A DNA stretch of 10,398 nt. It comes from a virus. Shown here one piece after another: positions 1-10,398 of this stretch. The position numbers were made by a program, and so were the translations under genes. Numbering within the stretch: position 1 is the first letter of the stretch; each line of letters opens with the position of its first letter. The notes under the pieces are model-generated. The model searched no databases. It had not been told where the DNA came from and worked only from the letters and a program-made list of their open reading frames with translations. The stretch lies in the UHGV virus genome UHGV-0267725; one strand, 5' to 3'.

Positions 1-239
1 ATGAAATAGGCGTTCAGCGGGAGACGAAAAACGAGCAGGTGGTATTGCACCAGATAATTGATCGCCGGACAGCATCACTGTGCAGTGTCGGGATGTTAAC
101 AAACCTGAATCATGCCGCAATGAGTACGCTTCTTGGTGAGAGGATTATGGACCGCATGACCATGAACGGTGGTCGATGGGTGACGTTTAACTGGGATAGC
201 TGGCGTCCAAATGTCAGCAATATGAGGGTTGTGAAGTAA
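1..239 (+). CDS. 3' end of an upstream phage gene (partial, product unknown)
   Basis: The frame is open from the window edge with no stop before position 39 and ends at TAA 237-239. It is followed directly by a strong RBS (GGAGG 248-252) for the next gene. The 79 visible codons give no recognisable family. Confidence 0.45.
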   Translation, partial: EIGVQRETKNEQVVLHQIIDRRTASLCSVGMLTNLNHAAMSTLLGERIMDRMTMNGGRWVTFNWDSWRPNVSNMRVVK

Positions 240-260
240 TTTTGTCCGGAGGAAATTTTA

Positions 261-1022
261 ATGGAAACCGTTTTTGACGCACTGAAAGCAATGGGAAAAG
301 CCACATCGGTAGAACTGGCCGCGCGACTTGATATCAGTCGTGAAGAGGTTCTCAACGAGCTGTGGGAGCTCAAAAGAAATGGCGTCGTTGATAAAACTGG
401 TCACACCTGGTTTCTGGCTGGCGAAGGTGAATCCCTGGTAACCGAAGAGCGGCCAGTAAAATCTGAAGCACAGGATATGCTGACCGGGGAGGTCGAACAA
501 AAAGTTACCGCAGACATGATGATTGAGTTTATCGGTCAGGATGGGGCTAAAACGTGTGAGGAACTGGCGGGTAAGTTCGGCATCAGTACTCGCAAGGTTG
601 CTTCCACGCTGGCGGTGGTAACCGCAACGGGGCGGCTGGCACGCGTTAATCAGAGCGGTAAATTTCGTTACTGCATGCCGGGCGGTAATTTACCAGCAGA
701 GCCGAAAGCAGCATCGGTAACGGAAAATGATGGTAAAGCCTTTCCTCAGCCAGCAGGTGTTGCGTTACCAGTGCAGGAAGTTGCAACACAGGAAGATATT
801 AAAACAGAAACTGTGGCGGACACTTTGCAGTCGCTGCCATCGTTTACTGAAACGCGAGCGGATGACCTGATTTTACCATCGCTGCATATGGCAAACCTCG
901 AACTGCGTCGGGCGAAAAGTCATGTCCAGAAGTGGGAACGAGTCTGCGCCGCGCTGCGGGAGCTGAACAAGCACCGGGATATTCTTCGTGATATTACCGC
1001 GACCGGAGAGCTGCAGCGGTGA
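261..1022 (+). CDS. Phage protein with N-terminal winged-helix-like domain (253 aa); possibly a prophage DUF family (DUF1627-like, unverified)
   Basis: ATG 261 sits 8 nt after GGAGG (248-252). The N-terminal ~45 aa ([41 protein letters not shown]) look like a small wHTH DNA-binding fold. Stop TGA 1020-1022 overlaps the next start (GTGA). Confidence 0.8.
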
Positions 1023-1336
1023 GTGGCTGGAAGAAGTGGTACGAGGCTGAAATCATGATACTCCGGCAGTGTGCGGGAACGATGACGGTCGAAAGCATTG
1101 GGAGGCTGACCGGTCGTACAGGTGATGCTGTCAGAACGAAAGCGCGGGAACTGGGTGTCAGCCTGATGTTACGGGGTGATTATCACCAGTCAACAAAATA
1201 TCCGCAGAGTGATATTGAACTGGCGCGACAGCTGCATCAGCGTGGCGTACCCAGGAGAGAAATCGCCAGAAAATTTGGAATGCCGTTGCGCACAGTGAAT
1301 AACTACGTTTATTTCGACAGGAGAGTTCAGGAGTGA
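1019..1336 (+). CDS. Helix-turn-helix DNA-binding protein (105 aa)
   Basis: GTG 1019 overlaps the upstream stop; an alternative in-frame ATG lies at 1055. The C-terminal segment [20 protein letters not shown] is a classic HTH, and [23 protein letters not shown] is a second HTH-like segment. Stop TGA 1334-1336. Confidence 0.65.
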
Positions 1337-1338
1337 GG

Positions 1339-1632
1339 GTGAGAGTTTATATTGCCGGTCCAATGACCGGGTATAAAAATTTCAACCGTGAGGCGTTTCA
1401 CAAGGCGGAAGATGAACTGAAACGGGAAGGGCATACAGTCTTAAACCCGGCAGTACTTCCGGACGGGCTGACACAGCCACACTACATGGATATTTGCATG
1501 GCGATGATTCGTTGCGTGGATGCGATTTACATGCTGCAAGGCTGGCAGCGGTCAGCAGGCGCTAAGGCGGAACTGGCGCTGGCGGAGAAGCTGGGGCATG
1601 CGGTTATTTTCCAGGAGACAGCCAGTGAGTGA
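1339..1632 (+). CDS. DUF4406-type small protein of the nucleoside 2-deoxyribosyltransferase-like superfamily (about 97 aa)
   Basis: AGGAG 1328-1332 is followed by GTG 1339; GTG 1333 is an alternative start that overlaps the upstream stop. Translation MRVYIAGPMTGYKNF...QGWQRSAGAKAELALAEKLGHAVIF shows an N-terminal Gly-rich loop and a C-terminal S-x-G-x-x-x-E region reminiscent of the NDT-like fold. This is a family assignment from memory. Confidence 0.7.
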   Translation: MRVYIAGPMTGYKNFNREAFHKAEDELKREGHTVLNPAVLPDGLTQPHYMDICMAMIRCVDAIYMLQGWQRSAGAKAELALAEKLGHAVIFQETASE

Positions 1633-1885
1633 ATCAAAATGCCAGGTTTATGGCAACAAAATAGAACCGTGTGCGGCATTGGCAAAAGCACTCGAATATG
1701 GAAATCCAGCATTTAAGAGTAAAGGCATATTTATCCCGGAACGCGTGAATATAAACACCGGCGAGCCAGGCTTAGACATCGCTCAAATACACTCCGGTCA
1801 ATATGTTGGTCGTGGCGTTGCAATGTGTTTTTGTCCGTTCTGTGGTGAAAGTCTGAAAACATGGGGAAGAGGAAGCAACCGGTGA
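1625..1885 (+). CDS. Small Cys-rich protein, putative zinc ribbon (86 aa)
   Basis: GGAG 1614-1617 is followed by GTG 1625, 8 nt overlapping the upstream stop (1630-1632). Cysteines lie near the N-terminus (SKCQ...EPCAAL) and in CFCPFCG near the C-terminus. The ORF-track extension back to 1520 lies inside the preceding gene in another frame and is not used. Confidence 0.5.
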   Translation: MSESKCQVYGNKIEPCAALAKALEYGNPAFKSKGIFIPERVNINTGEPGLDIAQIHSGQYVGRGVAMCFCPFCGESLKTWGRGSNR

Positions 1886-2044
1886 GCGAAATTAACTTTC
1901 AGGCACTGCGTGACGTGAAAGAGAAAGCATAATCCAAGCCTGAATAATTAAACTCAGCACTGTAAATAAAATTTAATCCTTAACCGGAGGGATTTCTGCA
2001 CCCTCAGAACATCAGGAGGCCGCCTGAAAGGGCGGTAATGAAAA

Positions 2045-2767
2045 ATGACTGAATTAACAAAAGAGCAATTAATCGAAGAAGCTAAATTAAAAATAGCGGT
2101 TGCGAAATGCCACCCCAATTCAGGCGTGGCACGAGTAGAGGGTGAGTTATTCAAAATTGCACTGGCATCGCTGGAAGCAGAGCCAGTGGCATATCAGTAT
2201 CGCCAGTGGGATGCAGAATATGATGAATGGGGAGAATGGGAAGATTGCGGGGAATATGCTTTCGAAAGATTTGTTGAGGAAGAGAAATGCCAGGGGGCAG
2301 GTGTTCAGACCCGTAAGCTATACGCCACGCCGCCAATGCTGGTGGTGCCGGATGAACGGGCTGCCTATGAGTTATTTATGGAGAAGCATTTCGGGGATTC
2401 TGTAGATCGCCGCAGGGTAAAAAATGGCGGTAGTGAATACATGGCATGGGATATGGCGATTGGCTGGATTATCTGGTGTCACCGCGCCGCTATGTTTCAG
2501 GCCGGAAACTTTCGGAAAAATAAGAATTCGTCAACCAGCTCCCCGGCAACTCCGGATGATTGGATAAGCTGTAGTGAGCGAATGCCGGATAGCAAAACAG
2601 CTGTTCTTGTTGCCAGGGAGTTTGACGGGAAAGGTGACTGGCGAATGAAGTGGGCGACTTACATACCGGGACATCCTGATGCTAATGATGGTTGGATAAT
2701 TCCTGGTGCGTCGTGGATTCCATCACACTGGATGCCGCTACCAGAACCGCCGCAGGAGGCGAAATGA
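2045..2767 (+). CDS. Phage protein with C-terminal DUF551-like segment (240 aa)
   Basis: ATG 2045 follows an AT-rich intergenic region (1886-2044). The middle is acidic and Trp-rich, and the C-terminus has W-x-PLPEPP, which I associate with DUF551 phage domains (unverified). Stop TGA 2765-2767 overlaps the next ATG. Confidence 0.75.
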   Translation: MTELTKEQLIEEAKLKIAVAKCHPNSGVARVEGELFKIALASLEAEPVAYQYRQWDAEYDEWGEWEDCGEYAFERFVEEEKCQGAGVQTRKLYATPPMLVVPDERAAYELFMEKHFGDSVDRRRVKNGGSEYMAWDMAIGWIIWCHRAAMFQAGNFRKNKNSSTSSPATPDDWISCSERMPDSKTAVLVAREFDGKGDWRMKWATYIPGHPDANDGWIIPGASWIPSHWMPLPEPPQEAK

Positions 2768-3027
2768 TGGATGTAAAAGAGAAGGTTTTGCAGGTGATGC
2801 GTTCCCGTGCTGCCCTACAAGAGAAAGCTCTCGGTGGTGAATATCCATTCACGATAGCAACCTGGAATCTGCGGTTGGCAATGGAGAAGGAATTTCCTGA
2901 TGAAGAATGGCGTTCGGCAGATTTGCGCAAAATTCTTATAGAGATGGCTAAAGACGGAACAGTATCCAAAGATACCCATGCCAGCCGGATTGGTCAGGCG
3001 GTATGGAGACTGGAGGCGAGGCAATGA
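2764..3027 (+). CDS. Hypothetical phage protein (87 aa)
   Basis: ATG 2764 (ATGATG) overlaps the upstream stop as ATGA. Translation is MMDVKEKVLQVMRSRAALQEK...AVWRLEARQ. The ORF-track start at 2692 lies inside the preceding gene and is not used. Confidence 0.55.
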   Translation: MMDVKEKVLQVMRSRAALQEKALGGEYPFTIATWNLRLAMEKEFPDEEWRSADLRKILIEMAKDGTVSKDTHASRIGQAVWRLEARQ

Positions 3028-3107
3028 GCTGGCCTGAAGCATTCACAACGGTAGGAACTGCAATGGCGGTTGCGCTGGTGGTGTATTCGATTTGCCGCTG
3101 GGGATAA
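3024..3107 (+). CDS. Candidate 27-aa hydrophobic peptide (MSWPEAFTTVGTAMAVALVVYSICRWG)
   Basis: ATG 3024 overlaps the upstream stop (ATGA 3024-3027); stop TAA 3105-3107 lies just before the terminator hairpin. It is below the ORF-track size cutoff. It encodes a single predicted transmembrane-like stretch. It is too short to call confidently. Confidence 0.25.
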   Translation: MSWPEAFTTVGTAMAVALVVYSICRWG

Positions 3108-3118
3108 ATCGCCGAAAA

Positions 3119-3150
3119 AAGATCCCGACACAAACATGAGCCGGGATCTT
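3119..3150. terminator. Bidirectional rho-independent terminator between the + strand gene block and the parDE cassette
   Basis: A 9-bp stem AAGATCCCG (3119-3127) pairs with CGGGATCTT (3142-3150) around a 14-nt loop. It is flanked by an A-run (3115-3120) and T-rich sequence (3149-3157), so a U-tract follows the hairpin on both strands; the minus-strand reading has 6 consecutive T. Confidence 0.55.
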
Positions 3151-3231
3151 TGATTTATATAGCCTACGAATCCGCCAGTAAGAGAGGGGGCGGACGGTTT
3201 ATTCTAACACCGGAATGATGTGGGTAAAAGT

Positions 3232-3531
3232 TTATAAGAAATCGGTTTCATAACTTTGCCCACCATGATAGATACCGACAATAAAGACTTTTCTGCCATC
3301 AACGGCAAAAGCAATAATCGTTCTGTGGCGGAAATGAGTTACCCGCATCCCCTGGCGAATATCATCGCGTTTATTGCCCCGATGCGGGAATGTAGAAAAC
3401 CCATCAAGATAATCAAGAAGCGCATTGGCATAATTGTCAGCAATGACGCTTCCTGCTTTCTCCGTTATGTATCTGTGCAGGTTGATTATCTGCTGTTCGG
3501 CCTCAGGAGTAATGATGACTTCATATGTCAT
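3232..3531 (-). CDS. parE: ParE-family toxin (RelE/ParE superfamily), 99 aa
   Basis: Minus-strand ATG (complement of 3529-3531) gives MTYEVIITPEAEQQIINLHRYITEK...FIVGIYHGGQSYETDFL. It starts 5 nt after the antitoxin stop. Size, position after an RHH antitoxin and the C-terminal R/H-rich region are typical of ParE toxins. The ORF-track extension to 3642 overlaps the antitoxin and is not used. Confidence 0.85.
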   Translation of the reverse strand: MTYEVIITPEAEQQIINLHRYITEKAGSVIADNYANALLDYLDGFSTFPHRGNKRDDIRQGMRVTHFRHRTIIAFAVDGRKVFIVGIYHGGQSYETDFL

Positions 3532-3536
3532 GCAGA

Positions 3537-3794
3537 TTACTTCCCGGATCGAATCGCAGCGCGAACCTGTGAAATGGAGCGTCCGTTGTTCGGGTTTTTG
3601 CGGATTGAATCCAGGGAGGGGGCGGCTGAATGCGTTAACCACGCTTCGATTGCTTTATCGCGCTCATTCAGTGCGCGAAGCCCTTCACGAATGACCTCGC
3701 TTTCTGAAGCATAGGCACCGGAAGCCACACGGGCGCGCACCATGTCAGCCATCTCGTTAGTTAATGTAATGCTGAATTGTTGGGTTGTACGCAT
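3537..3794 (-). CDS. parD: ParD-family antitoxin (ribbon-helix-helix, COG3609-like), 85 aa
   Basis: Minus-strand ATG (complement of 3792-3794) has a good SD (TGAGGT, 6-nt spacer). Translation MRTTQQFSITLTNEMADMVRARVASGAYASESEVIREGLRALNERDKAIEAWL matches the ParD/CC2985-type antitoxin pattern (SE-V-REGLR). It lies immediately upstream of the toxin. Confidence 0.85.
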   Translation of the reverse strand: MRTTQQFSITLTNEMADMVRARVASGAYASESEVIREGLRALNERDKAIEAWLTHSAAPSLDSIRKNPNNGRSISQVRAAIRSGK

Positions 3795-3829
3795 GGTAAA
3801 CCTCAAGGAGTAGGATAGAACACTATTCG

Positions 3830-3857
3830 ATGATAGCACGTTGCCTGTTGACGACAA
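3830..3857 (-). promoter_or_regulatory. Candidate sigma70 promoter for parDE
   Basis: On the minus strand, TTGTCG (complement of 3852-3857), a 16-nt spacer and TATCAT (complement of 3830-3835) lie about 35 nt upstream of the parD ATG. A + strand TTGACG (3847-3852) overlaps this, so a divergent promoter is possible. Based on sequence motif only. Confidence 0.25.
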
Positions 3858-3929
3858 CAGAAATCAGAGACAATATTGCCGCACGCCAGCCTGAACAACT
3901 GGCACCTGCTGCGCCAGCAGAGACAACCA

Positions 3930-4202
3930 ATGGCGCACAAAACCAAATTACACAATTCTGATACCGACCTTGCCATCCGGCACGGGCGGCGTTCTCACAC
4001 ATTCAAATATGACTGGTATCAGCACAATCCCTGCACCGAAGAACAGGCCGAGTGGCTGATTCAGAACTACCGCAGACGTGGTTACGAGTTTCAGAAAGAC
4101 CTCAGTTCTGACTTCCGACACTGGATAATTTCCGTCAGACTCCCTTATTCCGAACGCCCACCGCGTCCGTCCCGCACATTCCAGCAACGGATCTGGAGGT
4201 AA
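3930..4202 (+). CDS. Hypothetical protein (90 aa) translationally coupled to the DUF968 gene
   Basis: The ORF is open from TTG 3876 and the first ATG is at 3930. Stop TAA 4200-4202 lies inside the RBS/start region of the next gene (GGAGG 4195-4199, GTG 4204). The start is uncertain and no family was recognised. Confidence 0.45.
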   Translation: MAHKTKLHNSDTDLAIRHGRRSHTFKYDWYQHNPCTEEQAEWLIQNYRRRGYEFQKDLSSDFRHWIISVRLPYSERPPRPSRTFQQRIWR

Positions 4203-4203
4203 C

Positions 4204-5262
4204 GTGCGGGTATTACTTCGATCTGTTCCGGTACCGGAACTTGGGCTGGTGGTCCTTAAGCCTGGTCGTGAATCCATGCAGGTATTCCGCAGCGGTCGTG
4301 TACTGGTGGAGCCGGAACCGAAAAGCATGCGCGGTCTGCCGTCCGGAGTCGTTCCTGCCGTTCGCCAGCCATTGGCGGAGGATAAATCACTACTGCCATT
4401 TTTCAGCGATGAGCGGGTGATTCGTGCTGCTGGCGGCGCTGGCGCACTGTCTGACTGGCTGTTACGCCATGTTAATTCCTGCCAGTGGCCTCATGGTGAC
4501 TACCATCACAGCGAAACCGTCATACATCGTTACGGTACCGGTGCAATGGTGTTGTGCTGGCACTGCGACAACCAGCTGCGTGACCAGACTTCCGAATCAC
4601 TCGGGCAGCTTGCTCACCAAAACCTGTCAGCATGGATGATTGATGTCATCCGCCACGCAATGAATGGCGCGCAGGAGCGGGAATTATCGCTGGCTGAATT
4701 ATCCTGGTGGGCAACCATAAATAACGTAGCGGACGCACTACCGGAGACGGTATTACGTCGTTCGCTGGGATTACGCGCGGAAAAAATCCGCTCAGTATAC
4801 CGCGAAAGCGACATCATACCGGGAGAGCAGACAGCCACCAGCATACTGAAGCAGCGCACAAAAAATATTGCGCCGTTGCCTCACGCCCACCAGCAACAGA
4901 ATCCACCACAGGAAAAGACGGTGGTCAGCATTGCCGTTGATCCGGAGTCATCGGCTCAGTATCTCCAGCGCCAGAAACCACAACGGGAAGAGATGCCCGT
5001 ATACACGCGCTGGGTAAAAACGCAGAAATGCATGACGTGTGGCAATCAGGCAGATGATCCGCATCACATCATTGGTCATGGACTGGGAGGGATGGGAACA
5101 AAGGCTGATGATTTGTTTGTTATTCCGCTGTGCCGTAAATGCCATAGCGAACTACACGCCGGGGTAAAAGATTTTGAAGAAAAACACGGCAGCCAGCTGT
5201 TGTTGCTGATTCGTTTTTTAATGCACGCGAGAAATTCGGGTGTTCTGAAGTGGAAAGCATAA
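4204..5262 (+). CDS. DUF968-family phage protein with C-terminal HNH-like Cys/His motif (352 aa)
   Basis: GTG 4204 is 4 nt after GGAGG. The C-terminus has C-x2-C...HH-x14-C-x2-C-H (CMTCGNQADDPHHIIGHG...CRKCHSELH). Overall size and pattern resemble DUF968 proteins of E. coli prophages (from memory, YdfU-like). Stop TAA 5260-5262 abuts the rusA ATG. Confidence 0.85.
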   Translation: MRVLLRSVPVPELGLVVLKPGRESMQVFRSGRVLVEPEPKSMRGLPSGVVPAVRQPLAEDKSLLPFFSDERVIRAAGGAGALSDWLLRHVNSCQWPHGDYHHSETVIHRYGTGAMVLCWHCDNQLRDQTSESLGQLAHQNLSAWMIDVIRHAMNGAQERELSLAELSWWATINNVADALPETVLRRSLGLRAEKIRSVYRESDIIPGEQTATSILKQRTKNIAPLPHAHQQQNPPQEKTVVSIAVDPESSAQYLQRQKPQREEMPVYTRWVKTQKCMTCGNQADDPHHIIGHGLGGMGTKADDLFVIPLCRKCHSELHAGVKDFEEKHGSQLLLLIRFLMHARNSGVLKWKA

Positions 5263-5628
5263 ATGACTGAACGCATAGAATTTGTTTTGCCTTACCCGCC
5301 AACGGTGAACACCTACTGGCGACGTCGTGGCAGCACATATTTTGTATCAAAAGCCGGTGAGCGTTATCGCCGTGATGTGGCGCTTATTGTTCGCCAGCAG
5401 CAGTTGAAATTAAGCCTGTCCGGACGGCTGGCGATAAAGATTATTGCAGAGCCACCGGATAAACGTCGTCGTGACCTGGACAATATCCTGAAAGCACCAC
5501 TGGATGCGCTGACGCATGCCGGATTACTCATAGACGACGAGCAGTTTGATGAAATCAATATTGTGCGCGGTCAGCGCGTTCCTGGGGGGCGGCTGGGCGT
5601 GAAGATTTACAAAATTGAGAGTGAGTGA
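5263..5628 (+). CDS. rusA: RusA-family Holliday junction resolvase (121 aa)
   Basis: ATG 5263 directly follows the upstream TAA. Translation contains LPYPPTVNTYWRRRG, PDKRRRDLDNILKAPLDALTHAGLLIDDEQ and GGRLGV, matching the conserved RusA motifs, including the catalytic Asp cluster. Confidence 0.9.
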   Translation: MTERIEFVLPYPPTVNTYWRRRGSTYFVSKAGERYRRDVALIVRQQQLKLSLSGRLAIKIIAEPPDKRRRDLDNILKAPLDALTHAGLLIDDEQFDEINIVRGQRVPGGRLGVKIYKIESE

Positions 5629-6179
5629 TCGTAAATATGATATACCCGGAAATTACAGGCAAAAGCGGCGAGCATTTACGTCTAAAAACGCTGGAAGCCG
5701 TCTGGATCCAGGGGAAATTACGGATGTGGGGGCGTTGGTCGTATATAGGTGGTGGCAAAACAGGAAATATGTTCAATCAGTTGCTGGCATCCAAAAAACT
5801 GACAAAAACCGCAATCAATGAAGCCCTGCGTAGAATCAGGGAGTCAGGGATTGATAAACCAGAGCTGGAAGCATTCTTGCGAGAGATGATCGCTGGCAGA
5901 CAGAAGAGCTGGTTGTCTCACTGTACTGATGCAGAGGCGTTACGCATTGATGGGGTGATAAGTAAAGCGCTTGCACGTTATCCTGGATTGATTGATATCC
6001 TGCGGCAAAGATACGAAGGGCGGGGGATGAGTAAACGCAAAATGGCTGAATTGTTGAATGAGGTGCACCCGGAATGGTGTTTTAGTACATGCGAAAAGCG
6101 AATTGCTAATTGGTTGGCTGTTGCTGAATATGCGCTATACATCCCTATGCGAGAATCGTTTGCTCAAAAAATGTCTTGA
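5625..6179 (+). CDS. Q-position protein, putative late-gene antiterminator (184 aa from GTG 5625, or 180 aa from ATG 5637)
   Basis: The start overlaps the rusA stop (GTGA). The gene lies immediately upstream of a promoter-like element and a strong intrinsic terminator, which is the lambdoid Q/pR'/tR' position. The protein has no obvious Cys4 finger, so its family is uncertain (a non-lambda-type Q or a DUF). The functional call is positional inference only. Confidence 0.7.
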   Translation: MIVNMIYPEITGKSGEHLRLKTLEAVWIQGKLRMWGRWSYIGGGKTGNMFNQLLASKKLTKTAINEALRRIRESGIDKPELEAFLREMIAGRQKSWLSHCTDAEALRIDGVISKALARYPGLIDILRQRYEGRGMSKRKMAELLNEVHPEWCFSTCEKRIANWLAVAEYALYIPMRESFAQKMS

Positions 6180-6204
6180 TTTTTTACGCATAAACTGTTT
6201 CAAT
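6176..6204 (+). promoter_or_regulatory. Candidate late promoter (pR'-like) downstream of the Q-position gene
   Basis: TTGATT (6176-6181), a 17-nt spacer and an extended -10 TGtTTCAAT (6196-6204) would place the transcription start near 6211. That gives a transcript of about 77 nt ending at the terminator at 6262-6288. Based on sequence motif only. Confidence 0.3.
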
Positions 6205-6261
6205 CCAGCTACGCTTCGCAAAGCTATACCGCGAGGCGAATAGCAGACATGGACACCTGAA

Positions 6262-6288
6262 AGAACCCGCTTTATGCGGGTTTTTTTA
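6262..6288 (+). terminator. Rho-independent terminator (tR'-like)
   Basis: A 7-bp GC-rich stem AACCCGC (6264-6270) pairs with GCGGGTT (6276-6282) around the loop TTTAT, and the T-run continues to 6287. Confidence 0.8.
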
Positions 6289-6428
6289 TGCCTGAAAAAC
6301 GGCACAGAACATTAAACGCGCTGGTAGTTGTGAATACTGGGCTTTCAGCTTGCTGGCTTTTTGGACAAGAGTTATTGGTATGTCACGTTAACCGGAAAAG
6401 GAAAAAAGACATGCTAAAACAGTAGGAT

Positions 6429-6608
6429 ATGACCGAAACCGCCAGAGTGGTGTTTAATGAATTAAGCGTCACCGAACCGGCGACCGTCGGGGAAATTGCG
6501 CAGAATACTTACCTTTCACGCGAACGCTGCCAGTTAATACTGACTCAGCTTGTTATGGCGGGTCTGGCAGATTATCAGTTCGGTTGTTACAGACGCCTTC
6601 CGCAGTGA
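6429..6608 (+). CDS. Candidate small winged-helix protein (59 aa) upstream of the methyltransferase
   Basis: ATG 6429 to TGA 6606-6608, below the ORF-track size cutoff. Translation MTETARVVFNELSVTEPATVGEIAQNTYLSRERCQLILTQLVMAGLADYQ resembles the N-terminal wHTH of the 261-1022 protein. The SD is weak (AGGA only 1-2 nt from the ATG), so coding status is uncertain. Confidence 0.3.
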   Translation: MTETARVVFNELSVTEPATVGEIAQNTYLSRERCQLILTQLVMAGLADYQFGCYRRLPQ

Positions 6609-6758
6609 AGGCTTTTTAATTTGTGGTAATGGGCGGCTGGTGGGTGTTAGCGGCACCTGCCAGCCATCTGCTCATGCGTTGGGGTCACAAGCAAACCTCA
6701 GGCCCATCTGCTTTGCGCAAAAGCGGTATGAGCCTATCAGAGAAGTGCTTATTGATCT

Positions 6759-7808
6759 ATGGCCAATACTGTAAAAATATCCAGTTGTGAGTTAATCAAC
6801 GCTGATTGCCTGGAATTTATCCAGACCTTACCGGAAAATTCTGTCGATCTGATAGTCACAGACCCGCCATACTTTAAAGTGAAGCCCGAGGGCTGGGATA
6901 ACCAGTGGAAGGGCGACGATGATTACCTGCAATGGCTGGAGCAGTGTCTGGCGCAGTTCTGGCGGGTACTGAAGCCTGCCGGAAGTCTTTACCTGTTCTG
7001 TGGTCATCGCCTGGCATCTGACACCGAAATCATGATGCGTGAGCGCTTTAATGTGCTGAACCACATTATCTGGGCGAAGCCGTCCGGACGCTGGAACGGA
7101 TGCAACAAGGAAAGCCTGCGGGCGTATTTCCCCGCCACAGAGCGCATTCTGTTCGCGGAACATTATCAGGGGCCGTATCGTCCGAAAGATGCCGGGTATG
7201 CGGCGAAGGGCAGTGCACTGAAACAGCATGTGATGGCCCCGCTGATTGCTTACTTTCGTGATGCGCGAGCTGCCCTGGGGATAACGGCAAAACAGATTGC
7301 AGATGCCACAGGAAAGAAAAACATGGTGTCGCACTGGTTCAGTGCCAGTCAGTGGCAGCTACCGAACGAAAGCGATTATCTGAAATTACAGTCGCTGTTT
7401 GCCCGGGTGGCAGAAGAGAAACATCAGCGCGGTGAACTGGAAAAGCCCCACCACCAGCTGGTGGATACGTATACGTCACTGAACCGGCAGTATGTGGAGC
7501 TGCAGAGTGAATATAAGCATCTGCGGCGGTATTTTGGTGTGACGGCGCAGGTGCCGTACACGGATGTGTGGACACATAAACCGGTGCAGTTCTATCCCGG
7601 GAAACATCCGTGCGAAAAACCGGCAGAAATGCTGCAGCAGATAATCAGCGCAAGCAGTCGTCCGGGTGACCTGGTTGCAGATTTTTTTATGGGCTCAGGT
7701 TCAACGGTAAAAGCTGCACTGGCGCTCGGGCGTCGTGCGATTGGCGTTGAACTGGAGACCGGACGTTTTGAGCAGACAGTCAGGGAAGTTCAGGATTTAA
7801 TCGTTTGA
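6759..7808 (+). CDS. DNA amino-methyltransferase, beta class (N6-adenine or N4-cytosine), 349 aa, orphan
   Basis: Motif IV DPPY (LIVTDPPYF) lies near the N-terminus and motif I FxGxGS (DLVADFFMGSGSTVKAALALGRRAIGVE) near the C-terminus. This motif order defines the beta class. No restriction endonuclease candidate is adjacent. Confidence 0.9.
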   Translation: MANTVKISSCELINADCLEFIQTLPENSVDLIVTDPPYFKVKPEGWDNQWKGDDDYLQWLEQCLAQFWRVLKPAGSLYLFCGHRLASDTEIMMRERFNVLNHIIWAKPSGRWNGCNKESLRAYFPATERILFAEHYQGPYRPKDAGYAAKGSALKQHVMAPLIAYFRDARAALGITAKQIADATGKKNMVSHWFSASQWQLPNESDYLKLQSLFARVAEEKHQRGELEKPHHQLVDTYTSLNRQYVELQSEYKHLRRYFGVTAQVPYTDVWTHKPVQFYPGKHPCEKPAEMLQQIISASSRPGDLVADFFMGSGSTVKAALALGRRAIGVELETGRFEQTVREVQDLIV

Positions 7809-7857
7809 AACGGATGATATTGAAGAATTAATTACGCGTCGTTATTATGCGGCTCCC

Positions 7858-7933
7858 GGCCCTTTAGCTCAGTGGTGAGAGCGAGCGACTCATAATCGCC
7901 AGGTCGCTGGTTCAAATCCAGCAAGGGCCACCA
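7858..7933 (+). tRNA. ileZ: tRNA with anticodon CAU, Ile2 (lysidine) type, ileZ-like; 76 nt
   Basis: I folded the cloverleaf by hand: acceptor GGCCCTT/AAGGGCC, D-stem GCTC/GAGC, anticodon loop CTCATAA, T-arm GCTGG-TTCAAAT-CCAGC, discriminator A, encoded CCA. The sequence closely resembles E. coli tRNA-Ile2 as I recall it. Confidence 0.9.
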
Positions 7934-7934
7934 A

Positions 7935-8011
7935 CCGCCATTAGCTCATCGGGATAGAACGCCAGCCTTCGAAGCTGGTTTCGCGGGGTTCGAGTCTCCG
8001 ATGGCGGTCCA
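7935..8011 (+). tRNA. argN: tRNA-Arg, anticodon UCG, argN-like; 77 nt
   Basis: Acceptor CCGCCAT/ATGGCGG, anticodon stem CCAGC/GCTGG with loop CTTCGAA, T-arm CGGGG-TTCGAGT-CTCCG with one G-U pair, encoded CCA. The D-stem has one mismatch. Confidence 0.88.
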
Positions 8012-8024
8012 TTATCGGTATTCT

Positions 8025-8101
8025 GCGTTGTTAGCTCAGCCGGACAGAGCAATTGCCTTCTAAGCAATCGGTCACTGGTTCGAATCCAGTACAACGCACC
8101 A
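8025..8101 (+). tRNA. argO: tRNA-Arg, anticodon UCU, argO-like; 77 nt
   Basis: Acceptor GCGTTGT/ACAACGC, anticodon stem ATTGC/GCAAT with loop CTTCTAA, T-arm ACTGG-TTCGAAT-CCAGT, discriminator A, encoded CCA. Confidence 0.9.
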
Positions 8102-8270
8102 CACTTATTTTCCCTCGCTCGCTTTTGCGGACCTTTTTTGTATCCGCACCACGCCCGGCGCATACCAACCACAGAGCCTTTCGGGGGGAGCTTATGGAGT
8201 GGTCAGTGTGACTTTCTCTGTGGGCAGATCGCTCCCGGGCGTTGGCTCCCCCACCCAAAGAAACGTCACG

Positions 8271-8689
8271 ATGTTTGGTATTTTTGGTAAAAAGGCCCGC
8301 AGAGCGGCAACGGAAATTAAAAAGTTTTAAAAACGCGATCTGGCACAGGCGGTGATTAACGCCGCATACCTGGTGGCTTGTGCAGGTGGTGAGTGAGGCT
8401 TCCGATCGAACAGGTACTGCGTAATCAGCCAGCGCTGTCCGCGTTTACGTCAGAAATTAATGCGATGAGCGCAACCATTATCGGTCAGCTGGATACGAAC
8501 TTTAAAATTGGTCGTCGTGCGGCGTTACGTGAGATCGAGGATGTGAAACACGATACGCGTGAAGCGGAAGATGTGCTGGATGTGGCGGTGGCCATTGCGG
8601 AGGCAGACGGCGAAATTGAGCCGGAAGAGCGCAAGGTGCTGGAAGAGATTGCCGGTGTTCTGGGTCTTCGTATGGATAATCACCTGTGA
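8271..8689 (+). pseudogene. Decayed TerB-like (tellurite-resistance TerB family) gene; the 3' part (GTG 8393-8689, 98 aa) remains an intact ORF
   Basis: The reading is interrupted twice. ATG 8271 gives MFGIFGKKARRAATEIKKF and hits TAA at 8328-8330. The same frame continues as KRDLAQAVINAAYLVACAGGE and stops at TGA 8394-8396. A second frame, shifted relative to the first, then carries ...AEDVLDVAVAIAEADGEIEPEERKVLEEIAGVLGL to 8689. The two A-x-ADGE-type segments look like the two halves of a TerB fold split by a premature stop and a frameshift near 8390. Confidence 0.45.
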
Positions 8690-8853
8690 CGGTAAAACTG
8701 CGCCTGGTTGTGGCTGCACTCCTGCTGTTTCTGGTGGTGATGGTGGATTTCACCAGCAGAATCATGTCGGTGCTGGCGGATGGGGTGCTGGTCTGCGGCA
8801 TTGTGGTATTGCTGTGGCCGGTGATAAAAAGAAACAGCCTGCATAATGCTTGA
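8686..8853 (+). CDS. Candidate small membrane protein (55 aa, two hydrophobic segments)
   Basis: GTG 8686 overlaps the TerB-like ORF stop (GTGA); stop TGA 8851-8853. Translation is VTVKLRLVVAALLLFLVVMVDFTSRIMSVLADGVLVCGIVVLLWPVIKRNSLHNA. There is no SD, so translation would depend on coupling. It is below the ORF-track size cutoff. Confidence 0.35.
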   Translation: MTVKLRLVVAALLLFLVVMVDFTSRIMSVLADGVLVCGIVVLLWPVIKRNSLHNA

Positions 8854-9068
8854 TTTTTTTGTTTACTGTTTATTAAAAACACTTCTGCATGGTGAATCCC
8901 CCTGTGCGGAGGGGCGACTGGTGTAGGTAGCATTTATTATGTTATAGGCAAGCCGACGCGGGTTCAGTGACACCGGCTGAATTCACCGGGAGGCACCCGG
9001 CACCATGCGCTGCAACAAAAGTGTTATTTCTGTTTTTCTCAAACTATCATCGTTATCCCTTTATTTCC

Positions 9069-9095
9069 GGCTGCGCATGGCGCGGCCTTTTTTTT
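9069..9095 (+). terminator. Rho-independent terminator inside the long non-coding stretch
   Basis: An 8-bp stem GGCTGCGC (9069-9076) pairs with GCGCGGCC (9080-9087) with one G-U pair, around the loop ATG, followed by 8 T (9088-9095). Confidence 0.7.
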
Positions 9096-9276
9096 ACGAC
9101 CAGCCACTGGCAGATGGTCATCCTGTGATTTGATTCCGGTTCCGGCTTTTTAACTCTGTTCCTGTACACGGGAGAAATTCGATGTCGATTAATCGTTATG
9201 ATATTGGTTACACGAAGTACCACGTATGGTGTTGAGATAAAAAGCCTGGTGCCAGAGGTAAATGCAGCAGCATCAT

Positions 9277-9325
9277 AAAAAAAGAGCCAGCGCAGAAGAG
9301 AACGGGTAAAAGAGTCTGCGCTGGC
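9277..9325 (-). terminator. Candidate minus-strand terminator / 11-bp perfect inverted repeat
   Basis: GCCAGCGCAGA (9286-9296) and TCTGCGCTGGC (9315-9325) are perfect inverted repeats separated by 18 nt. On the minus strand the hairpin is followed by TCTTTTTTT (complement of 9277-9285). The loop is long for a classic terminator, so this could instead be a protein-binding site. Confidence 0.4.
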
Positions 9326-9504
9326 GTGGGGATATTCCCCGTGGAGAAATGATATGTAACACACATCGGGAACCTTTCTATATAAACATTATCATTATTG
9401 TCAATCATAACAGTCAGGTATTATGACGTTTATGCCTCAGGGACATCAGGAATTAACTGGTGGCTTTTTATTGTTGTCAGCTTCCGGATAACGGGAGACG
9501 GGGT

Positions 9505-9720
9505 ATGGACCAGATGGAAAAAATCACAACAGGTGTGTCATACACCACTTCAGCGGTGGGGACGGGATACTGGCTACTGCAGTTGCTGGACAAAGTCTCC
9601 CCATCCCAGTGGGTGGCAATAGGTGTATTGGGTAGCCTGGTGTTTGGCCTGCTGACGTATCTGACAAACCTTTATTTCAAGATTAAAGAAGACAAGCGTA
9701 AGGCTGCACGGGGAGAGTAA
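9505..9720 (+). CDS. S: Class II holin, phage 21 S-type pinholin with dual start (71 aa antiholin from ATG 9505, 68 aa holin from ATG 9514)
   Basis: GGGAGA (9493-9498) precedes ATG 9505. Translation [71 protein letters not shown] has the Met1/Met4 dual-start motif, two transmembrane segments and a basic C-terminus. It is near-identical in pattern to S21/EssD as I recall it. Confidence 0.9.
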
Positions 9721-9724
9721 TTCA

Positions 9725-9943
9725 ATGACTCAAAACTATGAACTGATTGTGAAAGGGACCCGCAATTTTGAGAATAAAGTTACGGTAATCTTAACGTTAC
9801 AGGACAAAGAACGTTTTGCCGGTGAAATTTTTGATCTGAACATCAACCTTGAGCGACTTGAAGGAGCTGGTTTGGATTATTATGAAGTTACTGCGGTAAA
9901 ACATGCCAAACAGTTCTTGAGAGATTTGGCTGAAAAAATATAA
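9725..9943 (+). CDS. Hypothetical protein (72 aa), AT-rich gene directly after the holin
   Basis: ATG 9725 is 7 nt after GGGAGAG (9711-9717). Translation is MTQNYELIVKGTRNFENKVTVILTLQDKERFAGEIFDLNINLERLEGAGLDYYEVTAVKHAKQFLRDLAEKI. GC is about 37% by my hand count. There is no SAR or transmembrane segment, so it is not an endolysin. Confidence 0.6.
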   Translation: MTQNYELIVKGTRNFENKVTVILTLQDKERFAGEIFDLNINLERLEGAGLDYYEVTAVKHAKQFLRDLAEKI

Positions 9944-9962
9944 AGCGGCATTACTGCCGCTT
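9943..9962. terminator. Bidirectional terminator between the convergent genes
   Basis: Perfect 8-bp palindromic stem AAGCGGCA (9943-9950) / TGCCGCTT (9955-9962) around the loop TTAC. On the minus strand it is followed by TTTATATTTTTT. On the + strand the downstream T-tract is weaker. Confidence 0.55.
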
Positions 9963-9967
9963 AGAAA

Positions 9968-10264
9968 TTATTCAATGTCTGGTAGCTTATCAAAGATTTC
10001 GGATACTCTTATATTTGTCATATAAGCAAATTGAGATTCTGCCAGCTCTTTGGGTGATTTTCCCGCTTTTTCTGAGCCAAAAATTGTTTCTAAAGCCAGC
10101 ATGTTATATTTGAGAACCTCTTCTCGAGTTTTACCTGATAATTTTGCGGTAACAGCAATATAAAAAGGCAACACTTTATCCAGAAGGTCGTTGTGTTTTG
10201 TCAGTTGTGGTAATACCACATCAAGTTGCTTACTGATTGGTTTGAATGGATCTATACCGTTCAT
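9968..10264 (-). CDS. Hypothetical protein (98 aa), AT-rich, convergent with the upstream gene
   Basis: Minus-strand ATG (complement of 10262-10264) has SD AAGGGA about 9 nt upstream. Translation MNGIDPFKPISKQLDVVLPQLTKHNDLLDKVLPFYIAVTAKLSGKTREEVLKYNMLALETIFGSEKAGKSPKELAESQFAYMTNIRVSEIFDKLPDIE is soluble and Lys/Glu-rich. The stop at 9968 is followed by the terminator at 9943-9962. Confidence 0.65.
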   Translation of the reverse strand: MNGIDPFKPISKQLDVVLPQLTKHNDLLDKVLPFYIAVTAKLSGKTREEVLKYNMLALETIFGSEKAGKSPKELAESQFAYMTNIRVSEIFDKLPDIE

Positions 10265-10398
10265 AGTTACATTCCCTTATCAGAGGTAATCAGCCATCCC
10301 GCCTTTATTACATACGCCAGTATCCACCACTGACGGGCTGAGTGCTTAACATATCTAGAGATTAGAAACTGATAAATCCTGATAAATATCCATGAATG

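Follow-up and report, generated by a model that had tools for sequence, protein, structure and literature searches.

Whether genes that are chained by overlapping starts also work together is the question raised by positions 1,019 to 1,885 of UHGV virus genome UHGV-0267725, which we analyzed over a stretch of 10,398 nucleotides (the window). The original prediction took the three genes found there for a translationally coupled block in which a helix-turn-helix (HTH) protein, a DUF4406 protein resembling nucleoside 2-deoxyribosyltransferases (NDTs), and a Cys-rich partner would act together. From our analysis, we lean, with some reserve, toward three independent cassettes, namely an HTH protein, a minimal nucleotide enzyme of the NDT/DNPH1 fold, and a four-Cys protein. 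The features concerned are as follows.

261..1022, plus strand: DUF1627 gene, 253 aa, with a winged-HTH-like N-terminus (Pfam PF07789, E 7.5e-96; phrog_630)
1019..1336, plus strand: gene 1, small HTH protein, 105 aa from GTG 1019 or 93 aa from ATG 1055 (phrog_323)
1333..1632, plus strand: DUF4406 protein, 99 aa from GTG 1333 or 97 aa from GTG 1339 (Pfam PF14359)
1625..1885, plus strand: gene 3, 86-aa four-Cys protein (phrog_4030; conserved Cys)
1861..1932, plus strand: truncated Ead/Ea22-like 5' remnant, 16 codons from GTG 1882 or 23 from ATG 1861 (peptide VSEINFQALRDVKEKA)

The chaining by overlaps at 1019, 1333/1339, and 1625 was borne out by the sequence. The DUF1627 gene ends in the TGA at 1020–1022, within a GTGA whose GTG 1019 starts the 105-codon ORF (1019–1336); GTG 1333 overlaps the TGA at 1334–1336 in the same manner (GTGA), the alternative in-frame GTG 1339 leaving a 2-nt gap; and the DUF4406 ORF, which stops at 1632, shares 8 nt with the 86-codon ORF running from GTG 1625 to 1885. 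A GGAG lies 7–10 nt 5' of all three GTG starts. All three ORFs are real genes, since many conserved homologues were found for each of the products. Promoter and terminator scans of 1019–1885 gave no signal above chance, and an Rfam scan of the same interval gave no family match. The RusA and Q-like genes of the window also overlap by 4 nt, the upstream junction of DUF4406 is a 4-nt overlap in all 80 loci regardless of the upstream gene, and the junctions of gene 3, with 18 upstream and 10 downstream gene types, are nearly all overlaps of 1 to 20 nt (mostly 4, 8, 13, and 14 nt). Overlapping starts are the rule across this region and mirror dense operon packing, not a specific partnership.

The block appears to belong to the early-right operon of a Rac/lambda-like E. 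coli prophage, with the replication genes on one side and the DUF968/RusA/Q genes on the other. Replication genes are seen upstream of the block in sister contigs; DUF551, ParDE, DUF968, RusA, and a Q-like gene lie downstream of it. In phage Rac-SA53, the genes run ydaU-ydaV-ydaW(DUF1627)-lygF-rac19(DUF4406)-ead-rac21(gene-3 homologue)-rac22, in which ydaW corresponds to the DUF1627 gene of the window. The peptide VSEINFQALRDVKEKA matches the N-termini of Ead/Ea22-like genes that lie 3' of gene-3 homologues at other loci (cf. the E2348/69 annotation); the short ORF 1861..1932 is the truncated 5' remnant of such a gene and places a mosaic junction right after gene 3.

Gene 1 would encode a small HTH protein that binds DNA. 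Its usual companion is DUF1627, found upstream of it at 75 of 80 homologous loci. The predicted HTH of gene 1 was recovered in matches to phrog_323 ‘transcriptional regulator’ (E 4.5e-28), to Pfam HTH_23 over residues 71–96 (23.0 bits, under the 24.6-bit cut-off), and to the tandem-HTH protein PDB 2lvs (E 1e-4). For a tandem HTH in gene 1, the 2lvs match is the sole pointer, because BLASTP of the two halves against each other revealed no similarity indicative of an internal repeat. We favor GTG 1019 as the start, since the GTG in its GTGA context is kept in about 66 of 80 homologous loci, about 40 of which carry CTG/CTT where the window has an internal ATG at 1055. ATG 1055 is the gene-1 start chosen by some gene callers.

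The assignment of the middle protein to DUF4406 stands: residues 4–93 match profile positions 2–91 of 91 of Pfam PF14359 (E 3.4e-38; 130.4 bits, cut-off 22). Most family members open with M-[KR]-[IV]-Y-I-A-G, which is consistent with GTG 1339, and gene callers use 1333 as well as 1339; the start reads as ambiguous from the sequence. The RefSeq name already in use for the window protein is ‘DUF4406 domain-containing protein’. The family comprises >18,000 clusters at 50% identity; the window protein is an ordinary member of it, and its fold is a stripped-down NDT. In the AlphaFold (AF2) model (pLDDT 92.7), the protein has four strands, and Foldseek matched it best to the T. brucei NDT 2a0k in the PDB (E 2.5e-5, TM 0.75), followed by other NDTs, 1t1j, the CMP N-glycosidases MilB/BcmB, and DNPH1, which upheld the predicted NDT-like fold. 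Nearly all of PDB matches 1–26 belong to NDTs, DUF1937, or MilB (probability 1.0; query TM, 0.70–0.78); the target TM is only ~0.5 because the DUF4406 protein is shorter than the targets. TIR domains were found among the weaker matches. The single sequence had no match in the PDB and a narrow profile retrieved chance matches only, so a broader profile was required; with it, the family reached 2a0k (E 3.3e-4) with the motifs aligned. A profile search with a diverse DUF4406 alignment returned mainly enterobacterial proteins again and added no diversity, and a single-protein scan with the distant member P0308 gave no match. When 20 longer proteins containing DUF4406 were scanned with Pfam and PHROG, no recognizable fusion partner emerged, and the profiles phrog_12019 (MazG-like pyrophosphatase) and phrog_15484 (hydrolase) include a DUF4406-like segment. 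The original prediction called the function of the protein unassigned, in agreement with our literature search, which found the family mentioned only in passing and no biochemical report on any DUF4406 protein.

The key residues of the protein, counted from GTG 1333, are Tyr6, Gly9, Gly13, Tyr51, Cys55, Ser74, Gly76, and Glu80. Conservation was taken from 150 representatives at 50% identity (144 aligned at the motif), and equivalences to NDT and DNPH1 come from sequence/profile alignment and helix register, not from superposed coordinates. Tyr6 (V-Y-I-A-G-P) falls on the Tyr of the 2a0k motif I-Y-I-A-G-P; of the 150 representatives, 121 have Y at this position and 20 have F. Glu80, present in 142/144 aligned representatives, aligns with the catalytic Glu of D-C-G-T-A-F-E in 2a0k; Ser74, present in 144/144 and accompanied by Gly76 in 142, aligns with the Asp of D-x-G-T-x-x-E. 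Alignment and conservation agree in this respect with the Gly-rich N-terminal loop and the Glu at the nucleophile position that had been predicted. The third triad residue of the NDT superfamily (an Asp/Asn of helix 2 that precedes the Asp at the start of strand 3 by eight residues) is absent, and Cys55, which is matched in the alignment to the Asn of the 2a0k segment K-N-I-Q-M, stands in its place; among the 150 representatives, this position holds C in 102, D in 22 (~15%), T in 9, A in 7, and G in 6. In rat Rcl, Glu80 would presumably correspond to E93, Ser74 to S87, and, by register, Cys55 to D69, in an alignment that is not significant. The chain stops a few residues past strand 4 (E90–93 of 99), with no segment like the C-terminal extension of the 130–160-aa targets. 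Because DUF4406 ends there, it has no counterpart of the helical extension through which the neighboring subunit contributes S128' in DNPH1 or C-terminal residues in NDTs. The catalytic equipment is thus only partly that of the characterized NDTs and DNPH1: Glu80 is present, but a Cys occupies the Asp position and the extension is gone; the active site could be incomplete, or its mode of action could differ.

The enzymes of known mechanism provide a framework for these residues. DNPH1, a 2'-deoxynucleoside 5'-phosphate N-hydrolase, has the triad Y24/D80/E104 and holds the phosphate with S98 and S128' (PMC10603095), and the phage enzyme DmtZ, a dAMP N-glycosidase/transferase, has the triad Tyr6/Asn77/Glu103 (PMC12884076). 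The Tyr after strand 1 (Phe in the ribo-specific MilB) orients the catalytic Glu, and the Ser six residues before that Glu binds the 5'-phosphate in DNPH1/MilB, its place being taken in nucleoside transferases by an Asp that binds the 5'-OH (PMC10603095, PMC12884076). The second phosphate ligand and the closure of the active site are provided in DNPH1 by a C-terminal extension of the neighboring subunit (S128'), or by Arg23 in MilB. The DUF4406 protein has in common with DNPH1/Rcl and MilB/BcmB its alpha/beta architecture (TM ~0.7 at a Foldseek probability of 1.0), the Tyr after strand 1, and the Ser-x-Gly-x-x-x-Glu, in which the Ser-to-Glu spacing is that of S98/E104 of DNPH1. Unlike these proteins (~130–160 aa), it has about 97 aa and four strands, and lacks the helical extension for the second phosphate ligand; it carries Cys55 at the position of Asp80 of DNPH1 and an N-P-x-x-L-P-x-G-L...Y-M loop of its own, and its sequence match to DNPH1/MilB is not significant. 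DmtZ, the NDT-like dAMP N-glycosidase/deoxyribose-5-phosphate transferase of PurZ0 Z-genome phages, is likewise a phage protein of the NDT superfamily, acts on dNMPs, and is encoded beside dNTP pyrophosphohydrolases (DutZ, DUF5664) (PMC12884076). It differs from DUF4406 in its size (~145 aa), five strands, Tyr/Asn/Glu triad, and occurrence in Z-genome actinophages; no Z-pathway gene (PurZ, DpoZ, or other) was found in the window.

Gene 3 has a conserved four-Cys pattern (Cys6, Cys16, Cys70, and Cys73; C-x9-C ... C-x2-C, the latter being C-P-F-C), and for this reading of it as Cys-rich the original prediction was right. A zinc ribbon has two zinc knuckles, usually C-x2-C, placed on beta hairpins. 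No recognizable zinc-ribbon fold was recovered: the model (pLDDT 73), in which beta strands flank both Cys sites, has no significant fold match among solved structures, and Pfam gave no match. Phage P7 Upf87.4 and hypothetical proteins related to it (phrog_4030) are homologous to the protein over its full length and carry the same four Cys. From the spacing of these residues, gene 3 probably encodes a small metal-binding (Zn) protein. It appears to be separate from DUF4406, and its place in the genome varies widely among lambdoid, P22-like, and P1/P7-like phages. In a P22-like prophage, for instance, it follows DUF2737, which itself follows an anti-RecBCD gene, and neither there nor in the P1/P7-like phages is a DUF4406 gene nearby. 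A genome-contig scan for gene 3 gave no confirmed locus.

Co-occurrence of DUF4406 and gene 3 in other prophages, on which the original prediction staked its three-gene block, is largely lacking. Among 80 viral loci of gene 3, which show 18 upstream and 10 downstream neighbor clusters, DUF4406 is adjacent in one, within 4 kb in 10, and absent within 4 kb in 70. The 80 close DUF4406 genes have nine downstream neighbor clusters, gene 3 being the downstream gene at one of 79 loci; upstream, a DUF977/LygF-like gene was found at 61 loci and the HTH gene at 18. After a DUF977-like gene comes DUF4406 at some loci and gene 3 at others, so that the one takes the place of the other. Of 5426 complete E. 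coli genomes, 1295 contain DUF4406 DNA and 394 gene-3 DNA, and the DUF4406/gene-3 junction of the window occurs in a single one. The adjacent pair is restricted to a narrow lineage with an identical gene-3 allele. A functional module of all three genes, whose products (a regulator with an HTH, an enzyme resembling NDTs, and a partner with a zinc ribbon) would be translated together and jointly target the nucleotide pool or modified bases, possibly against host defenses, seems very unlikely to us. The module would account for the overlaps that chain all three genes, for the six contigs in which the identical gene-3 allele always lies directly 3' of DUF4406 although the gene upstream of DUF4406 varies (HTH, long DUF1627, or DUF977), for Rac-type prophages, where a gene-3 homologue is often one gene past DUF4406, and for the HTH loci with enough downstream sequence, where DUF4406 comes next in 60/78 (none in 18/78). 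Against this weigh the adjacency of 1/80 and 1/79, the many alternative neighbors, the phages with gene 3 alone, the alternation after the DUF977-like gene, and the universality of overlaps in the region, so that the Cys protein cannot be upheld as a dedicated partner of the enzyme. The anti-defense role likewise found no backing, as none of the three proteins had a PADLOC match. We favor instead three accessory cassettes that would be neighbors by chance, shuffled independently and not as a unit.

We then compared the neighborhoods of DUF4406 in distant phages, in one sample of 17 loci, some of them related, and a second of 22 lineages. In the first, a dATP/dGTP diphosphohydrolase domain lies directly downstream of DUF4406 at one locus (L175), with a weak match at another (L174), class II ribonucleotide reductase lies near it in four loci (L178–181), and dCMP deaminase is also present. 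A few distant DUF4406 genes adjoin a DUF5664-type domain. DNA methyltransferases and recombination nucleases dominate the second sample. A nucleotide-metabolism neighborhood as a rule for DUF4406 was discarded, as it is seen in part of the 17-locus sample and does not recur in the 22 lineages.

As to what the DUF4406 protein does, the most likely candidate is a putative minimal (deoxy)nucleotide N-glycosidase or a related nucleotide-pool enzyme. Tyr6 would orient the nucleophile, Ser74 would bind the 5'-phosphate as in DNPH1/MilB, and Glu80 would be the nucleophile, with Cys55 (Asp in ~15% of relatives) presumably filling the general-acid position and the DUF4406-specific N-P-x-x-L-P-x-G-L...Y loop probably standing in for the missing C-terminal lid. 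We infer that the substrate would be a 2'-deoxynucleoside 5'-monophosphate or a close relative, whose base would be released by the attack of Glu80 on C1' via a covalent sugar-phosphate-enzyme intermediate; this intermediate would then be hydrolyzed or handed to another base. Such an activity could adjust or sanitize the nucleotide pool in phage DNA replication.

Other roles for the same fold have to be weighed against this enzyme. A true nucleoside 2-deoxyribosyltransferase, swapping bases between deoxynucleosides for salvage, is what the annotation of phrog_355 (the PHROG counterpart of DUF4406) and some RefSeq names say, and NDTs are the best fold and profile matches; the conserved Tyr and Glu and the Y-I-A-G-P strand-loop are shared with NDTs (PF05014; e.g., T. 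brucei 2a0k, Leishmania 6qai, and Chroococcidiopsis 8pqt). We nevertheless find it quite unlikely: the match to Pfam Nuc_deoxyrib_tr is weak (E 0.11, 13.1 bits against a cut-off of 28.8), the position of the 5'-OH-binding Asp is an invariant Ser as in the nucleotide hydrolases DNPH1/MilB, the triad Asp/Asn is replaced by Cys, and the C-terminal third of NDTs is missing. It also seems unlikely that the protein is a non-catalytic nucleotide-binding sponge or regulator, whose NDT/TIR-like pocket would sequester a nucleotide (e.g., a host signal) or modulate a neighboring enzyme (e.g., a DNA methyltransferase). The very small size without lid and extension, the Cys in place of the general-acid Asp in most members, the TIR domains among the weaker fold matches, and the DNA methyltransferases that often adjoin DUF4406 in unrelated phages would suit such a role; against it, PADLOC offered no anti-defense link, and hardly any variation is seen among highly divergent members in the Glu nucleophile, the Tyr that orients it, and the Ser-x-Gly, as catalysis, and not mere binding, would predict.

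Within the reading of DUF4406 as a nucleotide enzyme, the family could consist of widespread minimal N-glycosidases or sugar-phosphate transferases with a Tyr/Cys/Glu site and the family loop as lid, acting on a non-canonical or modified deoxynucleotide, with the four-Cys protein possibly recruited as an accessory subunit in the lineage of the window. Taken as a whole, this picture strikes us as improbable. It fits the recurrent place of DUF4406 beside DNA methyltransferases and, in some phages, beside dATP/dGTP diphosphohydrolases and ribonucleotide reductase. Examples of such substrates are methylated or damaged dNMPs set free during phage growth.

The block is an ordinary mosaic of already known families and of modest interest in itself. 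The window protein does not differ materially from other DUF4406 members, having the length, the invariant residues, and the Rac/lambdoid early-operon position of PF14359/PHROG 355/rac19 of Rac-SA53; its direct junction with a four-Cys gene is rare. The window also carries a caution, namely that overlapping starts in lambdoid early operons are no sign of functional partnership. The DUF4406 family occurs in roughly one in four complete E. coli genomes and has many thousands of diverse phage and prophage relatives, it presents a near-complete DNPH1/NDT-type catalytic motif on a stripped-down scaffold, and the first phage NDT-like dNMP enzyme, DmtZ, was reported only in 2026. Owing to this abundance, the motif on a minimal scaffold, and the precedent of DmtZ, DUF4406 is a reasonable target for biochemistry on nucleotide-pool editing by temperate phages.

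The window covers a lambdoid, Rac-like E. coli prophage from its early-right to its late region. The genes for the HTH protein (1019-1336), the DUF4406 protein (1333-1632) and an 86-aa four-cysteine protein (1625-1885) are set among the following features:

261-1022, plus strand: DUF1627 gene
1861/1882-1932, plus strand: truncated 5' remnant of an Ead/Ea22-like gene, 16-23 codons, directly after the four-cysteine gene; peptide (MGKRKQP)VSEINFQALRDVKEKA, then stop
2045-2767, plus strand: DUF551 gene
3232-3531, minus strand: ParE toxin, the 99-aa toxin of the sister contigs (those with an identical four-cysteine allele); the mechanical GTG-start ORF extends to 3642
3537-3857, minus strand: ParD antitoxin, within the prophage early region
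4204-5262, plus strand: DUF968/HNH gene
5263-5628, plus strand: rusA
5625-6179, plus strand: DUF1133/Q-like gene
6759-7808, plus strand: N6/N4 DNA methylase
7858-8101, plus strand: tRNA-Met, tRNA-Arg(tcg), tRNA-Arg(tct)
8393-8689: TerB-like ORF
8861-9041, plus strand: STnc100 sRNA
9460-9720, plus strand: P21-type holin

The arrangement from 6759 to 9720 resembles the late region of Stx phages, with the toxin genes absent. The sister contigs have the layout of the window, preceded by cro/ydaS, ydaT and replication genes, and all of them share the ParD/ParE pair. In phage Rac-SA53, the gene order is ydaU-ydaV-ydaW(DUF1627)-lygF-rac19(DUF4406)-ead-rac21(homologue of the four-cysteine gene)-rac22.

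The coordinates and overlaps originally predicted for the three genes were borne out by reading of the sequence, and each product has many conserved homologues. GTG 1019 shares bases with the TGA of the DUF1627 gene (1020-1022), GTG 1333 overlaps the TGA at 1334-1336, GTG 1625 falls within the DUF4406 gene, 8 nt from its end (1632), and a GGAG lies 7-10 nt 5' of every one of these starts. Some gene callers begin the HTH gene at ATG 1055, giving 93 aa. The longer form from GTG 1019 is the better call, because the GTG in its GTGA context is retained in about 66 of 80 homologous loci, the codon at the position of ATG 1055 is CTG or CTT in about 40, and the conserved Trp residues lying 5' of it are kept. 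For the DUF4406 gene, callers are split between GTG 1333 and the in-frame GTG 1339, the latter matching the family N-terminus M-[KR]-[IV]-Y-I-A-G (residues below are counted from GTG 1333). Promoter, terminator and Rfam scans gave no signal standing out inside the three-gene block.

The start/stop overlaps are nothing peculiar to this block. Among 80 loci of close DUF4406 relatives, a 4-nt overlap with the upstream gene was found in all 79 that could be scored, whether that gene was DUF977/LygF-like (61 loci) or the HTH gene (18 loci). Homologues of the four-cysteine gene overlap neighbors from 18 families upstream and 10 downstream, mainly by 4, 8, 13 or 14 nt, and a 4-nt overlap also joins rusA to the Q-like gene in the window. 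Translational coupling of the three genes may well occur; as a property of the operon, it is no evidence for a three-gene unit.

The original prediction that the three genes form one unit is not supported, given the rarity of their adjacency together with the generality of such overlaps in the operon. In 80 viral loci of the four-cysteine gene (97-48% identity), DUF4406 was found within 4 kb in 10 and adjoining in one. Conversely, the four-cysteine gene was directly downstream in one of 79 close DUF4406 loci, the downstream position being held by an Ead-like ORF in 59 and a 94-aa membrane-type ORF in nine. Around the HTH gene, DUF1627 is upstream in 75/80 loci, and DUF4406 is adjacent in 60 and absent in 18 of the 78 loci with enough sequence. 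Among 5,426 complete E. coli genomes, DUF4406 DNA is present in 1,295 and four-cysteine gene DNA in 394 (125 places on plasmids), while their junction as in the window occurs in a single genome (O55:H7 USDA5905). Since both DUF4406 (61 loci) and the four-cysteine gene (24 loci) succeed a DUF977/LygF-like gene, always with a 4-nt overlap (L084-L163 and L004-L083), they behave as alternative cassettes of one slot. Homologues of the four-cysteine gene also occur in P1/P7-like phages (upf87.4 in P7) and, in the P22-like prophage of E2348/69, between DUF2737 and ead. Intact Ead-like genes succeed these homologues in many other prophages, and the Ead/Ea22-like remnant in the window marks a recombination or deletion scar. 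In favor of linkage, six contigs with differing genes upstream of DUF4406 (HTH, long DUF1627 or DUF977) all carry the identical four-cysteine allele directly after it; these six contigs are a young lineage. In essence, three mobile cassettes from known, uncharacterized families have come to lie side by side by chance in the block, and we hold it highly probable that they are mosaic and independent.

The first protein is indeed an HTH protein, matching phrog_323 ('transcriptional regulator', E 4.5e-28) and the 105-aa tandem-HTH protein 2lvs in the PDB (E 1e-4), while residues 60-98 match Pfam HTH_23, Sigma70_r4_2 and HTH_7, all under the gathering score. Its 105-aa homologue WP_086186330.1 (E. 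coli PEC178, locus L165, 2493-2810) is named 'HAD family hydrolase' in RefSeq; this label is probably a misannotation, as Pfam and NCBIfam gave no support for that name in the window's protein. The four-cysteine protein belongs to phrog_4030 and has 84 homologue clusters, every one from Enterobacterales phages or prophages. Its Cys6, Cys16, Cys70 and Cys73 are conserved, the pattern C-x(8-11)-C...C-x2-C being found in 65 of 75 full-length homologues (exceptions are mostly frameshifted or chimeric), and the C-terminal F-C-P-F-C-G-E-S-L-K-T-W is its most conserved stretch. A structural metal site is plausible, and the proposed zinc ribbon stays a putative one; the model is mainly beta (pLDDT 72.9), and no Pfam family was matched.

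The middle protein belongs to Pfam PF14359 (DUF4406, E 3.4e-38; 18,207 representatives at E <= 1e-3), matches Nuc_deoxyrib_tr at E 0.11 only, and falls in PHROG 355, named 'nucleoside 2-deoxyribosyltransferase' (NDT). The NDT-like fold proposed for it proved right: the AlphaFold model (45 sequences, pLDDT 92.7) has the topology strand-helix-strand-helix-strand-helix-strand, and its best Foldseek match in the PDB is T. brucei NDT (2a0k, E 2.5e-5, TM 0.75), followed by Leishmania, Chroococcidiopsis, Bacillus and Desulfotalea NDTs, DUF1937 (1t1j), the CMP N-glycosidases MilB and BcmB, and the 2'-deoxynucleoside 5'-phosphate N-hydrolase DNPH1, all at probability 1.0. As these targets are 130-160 aa, DUF4406 is a shortened version without the C-terminal third.

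Replication, recombination and accessory genes make up the general surroundings of DUF4406. Among the neighbors of distant relatives in 17 loci were class II ribonucleotide reductase (L178-181), DUF550, dCMP deaminase, endonuclease VII, NinB, DnaB and DNA polymerase A; DUF5664 (dATP/dGTP diphosphohydrolase N-terminal domain) follows DUF4406 immediately in L175 (E 1e-23) and is weakly matched in L174, and N6/N4 methylases were immediately upstream in L173 and L175. Among up to three nearest ORFs per side in 22 non-redundant lineages (among L269-L340), there were no nucleotide-pool enzymes; DNA methyltransferase families were matched five times (Dam 2, D12 2, C5 1), and HNH, Ead, integrase and lysis genes also occurred. 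Nucleotide-pool genes lie near DUF4406 in some lineages only. By raw count, DNA methyltransferases (N6_N4, Dam, D12, C5) are often directly beside DUF4406 in unrelated phages; a Brachyspira prophage figure numbers a wHTH regulator, an N6-methylase and DUF4406 consecutively.

A profile of 60 diverse relatives searched against the whole PDB matched 2a0k (E 3.3e-4), aligning the Tyr of I-Y-I-A-G-P with Y6 and the Asp and Glu of D-C-G-T-A-F-E with S74 and E80. An alignment with rat Rcl (Y6=Y13, S74=S87, E80=E93) is only supportive, its score not being significant. Across 150 representatives at 50% identity, we found Y51 in 148, G9 in 142/142 aligned, S74 in 144/144 aligned, G76 in 142, E80 in 142/144 aligned, and at Y6 Tyr in 121 and Phe in 20 (∼13%). 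The core triad is Y24/D80/E104 in DNPH1, with phosphate ligands S98 and S128', the latter from the neighboring subunit's helical extension (PMC10603095), and Tyr6/Asn77/Glu103 in the NDT-like phage enzyme DmtZ; the Asp/Asn binding the 5'-OH in transferases is absent from nucleotide hydrolases (PMC12884076). In DUF4406, the residue corresponding to the triad Asp/Asn, located eight positions ahead of the Asp that opens strand 3, is Cys55 in the window's protein and, over the 150, C in 102 (about two thirds), D in 22 (∼15%), T in 9, A in 7 and G in 6. The near-invariant, family-specific L-N-P-A-x-L-P-x-G-L...Y-M (residues 37-52) occupies the place of the variable shielding loop of DNPH1. Judged by these alignments, the predicted nucleophile, the Tyr orienting it and a phosphate-type Ser are present, whereas the general acid is non-canonical and the lid/extension is missing. 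A literature search for functional studies of DUF4406, DUF1937 or these genes found none. Our best guess, a tentative one that could well prove wrong, is that DUF4406 would be a minimal N-glycosidase or sugar-phosphate transferase for a 2'-deoxynucleoside 5'-monophosphate-like substrate, working by way of a covalent Glu80 intermediate. In MilB, Phe at the Tyr position goes with a preference for ribo- over deoxyribo-nucleotides. The Cys/Asp variation at position 55, together with the Tyr/Phe variation, suggests that DUF4406 may comprise sub-families differing in chemistry or substrates.

Follow-up and report, generated by a model that had tools for sequence, protein, structure and literature searches.

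The solved ParDE systems considered here, which are encoded on chromosomes and plasmids, are ParDE3 of Mesorhizobium opportunistum (5CEG and 6X0A), ParDE1 of Caulobacter (3KXE), ParDE1 of P. aeruginosa (6XRW), ParDE2 of V. cholerae (7R5A) and ParDE1 of M. tuberculosis (8C24). ParE-type toxins are also borne by prophages, as in the paaR2-paaA2-parE2 locus of a cryptic prophage of E. coli O157:H7 (5CW7; PMC8630535) and in ParESO-CopASO of the Shewanella prophage CP4So, which is reported to maintain the excised prophage (PMC8706911). Toxin-antitoxin (TA) loci of other families, namely relBE-hokD in the Qin prophage of E. coli K-12 and the hok/sok loci of lambdoid phages, occupy a slot upstream of orf90-ydfU-(rusA)-Q, and one hok-family locus that has been studied in the lambdoid prophage Sp5, hokW-sokW, is reported to facilitate phage release (PMC8621323).

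The DNA analysed here, referred to as the window, is a stretch of 10,398 nucleotides (UHGV virus genome UHGV-0267725) that carries a two-gene locus in this same slot, with the antitoxin gene first and a 5-nt gap (3532-3536) between the genes:

3232-3531, minus strand: parE, 99 aa, ATG start
3537-3794, minus strand: parD, 85 aa, ATG start, TAA stop, GAGG Shine-Dalgarno sequence 6 nt upstream

The locus is very probably a canonical type II ParD-ParE operon that forms a self-contained accessory cassette in the slot of a Qin-family lambdoid prophage, with addiction as its likely role. The components listed in a first-pass annotation of this DNA, genes for proteins of 85 and 99 aa separated by 5 nt, a promoter and a terminator, were all found where that annotation had placed them.

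Identity of the two proteins

ParD comprises an N-terminal ribbon-helix-helix (RHH) domain and a C-terminal tail that is presumed to neutralize the toxin. It scores above the curated cut-offs of PF03693 (32 bits, cut-off 21, E-value 1.7 × 10−7) and TIGR02606 (54.1 bits, cut-off 46.2) and matches the 'antitoxin' family phrog_6494 (E-value 8.8 × 10−56), in agreement with its earlier designation as a ParD-type protein. The nearest solved structures are the ParD antitoxins 3kxe, 7ycv, 7b22 and 8c24 (over residues 6-51). Among 17 distant loci from Beta-, Gamma- and Deltaproteobacteria, 15 have a ParD homolog directly upstream of the toxin gene, and the C-terminal 35 residues of ParD are similar to those of its homologs; by analogy, this region would bind and neutralize ParE. 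The gene is under purifying selection (dN/dS 0.04-0.10), and its spacing from parE suggests that the two are co-transcribed.

ParE matches PF05016 (41.5 bits, cut-off 23, E-value 2.1 × 10−10) and the 'toxin' family phrog_5232 (E-value 3.9 × 10−43). Since PF05016 spans both RelE and ParE toxins, this match cannot by itself establish a ParE, and profile and fold searches against solved structures were therefore needed for the assignment. A profile of the toxin family searched against the PDB matched ParE toxins only (best hit 6x0a, E-value 3.9 × 10−6) and retrieved no RelE, YoeB, HigB or YafQ chain even at E ≤ 10. The AF2 model of the protein (pLDDT 83) has a beta-alpha-alpha-beta-beta-beta topology, and its best 20 Foldseek matches are all ParE-type (TM 0.68-0.74), led by ParE3, ParE1, ParE2, PrpT and PfiT, with RelE, YoeB and YafQ below every ParE-type entry (TM 0.4-0.58). 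In structural alignments with solved ParE toxins, only 13-24% of residues are identical. The profile and the predicted fold place the toxin in the ParE clade, as the first reading of the sequence had proposed, and not with RelE. By analogy with that clade, the protein would poison DNA gyrase and be toxic if not neutralized. Like parD, parE is under purifying selection (dN/dS 0.10-0.13). Two plus-strand ORFs antisense to parE and parD (3256-3714 and 3434-3694) were judged spurious because the family matches and the purifying selection reside in the minus-strand frames.

The pair is ordinary and is already annotated at the family level by RefSeq and PHROGs. Its proteins are direct members of RefSeq WP_001297790.1 and WP_001297793.1 and of phrog_6494 and phrog_5232; PGAP names them ParD family antitoxin and RelE/ParE family toxin, and the PHROG category of both families is 'moron'. 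The literature searched contains nothing on this parDE system and no functional study of either accession.

Extent and context of the cassette

The limits of the cassette, about 770 bp in size, were set by comparison with other phages, and its surroundings are as follows:

3024-3107, plus strand: 27-aa hydrophobic small ORF MSWPEAFTTVGTAMAVALVVYSICRWG, whose ATG overlaps the stop codon of an eaa-like gene (ATGA)
3108-3879, minus strand: parDE-specific portable cassette (terminator, parE, parD, promoter/operator and relic of a divergent promoter)
3880-3885, no strand: right recombination junction CGCACG, from a five-sequence alignment
3930-4202, plus strand: orf90, 90 aa, outside the cassette, a PGAP CDS in AST19 (phrog_1212, E-value 8 × 10−37)
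4204-5262, plus strand: DUF968/YdfU gene (HNH-like; PF06147, E-value 2.8 × 10−62), part of the right-flank backbone

On the left, similarity to hok-carrying phages ends directly after the 27-aa ORF and restarts at about 3880, and in many ydfU loci the match to the window starts at precisely 3880. The 27-aa ORF, which has no PHROG or Pfam match, is not part of the parDE-specific DNA and forms the conserved left border of the variable slot; it adjoins parDE, hok and RelE/HTH cargos alike and is intact in 23 of 26 copies. The Stx2a phage ArgO145 matches positions 3024-3885 at 96% and diverges beyond them; there the parDE cassette stands in a different context, adjoining the isrK and C4 RNAs. The CGCACG microhomology is common to the cassette/isrK context and to the orf90-ydfU backbone. 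The arrangement in the window appears to be the product of one recombination event whose junction, CGCACG, is where isrK begins in the other context; lambdoid phages may later have passed it on to one another by exchanging DNA through the conserved flanks. With its own predicted promoter and terminator, its presence or absence between homologous phages and its occurrence in more than one context, the cassette has the attributes of a moron, and these comparisons indicate a portable accessory element that is a self-contained passenger.

The transcription of parDE runs against that of the phage early-right region. The opposition of the cassette to its flanking genes, noted in the first-pass annotation, is seen also in the PGAP annotation of the near-identical AST19 prophage, in which all of the flanking genes are on the plus strand. 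The cassette had been described as immediately upstream of the DUF968 gene; however, the conserved orf90 intervenes. This gene translationally abuts ydfU, is adjacent to it in 77 of 80 viral contigs and is 85% identical at the DNA level to an intact but unannotated 92-aa ORF in K-12 Qin. An identification of orf90 as Rem was discarded, given that it has no BLASTP similarity to K-12 Rem and matches the unannotated K-12 ORF. The YdfU protein of the window is 77% identical to that of K-12; roughly 4,600 E. coli genomes have a ydfU gene. A 43-aa 'hypothetical protein' called by PGAP at 3830-3961 is probably spurious, as its start lies inside the parDE promoter and it spans the recombination junction.

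The AST19 locus is identical to the window over 2900-4300 (100% DNA identity), and AST19 matches only 1940-6079 of the window, at 98.9%; no complete E. coli genome holds at least 80% of it. By these matches the window is a mosaic.

The slot lies between early ea/nin-like genes and the orf90-ydfU-rusA-Q block of Qin-family lambdoid prophages of E. coli. Its content was surveyed in 80 viral contigs carrying close relatives of YdfU only (at least 90% identical). It holds hok alone in 38 contigs, hok with rem in 14, hok with orf130 in seven, parDE in five, hok with parDE in one (six contigs with parDE in total), relBE with hok in two and a PF06296 RelE/HTH pair in two; other occupants are a weak MazF-like pair, HTH-M78 peptidase modules and an S8 peptidase. 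Overall, hok/sok dominates (62 of about 73 informative contigs). Qin does carry relBE-hokD close to ydfU, as the first-pass annotation stated (the K-12 order is relB-relE-hokD-rem-ydfU), and since hok, relBE, RelE/HTH, MazF-like and parDE modules alternate upstream of orf90-ydfU, the survey supports the proposal of a conserved TA hotspot that holds a different TA family here. Judged by gene content, it shows one Qin-type lambdoid slot exchanging at least four or five TA families. Qin relBE-hokD and the hok cassettes read in the direction of ydfU and parDE reads against it; the opposite orientation is therefore a property of the parDE cassette and not of the slot.

Regulatory elements

Four candidate regulatory elements were located within the cassette:

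3118-3151, both strands: hairpin with A-tract and U-tract, predicted intrinsic terminator, from an inverted repeat
3810-3826, minus strand: ATAGTGTTCTATCCTAC, probable ParD operator, a version of the palindrome GTAGGATTnAATCCTAC with one degenerate half
3830-3857, minus strand: predicted parDE promoter, −35 TTGTCG, 16-nt spacer and extended −10 TGcTATCAT, from a consensus scan
3848-3877, plus strand: divergent promoter-like site TTGACG-18 nt-AATATT, whose −35 stands back to back with the parDE −35, forming the palindrome TGTTGACGACAACA

The consensus scan recovered TTGTCG-16 nt-TATCAT with an upstream TG at exactly 3857 to 3830, the region previously described as promoter-like. The number of promoter-like sites in the region (three, against 1.8 expected) is not significant alone, and a match of 9/12 is, by count alone, no better than chance. 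The −35 hexamer and the TGnTAnnAT extended −10 element keep their position in Salmonella and Yersinia homologs, with variation in the −10 letters (TATCAT, TATTAT and TAAAAT), and the architecture is conserved in ArgO145 too. This conservation argues that parDE has its own σ70 promoter of the extended −10 type.

The candidate operator is flanked by the −10 element on one side and the Shine-Dalgarno sequence on the other and covers the expected transcription start (about 3823). Of 16 distant loci, 10 have the 17-bp palindrome GTAGGATTnAATCCTAC in the corresponding place upstream of parD with no more than one mismatch, and a further four match it at 14-15 of the 16 specified bases. The window site matches at 13 of 16; its right half is perfect, and no other site in the entire window matches as well. 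ParD may bind at 3810-3826 and repress its own synthesis; the left half is degenerate in this clade, so any autoregulation could be weak or take another form. The palindrome TGTTGACGACAACA (3846-3859) was rejected as the operator because it consists of nothing more than the adjoining −35 hexamers of the two divergent promoters; the comparatively conserved motif is at 3810-3826.

The counterpart of the divergent promoter precedes or drives the IsrK sRNA in other phages, and the site at 3848-3877 is the remnant of the promoter found in front of isrK in ArgO145; neither IsrK nor C4 RNA is present in the window. In ArgO145, Salmonella and Yersinia, parD is preceded by a tRNA-like sequence that was considered as a tRNA or att remnant, but ARAGORN found no tRNA in it and Rfam identifies it as the IsrK sRNA followed by the C4 antisense RNA.

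The inverted repeat at 3118-3151, noted earlier at 3119-3150 as a bidirectional terminator, is real and folds on both strands. On the minus strand its stability is −23.4 kcal/mol (z = −3.8 versus shuffled sequences) and six U follow it; the plus-strand fold is less stable (−19.2 kcal/mol, z = −3.0) and its U-rich tail is weaker. It is kept in ArgO145 with one loop substitution. A simple terminator scan missed it, probably because the stem is interrupted, and called only a weak site inside parE. The hairpin would terminate the parDE transcript at about 3118 and act as a weaker terminator for plus-strand transcripts. Thus, of the insulation that had been suggested for both sides of the cassette, the left side is borne out by the terminator, but the right side carries the relic divergent promoter and so is not an insulator.

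Proposed function and alternatives

From what is known of the ParDE family, the promoter would yield a bicistronic parD-parE mRNA in the lysogen, ParD dimers would repress it by binding 3810-3826 through their RHH domains, and ParE would be wrapped and neutralized by the ParD C-terminal tail. Were ParD synthesis to stop, on loss of the cassette or prophage or on shut-off of host transcription or translation, the labile antitoxin would decay and the freed ParE would poison DNA gyrase, leading to arrest or death of the cell. By analogy, selfish retention (addiction) of the prophage segment is the most likely role, possibly with phage exclusion as a by-product.

The cassette could instead be kept mainly as an abortive-infection or superinfection-exclusion system that protects the lysogen population, with an infecting phage shutting off host expression or triggering ParD decay so that ParE poisons gyrase and the infection is aborted. 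The predicted lysogen-type expression signals, which are independent of the phage operons, would suit such a role, as would the other TA modules, HTH-M78 peptidase pairs and S8 peptidase held by the same slot in related prophages and the position of the cassette beside isrK-C4 in ArgO145, Salmonella and Yersinia. However, PADLOC models match neither ParD, ParE nor their neighbors at E ≤ 0.01, so that a defence role is without database support, and the literature searched contains no report of defence by this or any other prophage ParDE. Moreover, the slot is occupied mostly by hok/sok rather than by classical multi-gene defence systems, and the hokW-sokW locus of Sp5 is reported to aid phage release, not defence (PMC8621323). 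Defence as the main function is therefore considered rather unlikely.

It seems quite improbable that the toxin does something other than poison gyrase, whether that be ribosome-dependent mRNA cleavage of the RelE kind or, as for PrpT/PrpA and PfiT/PfiA, a role mainly in the regulation of replication or phage production. PF05016 and the PGAP name span the entire RelE/ParE superfamily, the close structural matches PrpT (7ycs) and PfiT (9w3a) are ParE-fold proteins credited with nonclassical roles, and the identity to proven gyrase-poisoning ParE toxins is only about 13-24%. The RNases, however, were absent from the PDB profile matches and rank under every ParE-type fold with clearly lower TM scores, and the toxin is paired with an RHH antitoxin of the ParD type, not with RelB, YefM or HigA.

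The ParDE subfamily is large (2437 representative clusters). Of 5426 complete E. coli genomes, 328 (∼6%) contain at least 80% of the cassette segment, always on the chromosome, and 301 genomes carry the cassette at 95-99% identity. Thirty-seven complete genomes (O157:H7-type) match it only at 80-90%, and the four of these that were sampled cover parD alone. Such orphan parD genes without parE occur in Stx2a phages and O157:H7; the one copy analysed is intact and under purifying selection, and over an 85-aa core the orphan ParD of Stx2a phages differs from the ParD of the window with dN 0.079 and dS 0.50. A conjecture, which we regard as improbable, is that lambdoid prophages residing in one host use the slot upstream of orf90-ydfU to fight one another with TA modules, with parDE addicting and orphan parD immunizing. 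If so, the complete parDE would addict the host to one prophage and loss of ParD might be coupled to SOS-mediated induction via gyrase damage, while orphan parD would act as an anti-addiction 'immunity', neutralizing a competitor's ParE and letting that competitor be displaced.

It is very unlikely that the cassette serves the life cycle of the phage itself by aiding induction, or host shut-off and phage release. Here, head-on early-right transcription into parDE after induction would lower ParD, and the released ParE would damage DNA via gyrase and so reinforce SOS-dependent induction or host shut-off and release. This is compatible with the convergent placement of parDE relative to early-right transcription in ArgO145 and in each of the six viral contigs that have it in the slot, with a terminator that would shield the cassette only from non-antiterminated transcripts and with the reported facilitation of release by hokW-sokW (PMC8621323). 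The proposal is, however, purely inferential; gyrase poisoning would hurt phage DNA replication too, and related phages either lack the cassette or have TA modules that point the same way as ydfU. Finally, although the orphan parD copies indicate that the module can decay, the idea that the parDE ORFs are functionless decaying remnants or chance ORFs is almost certainly wrong, as both are full length, score above family cut-offs, have dN/dS of 0.04-0.13 at dS up to 0.97 and persist at high identity in the 301 genomes.

The parDE pair alone matters little, and the modest value of the locus lies in its context. The comparisons set exact cassette borders, bring out a conserved predicted operator motif for a large ParDE subfamily and reveal the multi-TA slot. 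The slot offers a clean natural system for the roles of prophage TA modules in addiction, defence or induction, and could bear on the stability of Stx and ETEC prophages.

Comparison with known systems

The parDE of the window resembles the solved ParDE systems in the order and sizes of its genes, in its RHH antitoxin with C-terminal tail, in the ParE fold and in an operator palindrome (predicted here) that overlaps the promoter. It differs from them in toxin sequence (13-24% identity), in being prophage-borne and in having one degenerate operator half-site. Qin RelBE (type II) and Hok/Sok (type I) share its slot but belong to different TA families and are co-oriented with ydfU, unlike the inverted parDE. 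The paaR2-paaA2-parE2 locus likewise encodes a ParE-fold toxin in a lambdoid prophage (Foldseek TM 0.70); however, it is a three-component system in which PaaA is the antitoxin and PaaR a separate regulator (PMC8630535), compared with two genes and an RHH ParD in the window. ParESO-CopASO likewise pairs a prophage-borne ParE toxin with an RHH-type antitoxin (PMC8706911), although that antitoxin is of the CopA/CopG-like family and the phage is of a different type, the likeness being drawn from its description (PMC8706911). It is by analogy with prophage maintenance by ParESO-CopASO that a role in retention is proposed for the parDE of the window (PMC8706911).

Gene pair and expression signals

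The parDE genes lie on the minus strand within 3232–3794 and run against all their neighbours, which are plus-strand genes. The features of the cassette (the parDE-specific DNA) and its borders are as follows.

3024–3107, plus strand: 27-aa hydrophobic small ORF MSWPEAFTTVGTAMAVALVVYSICRWG, its start overlapping the eaa stop codon (ATGA)
3118–3151, both strands: terminator hairpin, an inverted repeat arranged A-tract/hairpin/U-tract as in a bidirectional terminator
3531 to 3232, minus strand: parE, 99 aa
3794 to 3537, minus strand: parD, 85 aa, ATG start, TAA stop, GAGG Shine–Dalgarno sequence 6 nt upstream
3810–3826, between the −10 element and the Shine–Dalgarno sequence: putative ParD operator ATAGTGTTCTATCCTAC, homologous in position to GTAGGATTnAATCCTAC
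3857..3830, minus strand: parDE promoter from a promoter scan, TTGTCG-16 nt-TATCAT, with TG before the −10 element
3848–3877, plus strand: promoter-like site from a promoter scan, TTGACG-18 nt-AATATT
3930–4202, plus strand: orf90, 90 aa, preceding ydfU

The first-pass annotation had described minus-strand genes for 85 and 99 aa separated by 5 nt, opposed to the flanking phage genes, with a promoter-like region at 3830–3857 and a bidirectional terminator. This observation is confirmed and its interpretation is essentially correct: both ORFs are present with the 5 nt gap, the promoter scan gives the same coordinates and the inverted repeat folds on both strands. The minus-strand hairpin (−23.4 kcal/mol, z = −3.8) is followed by six U, and the plus-strand hairpin (−19.2 kcal/mol, z = −3.0) has a weaker U-rich tail. 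A possible ribosome-binding site for parE is a GGGAAG inside the end of parD.

Homologues in Salmonella and Yersinia retain the promoter architecture, with drift in its letters (TGcTATCAT, TGcTATTAT, TGcTAAAAT). In ten of 16 distant loci a 17-bp palindrome, GTAGGATTnAATCCTAC, stands at a constant distance upstream of parD with no more than one mismatch, and four more match it at 14–15 of the 16 specified bases. The best match to this motif in the whole window is at 3810–3826, with a perfect right half-site and a degenerate left half, suggesting that ParD would bind here. Another palindrome, TGTTGACGACAACA at 3846–3859, was rejected, since it consists just of back-to-back −35 hexamers, that of the parDE promoter and that of the plus-strand site at 3848–3877.

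Family assignment

The antitoxin scores 32 bits against PF03693 (curated cut-off 21) and 54.1 bits against the NCBIfam 'ParD family antitoxin' TIGR02606 (curated cut-off 46.2), and its N-terminal 50 residues are matched by solved ParD antitoxins from Caulobacter (3KXE), V. cholerae (7B22/7R5A) and M. tuberculosis (8C24). The toxin scores 41.5 bits against PF05016 (cut-off 23), a family that spans RelE and ParE, so that further tests were needed to place it. A profile built from 16 homologues and searched against all PDB sequences found ParE toxins only, even at E ≤ 10, with 6X0A best (3.9e-6), followed by 5CEG, 7YCS and 8C24. The AlphaFold2 model (pLDDT 83.2, pTM 0.75) has the order β-α-α-β-β-β, and the best 20 Foldseek matches to it in the PDB are all ParE-type toxins (TM 0.68–0.74), with RelE, YoeB and YafQ ranking after them (TM 0.4–0.58). 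The proposed ParD and ParE assignments are thus upheld, the latter through the PDB-profile and fold matches.

PHROGs assigns both proteins to dedicated families ('toxin' and 'antitoxin') in its moron category, and PGAP annotates them in RefSeq. The toxin subfamily comprises 2437 representative clusters (E ≤ 1e-3), and parD precedes parE in 15 of 17 loci (Paraburkholderia, Polynucleobacter, Desulfovibrio, Pantoea, Dyella and others). Against the E. coli, Salmonella and Yersinia copies (dS up to 0.97), dN/dS is 0.10–0.13 for parE and 0.04–0.10 for parD; both genes are therefore under purifying selection. The pair forms a portable operon of two genes, both intact and constrained, with expression signals of its own.

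The slot upstream of ydfU

The cassette had been placed immediately upstream of the DUF968 gene (ydfU, 4204–5262), which is incorrect, as orf90 intervenes. The comparison drawn with K-12 Qin, whose YdfU is 77% identical to that of the window, holds except for the orientation and for orf90 in between: the Qin order is relB-relE-hokD-rem-(orf90)-ydfU-ydfT. The Qin orf90 homologue (L006 6307–6585, minus strand) is intact at 92 aa with 85% DNA identity; this ORF abuts ydfU in the rem–ydfU 'gap' and is unannotated in NC_000913.3.

The variable region between the 27-aa ORF and orf90-ydfU (the slot) was surveyed in 80 IMG/VR contigs whose YdfU has at least 90% identity.

Slot content in the surveyed contigs
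hok alone: 38/80
hok and rem: 14/80
hok and 130-aa ORF: 7/80
parDE: 5/80
hok, lipoprotein and parDE: 1/80
relBE and hok, with or without rem: 2/80
130-aa ORF alone: 1/80
none of the probes: 5/80
unusable: 7/80

Among the five probe-negative contigs, two carry, on the minus strand, a RelE toxin of PF06296 (E 5e-47) paired with an HTH_3 antitoxin, one has a PemK/MazF-like pair that matches weakly, under the Pfam cut-off, and one has an S8 peptidase (a 449-aa subtilase). Four contigs that also have hok carry two-gene modules of a ~200-aa unknown protein and an HTH_3-Peptidase_M78 protein (ImmA/IrrE-like, 290–381 aa), and an IS transposase is a further cargo. The HTH-M78 modules and the subtilase (L058 2502–4236; L082 and L076 2858–4614; L031 2900–4625; L071 3450–4288; L103 2963–4312) are candidates for defence or TA-like systems. 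In contig L063 (3291–4585) the slot combines hok and parDE with a gene for a 117-aa lipoprotein, which lies on the minus strand immediately downstream of parE; cargos can therefore stack.

These contents make the slot a recombination hotspot dominated by TA modules, and the hotspot proposed at ydfU is borne out, with several TA families alternating across the 80 contigs and Qin; the general idea is already known. Cargo orientation is not a property of the slot: hok and relBE cassettes are co-oriented with ydfU, whereas parDE and the RelE/HTH pair are opposed to it.

Borders and origin

On the left, the homology of the hok phages 689R5 and 606R7 to the window covers the 27-aa ORF and ends directly after it. 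Whichever cargo follows (parDE, hok or RelE/HTH), this ORF is the constant left border; 23 of 26 copies are intact at 27 aa, ArgO145 has it as well, and it is unannotated with no family match. On the right, homology returns at ~3880 (CGCACGCCAGCC...), and in many ydfU loci the match starts exactly at 3880.

The Stx2a phage ArgO145 is 96% identical across 3024–3885 and divergent beyond. Here and in Salmonella and Yersinia prophages, IsrK sRNA and then C4 antisense RNA lie divergent from parD (L002 4824–5043; L007 5462–5648; L018 5458–5643), followed in ArgO145 only by a 225-aa ORF. In this context a plus-strand promoter lies just upstream of the IsrK match, whose first bases are the CGCACG junction. 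A search of the window found neither IsrK nor C4; it retains only the promoter-like site at 3848–3877, now pointing into orf90-ydfU-rusA-Q. The parDE-specific unit thus spans about 3108–3879: terminator, parE, parD, operator/promoter and relic isrK promoter. The window arrangement looks like the product of one microhomology-mediated fusion with the orf90-ydfU backbone. In the five viral contigs with parDE alone the span is the same, 821–824 bp, which argues for one origin followed by spread via flanking homology. The PGAP 43-aa hypothetical protein WP_001297792.1 (3830–3961, plus strand), which starts inside the parDE −10 element and spans the junction at 3880, is probably an annotation artefact.

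Distribution and orphan parD

Over positions 2900–4300 the window shares 100% identity with an E. coli AST19 prophage and 99.9% with prophages in strains TD225-C4 and B7A. The AST19 prophage, a relative of Qin, contains dicB, ydfA/B/C-like genes, cI/cro, YdaT, rusA, a DUF1133 Q-like protein, a methylase and three tRNAs. The window is mosaic in make-up, with AST19 matching 1940–6079 at 98.9% and the remainder at 92% or not at all, and none of the collection's complete E. coli genomes contiguously holds at least 80% of it. Three tandem tRNA genes (7858–8098, plus strand), named Ile, Arg and Arg by PGAP in the related AST19 prophage, lie just past the DNA methyltransferase gene (6759–7808), at the site downstream of Q where Stx-like and lambdoid phages usually have their tRNA cluster. 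An Rfam STnc100 sRNA match (8861–9041, plus strand; 117.6 bits, gathering score 47) lies downstream of a 98-aa ORF of unassigned function (8393–8689).

Of 5426 complete E. coli genomes, 328 carry the cassette at a coverage of ≥80%; it is always chromosomal, never plasmid-borne and usually single-copy, and homologues on plasmids do not exceed 53% identity. In deposited phage genomes the toxin is restricted to ArgO145 and two Stx2a phages.

Stx2a_JNE122398 (L005 2520–2777) carries promoter and antitoxin at ~86% DNA identity and has no parE, the toxin position holding a 93-aa lipoprotein-like ORF and a HigA-like HTH ORF. This orphan parD is intact (dN/dS 0.16 against the window parD) and also occurs in E. 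coli O157:H7 H6437 and others. The cassette is matched only at 80–90% identity in 37 complete E. coli genomes; the three such matches listed are parD alone, and H77 (85.6%) is a fourth parD-only case among the matches listed. The orphan may be an anti-addiction gene, and its presence in Stx2a phages and O157:H7 genomes suggests a testable anti-addiction scenario.

Possible function

By analogy with the ParDE family, ParD would repress the parDE promoter at the operator and neutralize ParE, which would poison gyrase once ParD is no longer replenished. A non-gyrase activity is possible, since PrpT and PfiT are among the close matches to the modelled toxin. Selfish retention (addiction) of the prophage segment ranks first as the likeliest role. 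The main rival is abortive-infection defence; no PADLOC model matches and a defence phenotype of a prophage ParDE was not found in the published literature. The cassette might also serve the induction or release of the phage itself, a function reported for hokW-sokW in the lambdoid prophage Sp5 (PMC8621323), but this is unsupported for parDE.

The element is an ordinary ParDE toxin–antitoxin moron with family-level annotation, apparently without experimental characterization. As its most useful by-products, the analysis yields exact borders for the cassette, an operator motif for the subfamily, a quantified TA hotspot and the orphan parD copies. The addiction role has a precedent in ParESO-CopASO, which is reported to maintain the prophage CP4So (PMC8706911).

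Follow-up and report, generated by a model that had tools for sequence, protein, structure and literature searches.

M.EcoGI and M.EcoGII of E. coli O104:H4 C227-11 were reportedly first described by Fang et al. in 2012. In phage Mu, translation of mom depends on Com, a Cys4 zinc-finger protein. The C proteins of Type II restriction-modification systems are XRE-type helix-turn-helix (HTH) proteins that work through C-box palindromes to regulate the endonuclease. M.EcoGI and M.EcoGII share 333 of 349 residues, M.EcoGII binds and methylates RNA, and Murray et al. 2018 point to phage 1720a-02 as encoding a very similar enzyme (PMC5778455). M.EcoGII is silent in lysogens, and its expression slows growth (PMC5778455, PMC12707154). 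Reconstructed ancestors of the clade are still non-site-specific (PMC11551740), and homologues with ~93% similarity are listed as ‘nonspecific’ via REBASE similarity searches (PMC6602927). In the published work on M.EcoGII and M.EcoGI (PMC5778455), the upstream leader and small ORF are undescribed.

The stretch of DNA analysed here (the window; 10,398 nt of UHGV virus genome UHGV-0267725) contains a full-length, motif-intact prophage allele of this known clade (Table 1). Like M.EcoGII and M.EcoGI (PMC5778455), it encodes a 349-aa enzyme of beta-class motif order (~93% identity to M.EcoGII), is carried in a lambdoid prophage and is an orphan; it differs from M.EcoGII by ~25 substitutions. The most informative feature of the locus is the leader that precedes the gene, which is the new result; the enzyme family was already known.

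Table 1 Features of the methyltransferase locus (positions in the window).
Feature	Position	Strand	Basis
Q-like late antiterminator gene, 184 aa	5625–6179	+	DUF1133 E=1.7e-103; Phage_antitermQ E=1.9e-6 (Pfam)
tR'-like intrinsic terminator	6258–6288	+	13-bp hairpin then U7; -18.2 kcal/mol, z=-6.2
Conserved non-coding block (CTTGCTG...AGAGTTAT..GTATGTCA) in 5' region of small ORF	6347–6390	+	Cross-genus conservation
Small winged-helix-like gene (phrog_331)	6411–6608	+	65-codon frame, TAG at 6423–6425; 59-aa ORF 6429–6608
P0, GC-rich terminator-like hairpin over the small-ORF stop codon, then T-rich tract	6595–6622	+	Terminator scan; -8.9 kcal/mol
Conserved structured leader, ~130 nt	6627–6758	+	Conservation, fold, compensatory changes, gene linkage
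Leader hairpin P1	6629–6675	+	
Leader helix P3	6683–6686 and 6690–6692 paired with 6747–6749 and 6754–6757	+	
Leader helix P2, inside P3	6701–6734	+	
M.EcoGII-family beta-class N6-adenine methyltransferase gene	6759–7808	+	349 aa, intact frame; PF01555 E=9e-45
tRNA cluster (CAU anticodon, Arg-UCG, Arg-UCU)	7858–8101	+	ARAGORN, Rfam tRNA, RefSeq annotation of relatives

The methyltransferase and its genomic setting

A sequence-only reading of this DNA had proposed a beta-class amino-methyltransferase, possibly of the M.EcoGII type, and both proposals were borne out. The Pfam scan matches PF01555 (N6_N4_Mtase) to residues 29–340, with DPPY (motif IV) at residues 35–38 (nt 6861–6872) and FxGxG (motif I), read as F-M-G-S-G, at residues 310–314 (nt 7686–7700); motif IV comes before motif I and the target-recognition region separates the two, the beta-class arrangement. 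The PADLOC model MTase_II matches at E=4e-165, and the PDB proteins M.RsrI, CcrM and M.MboIIA align with the sequence in two blocks, one on either side of an insert. Identity to M.EcoGII, which has the same length, is 325/350 residues (~93%), an approximate figure because the reference, taken from Supplementary Table S1 of PMC11551740, was machine-read from the PDF and contains a few evident misreadings. Gaps occur at two sites only, both resembling such errors, and residues 115–280 align gap-free; membership of the clade calls for close identity over the full length, with the central recognition domain and charged linker included. By this 93% identity the window allele is predicted to methylate adenines non-specifically, in RNA as well as in DNA. 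Silence in the lysogen and toxicity may also apply to it, the agreement with M.EcoGII here being one of architecture only (two hairpin/terminator elements, a start lacking a Shine-Dalgarno sequence and a structured leader).

The exact protein has no identical entry in a collection of 15 billion proteins. A protein 98% identical is encoded by E. albertii NBRC 107761, the best complete E. coli genomes have 97.9% identity over the cassette region, and the corresponding enzymes of other Enterobacterales are 74–93% identical. Phage 1720a-02 matches the window at 92% nucleotide identity and has this cassette too, with the small ORF, the leader and the methylase. Members of the M.EcoGII family are present in ~40% of complete E. 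coli genomes (2,192/5,426).

Placement in the late ‘moron’ region, as originally suggested, also holds, since the gene lies between the Q-like gene and a strong tR'-like terminator on its 5' side and three tRNA genes on its 3' side. Relatives of the Q-like gene are annotated ‘DUF1133 family protein’ in RefSeq, where the CAU-anticodon tRNA is annotated tRNA-Ile, and a promoter-like site (7820–7848) precedes the tRNA cluster. The arrangement resembles that of Stx phages, whose moron region follows pR'-tR' (PMC4104026), with the cassette between Q/tR' and tRNA, toxin and lysis genes. Rfam gives a weak IsrK-like match (6213–6286; E=0.34), positioned as the short RNA downstream of AntQ in Gifsy-1 (PMC4825925), in which read-through of the terminator feeds downstream genes. 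The tR'-like terminator forms the left edge of the mobile cassette, with homology to cassettes behind other antiterminator types starting at ~6276. The same cassette is found behind four antiterminator families, ahead of lysis genes, in five genera.

No endonuclease was identified by Pfam and PADLOC among the other ORFs of the window, which encode only standard lambdoid functions and a ParDE pair. In ~20 related loci inspected, the neighbours of the methylase are antiterminator and lysis or tRNA genes and never an endonuclease, in keeping with the orphan status first assigned. The locus is best explained as a mobile late-region cassette of lambdoid prophages centred on a copy of M.EcoGII.

The small upstream gene and adjacent non-coding elements

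Of the 59-aa ORF noted upstream in the sequence-only reading, the existence of a real, conserved, winged-helix-like gene linked to the methylase was upheld, while its extent needed correction: the ORF is a 5'-shortened form of a conserved 63–65-aa gene starting at 6411. Codon 5 of this frame is TAG in the window and CAG or CAA in 8/8 aligned relatives, and the window ORF restarts at a conserved internal ATG; because of the nonsense codon, this copy may be non-functional. Identity at the three codon positions (0.86/0.87/0.54 in 26 cassettes) is a coding signature, and 260 homologues of 63–65 aa were found across Enterobacterales, the family corresponding to phrog_331 (E=1.4e-37). TrmB matches 27/28 members and DprA_WH 26/28, mostly below Pfam thresholds, with one allele passing the DprA_WH cut-off (24.8 bits). 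Among 28 + 7 family members, none matched HTH_3 (XRE-type) at a cut-off as loose as E<=0.1; the matches obtained were exclusively to winged-helix families. A PDB profile search with the small protein returned no significant match. Its AlphaFold model has three helices and no confident wing (pLDDT 61), and Foldseek with this low-confidence model returned winged-helix domains only, all at E>=0.1, indicating fold class only. Only two cysteines are conserved.

When present, the small ORF is always directly upstream of the methylase, and intact copies were seen only within the cassette; of the two that lack a methylase, one is an IS insertion and the other a deletion derivative. The ORF is missing from 16/~47 genome loci and 38/72 viral loci in which the methylase is intact and the leader unchanged, and by inspection leaders look alike with and without it. 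The small winged-helix-like protein is most likely a facultative accessory of the cassette and a modulator of expression, rather than an essential controller.

Non-coding elements lie on both sides of this gene. The 6347–6390 block is kept from Escherichia to Klebsiella, Pantoea and Cedecea, with a mean pairwise identity of 0.71 vs 0.36–0.41 just upstream, and an inverted repeat (6354–6362/6403–6411) could pair with the ribosome-binding region of the small ORF. At the 3' end, the P0 hairpin is directly 5' of the leader in relatives inspected, which would leave no room for a promoter there. A stable fold followed by a T-rich tract precedes 69% of 115 leader instances, vs 15% at random positions, although it is not always a credible terminator because the T-tract is weak or absent in ~30% of instances. 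Neither the interval from the small ORF to the methylase nor the 6347–6390 block yielded a sigma-70 promoter in a scan; by eye, candidate -10 elements in these two regions lack the final T.

A conserved structured leader before the methyltransferase

Apart from the 59-aa ORF, the 470-bp gap upstream of the methylase had been taken as empty, which proved wrong, as it contains the conserved structured leader. Mean pairwise identity of the leader is 0.84, compared with 0.51–0.54 at third codon positions, matching non-synonymous codon positions, and conservation spans the full 130 nt up to the start codon, at which no Shine-Dalgarno sequence was found. The sense strand folds better (z=-3.1) than the antisense (-2.0). 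In an alignment made blind to structure, 86.5% of cells are paired, vs 29–47% in slid controls, and 16 pairs (60 cells) have changed on both sides; in the model-fitted alignment compensatory change is seen in 23/37 leader pairs. Such both-sided changes (16–23 pairs) were reached by <=1/500 shuffles, and the many exchanges of G-U for G-C or A-U in the helices fit the sense strand only.

The leader is tied to the enzyme rather than to its surroundings, preceding the methylase in every relative examined, from Escherichia to Vibrio-like sequences. A search with the leader only found an M.EcoGII-family gene following in 72/72 instances, and diverged leaders with wholly compensated helices precede methylases of 58% and 56% identity. 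The leader therefore has the generic attributes of a structured cis-regulatory mRNA leader (conservation, compensatory changes and a fixed position before one gene family). Compensatory changes are few in P3, with none in P3a and 2–3 pairs in P3b. An alternative helix, formed by the 3' strand of P1 with the 5' strand of P3, has 24 compensatory cells and, in the commonest sequence group, two central mismatches. Near-invariant single-stranded joining regions (UCACAAGC.AACC, GGCCCAC and GAGCCUAUCAGAG) are conserved more than the helices alone need.

The leader was not found in Rfam or in the literature searched. An Rfam 15 covariance search of 6280–6800 gave nothing at E<=10 except a chance U1 match (9 bits), and the leaders of four relatives had no Rfam match; together with the absence of AgvB/AsxR-like sequence from the window, this led to rejection of a known sRNA or riboswitch. 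The Pas, AgvB and AsxR loci are elsewhere in the moron region, and the prophage sRNAs AgvB, AsxR, Pas and STnc100 are encoded further downstream, with none overlapping the methylase leader. A leader-encoded peptide was also rejected, the candidates considered being an (A/G)TG AGC upstream ORF, MGGWWVL at the P1 start and the listed 55- and 74-aa ORFs: frames are broken by single-base indels, there is no 3-nt periodicity and the peptide is lost in diverged leaders.

Control of methyltransferase expression

The locus probably encodes an anti-restriction methylase that is expressed late and depends on Q, and its leader would hold back leaky expression of this toxic enzyme. Transcription would await prophage induction, occurring only once Q-modified RNA polymerase passes both tR' and the second hairpin. 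The methylase would then modify adenines of replicating phage DNA in any sequence context, and this methylation may shield progeny from the many restriction systems it blocks. P3 is predicted to tie up the bases immediately before the AUG (GAUC at -5 to -2) and so to lower translation of leaky or read-through transcripts, a restraint that the toxicity of the enzyme to the host would call for. Through the competing helix between the P1 3' strand and the P3 5' strand, the leader may be able to adopt an open form. As compensation in P3 is scarce and the alternative helix is mismatched in the commonest sequence group, the translational-lock and switch ideas rest mostly on geometry. It is tentatively suggested, at somewhat less than even probability, that the leader defines an undescribed cis-regulatory RNA class for M.EcoGII-family promiscuous methyltransferases, switching between a closed form (P1+P3, with P3 over the bases by the AUG) and an open one, possibly in response to a metabolite such as SAM or SAH or to the methylase itself.

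Related to this is a leader that senses, either as a riboswitch (e.g. for SAM or SAH) or by being bound or methylated by the methylase in a negative translational feedback. The near-invariant joining regions, the evidence for two mutually exclusive pairings, the linkage of the leader to the enzyme and not to the small ORF, and the binding and methylation of RNA by M.EcoGII (PMC5778455) all point this way; with no similarity to any Rfam riboswitch and an alternative helix that is weak in the commonest sequence group, such a leader is nonetheless unlikely. Control through the small protein has been considered in two forms. The sequence-only reading compared it to the controller proteins of restriction-modification systems, and binding to intergenic DNA operators could time or repress methylase transcription. 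Like a C protein gene, the small ORF encodes a DNA-binding-type (winged-helix-like) protein and adjoins a methyltransferase gene, always immediately upstream of it when present and with no intact copy away from the cassette. However, the XRE-type HTH, the C-box palindromes and the controlled endonuclease of C proteins are all absent here (0/3): HTH_3 did not match, no endonuclease is available to control and no palindromic operator was found upstream of the small ORF, inverted repeats in 6280–6770 being limited to the leader hairpin and one 9-nt pair spaced by 40 nt. The palindromic-looking leader helices also vary via G-U intermediates, fitting RNA over a DNA operator, and about half of the intact cassettes do without the ORF. 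The analogy was accordingly abandoned, and a controller of this type is quite improbable. In the other form, the small protein would bind and open the leader RNA, activating translation of the toxic enzyme as Com does for mom of phage Mu. The layouts are analogous, with a protein gene of ~62–65 aa (63–65 aa here) and mRNA structure around the translation start, SD-less in this locus, ahead of a toxic, lysogen-silent, anti-restriction adenine-modifying enzyme, and a review groups M.EcoGII with Mom on toxicity and lysogen silence (PMC12707154). Sequence and fold are unrelated, however: the small protein is winged-helix-like with two conserved cysteines, instead of the four-cysteine zinc finger of Com. 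It is separated from the methylase by a terminator-like hairpin and 150 nt, and about half of the cassettes manage without it, their leader being unchanged, which makes Com-like activation decidedly improbable.

Two further readings depart from RNA-level control or from a non-specific enzyme. The conserved spacer might act as DNA, as a protein-binding or recombination site at the cassette boundary; it includes near-palindromes (GGCTGGTGGGTG/CACCCACCAGCC and GCTTTAGCGCTAAAGC), and homology between cassettes of different phages starts just upstream of it. This is very unlikely given that U-A/U-G and G-C/G-U variants would appear as A-C mismatches if the opposite strand were the one that pairs, that the sense strand folds better than the antisense and that conservation covers the whole 130 nt to the start codon. 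A sequence-specific methylase with its restriction partner outside the window would agree with the label of the best PADLOC model (‘Type II methyltransferase’), but is extremely improbable for an enzyme 93% identical to one proven non-specific, flanked by antiterminator, lysis or tRNA genes and no endonuclease in all related loci examined. Late, Q-dependent expression of a non-specific methylase under restraint by its leader is preferred.

The enzyme itself adds little, being one more allele of a widespread family already sold as a chromatin-footprinting reagent. The small winged-helix-like gene family phrog_331 gains a defined genetic partner, and the conserved SD-less leader behind a terminator-like hairpin is a concrete candidate for control of methylase expression. 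The leader is also a candidate new Rfam RNA motif and possibly a tool for tight control of toxic genes. If the proposed leader switch is correct, it would account for the ability of phages to carry an enzyme whose leakage is lethal.

A methylase of the M.EcoGII type in the late region of a lambdoid prophage

The window covers the late-regulatory part of a lambdoid prophage (see table). Its 349-aa ORF, taken in the sequence-only reading for an orphan beta-class DNA methyltransferase, matches PF01555 (E=9e-45) with DPPY at residues 35–38 and FMGSG at 310–314, and Pfam and PADLOC searches of the other window ORFs found no endonuclease-like ORF, bearing that assignment out. The suggested relation to M.EcoGII is also borne out: 325 of 350 aligned residues are identical (93%, approximate because the reference, from Supplementary Table S1 of the SUPREM paper, is machine-read text with a few evident reading errors). 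M.EcoGII is prophage-borne, 349 aa long and differs from M.EcoGI at 16 positions (PMC5778455), and phage 1720a-02, named by Murray et al. as carrier of a very similar enzyme (PMC5778455), is among the nucleotide matches to the window (92% identity). By sequence and context the window enzyme is of the M.EcoGII/M.EcoGI type, a known and characterised family. Non-specific activity would be expected from this relationship; homologues of ~93% similarity are entered as ‘nonspecific’ from REBASE similarity searches (PMC6602927), and the reconstructed ancestors of the clade stay non-site-specific (PMC11551740). The region is present in 2,192 of 5,426 complete E. coli genomes, at a median of two places per carrying genome, and in many Stx2-converting phages and phiP27. 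Among complete E. coli genomes the closest match over the methylase region has 97.9% identity, and the exact 349-aa protein has no record in a collection of 15 billion proteins. The earlier finding was thus correct, yet it describes a known enzyme family and for that reason has low novelty alone.

Features of the window, with the helices (P1–P3) of the leader preceding the methylase
Feature	Position	Details
DUF968/HNH-like gene	4204-5262	
RusA	5263-5628	
Q-like antiterminator	5625-6179	DUF1133 + Phage_antitermQ
tR'-like terminator (tR')	6258-6288	13-bp hairpin + U7 tail; -18.2 kcal/mol, z=-6.2
Small ORF	6411-6608	winged-helix-like
Second hairpin	6595-6622	5' of leader
Leader	6627-6758	
P1	6629-6675	AUGGGC-GGCUGG-GGGUG with CACCC-CCAGCC-GCUCAU
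P3	6683-6692 with 6747-6757	GGUC..AGC with GCU..GAUC; encloses P2, stops one base 5' of AUG
P2	6701-6734	GGCCCAC-GCUUU with AAAGC-GUGAGCC
Methylase ORF, 349 aa	6759-7808 (+)	preceded by 470-nt stretch
Three tRNAs	7858-8101	
P21-type holin	9460-9720	

Several neighbouring loci were also annotated. A ParE-toxin/ParD-antitoxin pair (3232–3857, −) lies within the prophage early region. The first tRNA (region 7820–7933, +) has a CAU anticodon and is called Met by ARAGORN and tRNA-Ile (ileZ-like) in RefSeq relatives; the single sigma-70-like site in 5500–8500 (TTGAAG-17-TATTAT) is directly 5′ of it and may give the tRNAs a promoter of their own. A TerB-like gene appears split (8269–8330 and 8393–8689, +) into a 19-codon ATG-started piece closing at TAA and a 98-aa GTG-started ORF matching the TerB profile in its C-terminal part only (positions 63–109 of 118), and is probably a pseudogene. 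The prophage sRNA STnc100 has a strong match at 8861–9041 (+; 117.6 bits, E=7e-26). According to a 2026 preprint, STnc100 is related to PasD, and the usual neighbours of PasA/PasC are RusA, TerB and DUF1627 genes; since all three are in the window, a PasA-like gene may lie near 9050–9400. A weak Esr41-like match (9275–9365, −; 28 bits, E=0.057) is found upstream of the holin gene.

A conserved structured leader ahead of the methylase

Pairwise identity in the ~130-nt spacer between the small ORF and the methylase (the leader) averages 0.84 over 26 cassettes drawn from many genera, equal to that of non-synonymous codon positions and well above third codon positions (0.51–0.54). Folding the sense strand gives −73.7 kcal/mol (z=−3.1), with a weaker result for the antisense (z=−2.0). 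When 54 genome copies were aligned with MAFFT, 92% of cells paired, versus 30–48% with slid partners, and seven pairs had changes on both sides. The covariance model derived from this alignment found diverged leaders ahead of methylases of 58% and 56% identity, with fully compensated helices (P1b, CGCGGG/CCCGCG; P2b, GCGAU/AUCGC or GCUCU/AGAGC). IMG/VR contigs were retrieved by a leader-only pattern (AACCAAGGCCC...AGCCTA), and across these, the window and two genome loci the model identified 72 leaders; once these were fitted to the model, 23 of the 37 pairs showed compensatory change (96 cells), equalled in none of 500 shuffles. Aligning 43 diverse copies with MAFFT, blind to structure, gave 86.5% pairing cells (29–47% in slid controls), with sixteen pairs and 60 cells changing on both sides. 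Many exchanges are U-A/U-G or G-C/G-U, neutral in the sense RNA; on the opposite strand they would give mismatches, or they would break the symmetry of a DNA palindrome.

Behind each of the 72 leaders an M.EcoGII-family ORF begins at the model-aligned ATG (50–85% identity; 100% for the window itself), and by inspection leaders are alike with or without the small ORF. A diverged leader on a Vibrio sinus plasmid (L077, 2194–2345) ends ~120–150 nt before methylase similarity starts, so this enzyme may be extended at its N-terminus or be separated from the leader by a further small ORF; the motif thus occurs outside Enterobacterales and on a plasmid. One IMG/VR contig (L165) has, besides a full leader, a second partial leader-like match (8501–8593, −; 28.9 bits) ~900 nt upstream of the methylase. 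Rfam 15 gave no match to the leader, either in the window or in four relatives, and a literature search found no description of the leader. It is well supported as a candidate RNA motif, tied to the M.EcoGII family in every case examined.

The small upstream ORF

The small ORF is a real gene. Its 260 homologues (63–65 aa) are distributed among Escherichia, Shigella, Salmonella, Klebsiella, Citrobacter, Pantoea, Cedecea and others, identities at codon positions 1/2/3 are 0.86/0.87/0.54 (mean pairwise, 26 cassettes), and the helix RCQLILTQLVMAGL is common to several divergent allelic types. The 59-aa ORF first reported (6429–6608) is, however, not its normal form: in RefSeq relatives the gene encodes 65 aa from a start equivalent to 6411, with an AAGGA-type ribosome-binding site ahead, and codon 5, TAG in the window (6423–6425), is CAG or CAA in 8 of 8 aligned relatives. 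The 59-aa start is the next ATG, three bases past this TAG; as it is kept in every allele, re-initiation there is conceivable. An upstream 45-aa ORF (6288–6425) shares the frame and terminates at the same TAG, and fused ORFs of 93–104 aa are annotated in some database entries. Different genera share a conserved non-coding block 5′ of the small ORF (6347–6390), one part of which (TGGCTTTTT; also UAUGUC) has complementarity to the ribosome-binding/start region (6403–6411) and could therefore mask the start.

The protein belongs to phrog_331, a family without assigned function. Every profile match is to a winged-helix family (TrmB, 27 of 28 members; DprA_WH, 26 of 28), with one allele passing the Pfam cut-off. 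An AlphaFold model has three helices at a pLDDT of only 61, and Foldseek matches it to winged-helix domains from Lrp, IclR, MarR and LexA proteins (E>=0.1), making the predicted fold reasonable but not secure.

In prophages of Salmonella, Klebsiella, Pantoea and Cedecea, a 347–357-aa PF01555 gene follows ~150 nt after the end of the small ORF, an arrangement that holds behind four antiterminator families and ahead of different holins. The two form a cassette, with its left edge in E. coli at the T-run of tR'. The small ORF is not obligatory, being absent from 16 of ~47 GTDB loci with leader and intact methylase and from 38 of 72 IMG/VR leader loci; the small ORF without methylase was seen at two E. 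coli loci, one an IS3 insertion and one a deletion derivative. Its proposed likeness to restriction-modification controller proteins is unsupported as a family assignment, because the defining features tested for are absent: a profile search found no XRE-type HTH in the protein, no upstream palindromic operators were found, and no endonuclease was seen in the window or in related loci. A controller mechanism is weakened by the dispensability of the gene.

Putative control of methylase expression

No Shine-Dalgarno sequence precedes the methylase start (window, GCUUAUUGAUCUAUG; consensus, GCUUACUGAUCUAUG), and the bases at −5 to −2 serve as the 3′ strand of P3. Immediately 5′ of the leader, the inspected relatives have a GC-rich hairpin, with the small-ORF stop codon in its loop where that ORF is present; a stable fold followed by a T-rich tract occurs in 69% of 115 leader instances versus 15% at random positions. 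A promoter scan found no sigma-70-type promoter between this hairpin and the methylase. Methylase transcripts would arise only by read-through of tR' and the second hairpin, i.e. from Q-modified polymerase after induction, and stray read-through transcripts would be kept untranslated by P3. Read-through-only transcription fits published accounts that M.EcoGII is silent in lysogens and toxic (PMC5778455; PMC12707154).

The 3′ strand of P1a could instead pair with CAC(A/G)(A/G)GC, the 5′ strand of P3b. This alternative helix has 24 compensatory cells versus 0–8 in slid controls but is mismatched at two central positions in the commonest sequence group; it hints at a leader switch but is not proof of one. 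That the joining regions are nearly invariant suggests a specific partner, possibly the ribosome, a nuclease, a metabolite or the methylase itself; the small protein is a less likely partner, since the leader is unchanged where it is absent.

The nearest known layout is that of the Mu com-mom operon: a small upstream protein, a structured mRNA around the start codon, and an adenine-modifying enzyme that is toxic and stays silent in lysogens. There is no homology, and the small protein lacks the four cysteines of Com and is dispensable. A review groups Mom with M.EcoGII on toxicity and lysogen silence (PMC12707154). IsrK of Gifsy-1, whose terminator lets part of the transcription continue into the genes beyond it (PMC4825925), has a parallel position downstream of a Q-like gene (AntQ in Gifsy-1). 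The IsrK match in the window is weak (6213–6286, +; 21.6 bits, E=0.34), beginning just past the Q-like gene and running to the terminator; the 45-aa ORF (+) directly after it recalls ‘orf45’ of the Gifsy-1 locus.

Murray et al. suggested that methylating the adenines of progeny DNA wholesale serves as a broad defence against restriction (PMC5778455), and this would be the pay-off of the window enzyme also. What the analysis adds is a candidate RNA motif linked to the M.EcoGII-type family.

Follow-up and report, generated by a model that had tools for sequence, protein, structure and literature searches.

The analyzed stretch of DNA, referred to below as the window, comprises 10,398 nucleotides of the UHGV virus genome UHGV-0267725. 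Annotation with Pfam, PHROGs, and Rfam gave the following gene order: a Q-like antiterminator, a terminator hairpin, a small ORF, a DNA methylase, the tRNA genes ileZ-argN-argO, a cargo slot, an STnc100-family sRNA, and the lysis genes (Table 1). The Q-like protein was matched by the Pfam family DUF1133 at 343.9 bits, by PF06530 at 28.2 bits against a cutoff of 26, and by PHROG 753 ("anti-termination protein Q-like") at 261.7 bits. The methylase lies directly 5' of the tRNA genes, in the same order as in phage Stx2a_1447. Exact look-up of the methylase and Q proteins in a protein collection returned no identical entry. An earlier note on this DNA, made from the letters alone, had described a Q-tRNA architecture of the Stx-phage type. 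Q is indeed found upstream of the tRNA genes in the late region, but it does not adjoin them, being separated from ileZ by the hairpin, the 59-codon ORF, and the 349-aa methylase.

Table 1. Genes and other features found in the window, with the matches by which they were assigned.
Feature	Position	Strand	Evidence and remarks
DUF1627 protein	261-1022		Pfam/PHROGs
HTH protein	1019-1336		Pfam/PHROGs
DUF4406 protein	1333-1632		Pfam/PHROGs
DUF551 protein	2045-2767		Pfam/PHROGs
ParE/ParD toxin-antitoxin pair	3232-3857	-	Pfam/PHROGs
DUF968 protein	4204-5262		Pfam/PHROGs
RusA	5263-5628		Pfam/PHROGs
Q-like late antiterminator (DUF1133 / Phage_antitermQ; phrog_753)	5625-6179	+	Pfam and PHROG profiles
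Strong intrinsic terminator (hairpin), about 85 nt downstream of Q	6262-6290	+	Fold and T-run
Small conserved ORF, 59 codons, phrog_331 (no assigned function)	6429-6608	+	Hypothetical protein at the equivalent position in relatives
N6/N4 DNA methyltransferase, 349 aa	6759-7808	+	Pfam N6_N4_Mtase, 153.7 bits; PADLOC MTase_II, 547 bits
Putative tRNA promoter of pT type, TTGAAG-17-TATTAT	7820-7848	+	Consensus scan; ends 9 nt before ileZ
ileZ, CAU anticodon, Ile2 (lysidine) type	7858-7933	+	ARAGORN; Rfam tRNA, 72.5 bits
argN, tRNA-Arg(UCG), diverged allele	7935-8011	+	ARAGORN; Rfam tRNA, only 44.4 bits
argO, tRNA-Arg(UCU)	8025-8101	+	ARAGORN; Rfam tRNA, 71.4 bits
Degraded copy of the post-argO intrinsic terminator	8114-8139	+	Homologous to the 933W [quoted passage not shown]
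Conserved leader 5' of tciA, starting at the left slot edge	8151-8270	+	IMG/VR comparison
tciA (TerB family) pseudogene	8271-8689	+	Lesions relative to the intact copies of Evi and JLK-2012
tciB (DUF3927), intact, 55 codons, membrane protein	8686-8853	+	Pfam DUF3927, 63.6 bits; phrog_1470
STnc100-family prophage sRNA	8861-9041	+	Rfam RF02076, 117.6 bits (gathering score 47), full model length
Intrinsic terminator after the sRNA	9069-9095	+	-15.4 kcal/mol
nanS-p (SASA esterase) remnant, 17 codons, start fused to C-terminal end	9182-9235	+	tblastn
Holin S of the P21 type, opening the lysis cassette	9460-9720	+	Pfam Phage_holin_2_1, 111.4 bits

The entire window was searched for stx by tblastn with StxA2 and StxB2 and by blastn at word size 7 with the whole stx2 locus of Stx2a_1447, and no stx coding sequence was found. 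The sole match of the stx2 locus lies at 8102-8150 (87.8% identity) and corresponds to the 49 nt of the argO-stxA2 spacer next to argO; no stx-derived sequence was found within 8102-8400, the interval singled out in the earlier note. No ORF of note was found in the 169 nt of 8102-8270. The absence of stx genes and of a long ORF after the third tRNA, both read from the letters before, was thus borne out by the searches and by ORF inspection. Since the defining feature, stxAB, was checked and is absent, the locus does not belong to a Stx-converting phage. It is a member of a wider family of lambdoid late regions, to which the Stx phages also belong.

The edges of the slot were located by comparison with 933W. 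Positions 7707-8150 of the window match 933W 20969-21419 at 87.8%. The left break, at window 8150 (933W 21419), lies 11 nt beyond the annotated post-argO terminator and 43 nt before the stxA2 ATG; this is the breakpoint that the earlier note had proposed to find by such a comparison. Homology to 933W restarts at window 8869-9008, which corresponds to the STnc100-like element 87 nt after the stxB2 stop, and then again at the holin. The same spacing of 87 nt between stxB2 and the element homologous to the STnc100 sRNA is found in Stx2a_1447, whose homology to the window starts at 6276 and runs at 92% identity over 6276-8150. The inserts differ in size, about 710 bp for tciA-tciB and about 1370 bp for stx2AB. 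Because homology to 933W breaks and resumes at these flanks, a single slot is occupied by tciAB in the one case and by stx2AB in the other. As judged from these alignments, the slot is bounded on the left about 10 nt past the T-run of the post-argO terminator and on the right by the STnc100-family sRNA. It is a general cargo ("moron") site that can hold stx2AB, tciAB, other genes, or nothing.

The first gene in the slot had been read as a decayed TerB-like gene, in agreement with the lesions found in tciA. Compared with the intact copies in Evi and JLK-2012, codon 20 of the window copy (8328-8330) reads TAA in place of GAG, and two deletions remove a net 13 bp, 2 bp after 8392 and 11 bp after 8403. 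Of the two frames of the gene, one aligns with residues 1-41 of Evi TciA and the other with residues 40-143, and the TerB domain (PF05099) was detected in the C-terminal fragment at 32 bits against a cutoff of 24.4. The window copy lacks the uninterrupted frame of about 143 codons and is unable to encode a full-length protein. Among the matches listed, all 17 IMG/VR copies of tciA with an identity of 90% or more have an open frame as far as their sequence is available; thus, the decay is local to the window copy. An exact 36-mer spanning both deletions was not found in species-representative genomes. The product of the second gene, tciB, is 98% identical to Evi TciB. Both genes are classed as moron in PHROGs, the intact homologue of tciA matching phrog_632 at 233 bits and tciB matching phrog_1470 at 104 bits. 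The names derive from tciA-C of phage P1, and the functions attached to them (tellurite or colicin resistance, cell-division inhibition) are database annotations. No PADLOC match pointing to a role of tciAB in defence was found.

The leader of the tciA cassette was found in 30 IMG/VR loci among the matches listed, where it precedes tciA, divergent tciA-like genes, or remnants. It is absent from all empty and all stx2 slots among the matches listed. A structured RNA or riboswitch in 8102-8285 was rejected: Rfam matches did not rise above noise, the folding energy was not in excess (z = -0.2), and the alignment of 18 distinct leaders gave only a weak consensus fold. In some loci, a leader remnant is followed by a terminator and the holin, which looks more like loss of tciAB than like a gene for an sRNA.

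On the right of the slot, the sRNA is normally followed by nanS-p. In the window, tblastn matches only residues 589-616 of NanS-p, and the homology to EDL933 and JLK-2012 ends at 9206, just within the start of the esterase gene; phage Evi shares this reduced state. The holin S is 87% identical to the S region of 933W. A match to Esr41 at 9275-9365 on the minus strand reached 28 bits, the gathering score being 102, and was taken as chance.

The distribution of slot contents was analyzed in a sample of at least 120 IMG/VR loci, selected by an exact 25-mer of argO. Those with at least 400 nt downstream, 113 loci, were classified, and the percentages are indicative. Among the matches listed, the slot is empty, with the sRNA within 150 nt, in 63 loci (56%). 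It holds stx2AB in 13 loci (12%), or in 14 if a disrupted copy is counted, in which only 86 residues match StxA2 and a full-length StxB2 comes next, spaced as usual; this locus (L040) reads as an stx2 slot with a disrupted stxA. Genes tciAB with at least 90% identity were found in 12 loci (11%), tciAB after an extra segment of about 600 bp holding two small ORFs in 5 loci (4%), and a divergent tciAB-like pair in 7 loci (6%). Combined, tciAB-type cargo accounts for about 21% of the 113 loci among the matches listed. In the remainder, the slot contains only a tciB-like gene (4 loci, 4%), a tciA-type leader with no tciAB (4 loci, 4%), or other inserts (5 loci, 4%), namely a 108-aa ORF in three loci, a 311-aa methyltransferase in one (L060), and the disrupted stx2 cargo of L040.

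The module was also counted in complete E. coli genomes. Some part of window 7850-8860 is matched in 3082 of 5426 genomes, and the tRNA-tciA-tciB module, covered over at least 80% of 7850-8860, was found in 781 of the 5426, among them EDL933, where it lies in a prophage other than the Stx phage. In RefSeq, its genes are labeled as tRNA-Ile, two copies of tRNA-Arg, "tellurite resistance TerB family protein," and "DUF3927 family protein." None of the complete E. coli genomes reaches 99% identity over the module, and none covers 80% of the window. The closest backbone relatives are E. coli AST19 (98.7% over 1940-6092), which is non-Stx and has an empty slot, and strain 700481 (95.6% over 1940-8284), which is non-Stx and has a divergent tciAB pair in the slot. 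Matches were also found in 295 phage records, mostly named Stx-converting; the "Stx-phage" look of the layout is thus due to which phages were isolated and sequenced. A scan of genome contigs with the argO 25-mer returned mostly tRNA-Val genes of Bacteroidales that share the 3' half by chance; the triplet itself was found in one Escherichia sp. contig and in one contig of a Proteobacteria MAG.

Taken as a whole, the window very probably comes from a lambda-like E. coli prophage of the non-Stx kind and represents its late-regulatory region, with a tRNA module behind a putative pT and a general cargo slot that holds tciAB. Each element of the locus belongs to an already described family, and the arrangement is already known. 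A q-tRNA-stx-nanS-p-S layout was described for Stx2a, Stx2c, and Stx2d phages (PMC7366253); in 933W, the tRNA genes are annotated along with their promoter and terminator; and the order tRNA-TerB-DUF3927 is routine in hundreds of E. coli genomes. In the open-access literature, nothing was found on ileZ/argN/argO. The locus has little weight as a discovery; of practical use are the precise limits set for the cargo slot and a rough census in which toxin genes are a minority occupant. The tRNA triplet by itself indicates neither a toxin phage nor a former one, which is relevant to the reading of "Stx-phage-like" prophages in genome scans.

The earlier note had proposed a Stx-phage backbone with other cargo in the toxin slot. 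This stands in that tciAB occupies the slot of stx2AB, but the layout is general to lambda-like E. coli prophages, which are mostly toxin-free. A stronger version, in which the prophage was once a Stx-converting phage and tciAB took the place of its stx2AB cassette, is improbable. It draws on the flanks, which are common to Stx2 phages up to the very edges of the slot, from the 92% match to Stx2a_1447 on the left to the STnc100-like element on the right, and on the leaders of stx2 and tciA, which share the first ~10 nt after the terminator T-run and have a similar CCAAAGGAAC motif before the ATG. However, no stx remnant was found in the window, most carriers of the tRNA module among the matches listed are without stx, the closest backbone relatives AST19 and 700481 are non-Stx, and, for the tRNA-tciAB stretch itself, the nearest matches are non-Stx prophages and phage Evi. 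Nothing in the data supports former carriage of stx.

Exactly three tRNA genes were found in the window by ARAGORN, all on the plus strand and with the anticodons CAT, TCG, and TCT in this order. The positions and anticodons (CAU, UCG, and UCU) given in the earlier note are those on which ARAGORN and Rfam agree, and the Rfam E-values of 1e-14 to 6e-7, obtained with a gathering score of 29, are far beyond chance. Identification of the genes as the ileZ-argN-argO set holds too, as shown by their identity to the Stx2a_1447 copies. The first gene is identical (76/76, 100%) to the one annotated as ileZ in this Stx2-converting phage; argN is 92.2% identical and has a C-A mismatch in the D stem; and argO is 98.7% identical (76/77), its discriminator base being A where the phage copy has G. 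Across the cluster, the identity to 933W is 87.8%. A non-Stx prophage of EDL933 carries exactly the argN allele of the window.

Variability of the three genes was surveyed in the IMG/VR loci. Among the matches listed, argN is highly variable, with 33 alleles in 96 copies; 40 of the copies, about 40%, have at least one stem mismatch, and the middle tRNA was undetected in 17 of 118 loci. A single allele of ileZ makes up 85 of the 97 copies among the matches listed. Perfect stems were found in 111 of the 118 copies of argO among the matches listed, the 3' end of this gene being fixed by the search pattern, of which ileZ and argN are free.

The first tRNA could also be taken for a tRNA-Met, the set then being Met-Arg-Arg, since ARAGORN labels any CAU anticodon as Met and several GenBank phage records say tRNA-Met. 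This assignment is highly improbable. The gene is 89.5% identical (68/76) to ileX of K-12, as against 67.5% (52/77) for the elongator metT and 59.7% (46/77) for the initiator metV, and its homologues are annotated in RefSeq as tRNA-Ile. Its acceptor stem, as read from the alignment, has the pairs C4-G69 and C5-G68, as in ileX; tRNA-Met has U-A and A-U. We take these C-G pairs to be determinants for TilS, the enzyme that turns C34 of tRNA-Ile2 into lysidine, such a tRNA being charged with isoleucine. On these sequence features, the reading of the first tRNA as Ile2 type is supported.

tRNA genes are frequent integration targets. In a preprint, tRNA matches near prophage sRNAs are read as integration-site remnants and reported to be absent from phage genomes, and genes for TerB, RusA, and DUF1627 together with STnc100 are tied to the prophage sRNAs PasA/C/D (bioRxiv 10.64898/2026.05.13.724894). 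For the window, the idea that the tRNAs are host chromosomal genes marking the integration site of the prophage, which leans on this interpretation and on the frequency of such targets, is refuted for practical purposes because the cluster is present in the phage genome record of 933W, being found likewise in others of the 295 matching phage records such as Evi, lying within the late region between methylase and lysis genes with no integrase or attachment-site context nearby, and having no equivalent in K-12, where the only related genes are ileX (89.5%) and argU (71.4%). Contrary to the preprint, the tRNA genes of the window are clearly phage-borne.

The tRNA cluster is thus a phage-borne module with its own putative promoter, pT. 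The pT-like site aligns column for column with the 933W feature "pT; putative tRNA promoter." Further upstream, the segment 6255-6295 folds at -18.2 kcal/mol (z = -6.2) and is followed by a T-run; from its position, the hairpin at 6262-6290 is likely tR' of the late promoter region, in which no promoter or Q-utilisation site was recognized with confidence. After argO, the terminator hairpin of the window folds at only -4.4 kcal/mol (z = -0.8), as compared with -14.8 in 933W and -14.0 in Evi, and is the weakest of the 118 loci compared. An identical allele of this weakened terminator was found in the non-Stx prophage of EDL933.

These features suggest how the locus may be expressed. The tRNA genes would be transcribed both from pT and within the Q-dependent late transcript, and, by analogy with stx2 in 933W, the slot cargo would be co-transcribed with the late operon upon Q action. 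Read-through from pT into the slot in the lysogen may also occur; it is plausible because the post-argO hairpin is degraded in the lineage of the window. Promoter, terminators, and Q-dependence were deduced from consensus matches and folding energies, together with homology to 933W features that are themselves largely "putative."

The three tRNAs would supply decoders for AUA, AGA/AGG, and CGA/CGG. Genes of the window contain, per 1000 codons, 11.9 ATA, 8.9 AGA, 5.1 AGG, and 8.1 CGA, presumably some 2-4 times the host average in standard K-12 tables; rpoD of K-12 contains none of the four. It had been suggested that the tRNAs read rare codons used by the cargo genes. Codon counts agree with this for stx2A, in which 15 of 20 Ile codons are ATA and 8 of 24 Arg codons are AGA/AGG, but not for intact tciA, in which ATA accounts for none of 13 Ile codons and AGA for 1 of 10 Arg codons. 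The more fitting view is that the tRNAs serve the entire phage.

A more far-reaching reading may be offered tentatively, as a possibility that we hold to be less probable than its opposite. Only ileZ and argO would be strongly constrained across the family, with selection acting on the decoding of AUA and AGA/AGG and argN decaying; in the lineage of the window and the EDL933 prophage, the post-argO terminator would be disabled, so that slot cargo could fall under the tRNA promoter in lysogens and not under Q alone.

The window can be compared with the closest known systems. Phages 933W (NC_000924, 21082-21408) and those of the Stx2a_1447 type have the same three tRNAs in the same order, at 87.8-92% identity to the window. 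In 933W, the putative pT occupies the equivalent position and argO is followed by a homologous terminator; in both, an STnc100-like element and the S holin are found downstream. Unlike these phages, the window has no stxAB, tciA (as a pseudogene) and tciB being in the slot, and its nanS-p is cut to a remnant. Its Q is of a different family from that of 933W and is separated from the tRNA genes by the methylase, whereas the Q of 933W is not.

A non-Stx lambdoid prophage of EDL933 (O157:H7; at ~2.42 Mb in NZ_CP120944) is 93.9% identical over window 7827-9206 and has the order Q, tRNA-Ile, tRNA-Arg, tRNA-Arg, TerB, DUF3927, sRNA region, SASA esterase, and holin. It differs from the window in its intact tciA, full-length SASA esterase, other Q type, and lack of a methylase between Q and the tRNA genes. 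The local peculiarity of the window is decay only, of tciA, the post-argO terminator hairpin, and nanS-p. Escherichia phage Evi (LR597642) differs in that its tciA is intact, its middle tRNA has a different anticodon loop, and its Q lies directly upstream of the tRNA genes with no methylase. It is 92% identical over window 7827-9500, and 97% in the region of the nanS-p remnant, and shares with the window the tRNAs, tciA, tciB, the sRNA, the esterase-less spacer, and the holin.

By sequence comparison, the window is a mosaic. It shares 98.7% identity with E. coli AST19, a relative in the prophage backbone, over 1940-6092, but only about 91% over 6166-8220. Further to the right, identity is 93.9% with the non-Stx prophage of EDL933 over 7827-9206 and 92% with phage Evi over 7827-9500. 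Among complete E. coli genomes, none covering 80% of the window was found, and no exact match to the window's methylase or Q protein was found in a collection of 15 billion proteins. Coordinates of the features discussed here are listed in the table. One of them, a ParE toxin/ParD antitoxin pair, is set among the early-region genes in opposite orientation to them; annotations of the closest E. coli relatives include this pair too.

Features of the window and their coordinates
Feature	Position	Strand	Remarks
ParE toxin/ParD antitoxin pair	3232-3857	minus	apparently intact
Terminator hairpin 3' of the Q-like gene	6262-6290
argN, tRNA-Arg (UCG)	7935-8011
Degraded intrinsic terminator 3' of argO	8114-8139
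tciA 5' leader	8151-8270
STnc100-family sRNA	8861-9041		full length; RF02076, 117.6 bits
Terminator of the sRNA	9069-9095
nanS-p (SASA sialate esterase) remnant	9182-9235		17-codon ORF

The hairpin located about 85 nt past the Q-like gene is very stable (-18.2 kcal/mol, z = -6.2). The late-region homology to the Stx2 phage Stx2a_1447 begins exactly at this hairpin, from position 6276, so the Q gene and its promoter region were probably exchanged as a module separate from the methylase-tRNA block.

The three tRNA genes of this block differ in their variability. argN was represented by 33 alleles among the 96 copies in the matches listed (IMG/VR loci L008-L127), with stem mismatches in about 40% of these 96 copies, and was undetected in 17 of the 118 listed loci. 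Its neighbours are far less variable among the same matches: a single ileZ allele accounts for 85 of the 97 copies listed, and the stems of argO, whose 3' end is fixed by the search pattern, are perfect in 111 of the 118 listed loci. This difference suggests that, family-wide, argN is under relaxed constraint. In phage Evi (L002, about 4090-4170), the middle tRNA has the anticodon loop CCUUUAA, differing from the UCG of argN (alignment A4); from the loop sequence, we read its anticodon as a putative UUU. This suggests that the middle position of the cluster, too, can be exchanged. Several Bacteroidales genomes (genome_contigs loci L128-L138) carry a tRNA-Val(GAC) whose 3' half matches the 25-nt 3' half of argO exactly, an identity that we regard as chance or convergent. 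Because of these matches, the taxonomic scan with the 25-nt sequence was uninformative.

The hairpin following argO has a folding energy of -4.4 kcal/mol in the window versus values near -14 to -15 for 933W and Evi, and is the weakest among the 118 loci in the matches listed. The terminator allele is identical to that of the EDL933 non-Stx prophage. Its degradation could allow transcripts starting at the putative tRNA promoter to read through into the cargo. The tciA 5' leader gave no signal of RNA structure. This leader is kept even where tciAB is absent or truncated (loci L019, L021, L077, L093, and L008). Some loci show the remnant of the leader, then a terminator and, immediately after that, a holin gene; in L008, a tciA-like gene survives as a 3' fragment, and a tciB-like gene comes next. 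Together, the remnants lacking tciAB and the L008 fragment point to repeated and independent loss of the cargo.

On its right, the cargo slot is bounded by an sRNA of the STnc100 family; a 2026 preprint (bioRxiv 10.64898/2026.05.13.724894) connects STnc100 with PasD sRNAs. Beyond this sRNA, nanS-p, the usual gene at this site, has shrunk to its first codons joined to the last ~28 codons. Phage Evi carries nanS-p in the same deletion state, with 97% identity over 9200-9440, and in the Stx2 phage 933W, a homologue of the window's STnc100-family element is located 87 nt after stxB2.

Follow-up and report, generated by a model that had tools for sequence, protein, structure and literature searches.

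A disrupted tciA gene of the TerB family beside an intact tciB in a lambdoid prophage late region

The window analyzed here, a 10,398-nucleotide stretch of viral DNA (UHGV virus genome UHGV-0267725), contains at positions 8271-8689 a disrupted copy of tciA, a gene of the TerB family whose intact homologues encode 143 amino acids (aa) and align with it at 87-96% DNA identity. This copy is very probably a pseudogene, hit several times, from the two-gene tciA-tciB module, a cargo of lambdoid and P1-like phages; tciB is left intact. The locus is of a kind already known, an ordinary decayed copy of an annotated phage gene, and not a new system. The initial annotation, made from the sequence alone, had described a decayed TerB-like gene with a 3' open reading frame (ORF) coupled to a small membrane protein. 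The intact 143-aa homologues and the matches to Pfam TerB, to the TerB structure 2JXU, and to TciB/DUF3927 support that description, and its suggestion of an eroded prophage cargo module was supported by every test that we ran. The features of the locus are given in Table 1.

Table 1. Coordinates of the disrupted tciA copy, tciB, and neighboring features in the window
Feature	Position	Strand	Remarks
Q antiterminator	5625-6179		
DNA methylase	6759-7808		
Three tRNA genes	7858-8101	+	Anticodons CAT, TCG, TCT; directly upstream of tciA
Degenerate tciA ribosome-binding site	8257-8262	+	AAAGAA, versus AAAGGA in intact copies; G to A at 8261
tciA remnant, codons 1-19 and premature TAA	8271-8330	+	Opened by ATG at 8271; TAA at 8328-8330
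tciA remnant, codons 21-41, original frame	8331-8396	+	Reads KRDLAQAVINAAYLVACAGGE, then TGA at 8394-8396
Frameshift zone	8392-8404	+	2-bp deletion and 11-bp deletion, net -13 nt
Residual 98-aa ORF	8393-8689	+	GTG start at 8393, shifted frame; TGA stop at 8687-8689
tciB, intact, 55 aa, DUF3927, two-transmembrane hairpin	8686-8853	+	GTG start overlaps tciA stop (GTGA, 8686-8689)
STnc100-family sRNA gene	8861-9041	+	RF02076, 117.6 bits versus gathering score of 47; directly 3' of tciB
P21-type holin	9460-9720		

Megablast against phage genomes returned full-length matches to phages JLK-2012, PPyecE_EH1910, and Evi, where the genes are labeled tciA/tciB or “TciA/TerB-like protein.” In each of these phages, tciA is 432 nt long, encodes 143 aa, and starts at the ATG homologous to the one at 8271. 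The names TciA and TciB were given by analogy with ter operons; in Escherichia coli, RefSeq calls the products “tellurite resistance TerB family protein” and “DUF3927 family protein.” At least 80% of the region was covered in 789 of 5,426 complete E. coli genomes, with a median of three matching places per genome that had any, and the median number of copies in complete E. coli genomes was 3-4, with about 2,640 tciA copies overall.

The surroundings are those of a lambdoid prophage late region, with genes in the order DUF968, RusA, Q antiterminator, DNA methylase, three tRNAs, disrupted tciA, tciB, STnc100 sRNA, and P21-type holin. The tRNA with the CAT anticodon is annotated as tRNA-Ile in RefSeq homologues. 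The lambdoid tciA/tciB loci of JLK-2012, Evi, and PPyecE_EH1910 share this arrangement, in which Q, the methylase, and the tRNAs are followed by tciA, tciB, and then the holin, and they have the same GTGA overlap. In Stx phages, this late-operon position between Q and the lysis genes holds stx (PMC6266700, PMC8065619), so tciAB would be expected to be expressed mainly after Q-dependent antitermination. A search for a sigma-70-like site between the tRNAs and tciA found none, the promoter-scan counts being equal to the shuffled expectation. Like stx and the other morons of Stx phages, the pair lies downstream of Q, of the late promoter region, and of ileZ-argN-argO-type tRNAs, and upstream of the holin; unlike them, it encodes unrelated proteins, and the window contains no toxin.

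The relationship to TerB is evident in the intact homologues. An intact protein matches Pfam TerB (PF05099) at 60.2 bits against a cutoff of 24.4, and intact TciA matches phrog_632, “tellurite resistance,” in PHROGs. A TciA family profile built from 29 diverse homologues matches Klebsiella TerB (PDB 2JXU) with an E value of 1.1e-14, residues 13-137 of the query aligning with residues 19-144 of the chain; the window copy covers this match only in pieces. An AlphaFold2 (AF2) model of intact TciA (pLDDT, 89.4) predicts main helices at residues 4-36, 44-55, 58-80, 82-94, 100-115, and 122-135. The top Foldseek matches of this model in the PDB are TerB-like (2H5N, probability 1.00, TM score 0.56-0.64; 2OU3, probability 0.93), with weak E values of 0.035-0.8; the relationship to TerB is better supported by the sequence-profile match to 2JXU. 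Among the defense-system models of PADLOC-DB, intact TciA gave only a weak match to PDC-S48 (E = 0.0035, 14.5 bits), and neither the 98-aa remnant nor TciB gave any. NCBIfam yielded only subthreshold matches to DjlA and YmfL.

We defined the lesions by aligning the window with five intact alleles. This alignment with intact homologues confirmed that the nonsense and frameshift positions proposed from the sequence are real lesions. The DNA identity of 87-96% reflects homology and not chance. The N-terminal piece from the ATG at 8271 to the TAA at 8328 was placed correctly; its 19 codons encode MFGIFGKKARRAATEIKKF, and a G-to-T change at 8328 converts the next codon, codon 20, from GAA (Glu20, encoded by GAA or GAG in intact homologues) to TAA. 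The same frame does resume and end at the TGA at 8394, as had been stated, but the first conserved motif in it (8382-8393) is no longer of the ADGE type: an A-to-G change at 8386 replaces Asp39, nearly invariant across the family, with Gly, and the motif reads AGGE. The frame is then shifted by two deletions, one of 2 bp (AT) between 8392 and 8393 and one of 11 bp (GAGAAAGCGAA) between 8403 and 8404, which together take out the codons for approximately ECEASEKAK, including the invariant Glu46. The second, shifted frame and the second acidic repeat, which it carries to 8689, were confirmed (AEADGE, with ADGE at 8603-8614). Thus, the interruptions reported initially are real, but their count of two was too low: there are at least three disabling lesions and, in addition, a weakened Shine-Dalgarno (SD) sequence. 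Further changes in the window are L138M and E139D near the C terminus of TciA and A8V in TciB.

The change in the SD sequence is confined to broken alleles. Intact loci (n = 71) carry CCCAAAGGAACGTCACG-ATG upstream of tciA. Among the loci fetched, the change from AAGGAA to AAGAAA was found only in the window and in three broken alleles, designated L005, L088, and L094, and the weakened sequence has an anti-SD duplex energy of -0.9 kcal/mol. Compared with the lambdoid tciA, the window copy thus has a weakened SD sequence, a stop at codon 20, D39G, and the 2-bp and 11-bp deletions, changes that would inactivate the gene several times over. The two deletions take away the first acidic motif and shift the frame, and the 98-aa ORF is all that survives of the gene's final two thirds. 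The 141- to 144-aa reading frame of the family is interrupted in the window by the TAA at 8328 and the net change of -13 nt, and the two acidic ADGE-type motifs do not occur in one uninterrupted polypeptide: the first reads AGGE and is followed by a stop, the acidic residues downstream of it (E41-E46) are deleted, and the second sits by itself in the 98-aa ORF. Programmed frameshifting or readthrough that rejoins the pieces was considered and rejected; it would need both readthrough of the TAA and a correction of net -13 nt, and it would still not restore the first motif, which is deleted.

Indels are a common kind of sequencing error and all the lesions fall inside a span of 140 nt, which could suggest that the gene is really intact and that the lesions arose in sequencing or assembly. 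The recurrence of the same lesions in other assemblies, however, shows that sequencing error is not the cause. Both the 2-bp and the 11-bp deletion, neither of which lies in a homopolymer, are present in identical form in two independent sources. L005, a 2.8-kb metagenome contig, has the exact 98-aa ORF and the deletions without the nonsense mutation, and over 681 nt it is identical to the window except for a G at 8328. L088, a prophage contig from an isolate genome in IMG/VR, has the TAA and both deletions with the same junctions in a mosaic background approximately 94% identical to the window. The identical TAA is found in L088 and again in L094, which has the weakened SD sequence, has neither the deletions nor D39G, and encodes the protein that represents a cluster of 223 members (P0049). 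An artifact is therefore extremely improbable.

The deletions are rare. They were absent from the 5,426 complete E. coli genomes, where the best identity across the lesion zone was 92.3%, and from the GTDB representative genomes. All four combinations of nonsense mutation and deletions exist among the sequences, and the order of the lesions therefore cannot be read from them. An order with the frameshift first and the nonsense mutation later, suggested by L005, was dropped when set against L094, which has the nonsense mutation without the deletions. To account for these combinations, one has to invoke exchange between the several copies in a genome (recombination or gene conversion), reversion, or mixing during assembly. 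The broken allele has lasted long enough to appear in three mosaic backgrounds, an observation that counts against a simple inert reading. The natural alleles with the nonsense mutation only, the deletions only, or both are ready-made controls for experiments.

What the lesions remove can be judged from the family, which was found in Escherichia, Klebsiella, Salmonella, Serratia, Pantoea, Enterobacter, P1-like elements, and Erwinia jumbo phages. Its members are 141-144 aa long down to 52% identity. Their first 49 residues are conserved, and residues 17-46 are nearly invariant. These 49 N-terminal residues, which include the invariant or nearly invariant K17, K18, F19, K21, R22, D23, A27, L34, D39, G40, and E46, are absent from the 98-aa ORF. 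The shorter database entries are, as examined or labeled, partial genes at contig ends or other truncated or frameshifted calls. Homologues that begin at the GTG at 8393 would have made the 98-aa ORF a complete small gene; we found none, and the intact homologues begin at the upstream ATG. With no such homologue and with a clear relationship to TerB, the pseudogene reading stands.

The 98-aa ORF itself has its first four residues (MRLP) out of frame, and its homology to TciA, over residues 50-143, begins at 8405. It matches Pfam TerB at 32 bits (cutoff, 24.4) at positions 63-109 of the 118 in the profile, and phrog_632 at positions 50-143 of 143, whereas intact proteins match positions 1-143. 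From the predicted helices at 4-36 and 44-55, the remnant would lack helix 1, the first acidic motif or loop, and half of helix 2. Most probably the ORF is inert and is still open only because its lesions arose recently; the 3' ORF is just two or three substitutions away from the nearest intact alleles. Such openness is expected of a recent pseudogene and is therefore no evidence of selection. Against the inert reading, the second ADGE motif is retained and the remnant's Pfam TerB score exceeds the threshold.

The initial annotation had raised the alternative that the truncated product still functions together with the membrane peptide, and the lesions do create some of the signals that such a split gene would use. 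By changing CAGATGG to CAGGTGG, D39G is the source of an SD-like sequence, AGGTGG (8384-8389), at an aligned spacing of about 6 nt from the GTG at 8393; its anti-SD duplex energy of -6.5 kcal/mol is the strongest of the six starts tested in the window. The 2-bp deletion gives the upstream frame a GTGA stop/start overlap with this GTG (8393-8396) that resembles the tciA/tciB junction. The 98-aa ORF may plausibly be translated to some extent, given this SD-like sequence and a start that overlaps the TGA of the preceding frame. A functional half-TerB of this kind, which would keep TciB coupled, would also retain helices 3-6 along with the motif and the Pfam match just described, and the allele is found in three sequences. 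Several points weigh against it. Of the homologues retrieved, those short forms that we examined or that carry a label are contig-end partials or other truncated or frameshifted calls, and the missing residues 1-49 include the most conserved part of the family; the product would be without the entire first acidic motif. In the deletion-only allele L005, termination-reinitiation would be allowed after a 41-aa N-terminal peptide, but in the window this coupling is largely lost because the upstream ORF ends at codon 20, 62 nt before the GTG at 8393, and the native SD sequence is weakened as well. The allele is extremely rare, and every substitution in the 3' ORF that is specific to the lineage is nonsynonymous. 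With the conserved N-terminal third of the fold missing and the lineage-specific changes apparently unconstrained, activity of the 98-aa product with the membrane peptide is unlikely, and we regard a split functional gene as an unlikely explanation of the locus. In annotation, positions 8271-8689 should accordingly be marked as a tciA pseudogene and not as a 98-aa “TerB family protein.”

Substitution patterns point in the same direction as the pseudogene reading. Intact alleles are under strong purifying selection, with pN/pS values of 0.02-0.12; Evi and PPyecE, for example, differ at 42 synonymous and 3 nonsynonymous sites. The point changes in the window lineage comprise 1 synonymous, 3 nonsynonymous, and 1 nonsense change (Fisher P = 0.0007 versus Evi/PPyecE). 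This signal of relaxed selection is supporting but weak, because the substitution counts are tiny and very close intact alleles (EC12 versus CP027445) also have a pN/pS near 1.

The second gene of the module has escaped this damage. As had been noted from the sequence, a 55-aa ORF with two hydrophobic segments begins at a GTG that overlaps the final stop of tciA; we identified it as tciB. Its product matches Pfam DUF3927 (PF13064) at 63.6 bits (cutoff, 25) and the “TciB-like” family phrog_1470 in PHROGs, has two hydropathy peaks at residues ~5-21 and ~27-47 with DFTSR between them, and differs from the commonest TciB at a single residue (A8V). The window thus has a DUF3927 gene with two transmembrane segments directly downstream of tciA, joined to it by a start/stop overlap that is kept in 79 of 80 IMG/VR loci. 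The SD sequence of tciB itself is weak (-3.1 kcal/mol), and translation of tciB appears to be coupled to ribosomes finishing tciA; the output of tciB in the window is therefore probably reduced. Because RNA folding around the tciB start (8630-8730) and around the GTG at 8393 (8350-8440) was no better than that of shuffled sequences (z = 0.35 and 1.34 for the two regions tested), RNA structure speaks neither for nor against translational coupling. Phages 434 and 2B8 have tciB but not tciA; tciB may therefore be expressed, and its product may act, independently of tciA.

Other E. coli prophages have tciA alleles with different lesions at the 5' end. These include an A7 tract in place of A6 at codons 7-8 (EC12 and CP027445; cluster P0058, 847 members), loss of 1 bp from an A5 run (L092), and replacement of the tciA 5' end (L093). 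In all of these alleles, and in L094, tciB is intact. Such recurrence, together with the L094 nonsense mutation and the occurrence of tciB by itself in 434 and 2B8, could mean that lysogens repeatedly silence or lose a costly tciA, for example by A-tract changes at codons 7-8, while tciB and the sRNA gene are kept. We consider such selected inactivation highly unlikely. Multicopy prophage genes decay neutrally in E. coli anyway, annotation treats the A7 alleles as intact genes with a TTG start, purifying selection on intact alleles is strong, and the idea has neither a frequency survey nor a phenotype in its favor. A broader conjecture, that the lesions are a rescue in which the A8386G SD sequence and the GTGA junction let a half-TerB keep TciB coupled, or more generally that tciA undergoes recurrent 5' switch-off with tciB and the sRNA gene kept, is likewise unlikely. 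If recurrent switch-off were true, it would imply that TciA is costly or that TciB has a TciA-independent role. The pseudogene reading makes the locus a clean and well-documented case of a nonessential prophage cargo gene that decays through multiple lesions next to a small partner gene that remains intact. Three threads at this locus are of mild interest: the SD sequence and GTGA geometry made by the lesions, the repeated and independent damage to the 5' end of tciA in other E. coli prophages, and the conserved, constrained tciA-tciB module.

The pairing of the two genes extends well beyond lambdoid phages. P1-like loci have a 144-aa TerB-family gene, whose product (P0120) is 52% identical to TciA, with a gene for a small two-transmembrane DUF3927 protein directly after it. 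They differ from the window in having a third small gene, tciC (a 35-aa ORF in locus L089), and in adjoining dmt and ban instead of lying in a late lysis region; no equivalent of tciC was seen at the window locus. In a Pantoea prophage, an uncalled 49-aa ORF for a small two-transmembrane protein overlaps the stop of the TciA homologue, and in an Erwinia jumbo phage, the TciA homologue is followed by a 60-aa protein of the same kind that ends in AWPVIKK like TciB. The pairing is thus retained at 52-72% identity in the P1-like, Pantoea, and Erwinia phage loci, and this conservation together with the overlap implies that TciA and TciB are cotranslated. The genes tciABC of P1 are nonessential (PMC10695390, PMC9603915, PMC4319500). 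A literature search found no functional study of TciA, TciB, or DUF3927. Conservation from lambdoid phages through P1-like elements to Erwinia jumbo phages, strong purifying selection, and location in the stx slot make the intact module worth studying by experiment.

The likeness to the ter system suggests how an intact module might work. TciA, a 143-aa cytoplasmic protein with two acidic ADGE-type motifs that is predicted to be all-helical with a TerB fold, would be translated first, and the 55-aa two-transmembrane TciB would then be made through the GTGA stop/start overlap, so that the two are coproduced. The TerB of terZABCDEF (2JXU) is homologous to TciA over its full length; both have two acidic motifs, and TciA is predicted to be all-helical like TerB. 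Each is also paired with an inner-membrane protein, TerC for TerB and, as a putative partner, the 55-aa DUF3927 hairpin for TciA. TerB is reported to interact with TerC, according to a passage in PMC11003894 that cites Turkovicova 2016. By analogy, soluble TciA may act with the tiny TciB at the inner membrane. At the window locus, no genes for TerC, TerD, TerZ, TerA, or TerE were found, and the neighbors are phage late-region genes.

In the TerB-family gene tciA, the nonsense change (window 8328) and the deletions (8392-8404) occur in all four possible combinations among the window, the metagenome contig L005, the isolate-genome prophage contig L088 and the loci L094 and L007, even though only ~65 nt separate the sites. 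Such a pattern points to exchange among prophage copies by recombination or gene conversion, to reversion, or to a mixed metagenome assembly. From 7850 to 9500 the window is near-identical to L005 and L088, which carry the same tciA pseudogene allele, and in the DNA methylase gene (window 7100-7800) it diverges from both by 5-10%. This marks a mosaic recombination boundary within or just 3' of the methylase gene. Independent 5' disruptions of tciA are also present in other E. coli prophages (L092, L093, and L094), in all of which tciB, the downstream gene for a small membrane protein, is intact.

The 5' end of tciA is variable in a further respect. The length of the A-tract at codons 7-8 is polymorphic (window 8286-8296; positions 4122-4160 of both L006 and L007): the window lineage has GGTAAAAAGGCC, phage JLK-2012 and 35 IMG/VR loci have GGTAAAAAAGCC, and E. 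coli EC12 and 2013C-3492 have GGTAAAAAAAGCC. The ATG frame of A7 alleles ends after 16 codons, and their annotated start in RefSeq is a TTG 4 nt downstream (MVFLVKK...), a product whose protein cluster, P0058, has 847 members. These "intact" nearest relatives may be impaired themselves or reliant on an alternative start. The tciA frame is also open in the 5' direction, as far as GTG 8199 in the window (MVSVTFSVGRSLPGVGSPTQRNVT..., 8199-8270, + strand) and likewise upstream in 67 of the 80 intact loci, so that some gene callers report products of 167 to 192 aa. Conservation of the MFG start across the family points to ATG 8271 as the true start codon.

Phages 434 (L004, 2467-2625) and 2B8 contain tciB without tciA, which suggests that TciB is able to exist, and perhaps to act, without TciA. 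Their homology to the window begins only at 8720, inside tciB, and two other predicted membrane proteins flank the gene. Single-ORF TciA-TciB fusions are found in databases (P0007, 197 aa; P0066, 170 aa). They result from slight changes of frame where the two genes meet at GTGA, and are probably chance mutations rather than a sign that the two proteins interact.

An STnc100-family sRNA gene starts 8 nt 3' of the tciB stop and is followed by a strong terminator-like hairpin. According to a 2026 preprint (10.64898/2026.05.13.724894), STnc100 is related to PasD sRNAs, and TerB genes are conserved neighbors of PasA/PasC. The element kept at the tciA-tciB locus may be the STnc100 sRNA.

Upstream of tciA, the arrangement of three tRNA genes matches that of Stx phages, in which a tRNA cluster lies 5' of stx. 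The tRNA with the CAT anticodon is called as Met by ARAGORN; its RefSeq homologs are annotated as tRNA-Ile. Elsewhere in the window, a ParE/ParD pair is located in the prophage early/nin region.

Features of the window and disrupted tciA alleles in other prophages
Feature	Position	Strand	Details
ParE-toxin/ParD-antitoxin pair	window 3232-3857	-	Pfam, 40.2 and 31.6 bits
Promoter-like site	window 7820-7848		TTGAAG-17-TATTAT, just 5' of the three tRNA genes
tRNA genes (n = 3)	window 7858-8101		anticodons CAT, TCG, TCT
STnc100-family sRNA gene	window 8861-9041	+	Rfam RF02076, 117.6 bits (gathering score 47)
Terminator-like hairpin	window 9069-9087		8 pairs, 7 GC, T-run
tciA disruption, L092 (CP054314)	L092:1133-1300		1-bp deletion in AAAAA run, codons 17-18
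tciA disruption, L093	L093:1100-1200		unrelated sequence in place of first ~60 nt
tciA disruption, L094	L094:205-636		nonsense-only allele

Follow-up and report, generated by a model that had tools for sequence, protein, structure and literature searches.

The stretch 8854-9504 of the window (the whole 10,398 nucleotides of the UHGV virus genome UHGV-0267725 that were analysed) very probably consists of two convergent, independently transcribed Hfq-binding sRNA genes that flank the scar of a deleted nanS-p gene. The locus is real and regulatory, but it is not new: both RNAs had been reported from prophages of pathogenic E. coli, and so had the way in which they converge. Convergent sRNA genes were described at this site in Sp3, Sp4, Sp5, Sp9, Sp10, Sp11, Sp15 and Sp17 (Tree et al., 2014, PMC4104026), and PasD/STnc100 were placed upstream of the esterase gene and PasA/PasC downstream (Zhu et al., 2026). 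The site would correspond to the moron position of a lambdoid prophage that resembles Stx phages, with the Q-dependent late promoter region on one side and the lysis cassette on the other. In a lysogen, both sRNAs are most likely Hfq-dependent, trans-acting, base-pairing regulators of host mRNAs. Sequence identity and family membership are established in the window itself; for transcript ends, Hfq binding and chimeras, the evidence is from near-identical loci of other strains, and expression in the window's own host we infer. The original prediction of a structured non-coding sRNA locus with opposing terminators was right in its core. The two transcripts that it offered as alternatives, a minus-strand RNA of about 100 nt and a plus-strand RNA ending at 9095, are both true at once, the minus-strand RNA ending at 9277. 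Its statement that no convincing ORF lies between the small membrane ORF and the holin agrees with a Pfam search, in which no ORF in 8854-9504 gave a real match and the flanking genes did. The following features were assigned:

8393-8686, TerB (Pfam match)
8686-8850, DUF3927 (Pfam match)
8850-8879, plus strand, promoter-like region of the plus-strand sRNA (from alignment): -35 TTGATT at 8850-8855 (overlapping the DUF3927 stop), 18-bp spacer, -10 TAAAAA at 8874-8879, 7 bp, G(+1) at 8887
8887-9095, plus strand, STnc100-family sRNA of ~209 nt (Rfam RF02076)
8887-9008, plus strand, structured 5' domain of this sRNA, with a closing stem GCAUGGUG/CACCAUGC around internal hairpins (MFE fold)
9009-9068, plus strand, unstructured U-rich linker, probable seed region
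9069-9095, plus strand, intrinsic terminator of the STnc100-family sRNA
9096-9181, plus strand, former 5' UTR of nanS-p (SASA-family sialate esterase), with the SD GGGAGAAA at 9170-9177
9182-9278, plus strand, esterase scar (by comparison with phage 434)
9277-9388, minus strand, EcOnc32-type (Esr41-like) Hfq-binding sRNA; from its 3' end: U-tract 9277-9285, terminator stem-loop 9286-9325, SL2 9328-9340, single-stranded seed AUUUCUCCAC 9341-9350, SL1 9351-9367
9377-9417, minus strand, promoter region of this sRNA with two overlapping candidates: P2 (-35 TTGACA 9404-9399, 16-bp spacer, -10 TATAGA 9382-9377, +1 at ~9367-9370) and P1, from a consensus scan (-35 CTGACT 9417-9412, 18-bp spacer, -10 GATAAT 9393-9388, +1 at ~9381)
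9381-9399, minus strand, predicted 19-mer resembling a Fur box, AATAATGATAATGTTTATA, across the core promoter of the EcOnc32-type sRNA
9444-9472, plus strand, weak terminator-like hairpin CATCAG...CTGGTG with a T-run, 35-60 bp upstream of the holin start
9505-9717, P21-type holin, ATG at 9505 (Pfam match)

Counted by consensus alone, these signals are not above chance: the stretch holds four terminator-like sites (1.8 +/- 1.3 in shuffles) and two promoter-like sites (2.3 +/- 1.4). That the features are not accidental follows from the Rfam match to STnc100, the fold z-score of the minus-strand RNA and the 97% identity to loci with mapped 3' ends. The identity covers 9065-9707 and the loci of EPEC E2348/69 and EHEC Sakai, in which both hairpins coincide with experimentally mapped transcript 3' ends. 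The weak hairpin at 9444-9472 belongs to another block, 9437-9720, that is conserved with Stx2a phages at 91%.

A comparison with Rfam models, suggested with the original prediction, placed STnc100 above threshold on the plus strand. RF02076 matched 8861-9041 over the whole model (1-206/206) with 117.6 bits against a gathering score of 47 and E = 7e-26 (cmscan), and the alignment contained few non-canonical pairs. The copies of Stx2a phages, PP5 and Evi score 120-154 bits and PasD 38-41, and the window falls in the score range of the former. The MFE fold of the RNA reproduced the closing stem and the hairpins of the 5' domain. In a consensus of seven sequences all helices of this domain were kept, with three compensatory pairs and a covariation term of ~0; compared with shuffles, the fold energy of the plus-strand RNA was not significant (z = -0.94). 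The strong terminator proposed for this strand is present (stem 9069-9087 with eight pairs, seven of them G-C, then T8, ending at 9095). It is 97% identical to the PasD1 terminator over 31 nt, and the mapped PasD1 3' end, 1060432, corresponds to window position 9095. The published STnc_100 PCR primer F matches 8888-8907 exactly; with primers that match the window, STnc_100 was detected in STEC vesicles by RT-qPCR. The Stx2-phage copy of STnc100 is the Hfq-binding sRNA EcOnc27/sRNA103, and PasD was detected on Northern blots.

EcOnc27/sRNA103, downstream of stx2B, has the same position after moron genes and before the esterase gene, and the Stx2a-phage copy of STnc100 shares the 5' domain with 81% identity over 8869-9007. 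However, the window copy follows TerB/DUF3927 and the Stx2-phage copy stx2AB, and the last third, 9008-9095 (linker and terminator), departs from the Stx2-phage version, matches phage JLK-2012 and has its terminator in common with PasD. PasD1 and PasD2 of EPEC E2348/69 (Pearl Mizrahi, 2021; Zhu, Shabalina & Storz, 2026) occupy the same locus and have a similar first 26 nt (86%, 29-column alignment), the same fold of the 5' domain and the same promoter layout, but the middle 150 nt differ and the seed UGUGAG is replaced by CCCUUUAUUUCC in the window. Naming the plus-strand RNA PasD was therefore rejected: Zhu et al. use a match over >75% of PasD as the criterion, to which the seed UGUGAG was added here, and the RNA lacks this seed and aligns to no more than PasD nt 1-26 and 143-173. 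By analogy with PasD, the linker would hold the seed of the window RNA. Since the PasD seed is missing, the RIL-seq targets of PasD are not transferable; the linker differs from that of EcOnc27 as well, so that no target can be carried over and those of the plus-strand RNA are presumptive. The published EcOnc13 and EcOnc27 probes had no match in the compared loci.

On the minus strand, the 11-bp perfect inverted repeat (9286-9296/9315-9325) with its U-tract at 9277-9285, the GGGGA-AUA-UCCCC hairpin at 9328-9340 and the TTGACA at 9404-9399, all listed in the original prediction, are present and belong to a single gene, as the terminator, the second stem-loop and the promoter of EcOnc32. The RNA is exceptionally stable in its predicted fold (z = -7.1; 0/200 shuffles as stable). 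EcOnc32 of O157:H7 Sakai (Sp3; Tree et al., 2014, PMC4104026) is the same gene, on the minus strand at the same position, convergent with a plus-strand sRNA and ~140 bp upstream of the holin. The window has zero mismatches to Sakai Sp3 over 9275-9435, the EcOnc32 Northern probe matches at 35/35 positions (9332-9366), and the Hfq-CRAC peak of EcOnc32 maps to 9271-9360. EcOnc32 was recovered in 5/5 Hfq-CRAC experiments and gave a Northern band of ~112 nt (PMC4104026); among the rows of that table compared here, its Hfq-CRAC signal is the second highest. The table entry carries neither function nor targets (Tree et al., 2014, PMC4104026), EcOnc numbers were not found in the main text of that paper, and we found no assigned function for this RNA in the literature. 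In the EcOnc32 loci, Sakai Sp3 and EPEC PP4, the block from the plus-strand terminator to the holin is shared at 97% identity, but the plus-strand partner is PasD-type (EcOnc13/PasD1) and not STnc100-type as in the window.

In EPEC the sequence is identical over 9278-9435 and is catalogued in RIL-seq under the CDS label E2348C_1013, with a 3' end at 1060613 that equals window position 9276. This RNA was 7.5-fold lower in the delta-hfq strain (log2 -2.9, padj 1e-23), it was RNA2 in 100% of the significant chimeras under both conditions, and it accounted for ~808,000 of 18.2 million RIL-seq fragments. Across variants, compensatory changes were seen in SL1 (U-A/C-G, G-C/U-G) and in the terminator (C-G/U-A, G-C/A-U), so that the structural covariation proposed as a check is supported for the minus-strand RNA and thin for the plus-strand RNA (three pairs, seven sequences). 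The variants were collected with a pattern that fixes the seed, and seed conservation inside the set is thus circular; as MAFFT misplaced the 5' arm of Esr41 relative to the window type, helices were read from individual folds instead. The minus-strand unit is 99-100% conserved in 565 complete E. coli genomes, and about 11% of the complete genomes of this species carry the RNA; the motif UUUCUCCA also occurs in an independently found Stx2a-phage unit. A distant blastn search of the unit against 50,697 phage genomes recovered phage Evi only. A search of genome contigs with the 16-mer TTTCTCCAYGGGGWAT gave nearly exclusively chance matches in unrelated phyla and one useful Shigella locus; its matches in viral contigs needed computational filtering.

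The 5' end of the minus-strand RNA lies between 9367 and 9388 and is uncertain within this range, with lengths of 91, 105 or ~112 nt and three overlapping readings of the promoter; the Northern band of EcOnc32, at ~112 nt, points to a start upstream of 9381. Every collected variant has TTGACA unchanged, and so do true Esr41, PasA, PasC and the Stx2a-phage unit. The 19-mer AATAATGATAATGTTTATA matches GATAATGATAATCATTATC at 15/19 positions, the best in the whole window on either strand, and only 0.1% of 2000 local dinucleotide shuffles reached this score. Under identical scoring, the genuine fepB-entC Fur region gave 14-15, the variants v7 and v11 14-15, and O157 Esr41, the Stx2a unit and PasA 10-12. 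Control of the minus-strand sRNA by Fur is a prediction from sequence. In the text of the Waters paper, neither the seed sequence of Esr41 nor Fur control was found.

The closest described relative outside this type of locus is Esr41/EcOnc14 (RF02676, SpLE1 of EHEC). Both RNAs share the layout of SL1, a single-stranded U-rich/CUCC seed, SL2 and a Rho-independent terminator; the central stretch is near-identical (CAUUUCUCCACGGGGAAUAUCCCC vs CAUUUUCUCCAUGGGGUAUUCCC), and the TTGACA -35 element, Hfq dependence and iron-related partners or targets, met at the RBS, are common to both. The minus-strand RNA scored 28 bits in the RF02676 model, below the gathering threshold of 102, with E = 0.0014 and a full-length alignment, and true Esr41 scored 108.6 bits. 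It may thus be regarded as a sub-threshold relative of Esr41. Differences are its greater length (91-112 vs ~74 nt), another SL1 sequence, a much larger terminator loop and the Fur-box-like element, which is absent from Esr41 (12/19). The context differs too, as Esr41 lies in SpLE1/O-island 43/48 beside iha and the window is a lambdoid late region without similarity in the flanks. The interactome of Esr41 was described as RyhB-like. To RyhB, core-genome encoded and Fur-repressed, the minus-strand RNA has no sequence relationship and is comparable only in the way it may work: Hfq dependence, partners in iron homeostasis and a predicted Fur-box-like site over the promoter. PasA/PasC (EcOnc51/52) are positional equivalents: they have a TTGACA promoter and lie on the minus strand in the interval from the esterase 3' end to the holin. 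They share the 5' motifs ATATAGAA, ATGTG and TACAT, and the 3' stem arm GCGCUGGC with the U-tract, but differ in the central body and seed (the GCCAGCACC region), lack UUUCUCCA and do not match the Esr41 model. An assignment to PasA/PasC was also rejected, only 15-16 nt of the terminator matching in blastn.

The best-supported partner of the E2348C_1013 RNA is entC, with 263 chimeras to the 5' UTR (odds ratio 14, p = 4e-165; EPEC RIL-seq). The chimera site spans the SD and AUG of entC, and the seed-restricted duplex with this site reached -22.7 kcal/mol, a value attained by 0/1000 target shuffles. Seed-restricted pairing was significant for entC alone and not for rpoS or dnaK; when the whole sRNA was used and shuffled, the duplexes with entC (p ~0.1), rpoS and dnaK were all not significant. 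The odds ratios of rpoS (2.8) and dnaK (4.4) are low, which is to be expected when an Hfq ligand is so abundant. For Esr41, compensatory mutations have shown action at the RBS of iron genes. Modelled on the action of Esr41 at chuA, cirA and bfr, the anti-Shine-Dalgarno seed would pair with the region where translation of entC, a gene of enterobactin synthesis, is initiated and would block ribosome binding, repression being the presumed direction of regulation. Predicted pairing of the seed at the entC RBS is the best-supported mechanism for the minus-strand RNA. This strong seed pairing and the Fur-box-like site over the promoter are what is new here, both as predictions.

Between the two RNA genes lie the remains of an esterase gene. 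The segment 9065-9206 is 92% identical to 43339-43480 of phage 434, where a terminator, an RBS and the esterase start are annotated. The first eight esterase codons are retained at 9182-9205 (MSINRYDI vs MSIKHYDV in 434), followed by the last 23 codons and the stop at 9207-9278, one base out of frame (VTRSTTYGVEIKSLVPEVNAAAS vs VTKNAAYGVEIESLMLEINAPAA in 434). The missing internal part amounts to ~1.77 kb (434 locus 3143-4912), and the identical scar is found in E2348/69 PP4 and Sakai Sp3. It is very improbable, and largely refuted, that the whole region is junk from this deletion, with orphan terminators and with RNAs elsewhere that are non-functional by-products. In line with such a view, 9096-9278 is truly a deletion scar and the consensus counts of promoters and terminators do not exceed shuffles, but both RNA genes lie outside the scar and occur also beside intact esterase genes, the minus-strand unit is nearly invariant across the E. 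coli genomes that carry it, and Hfq binding and target chimeras are specific and reproducible, with strong complementarity between seed and entC. The scenario of a decayed gene, named beforehand as a possible refutation, therefore holds for the esterase remains at 9096-9278 and does not apply to the hairpins on either side, which are conserved and belong to expressed sRNAs. A genuine coding gene is likewise very improbable. The 17-codon ORF noted earlier does have its ATG at 9182 and a good SD, GGGAGAAA (9170-9177), and reads MSINRYDIGYTKYHVWC*, but it does not stand as a small protein, since 9182-9235 is a read-through of the deletion junction with eight esterase codons and nine out-of-frame codons. 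The minus-strand ORF 9053-9364 is annotated by RefSeq in Sakai and E2348/69 (ECs_0817/E2348C_1013, 'hypothetical protein'); however, it spans the junction, runs antisense to the plus-strand terminator and covers the EcOnc32 RNA, is called frameshifted or incomplete in other genomes and gave no Pfam match that passed the threshold, and the E2348C_1013 RNA behaves as an sRNA, being always RNA2 in chimeras.

Other alternatives concern how the two RNAs arise and act. The plus-strand RNA would start at ~8887 from a candidate promoter of its own, inferred from sequence, and end at the terminator 9069-9095; the +1 was taken from the RNA-seq-defined 5' end of PasD1/PasD2, and the layout TTGnyT-18-TAAAAA-6/7-G is kept in six loci with differing upstream contexts (DUF3927 or stx2B). 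It is unlikely that this RNA is instead a 3' UTR-derived sRNA, produced by processing or termination at the end of the upstream TerB-DUF3927 mRNA, with 9069-9095 primarily an operon terminator. The RNA begins 34 nt after the DUF3927 stop with no terminator between, the element follows stx2B by 75 nt in Stx2 phages, where EcOnc27 gives bands of ~235 and 247 nt, and both promoter elements proposed (-10 TAAAAA, -35 TTGATT) are weak. Against this, the promoter layout is conserved, together with exactly the 5' sequence GCAUGGUG, in loci with unrelated genes upstream, and PasD1/2 have sharp RNA-seq 5' ends at G(+1) and are very abundant in lysogens. The own promoter and 3' UTR processing could both supply the RNA. 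For the minus-strand RNA, we consider it quite unlikely that it acts mainly in cis, as an antisense to the Q-dependent late transcript that tunes lysis timing or silences leaky late transcription in the lysogen. It is extremely abundant and along its whole length complementary to the part of the late transcript that lies 117-228 nt before the holin ATG, PasA at the equivalent position forms chimeras with esterase mRNAs and occurs in a long form that overlaps the 3' end of the esterase gene, and the convergent placement is kept in many prophages. However, the significant EPEC chimeras (activating sheet) involve transcripts of the host or of other islands, namely entC, the rpoS region, dnaK and an IE2 intergenic region, and not the neighbouring holin leader, and the relative Esr41 lies outside any lysis cassette and acts in trans. 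Roles in cis and in trans are not exclusive. Finally, a porin-regulating RNA of the IpeX type, cited as a precedent just upstream of the DLP12 holin, is refuted as a homolog and has next to no probability; only the general idea of lambdoid regulatory RNAs between Q and the lysis genes speaks for it. Alignment of 8600-9800 to DLP12 572500-578500, as had been suggested, matched in the holin CDS alone (blastn, word size 7, 6 kb), and an Rfam scan of the same DLP12 segment found no sRNA family and thus none shared with the window. IpeX arises as a part of the transcript of the porin gene nmpC, and the window has no porin gene. Moreover, nmpC is a minus-strand gene whose 3' end points towards quuD, so that IpeX is located elsewhere in DLP12 and not just upstream of the holin.

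For annotation, the stretch is better labelled as two sRNA genes and an esterase pseudogene remnant, and the RefSeq call of a minus-strand 'hypothetical protein' in related genomes should be dropped. The prophage sRNAs of such loci plug into the host Hfq networks in EPEC and EHEC, and in each of the two published datasets the minus-strand RNA ranks with the most abundant ligands of Hfq. A testable hypothesis follows from the predicted Fur box and the strong predicted pairing at the entC RBS, namely that a prophage controls enterobactin synthesis. A broader proposal is offered tentatively and is rather doubtful: the EcOnc32-type RNA may be an overlooked, very abundant sRNA, concealed by the spurious protein annotation ECs_0817/E2348C_1013, that is repressed by Fur, induced by iron limitation and blocks entC translation, and may form one modular superfamily of minus-strand sRNAs with Esr41 as a diverged sibling, the Stx2a-phage unit and PasA/PasC at the esterase-holin junction. 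If true, it would be a horizontally spread RyhB-like regulator by which a prophage retunes the siderophore production of its host.

The window corresponds to the late-regulatory region of an E. coli prophage of the lambdoid, Stx-phage-like type, and its features are ordered as follows.

Beginning of the gene order: nin-region genes, interrupted by a ParDE insertion
3235-3785, minus strand: inserted pair of toxin ParE (Pfam E = 2e-10) and antitoxin ParD (2e-7), encoded opposite to the nin-like region around it
5625-6176: Q antiterminator
6759-7805: DNA methylase
7858-8101, plus strand: three tRNAs, Met(CAT), Arg(TCG) and Arg(TCT) by ARAGORN
8393-8686: TerB-family gene
8686-8850: DUF3927 gene
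9053-9364, minus strand: ORF, RefSeq 'hypothetical protein' in relatives (ECs_0817 in Sakai; E2348C_1013 / E2348C_RS28255 in E2348/69)
9444-9472, plus strand: weak terminator-like hairpin with T-run, 35-60 bp upstream of the holin ATG
9505 (ATG): P21-type holin, directly after the stretch under study (8854-9504)
After the holin: DUF1327

The tRNA trio corresponds to ileZ-argN-argO of Stx phages; its first member is annotated as tRNA-Ile in RefSeq/GenBank entries of related records, whereas ARAGORN calls Met(CAT). The gene order is shared by Stx2a phages, in which stx2AB replaces TerB/DUF3927 and the holin is preceded by an intact esterase gene. The hairpin at 9444-9472 sits inside a block (9437-9720) that is 91% identical to Stx2a phages, and could be a late-transcript attenuator or a holin-leader structure.

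An sRNA locus had been proposed for 8854-9504 from the raw sequence alone; this main idea is right, and the proposal as a whole is partly supported. The plus-strand terminator was confirmed (stem 9069-9087 plus T8), and the 11-bp inverted repeat with its minus-strand U-tract (9277-9325), the GGGGA/UCCCC hairpin (9328-9340) and the minus-strand TTGACA (9404-9399) are all present. Plain consensus promoter and terminator counts in the stretch were not above shuffles, thus significance must rest on other evidence. In EPEC, the RNA-seq-defined ends of the prophage sRNA PasD1 fall on window 8887 and 9095, and the 3'-most read end of the minus-strand RNA (1060613) equals window 9276. These mapped 3' ends show that both predicted hairpins are transcript ends in vivo. 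The precedent invoked in the original prediction, IpeX of DLP12, was wrong in both homology and position.

On the plus strand, 8861-9041 matches the full Rfam model of STnc100 (117.6 bits, threshold 47, E = 7e-26). With this model, a Stx2a phage scores 153.8 bits, EPEC prophage PP5 123.6 and phage Evi 119.9, but PasD1/PasD2 only 38-41; therefore the window copy is STnc100 proper and not PasD. It shares with PasD the first ~26 nt and a 97% identical terminator, whereas its linker lacks the PasD seed. From the PasD1 ends, a 209-nt RNA is predicted. The upstream layout TTGnyT-18-TAAAAA-6/7-G(+1) is kept behind unrelated genes, which argues for an own promoter. In the predicted fold, several hairpins form a closed 5' domain (8887-9008), followed by ~60 nt of U-rich, unstructured linker and the terminator. 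A consensus fold common to seven divergent 5' domains, with three compensatory pairs, gives this modest support; the fold energy of the plus-strand RNA is not significant by itself. The family has a modular build, in which four or more types of 5' domain occur with three or more linker/terminator modules (loci L007, L054, L038, L087 and L003 and window 8887-9095), the terminator being CCCCUCACCGGAGGGG in L054/L038 versus GGCUGCGCAUGGCGCGGCC in the window. This pattern suggests recombination within the sRNA gene. Among relatives, the copy 3' of stx2B is EcOnc27/sRNA103, which binds Hfq and, when overexpressed, increases fimZ and espA transcript levels; a forward primer of the same sequence as window 8888-8907 served to detect STnc_100 in STEC vesicles, and PasD1/2 are abundant and Northern-validated.

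The minus-strand RNA is of the EcOnc32 type. E2348/69 PP4 and Sakai Sp3 share 97% identity with window 9065-9707 and do not differ from it at all in 9278-9435. EcOnc32 was reported on the Sp3 minus strand (901574-901662): 5/5 Hfq-CRAC experiments detected it, only AgvB1 gave a higher signal among the table rows considered, and its Northern band was ~112 nt (Tree et al., 2014). Its interval maps onto window 9271-9360, and the published probe matches 9332-9366 exactly. In EPEC the RNA is catalogued as CDS E2348C_1013. Its level is 7.5-fold down without Hfq, and in RIL-seq it has a U6 tract, eight unique partners and the position of second RNA in 100% of significant chimeras. Under the activating condition it contributes ~808,000 of 18.2 million fragments, ~4% of those associated with Hfq and more than ArcZ, SroC, CyaR, Spot42 or RyhB (Pearl Mizrahi, 2021, Table S3). 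Despite this abundance, the RNA (PP4, NC_011601 1060613-1060672, minus) is absent from the newly named sRNAs of that study. It was filed as a CDS because of the annotated ORF 9053-9364. This ORF crosses the esterase deletion junction and covers the sRNA, and is therefore very likely a spurious gene call; other related genomes annotate it as frameshifted or partial.

The predicted structure of the 91-nt core (z = -7.1) consists of stem-loop SL1, single-stranded AUUUCUCCAC, stem-loop SL2 and the terminator. The Esr41 Rfam model aligns over its full length (28 bits, E = 0.0014), under the curated threshold of 102; in the central 32 nt the RNA is almost the same as Esr41. Variants from prophage contigs carry compensatory changes in SL1 and the terminator. 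An unannotated Esr41-like unit of the same plan was found independently in Stx2a phage Stx2a_1447 (L010 6216-6293, minus strand; 28.1 bits), directly after the intact esterase gene, with UUUUUUCUCCAUAGG in single-stranded position, promoter TTGACA-17-TAAAAA and a strong terminator. It may be one of the unnamed EcOnc RNAs. In other prophages the equivalent position is occupied by PasA and PasC, whose body is different, although their promoter, their 3' stem arm and some of their 5' motifs are shared. The minus-strand RNA, its variants, Esr41, the Stx2a-phage unit, PasA and PasC all have the same -35, TTGACA. Candidate start sites are 9367-9370, ~9381 and ~9388, and the ~112-nt band favours the longer forms.

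Between the two sRNA genes lies the remnant of an esterase gene. In phage 434, the counterpart of window 9065-9206 holds the terminator, the RBS and the initial 25 nt of a SASA-family (nanS-p) esterase gene, and that of 9223-9292 the last codons of this gene; ~1.77 kb are deleted relative to phage 434. The predicted 17-codon ORF at 9182 does exist, but represents read-through of the deletion junction: it starts MSINRYDI (434 esterase: MSIKHYDV), and from 9207, one base out of frame, VTRSTTYGVEIKSLVPEVNAAAS* is the esterase C-terminus. An identical scar is present in EPEC PP4 and Sakai Sp3, and many E. coli genomes carry block 9065-9504 at ~97.5% identity. Of 5,426 complete E. coli genomes only 2 have the whole 651-bp combination, as does phage Evi, whereas the STnc100-type sRNA and the esterase-deleted EcOnc32 block are singly common (644 and 585 genomes). 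These counts suggest that 8854-9504 arose by recent recombination, with the junction at the shared terminator.

Repression of chuA, cirA and bfr by Esr41 has been validated; it depends on Hfq and takes place at the RBS. The strongest EPEC partner of the window-type RNA is the entC 5'UTR, with 263 chimeras at an odds ratio of 14 (p = 4e-165; chimera site -42 to +6). The seed region (nt 11-31) is predicted to pair with entC UUUUGUGGAGGAUGAUAUGG, including SD and AUG, at -22.7 kcal/mol, which 0/1000 shuffled entC targets reach (mean -9.3 +/- 2.5). The partners rpoS and dnaK are doubtful, since they have no significant predicted pairing and low odds ratios. Exactly overlying the core promoter of the minus-strand sRNA is a Fur-box-like 19-mer (9381-9399, minus strand, 15/19). 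No other site in the window matches as well (local shuffle p ~0.001), and the genuine fepB-entC sites reach an equal score when scored in the same way. Two diverged variants retain the 19-mer, which O157 Esr41, PasA and the Stx2a-phage unit lack. No publication was found in which Fur controls Esr41 or EcOnc32. We predict that the minus-strand sRNA is controlled by Fur and represses entC.

For Sp3, Sp4, Sp5, Sp9, Sp10, Sp11, Sp15 and Sp17, Tree et al. (2014) described convergent sRNA genes that are located 3' of the Q-antiterminated promoter and are related but not identical. Zhu, Shabalina and Storz (2026) placed PasD/STnc100 upstream and PasA/PasC downstream of the esterase gene and noted Esr41-model matches near PasD. 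The locus is thus already known, and it is a real, functional-looking sRNA locus. This study adds the explicit equation of EcOnc32, E2348C_1013 and the Esr41-like RNA, the dissection of the esterase scar, the recognition of the RefSeq minus-strand ORF as spurious, the entC pairing statistics and the Fur-box prediction.
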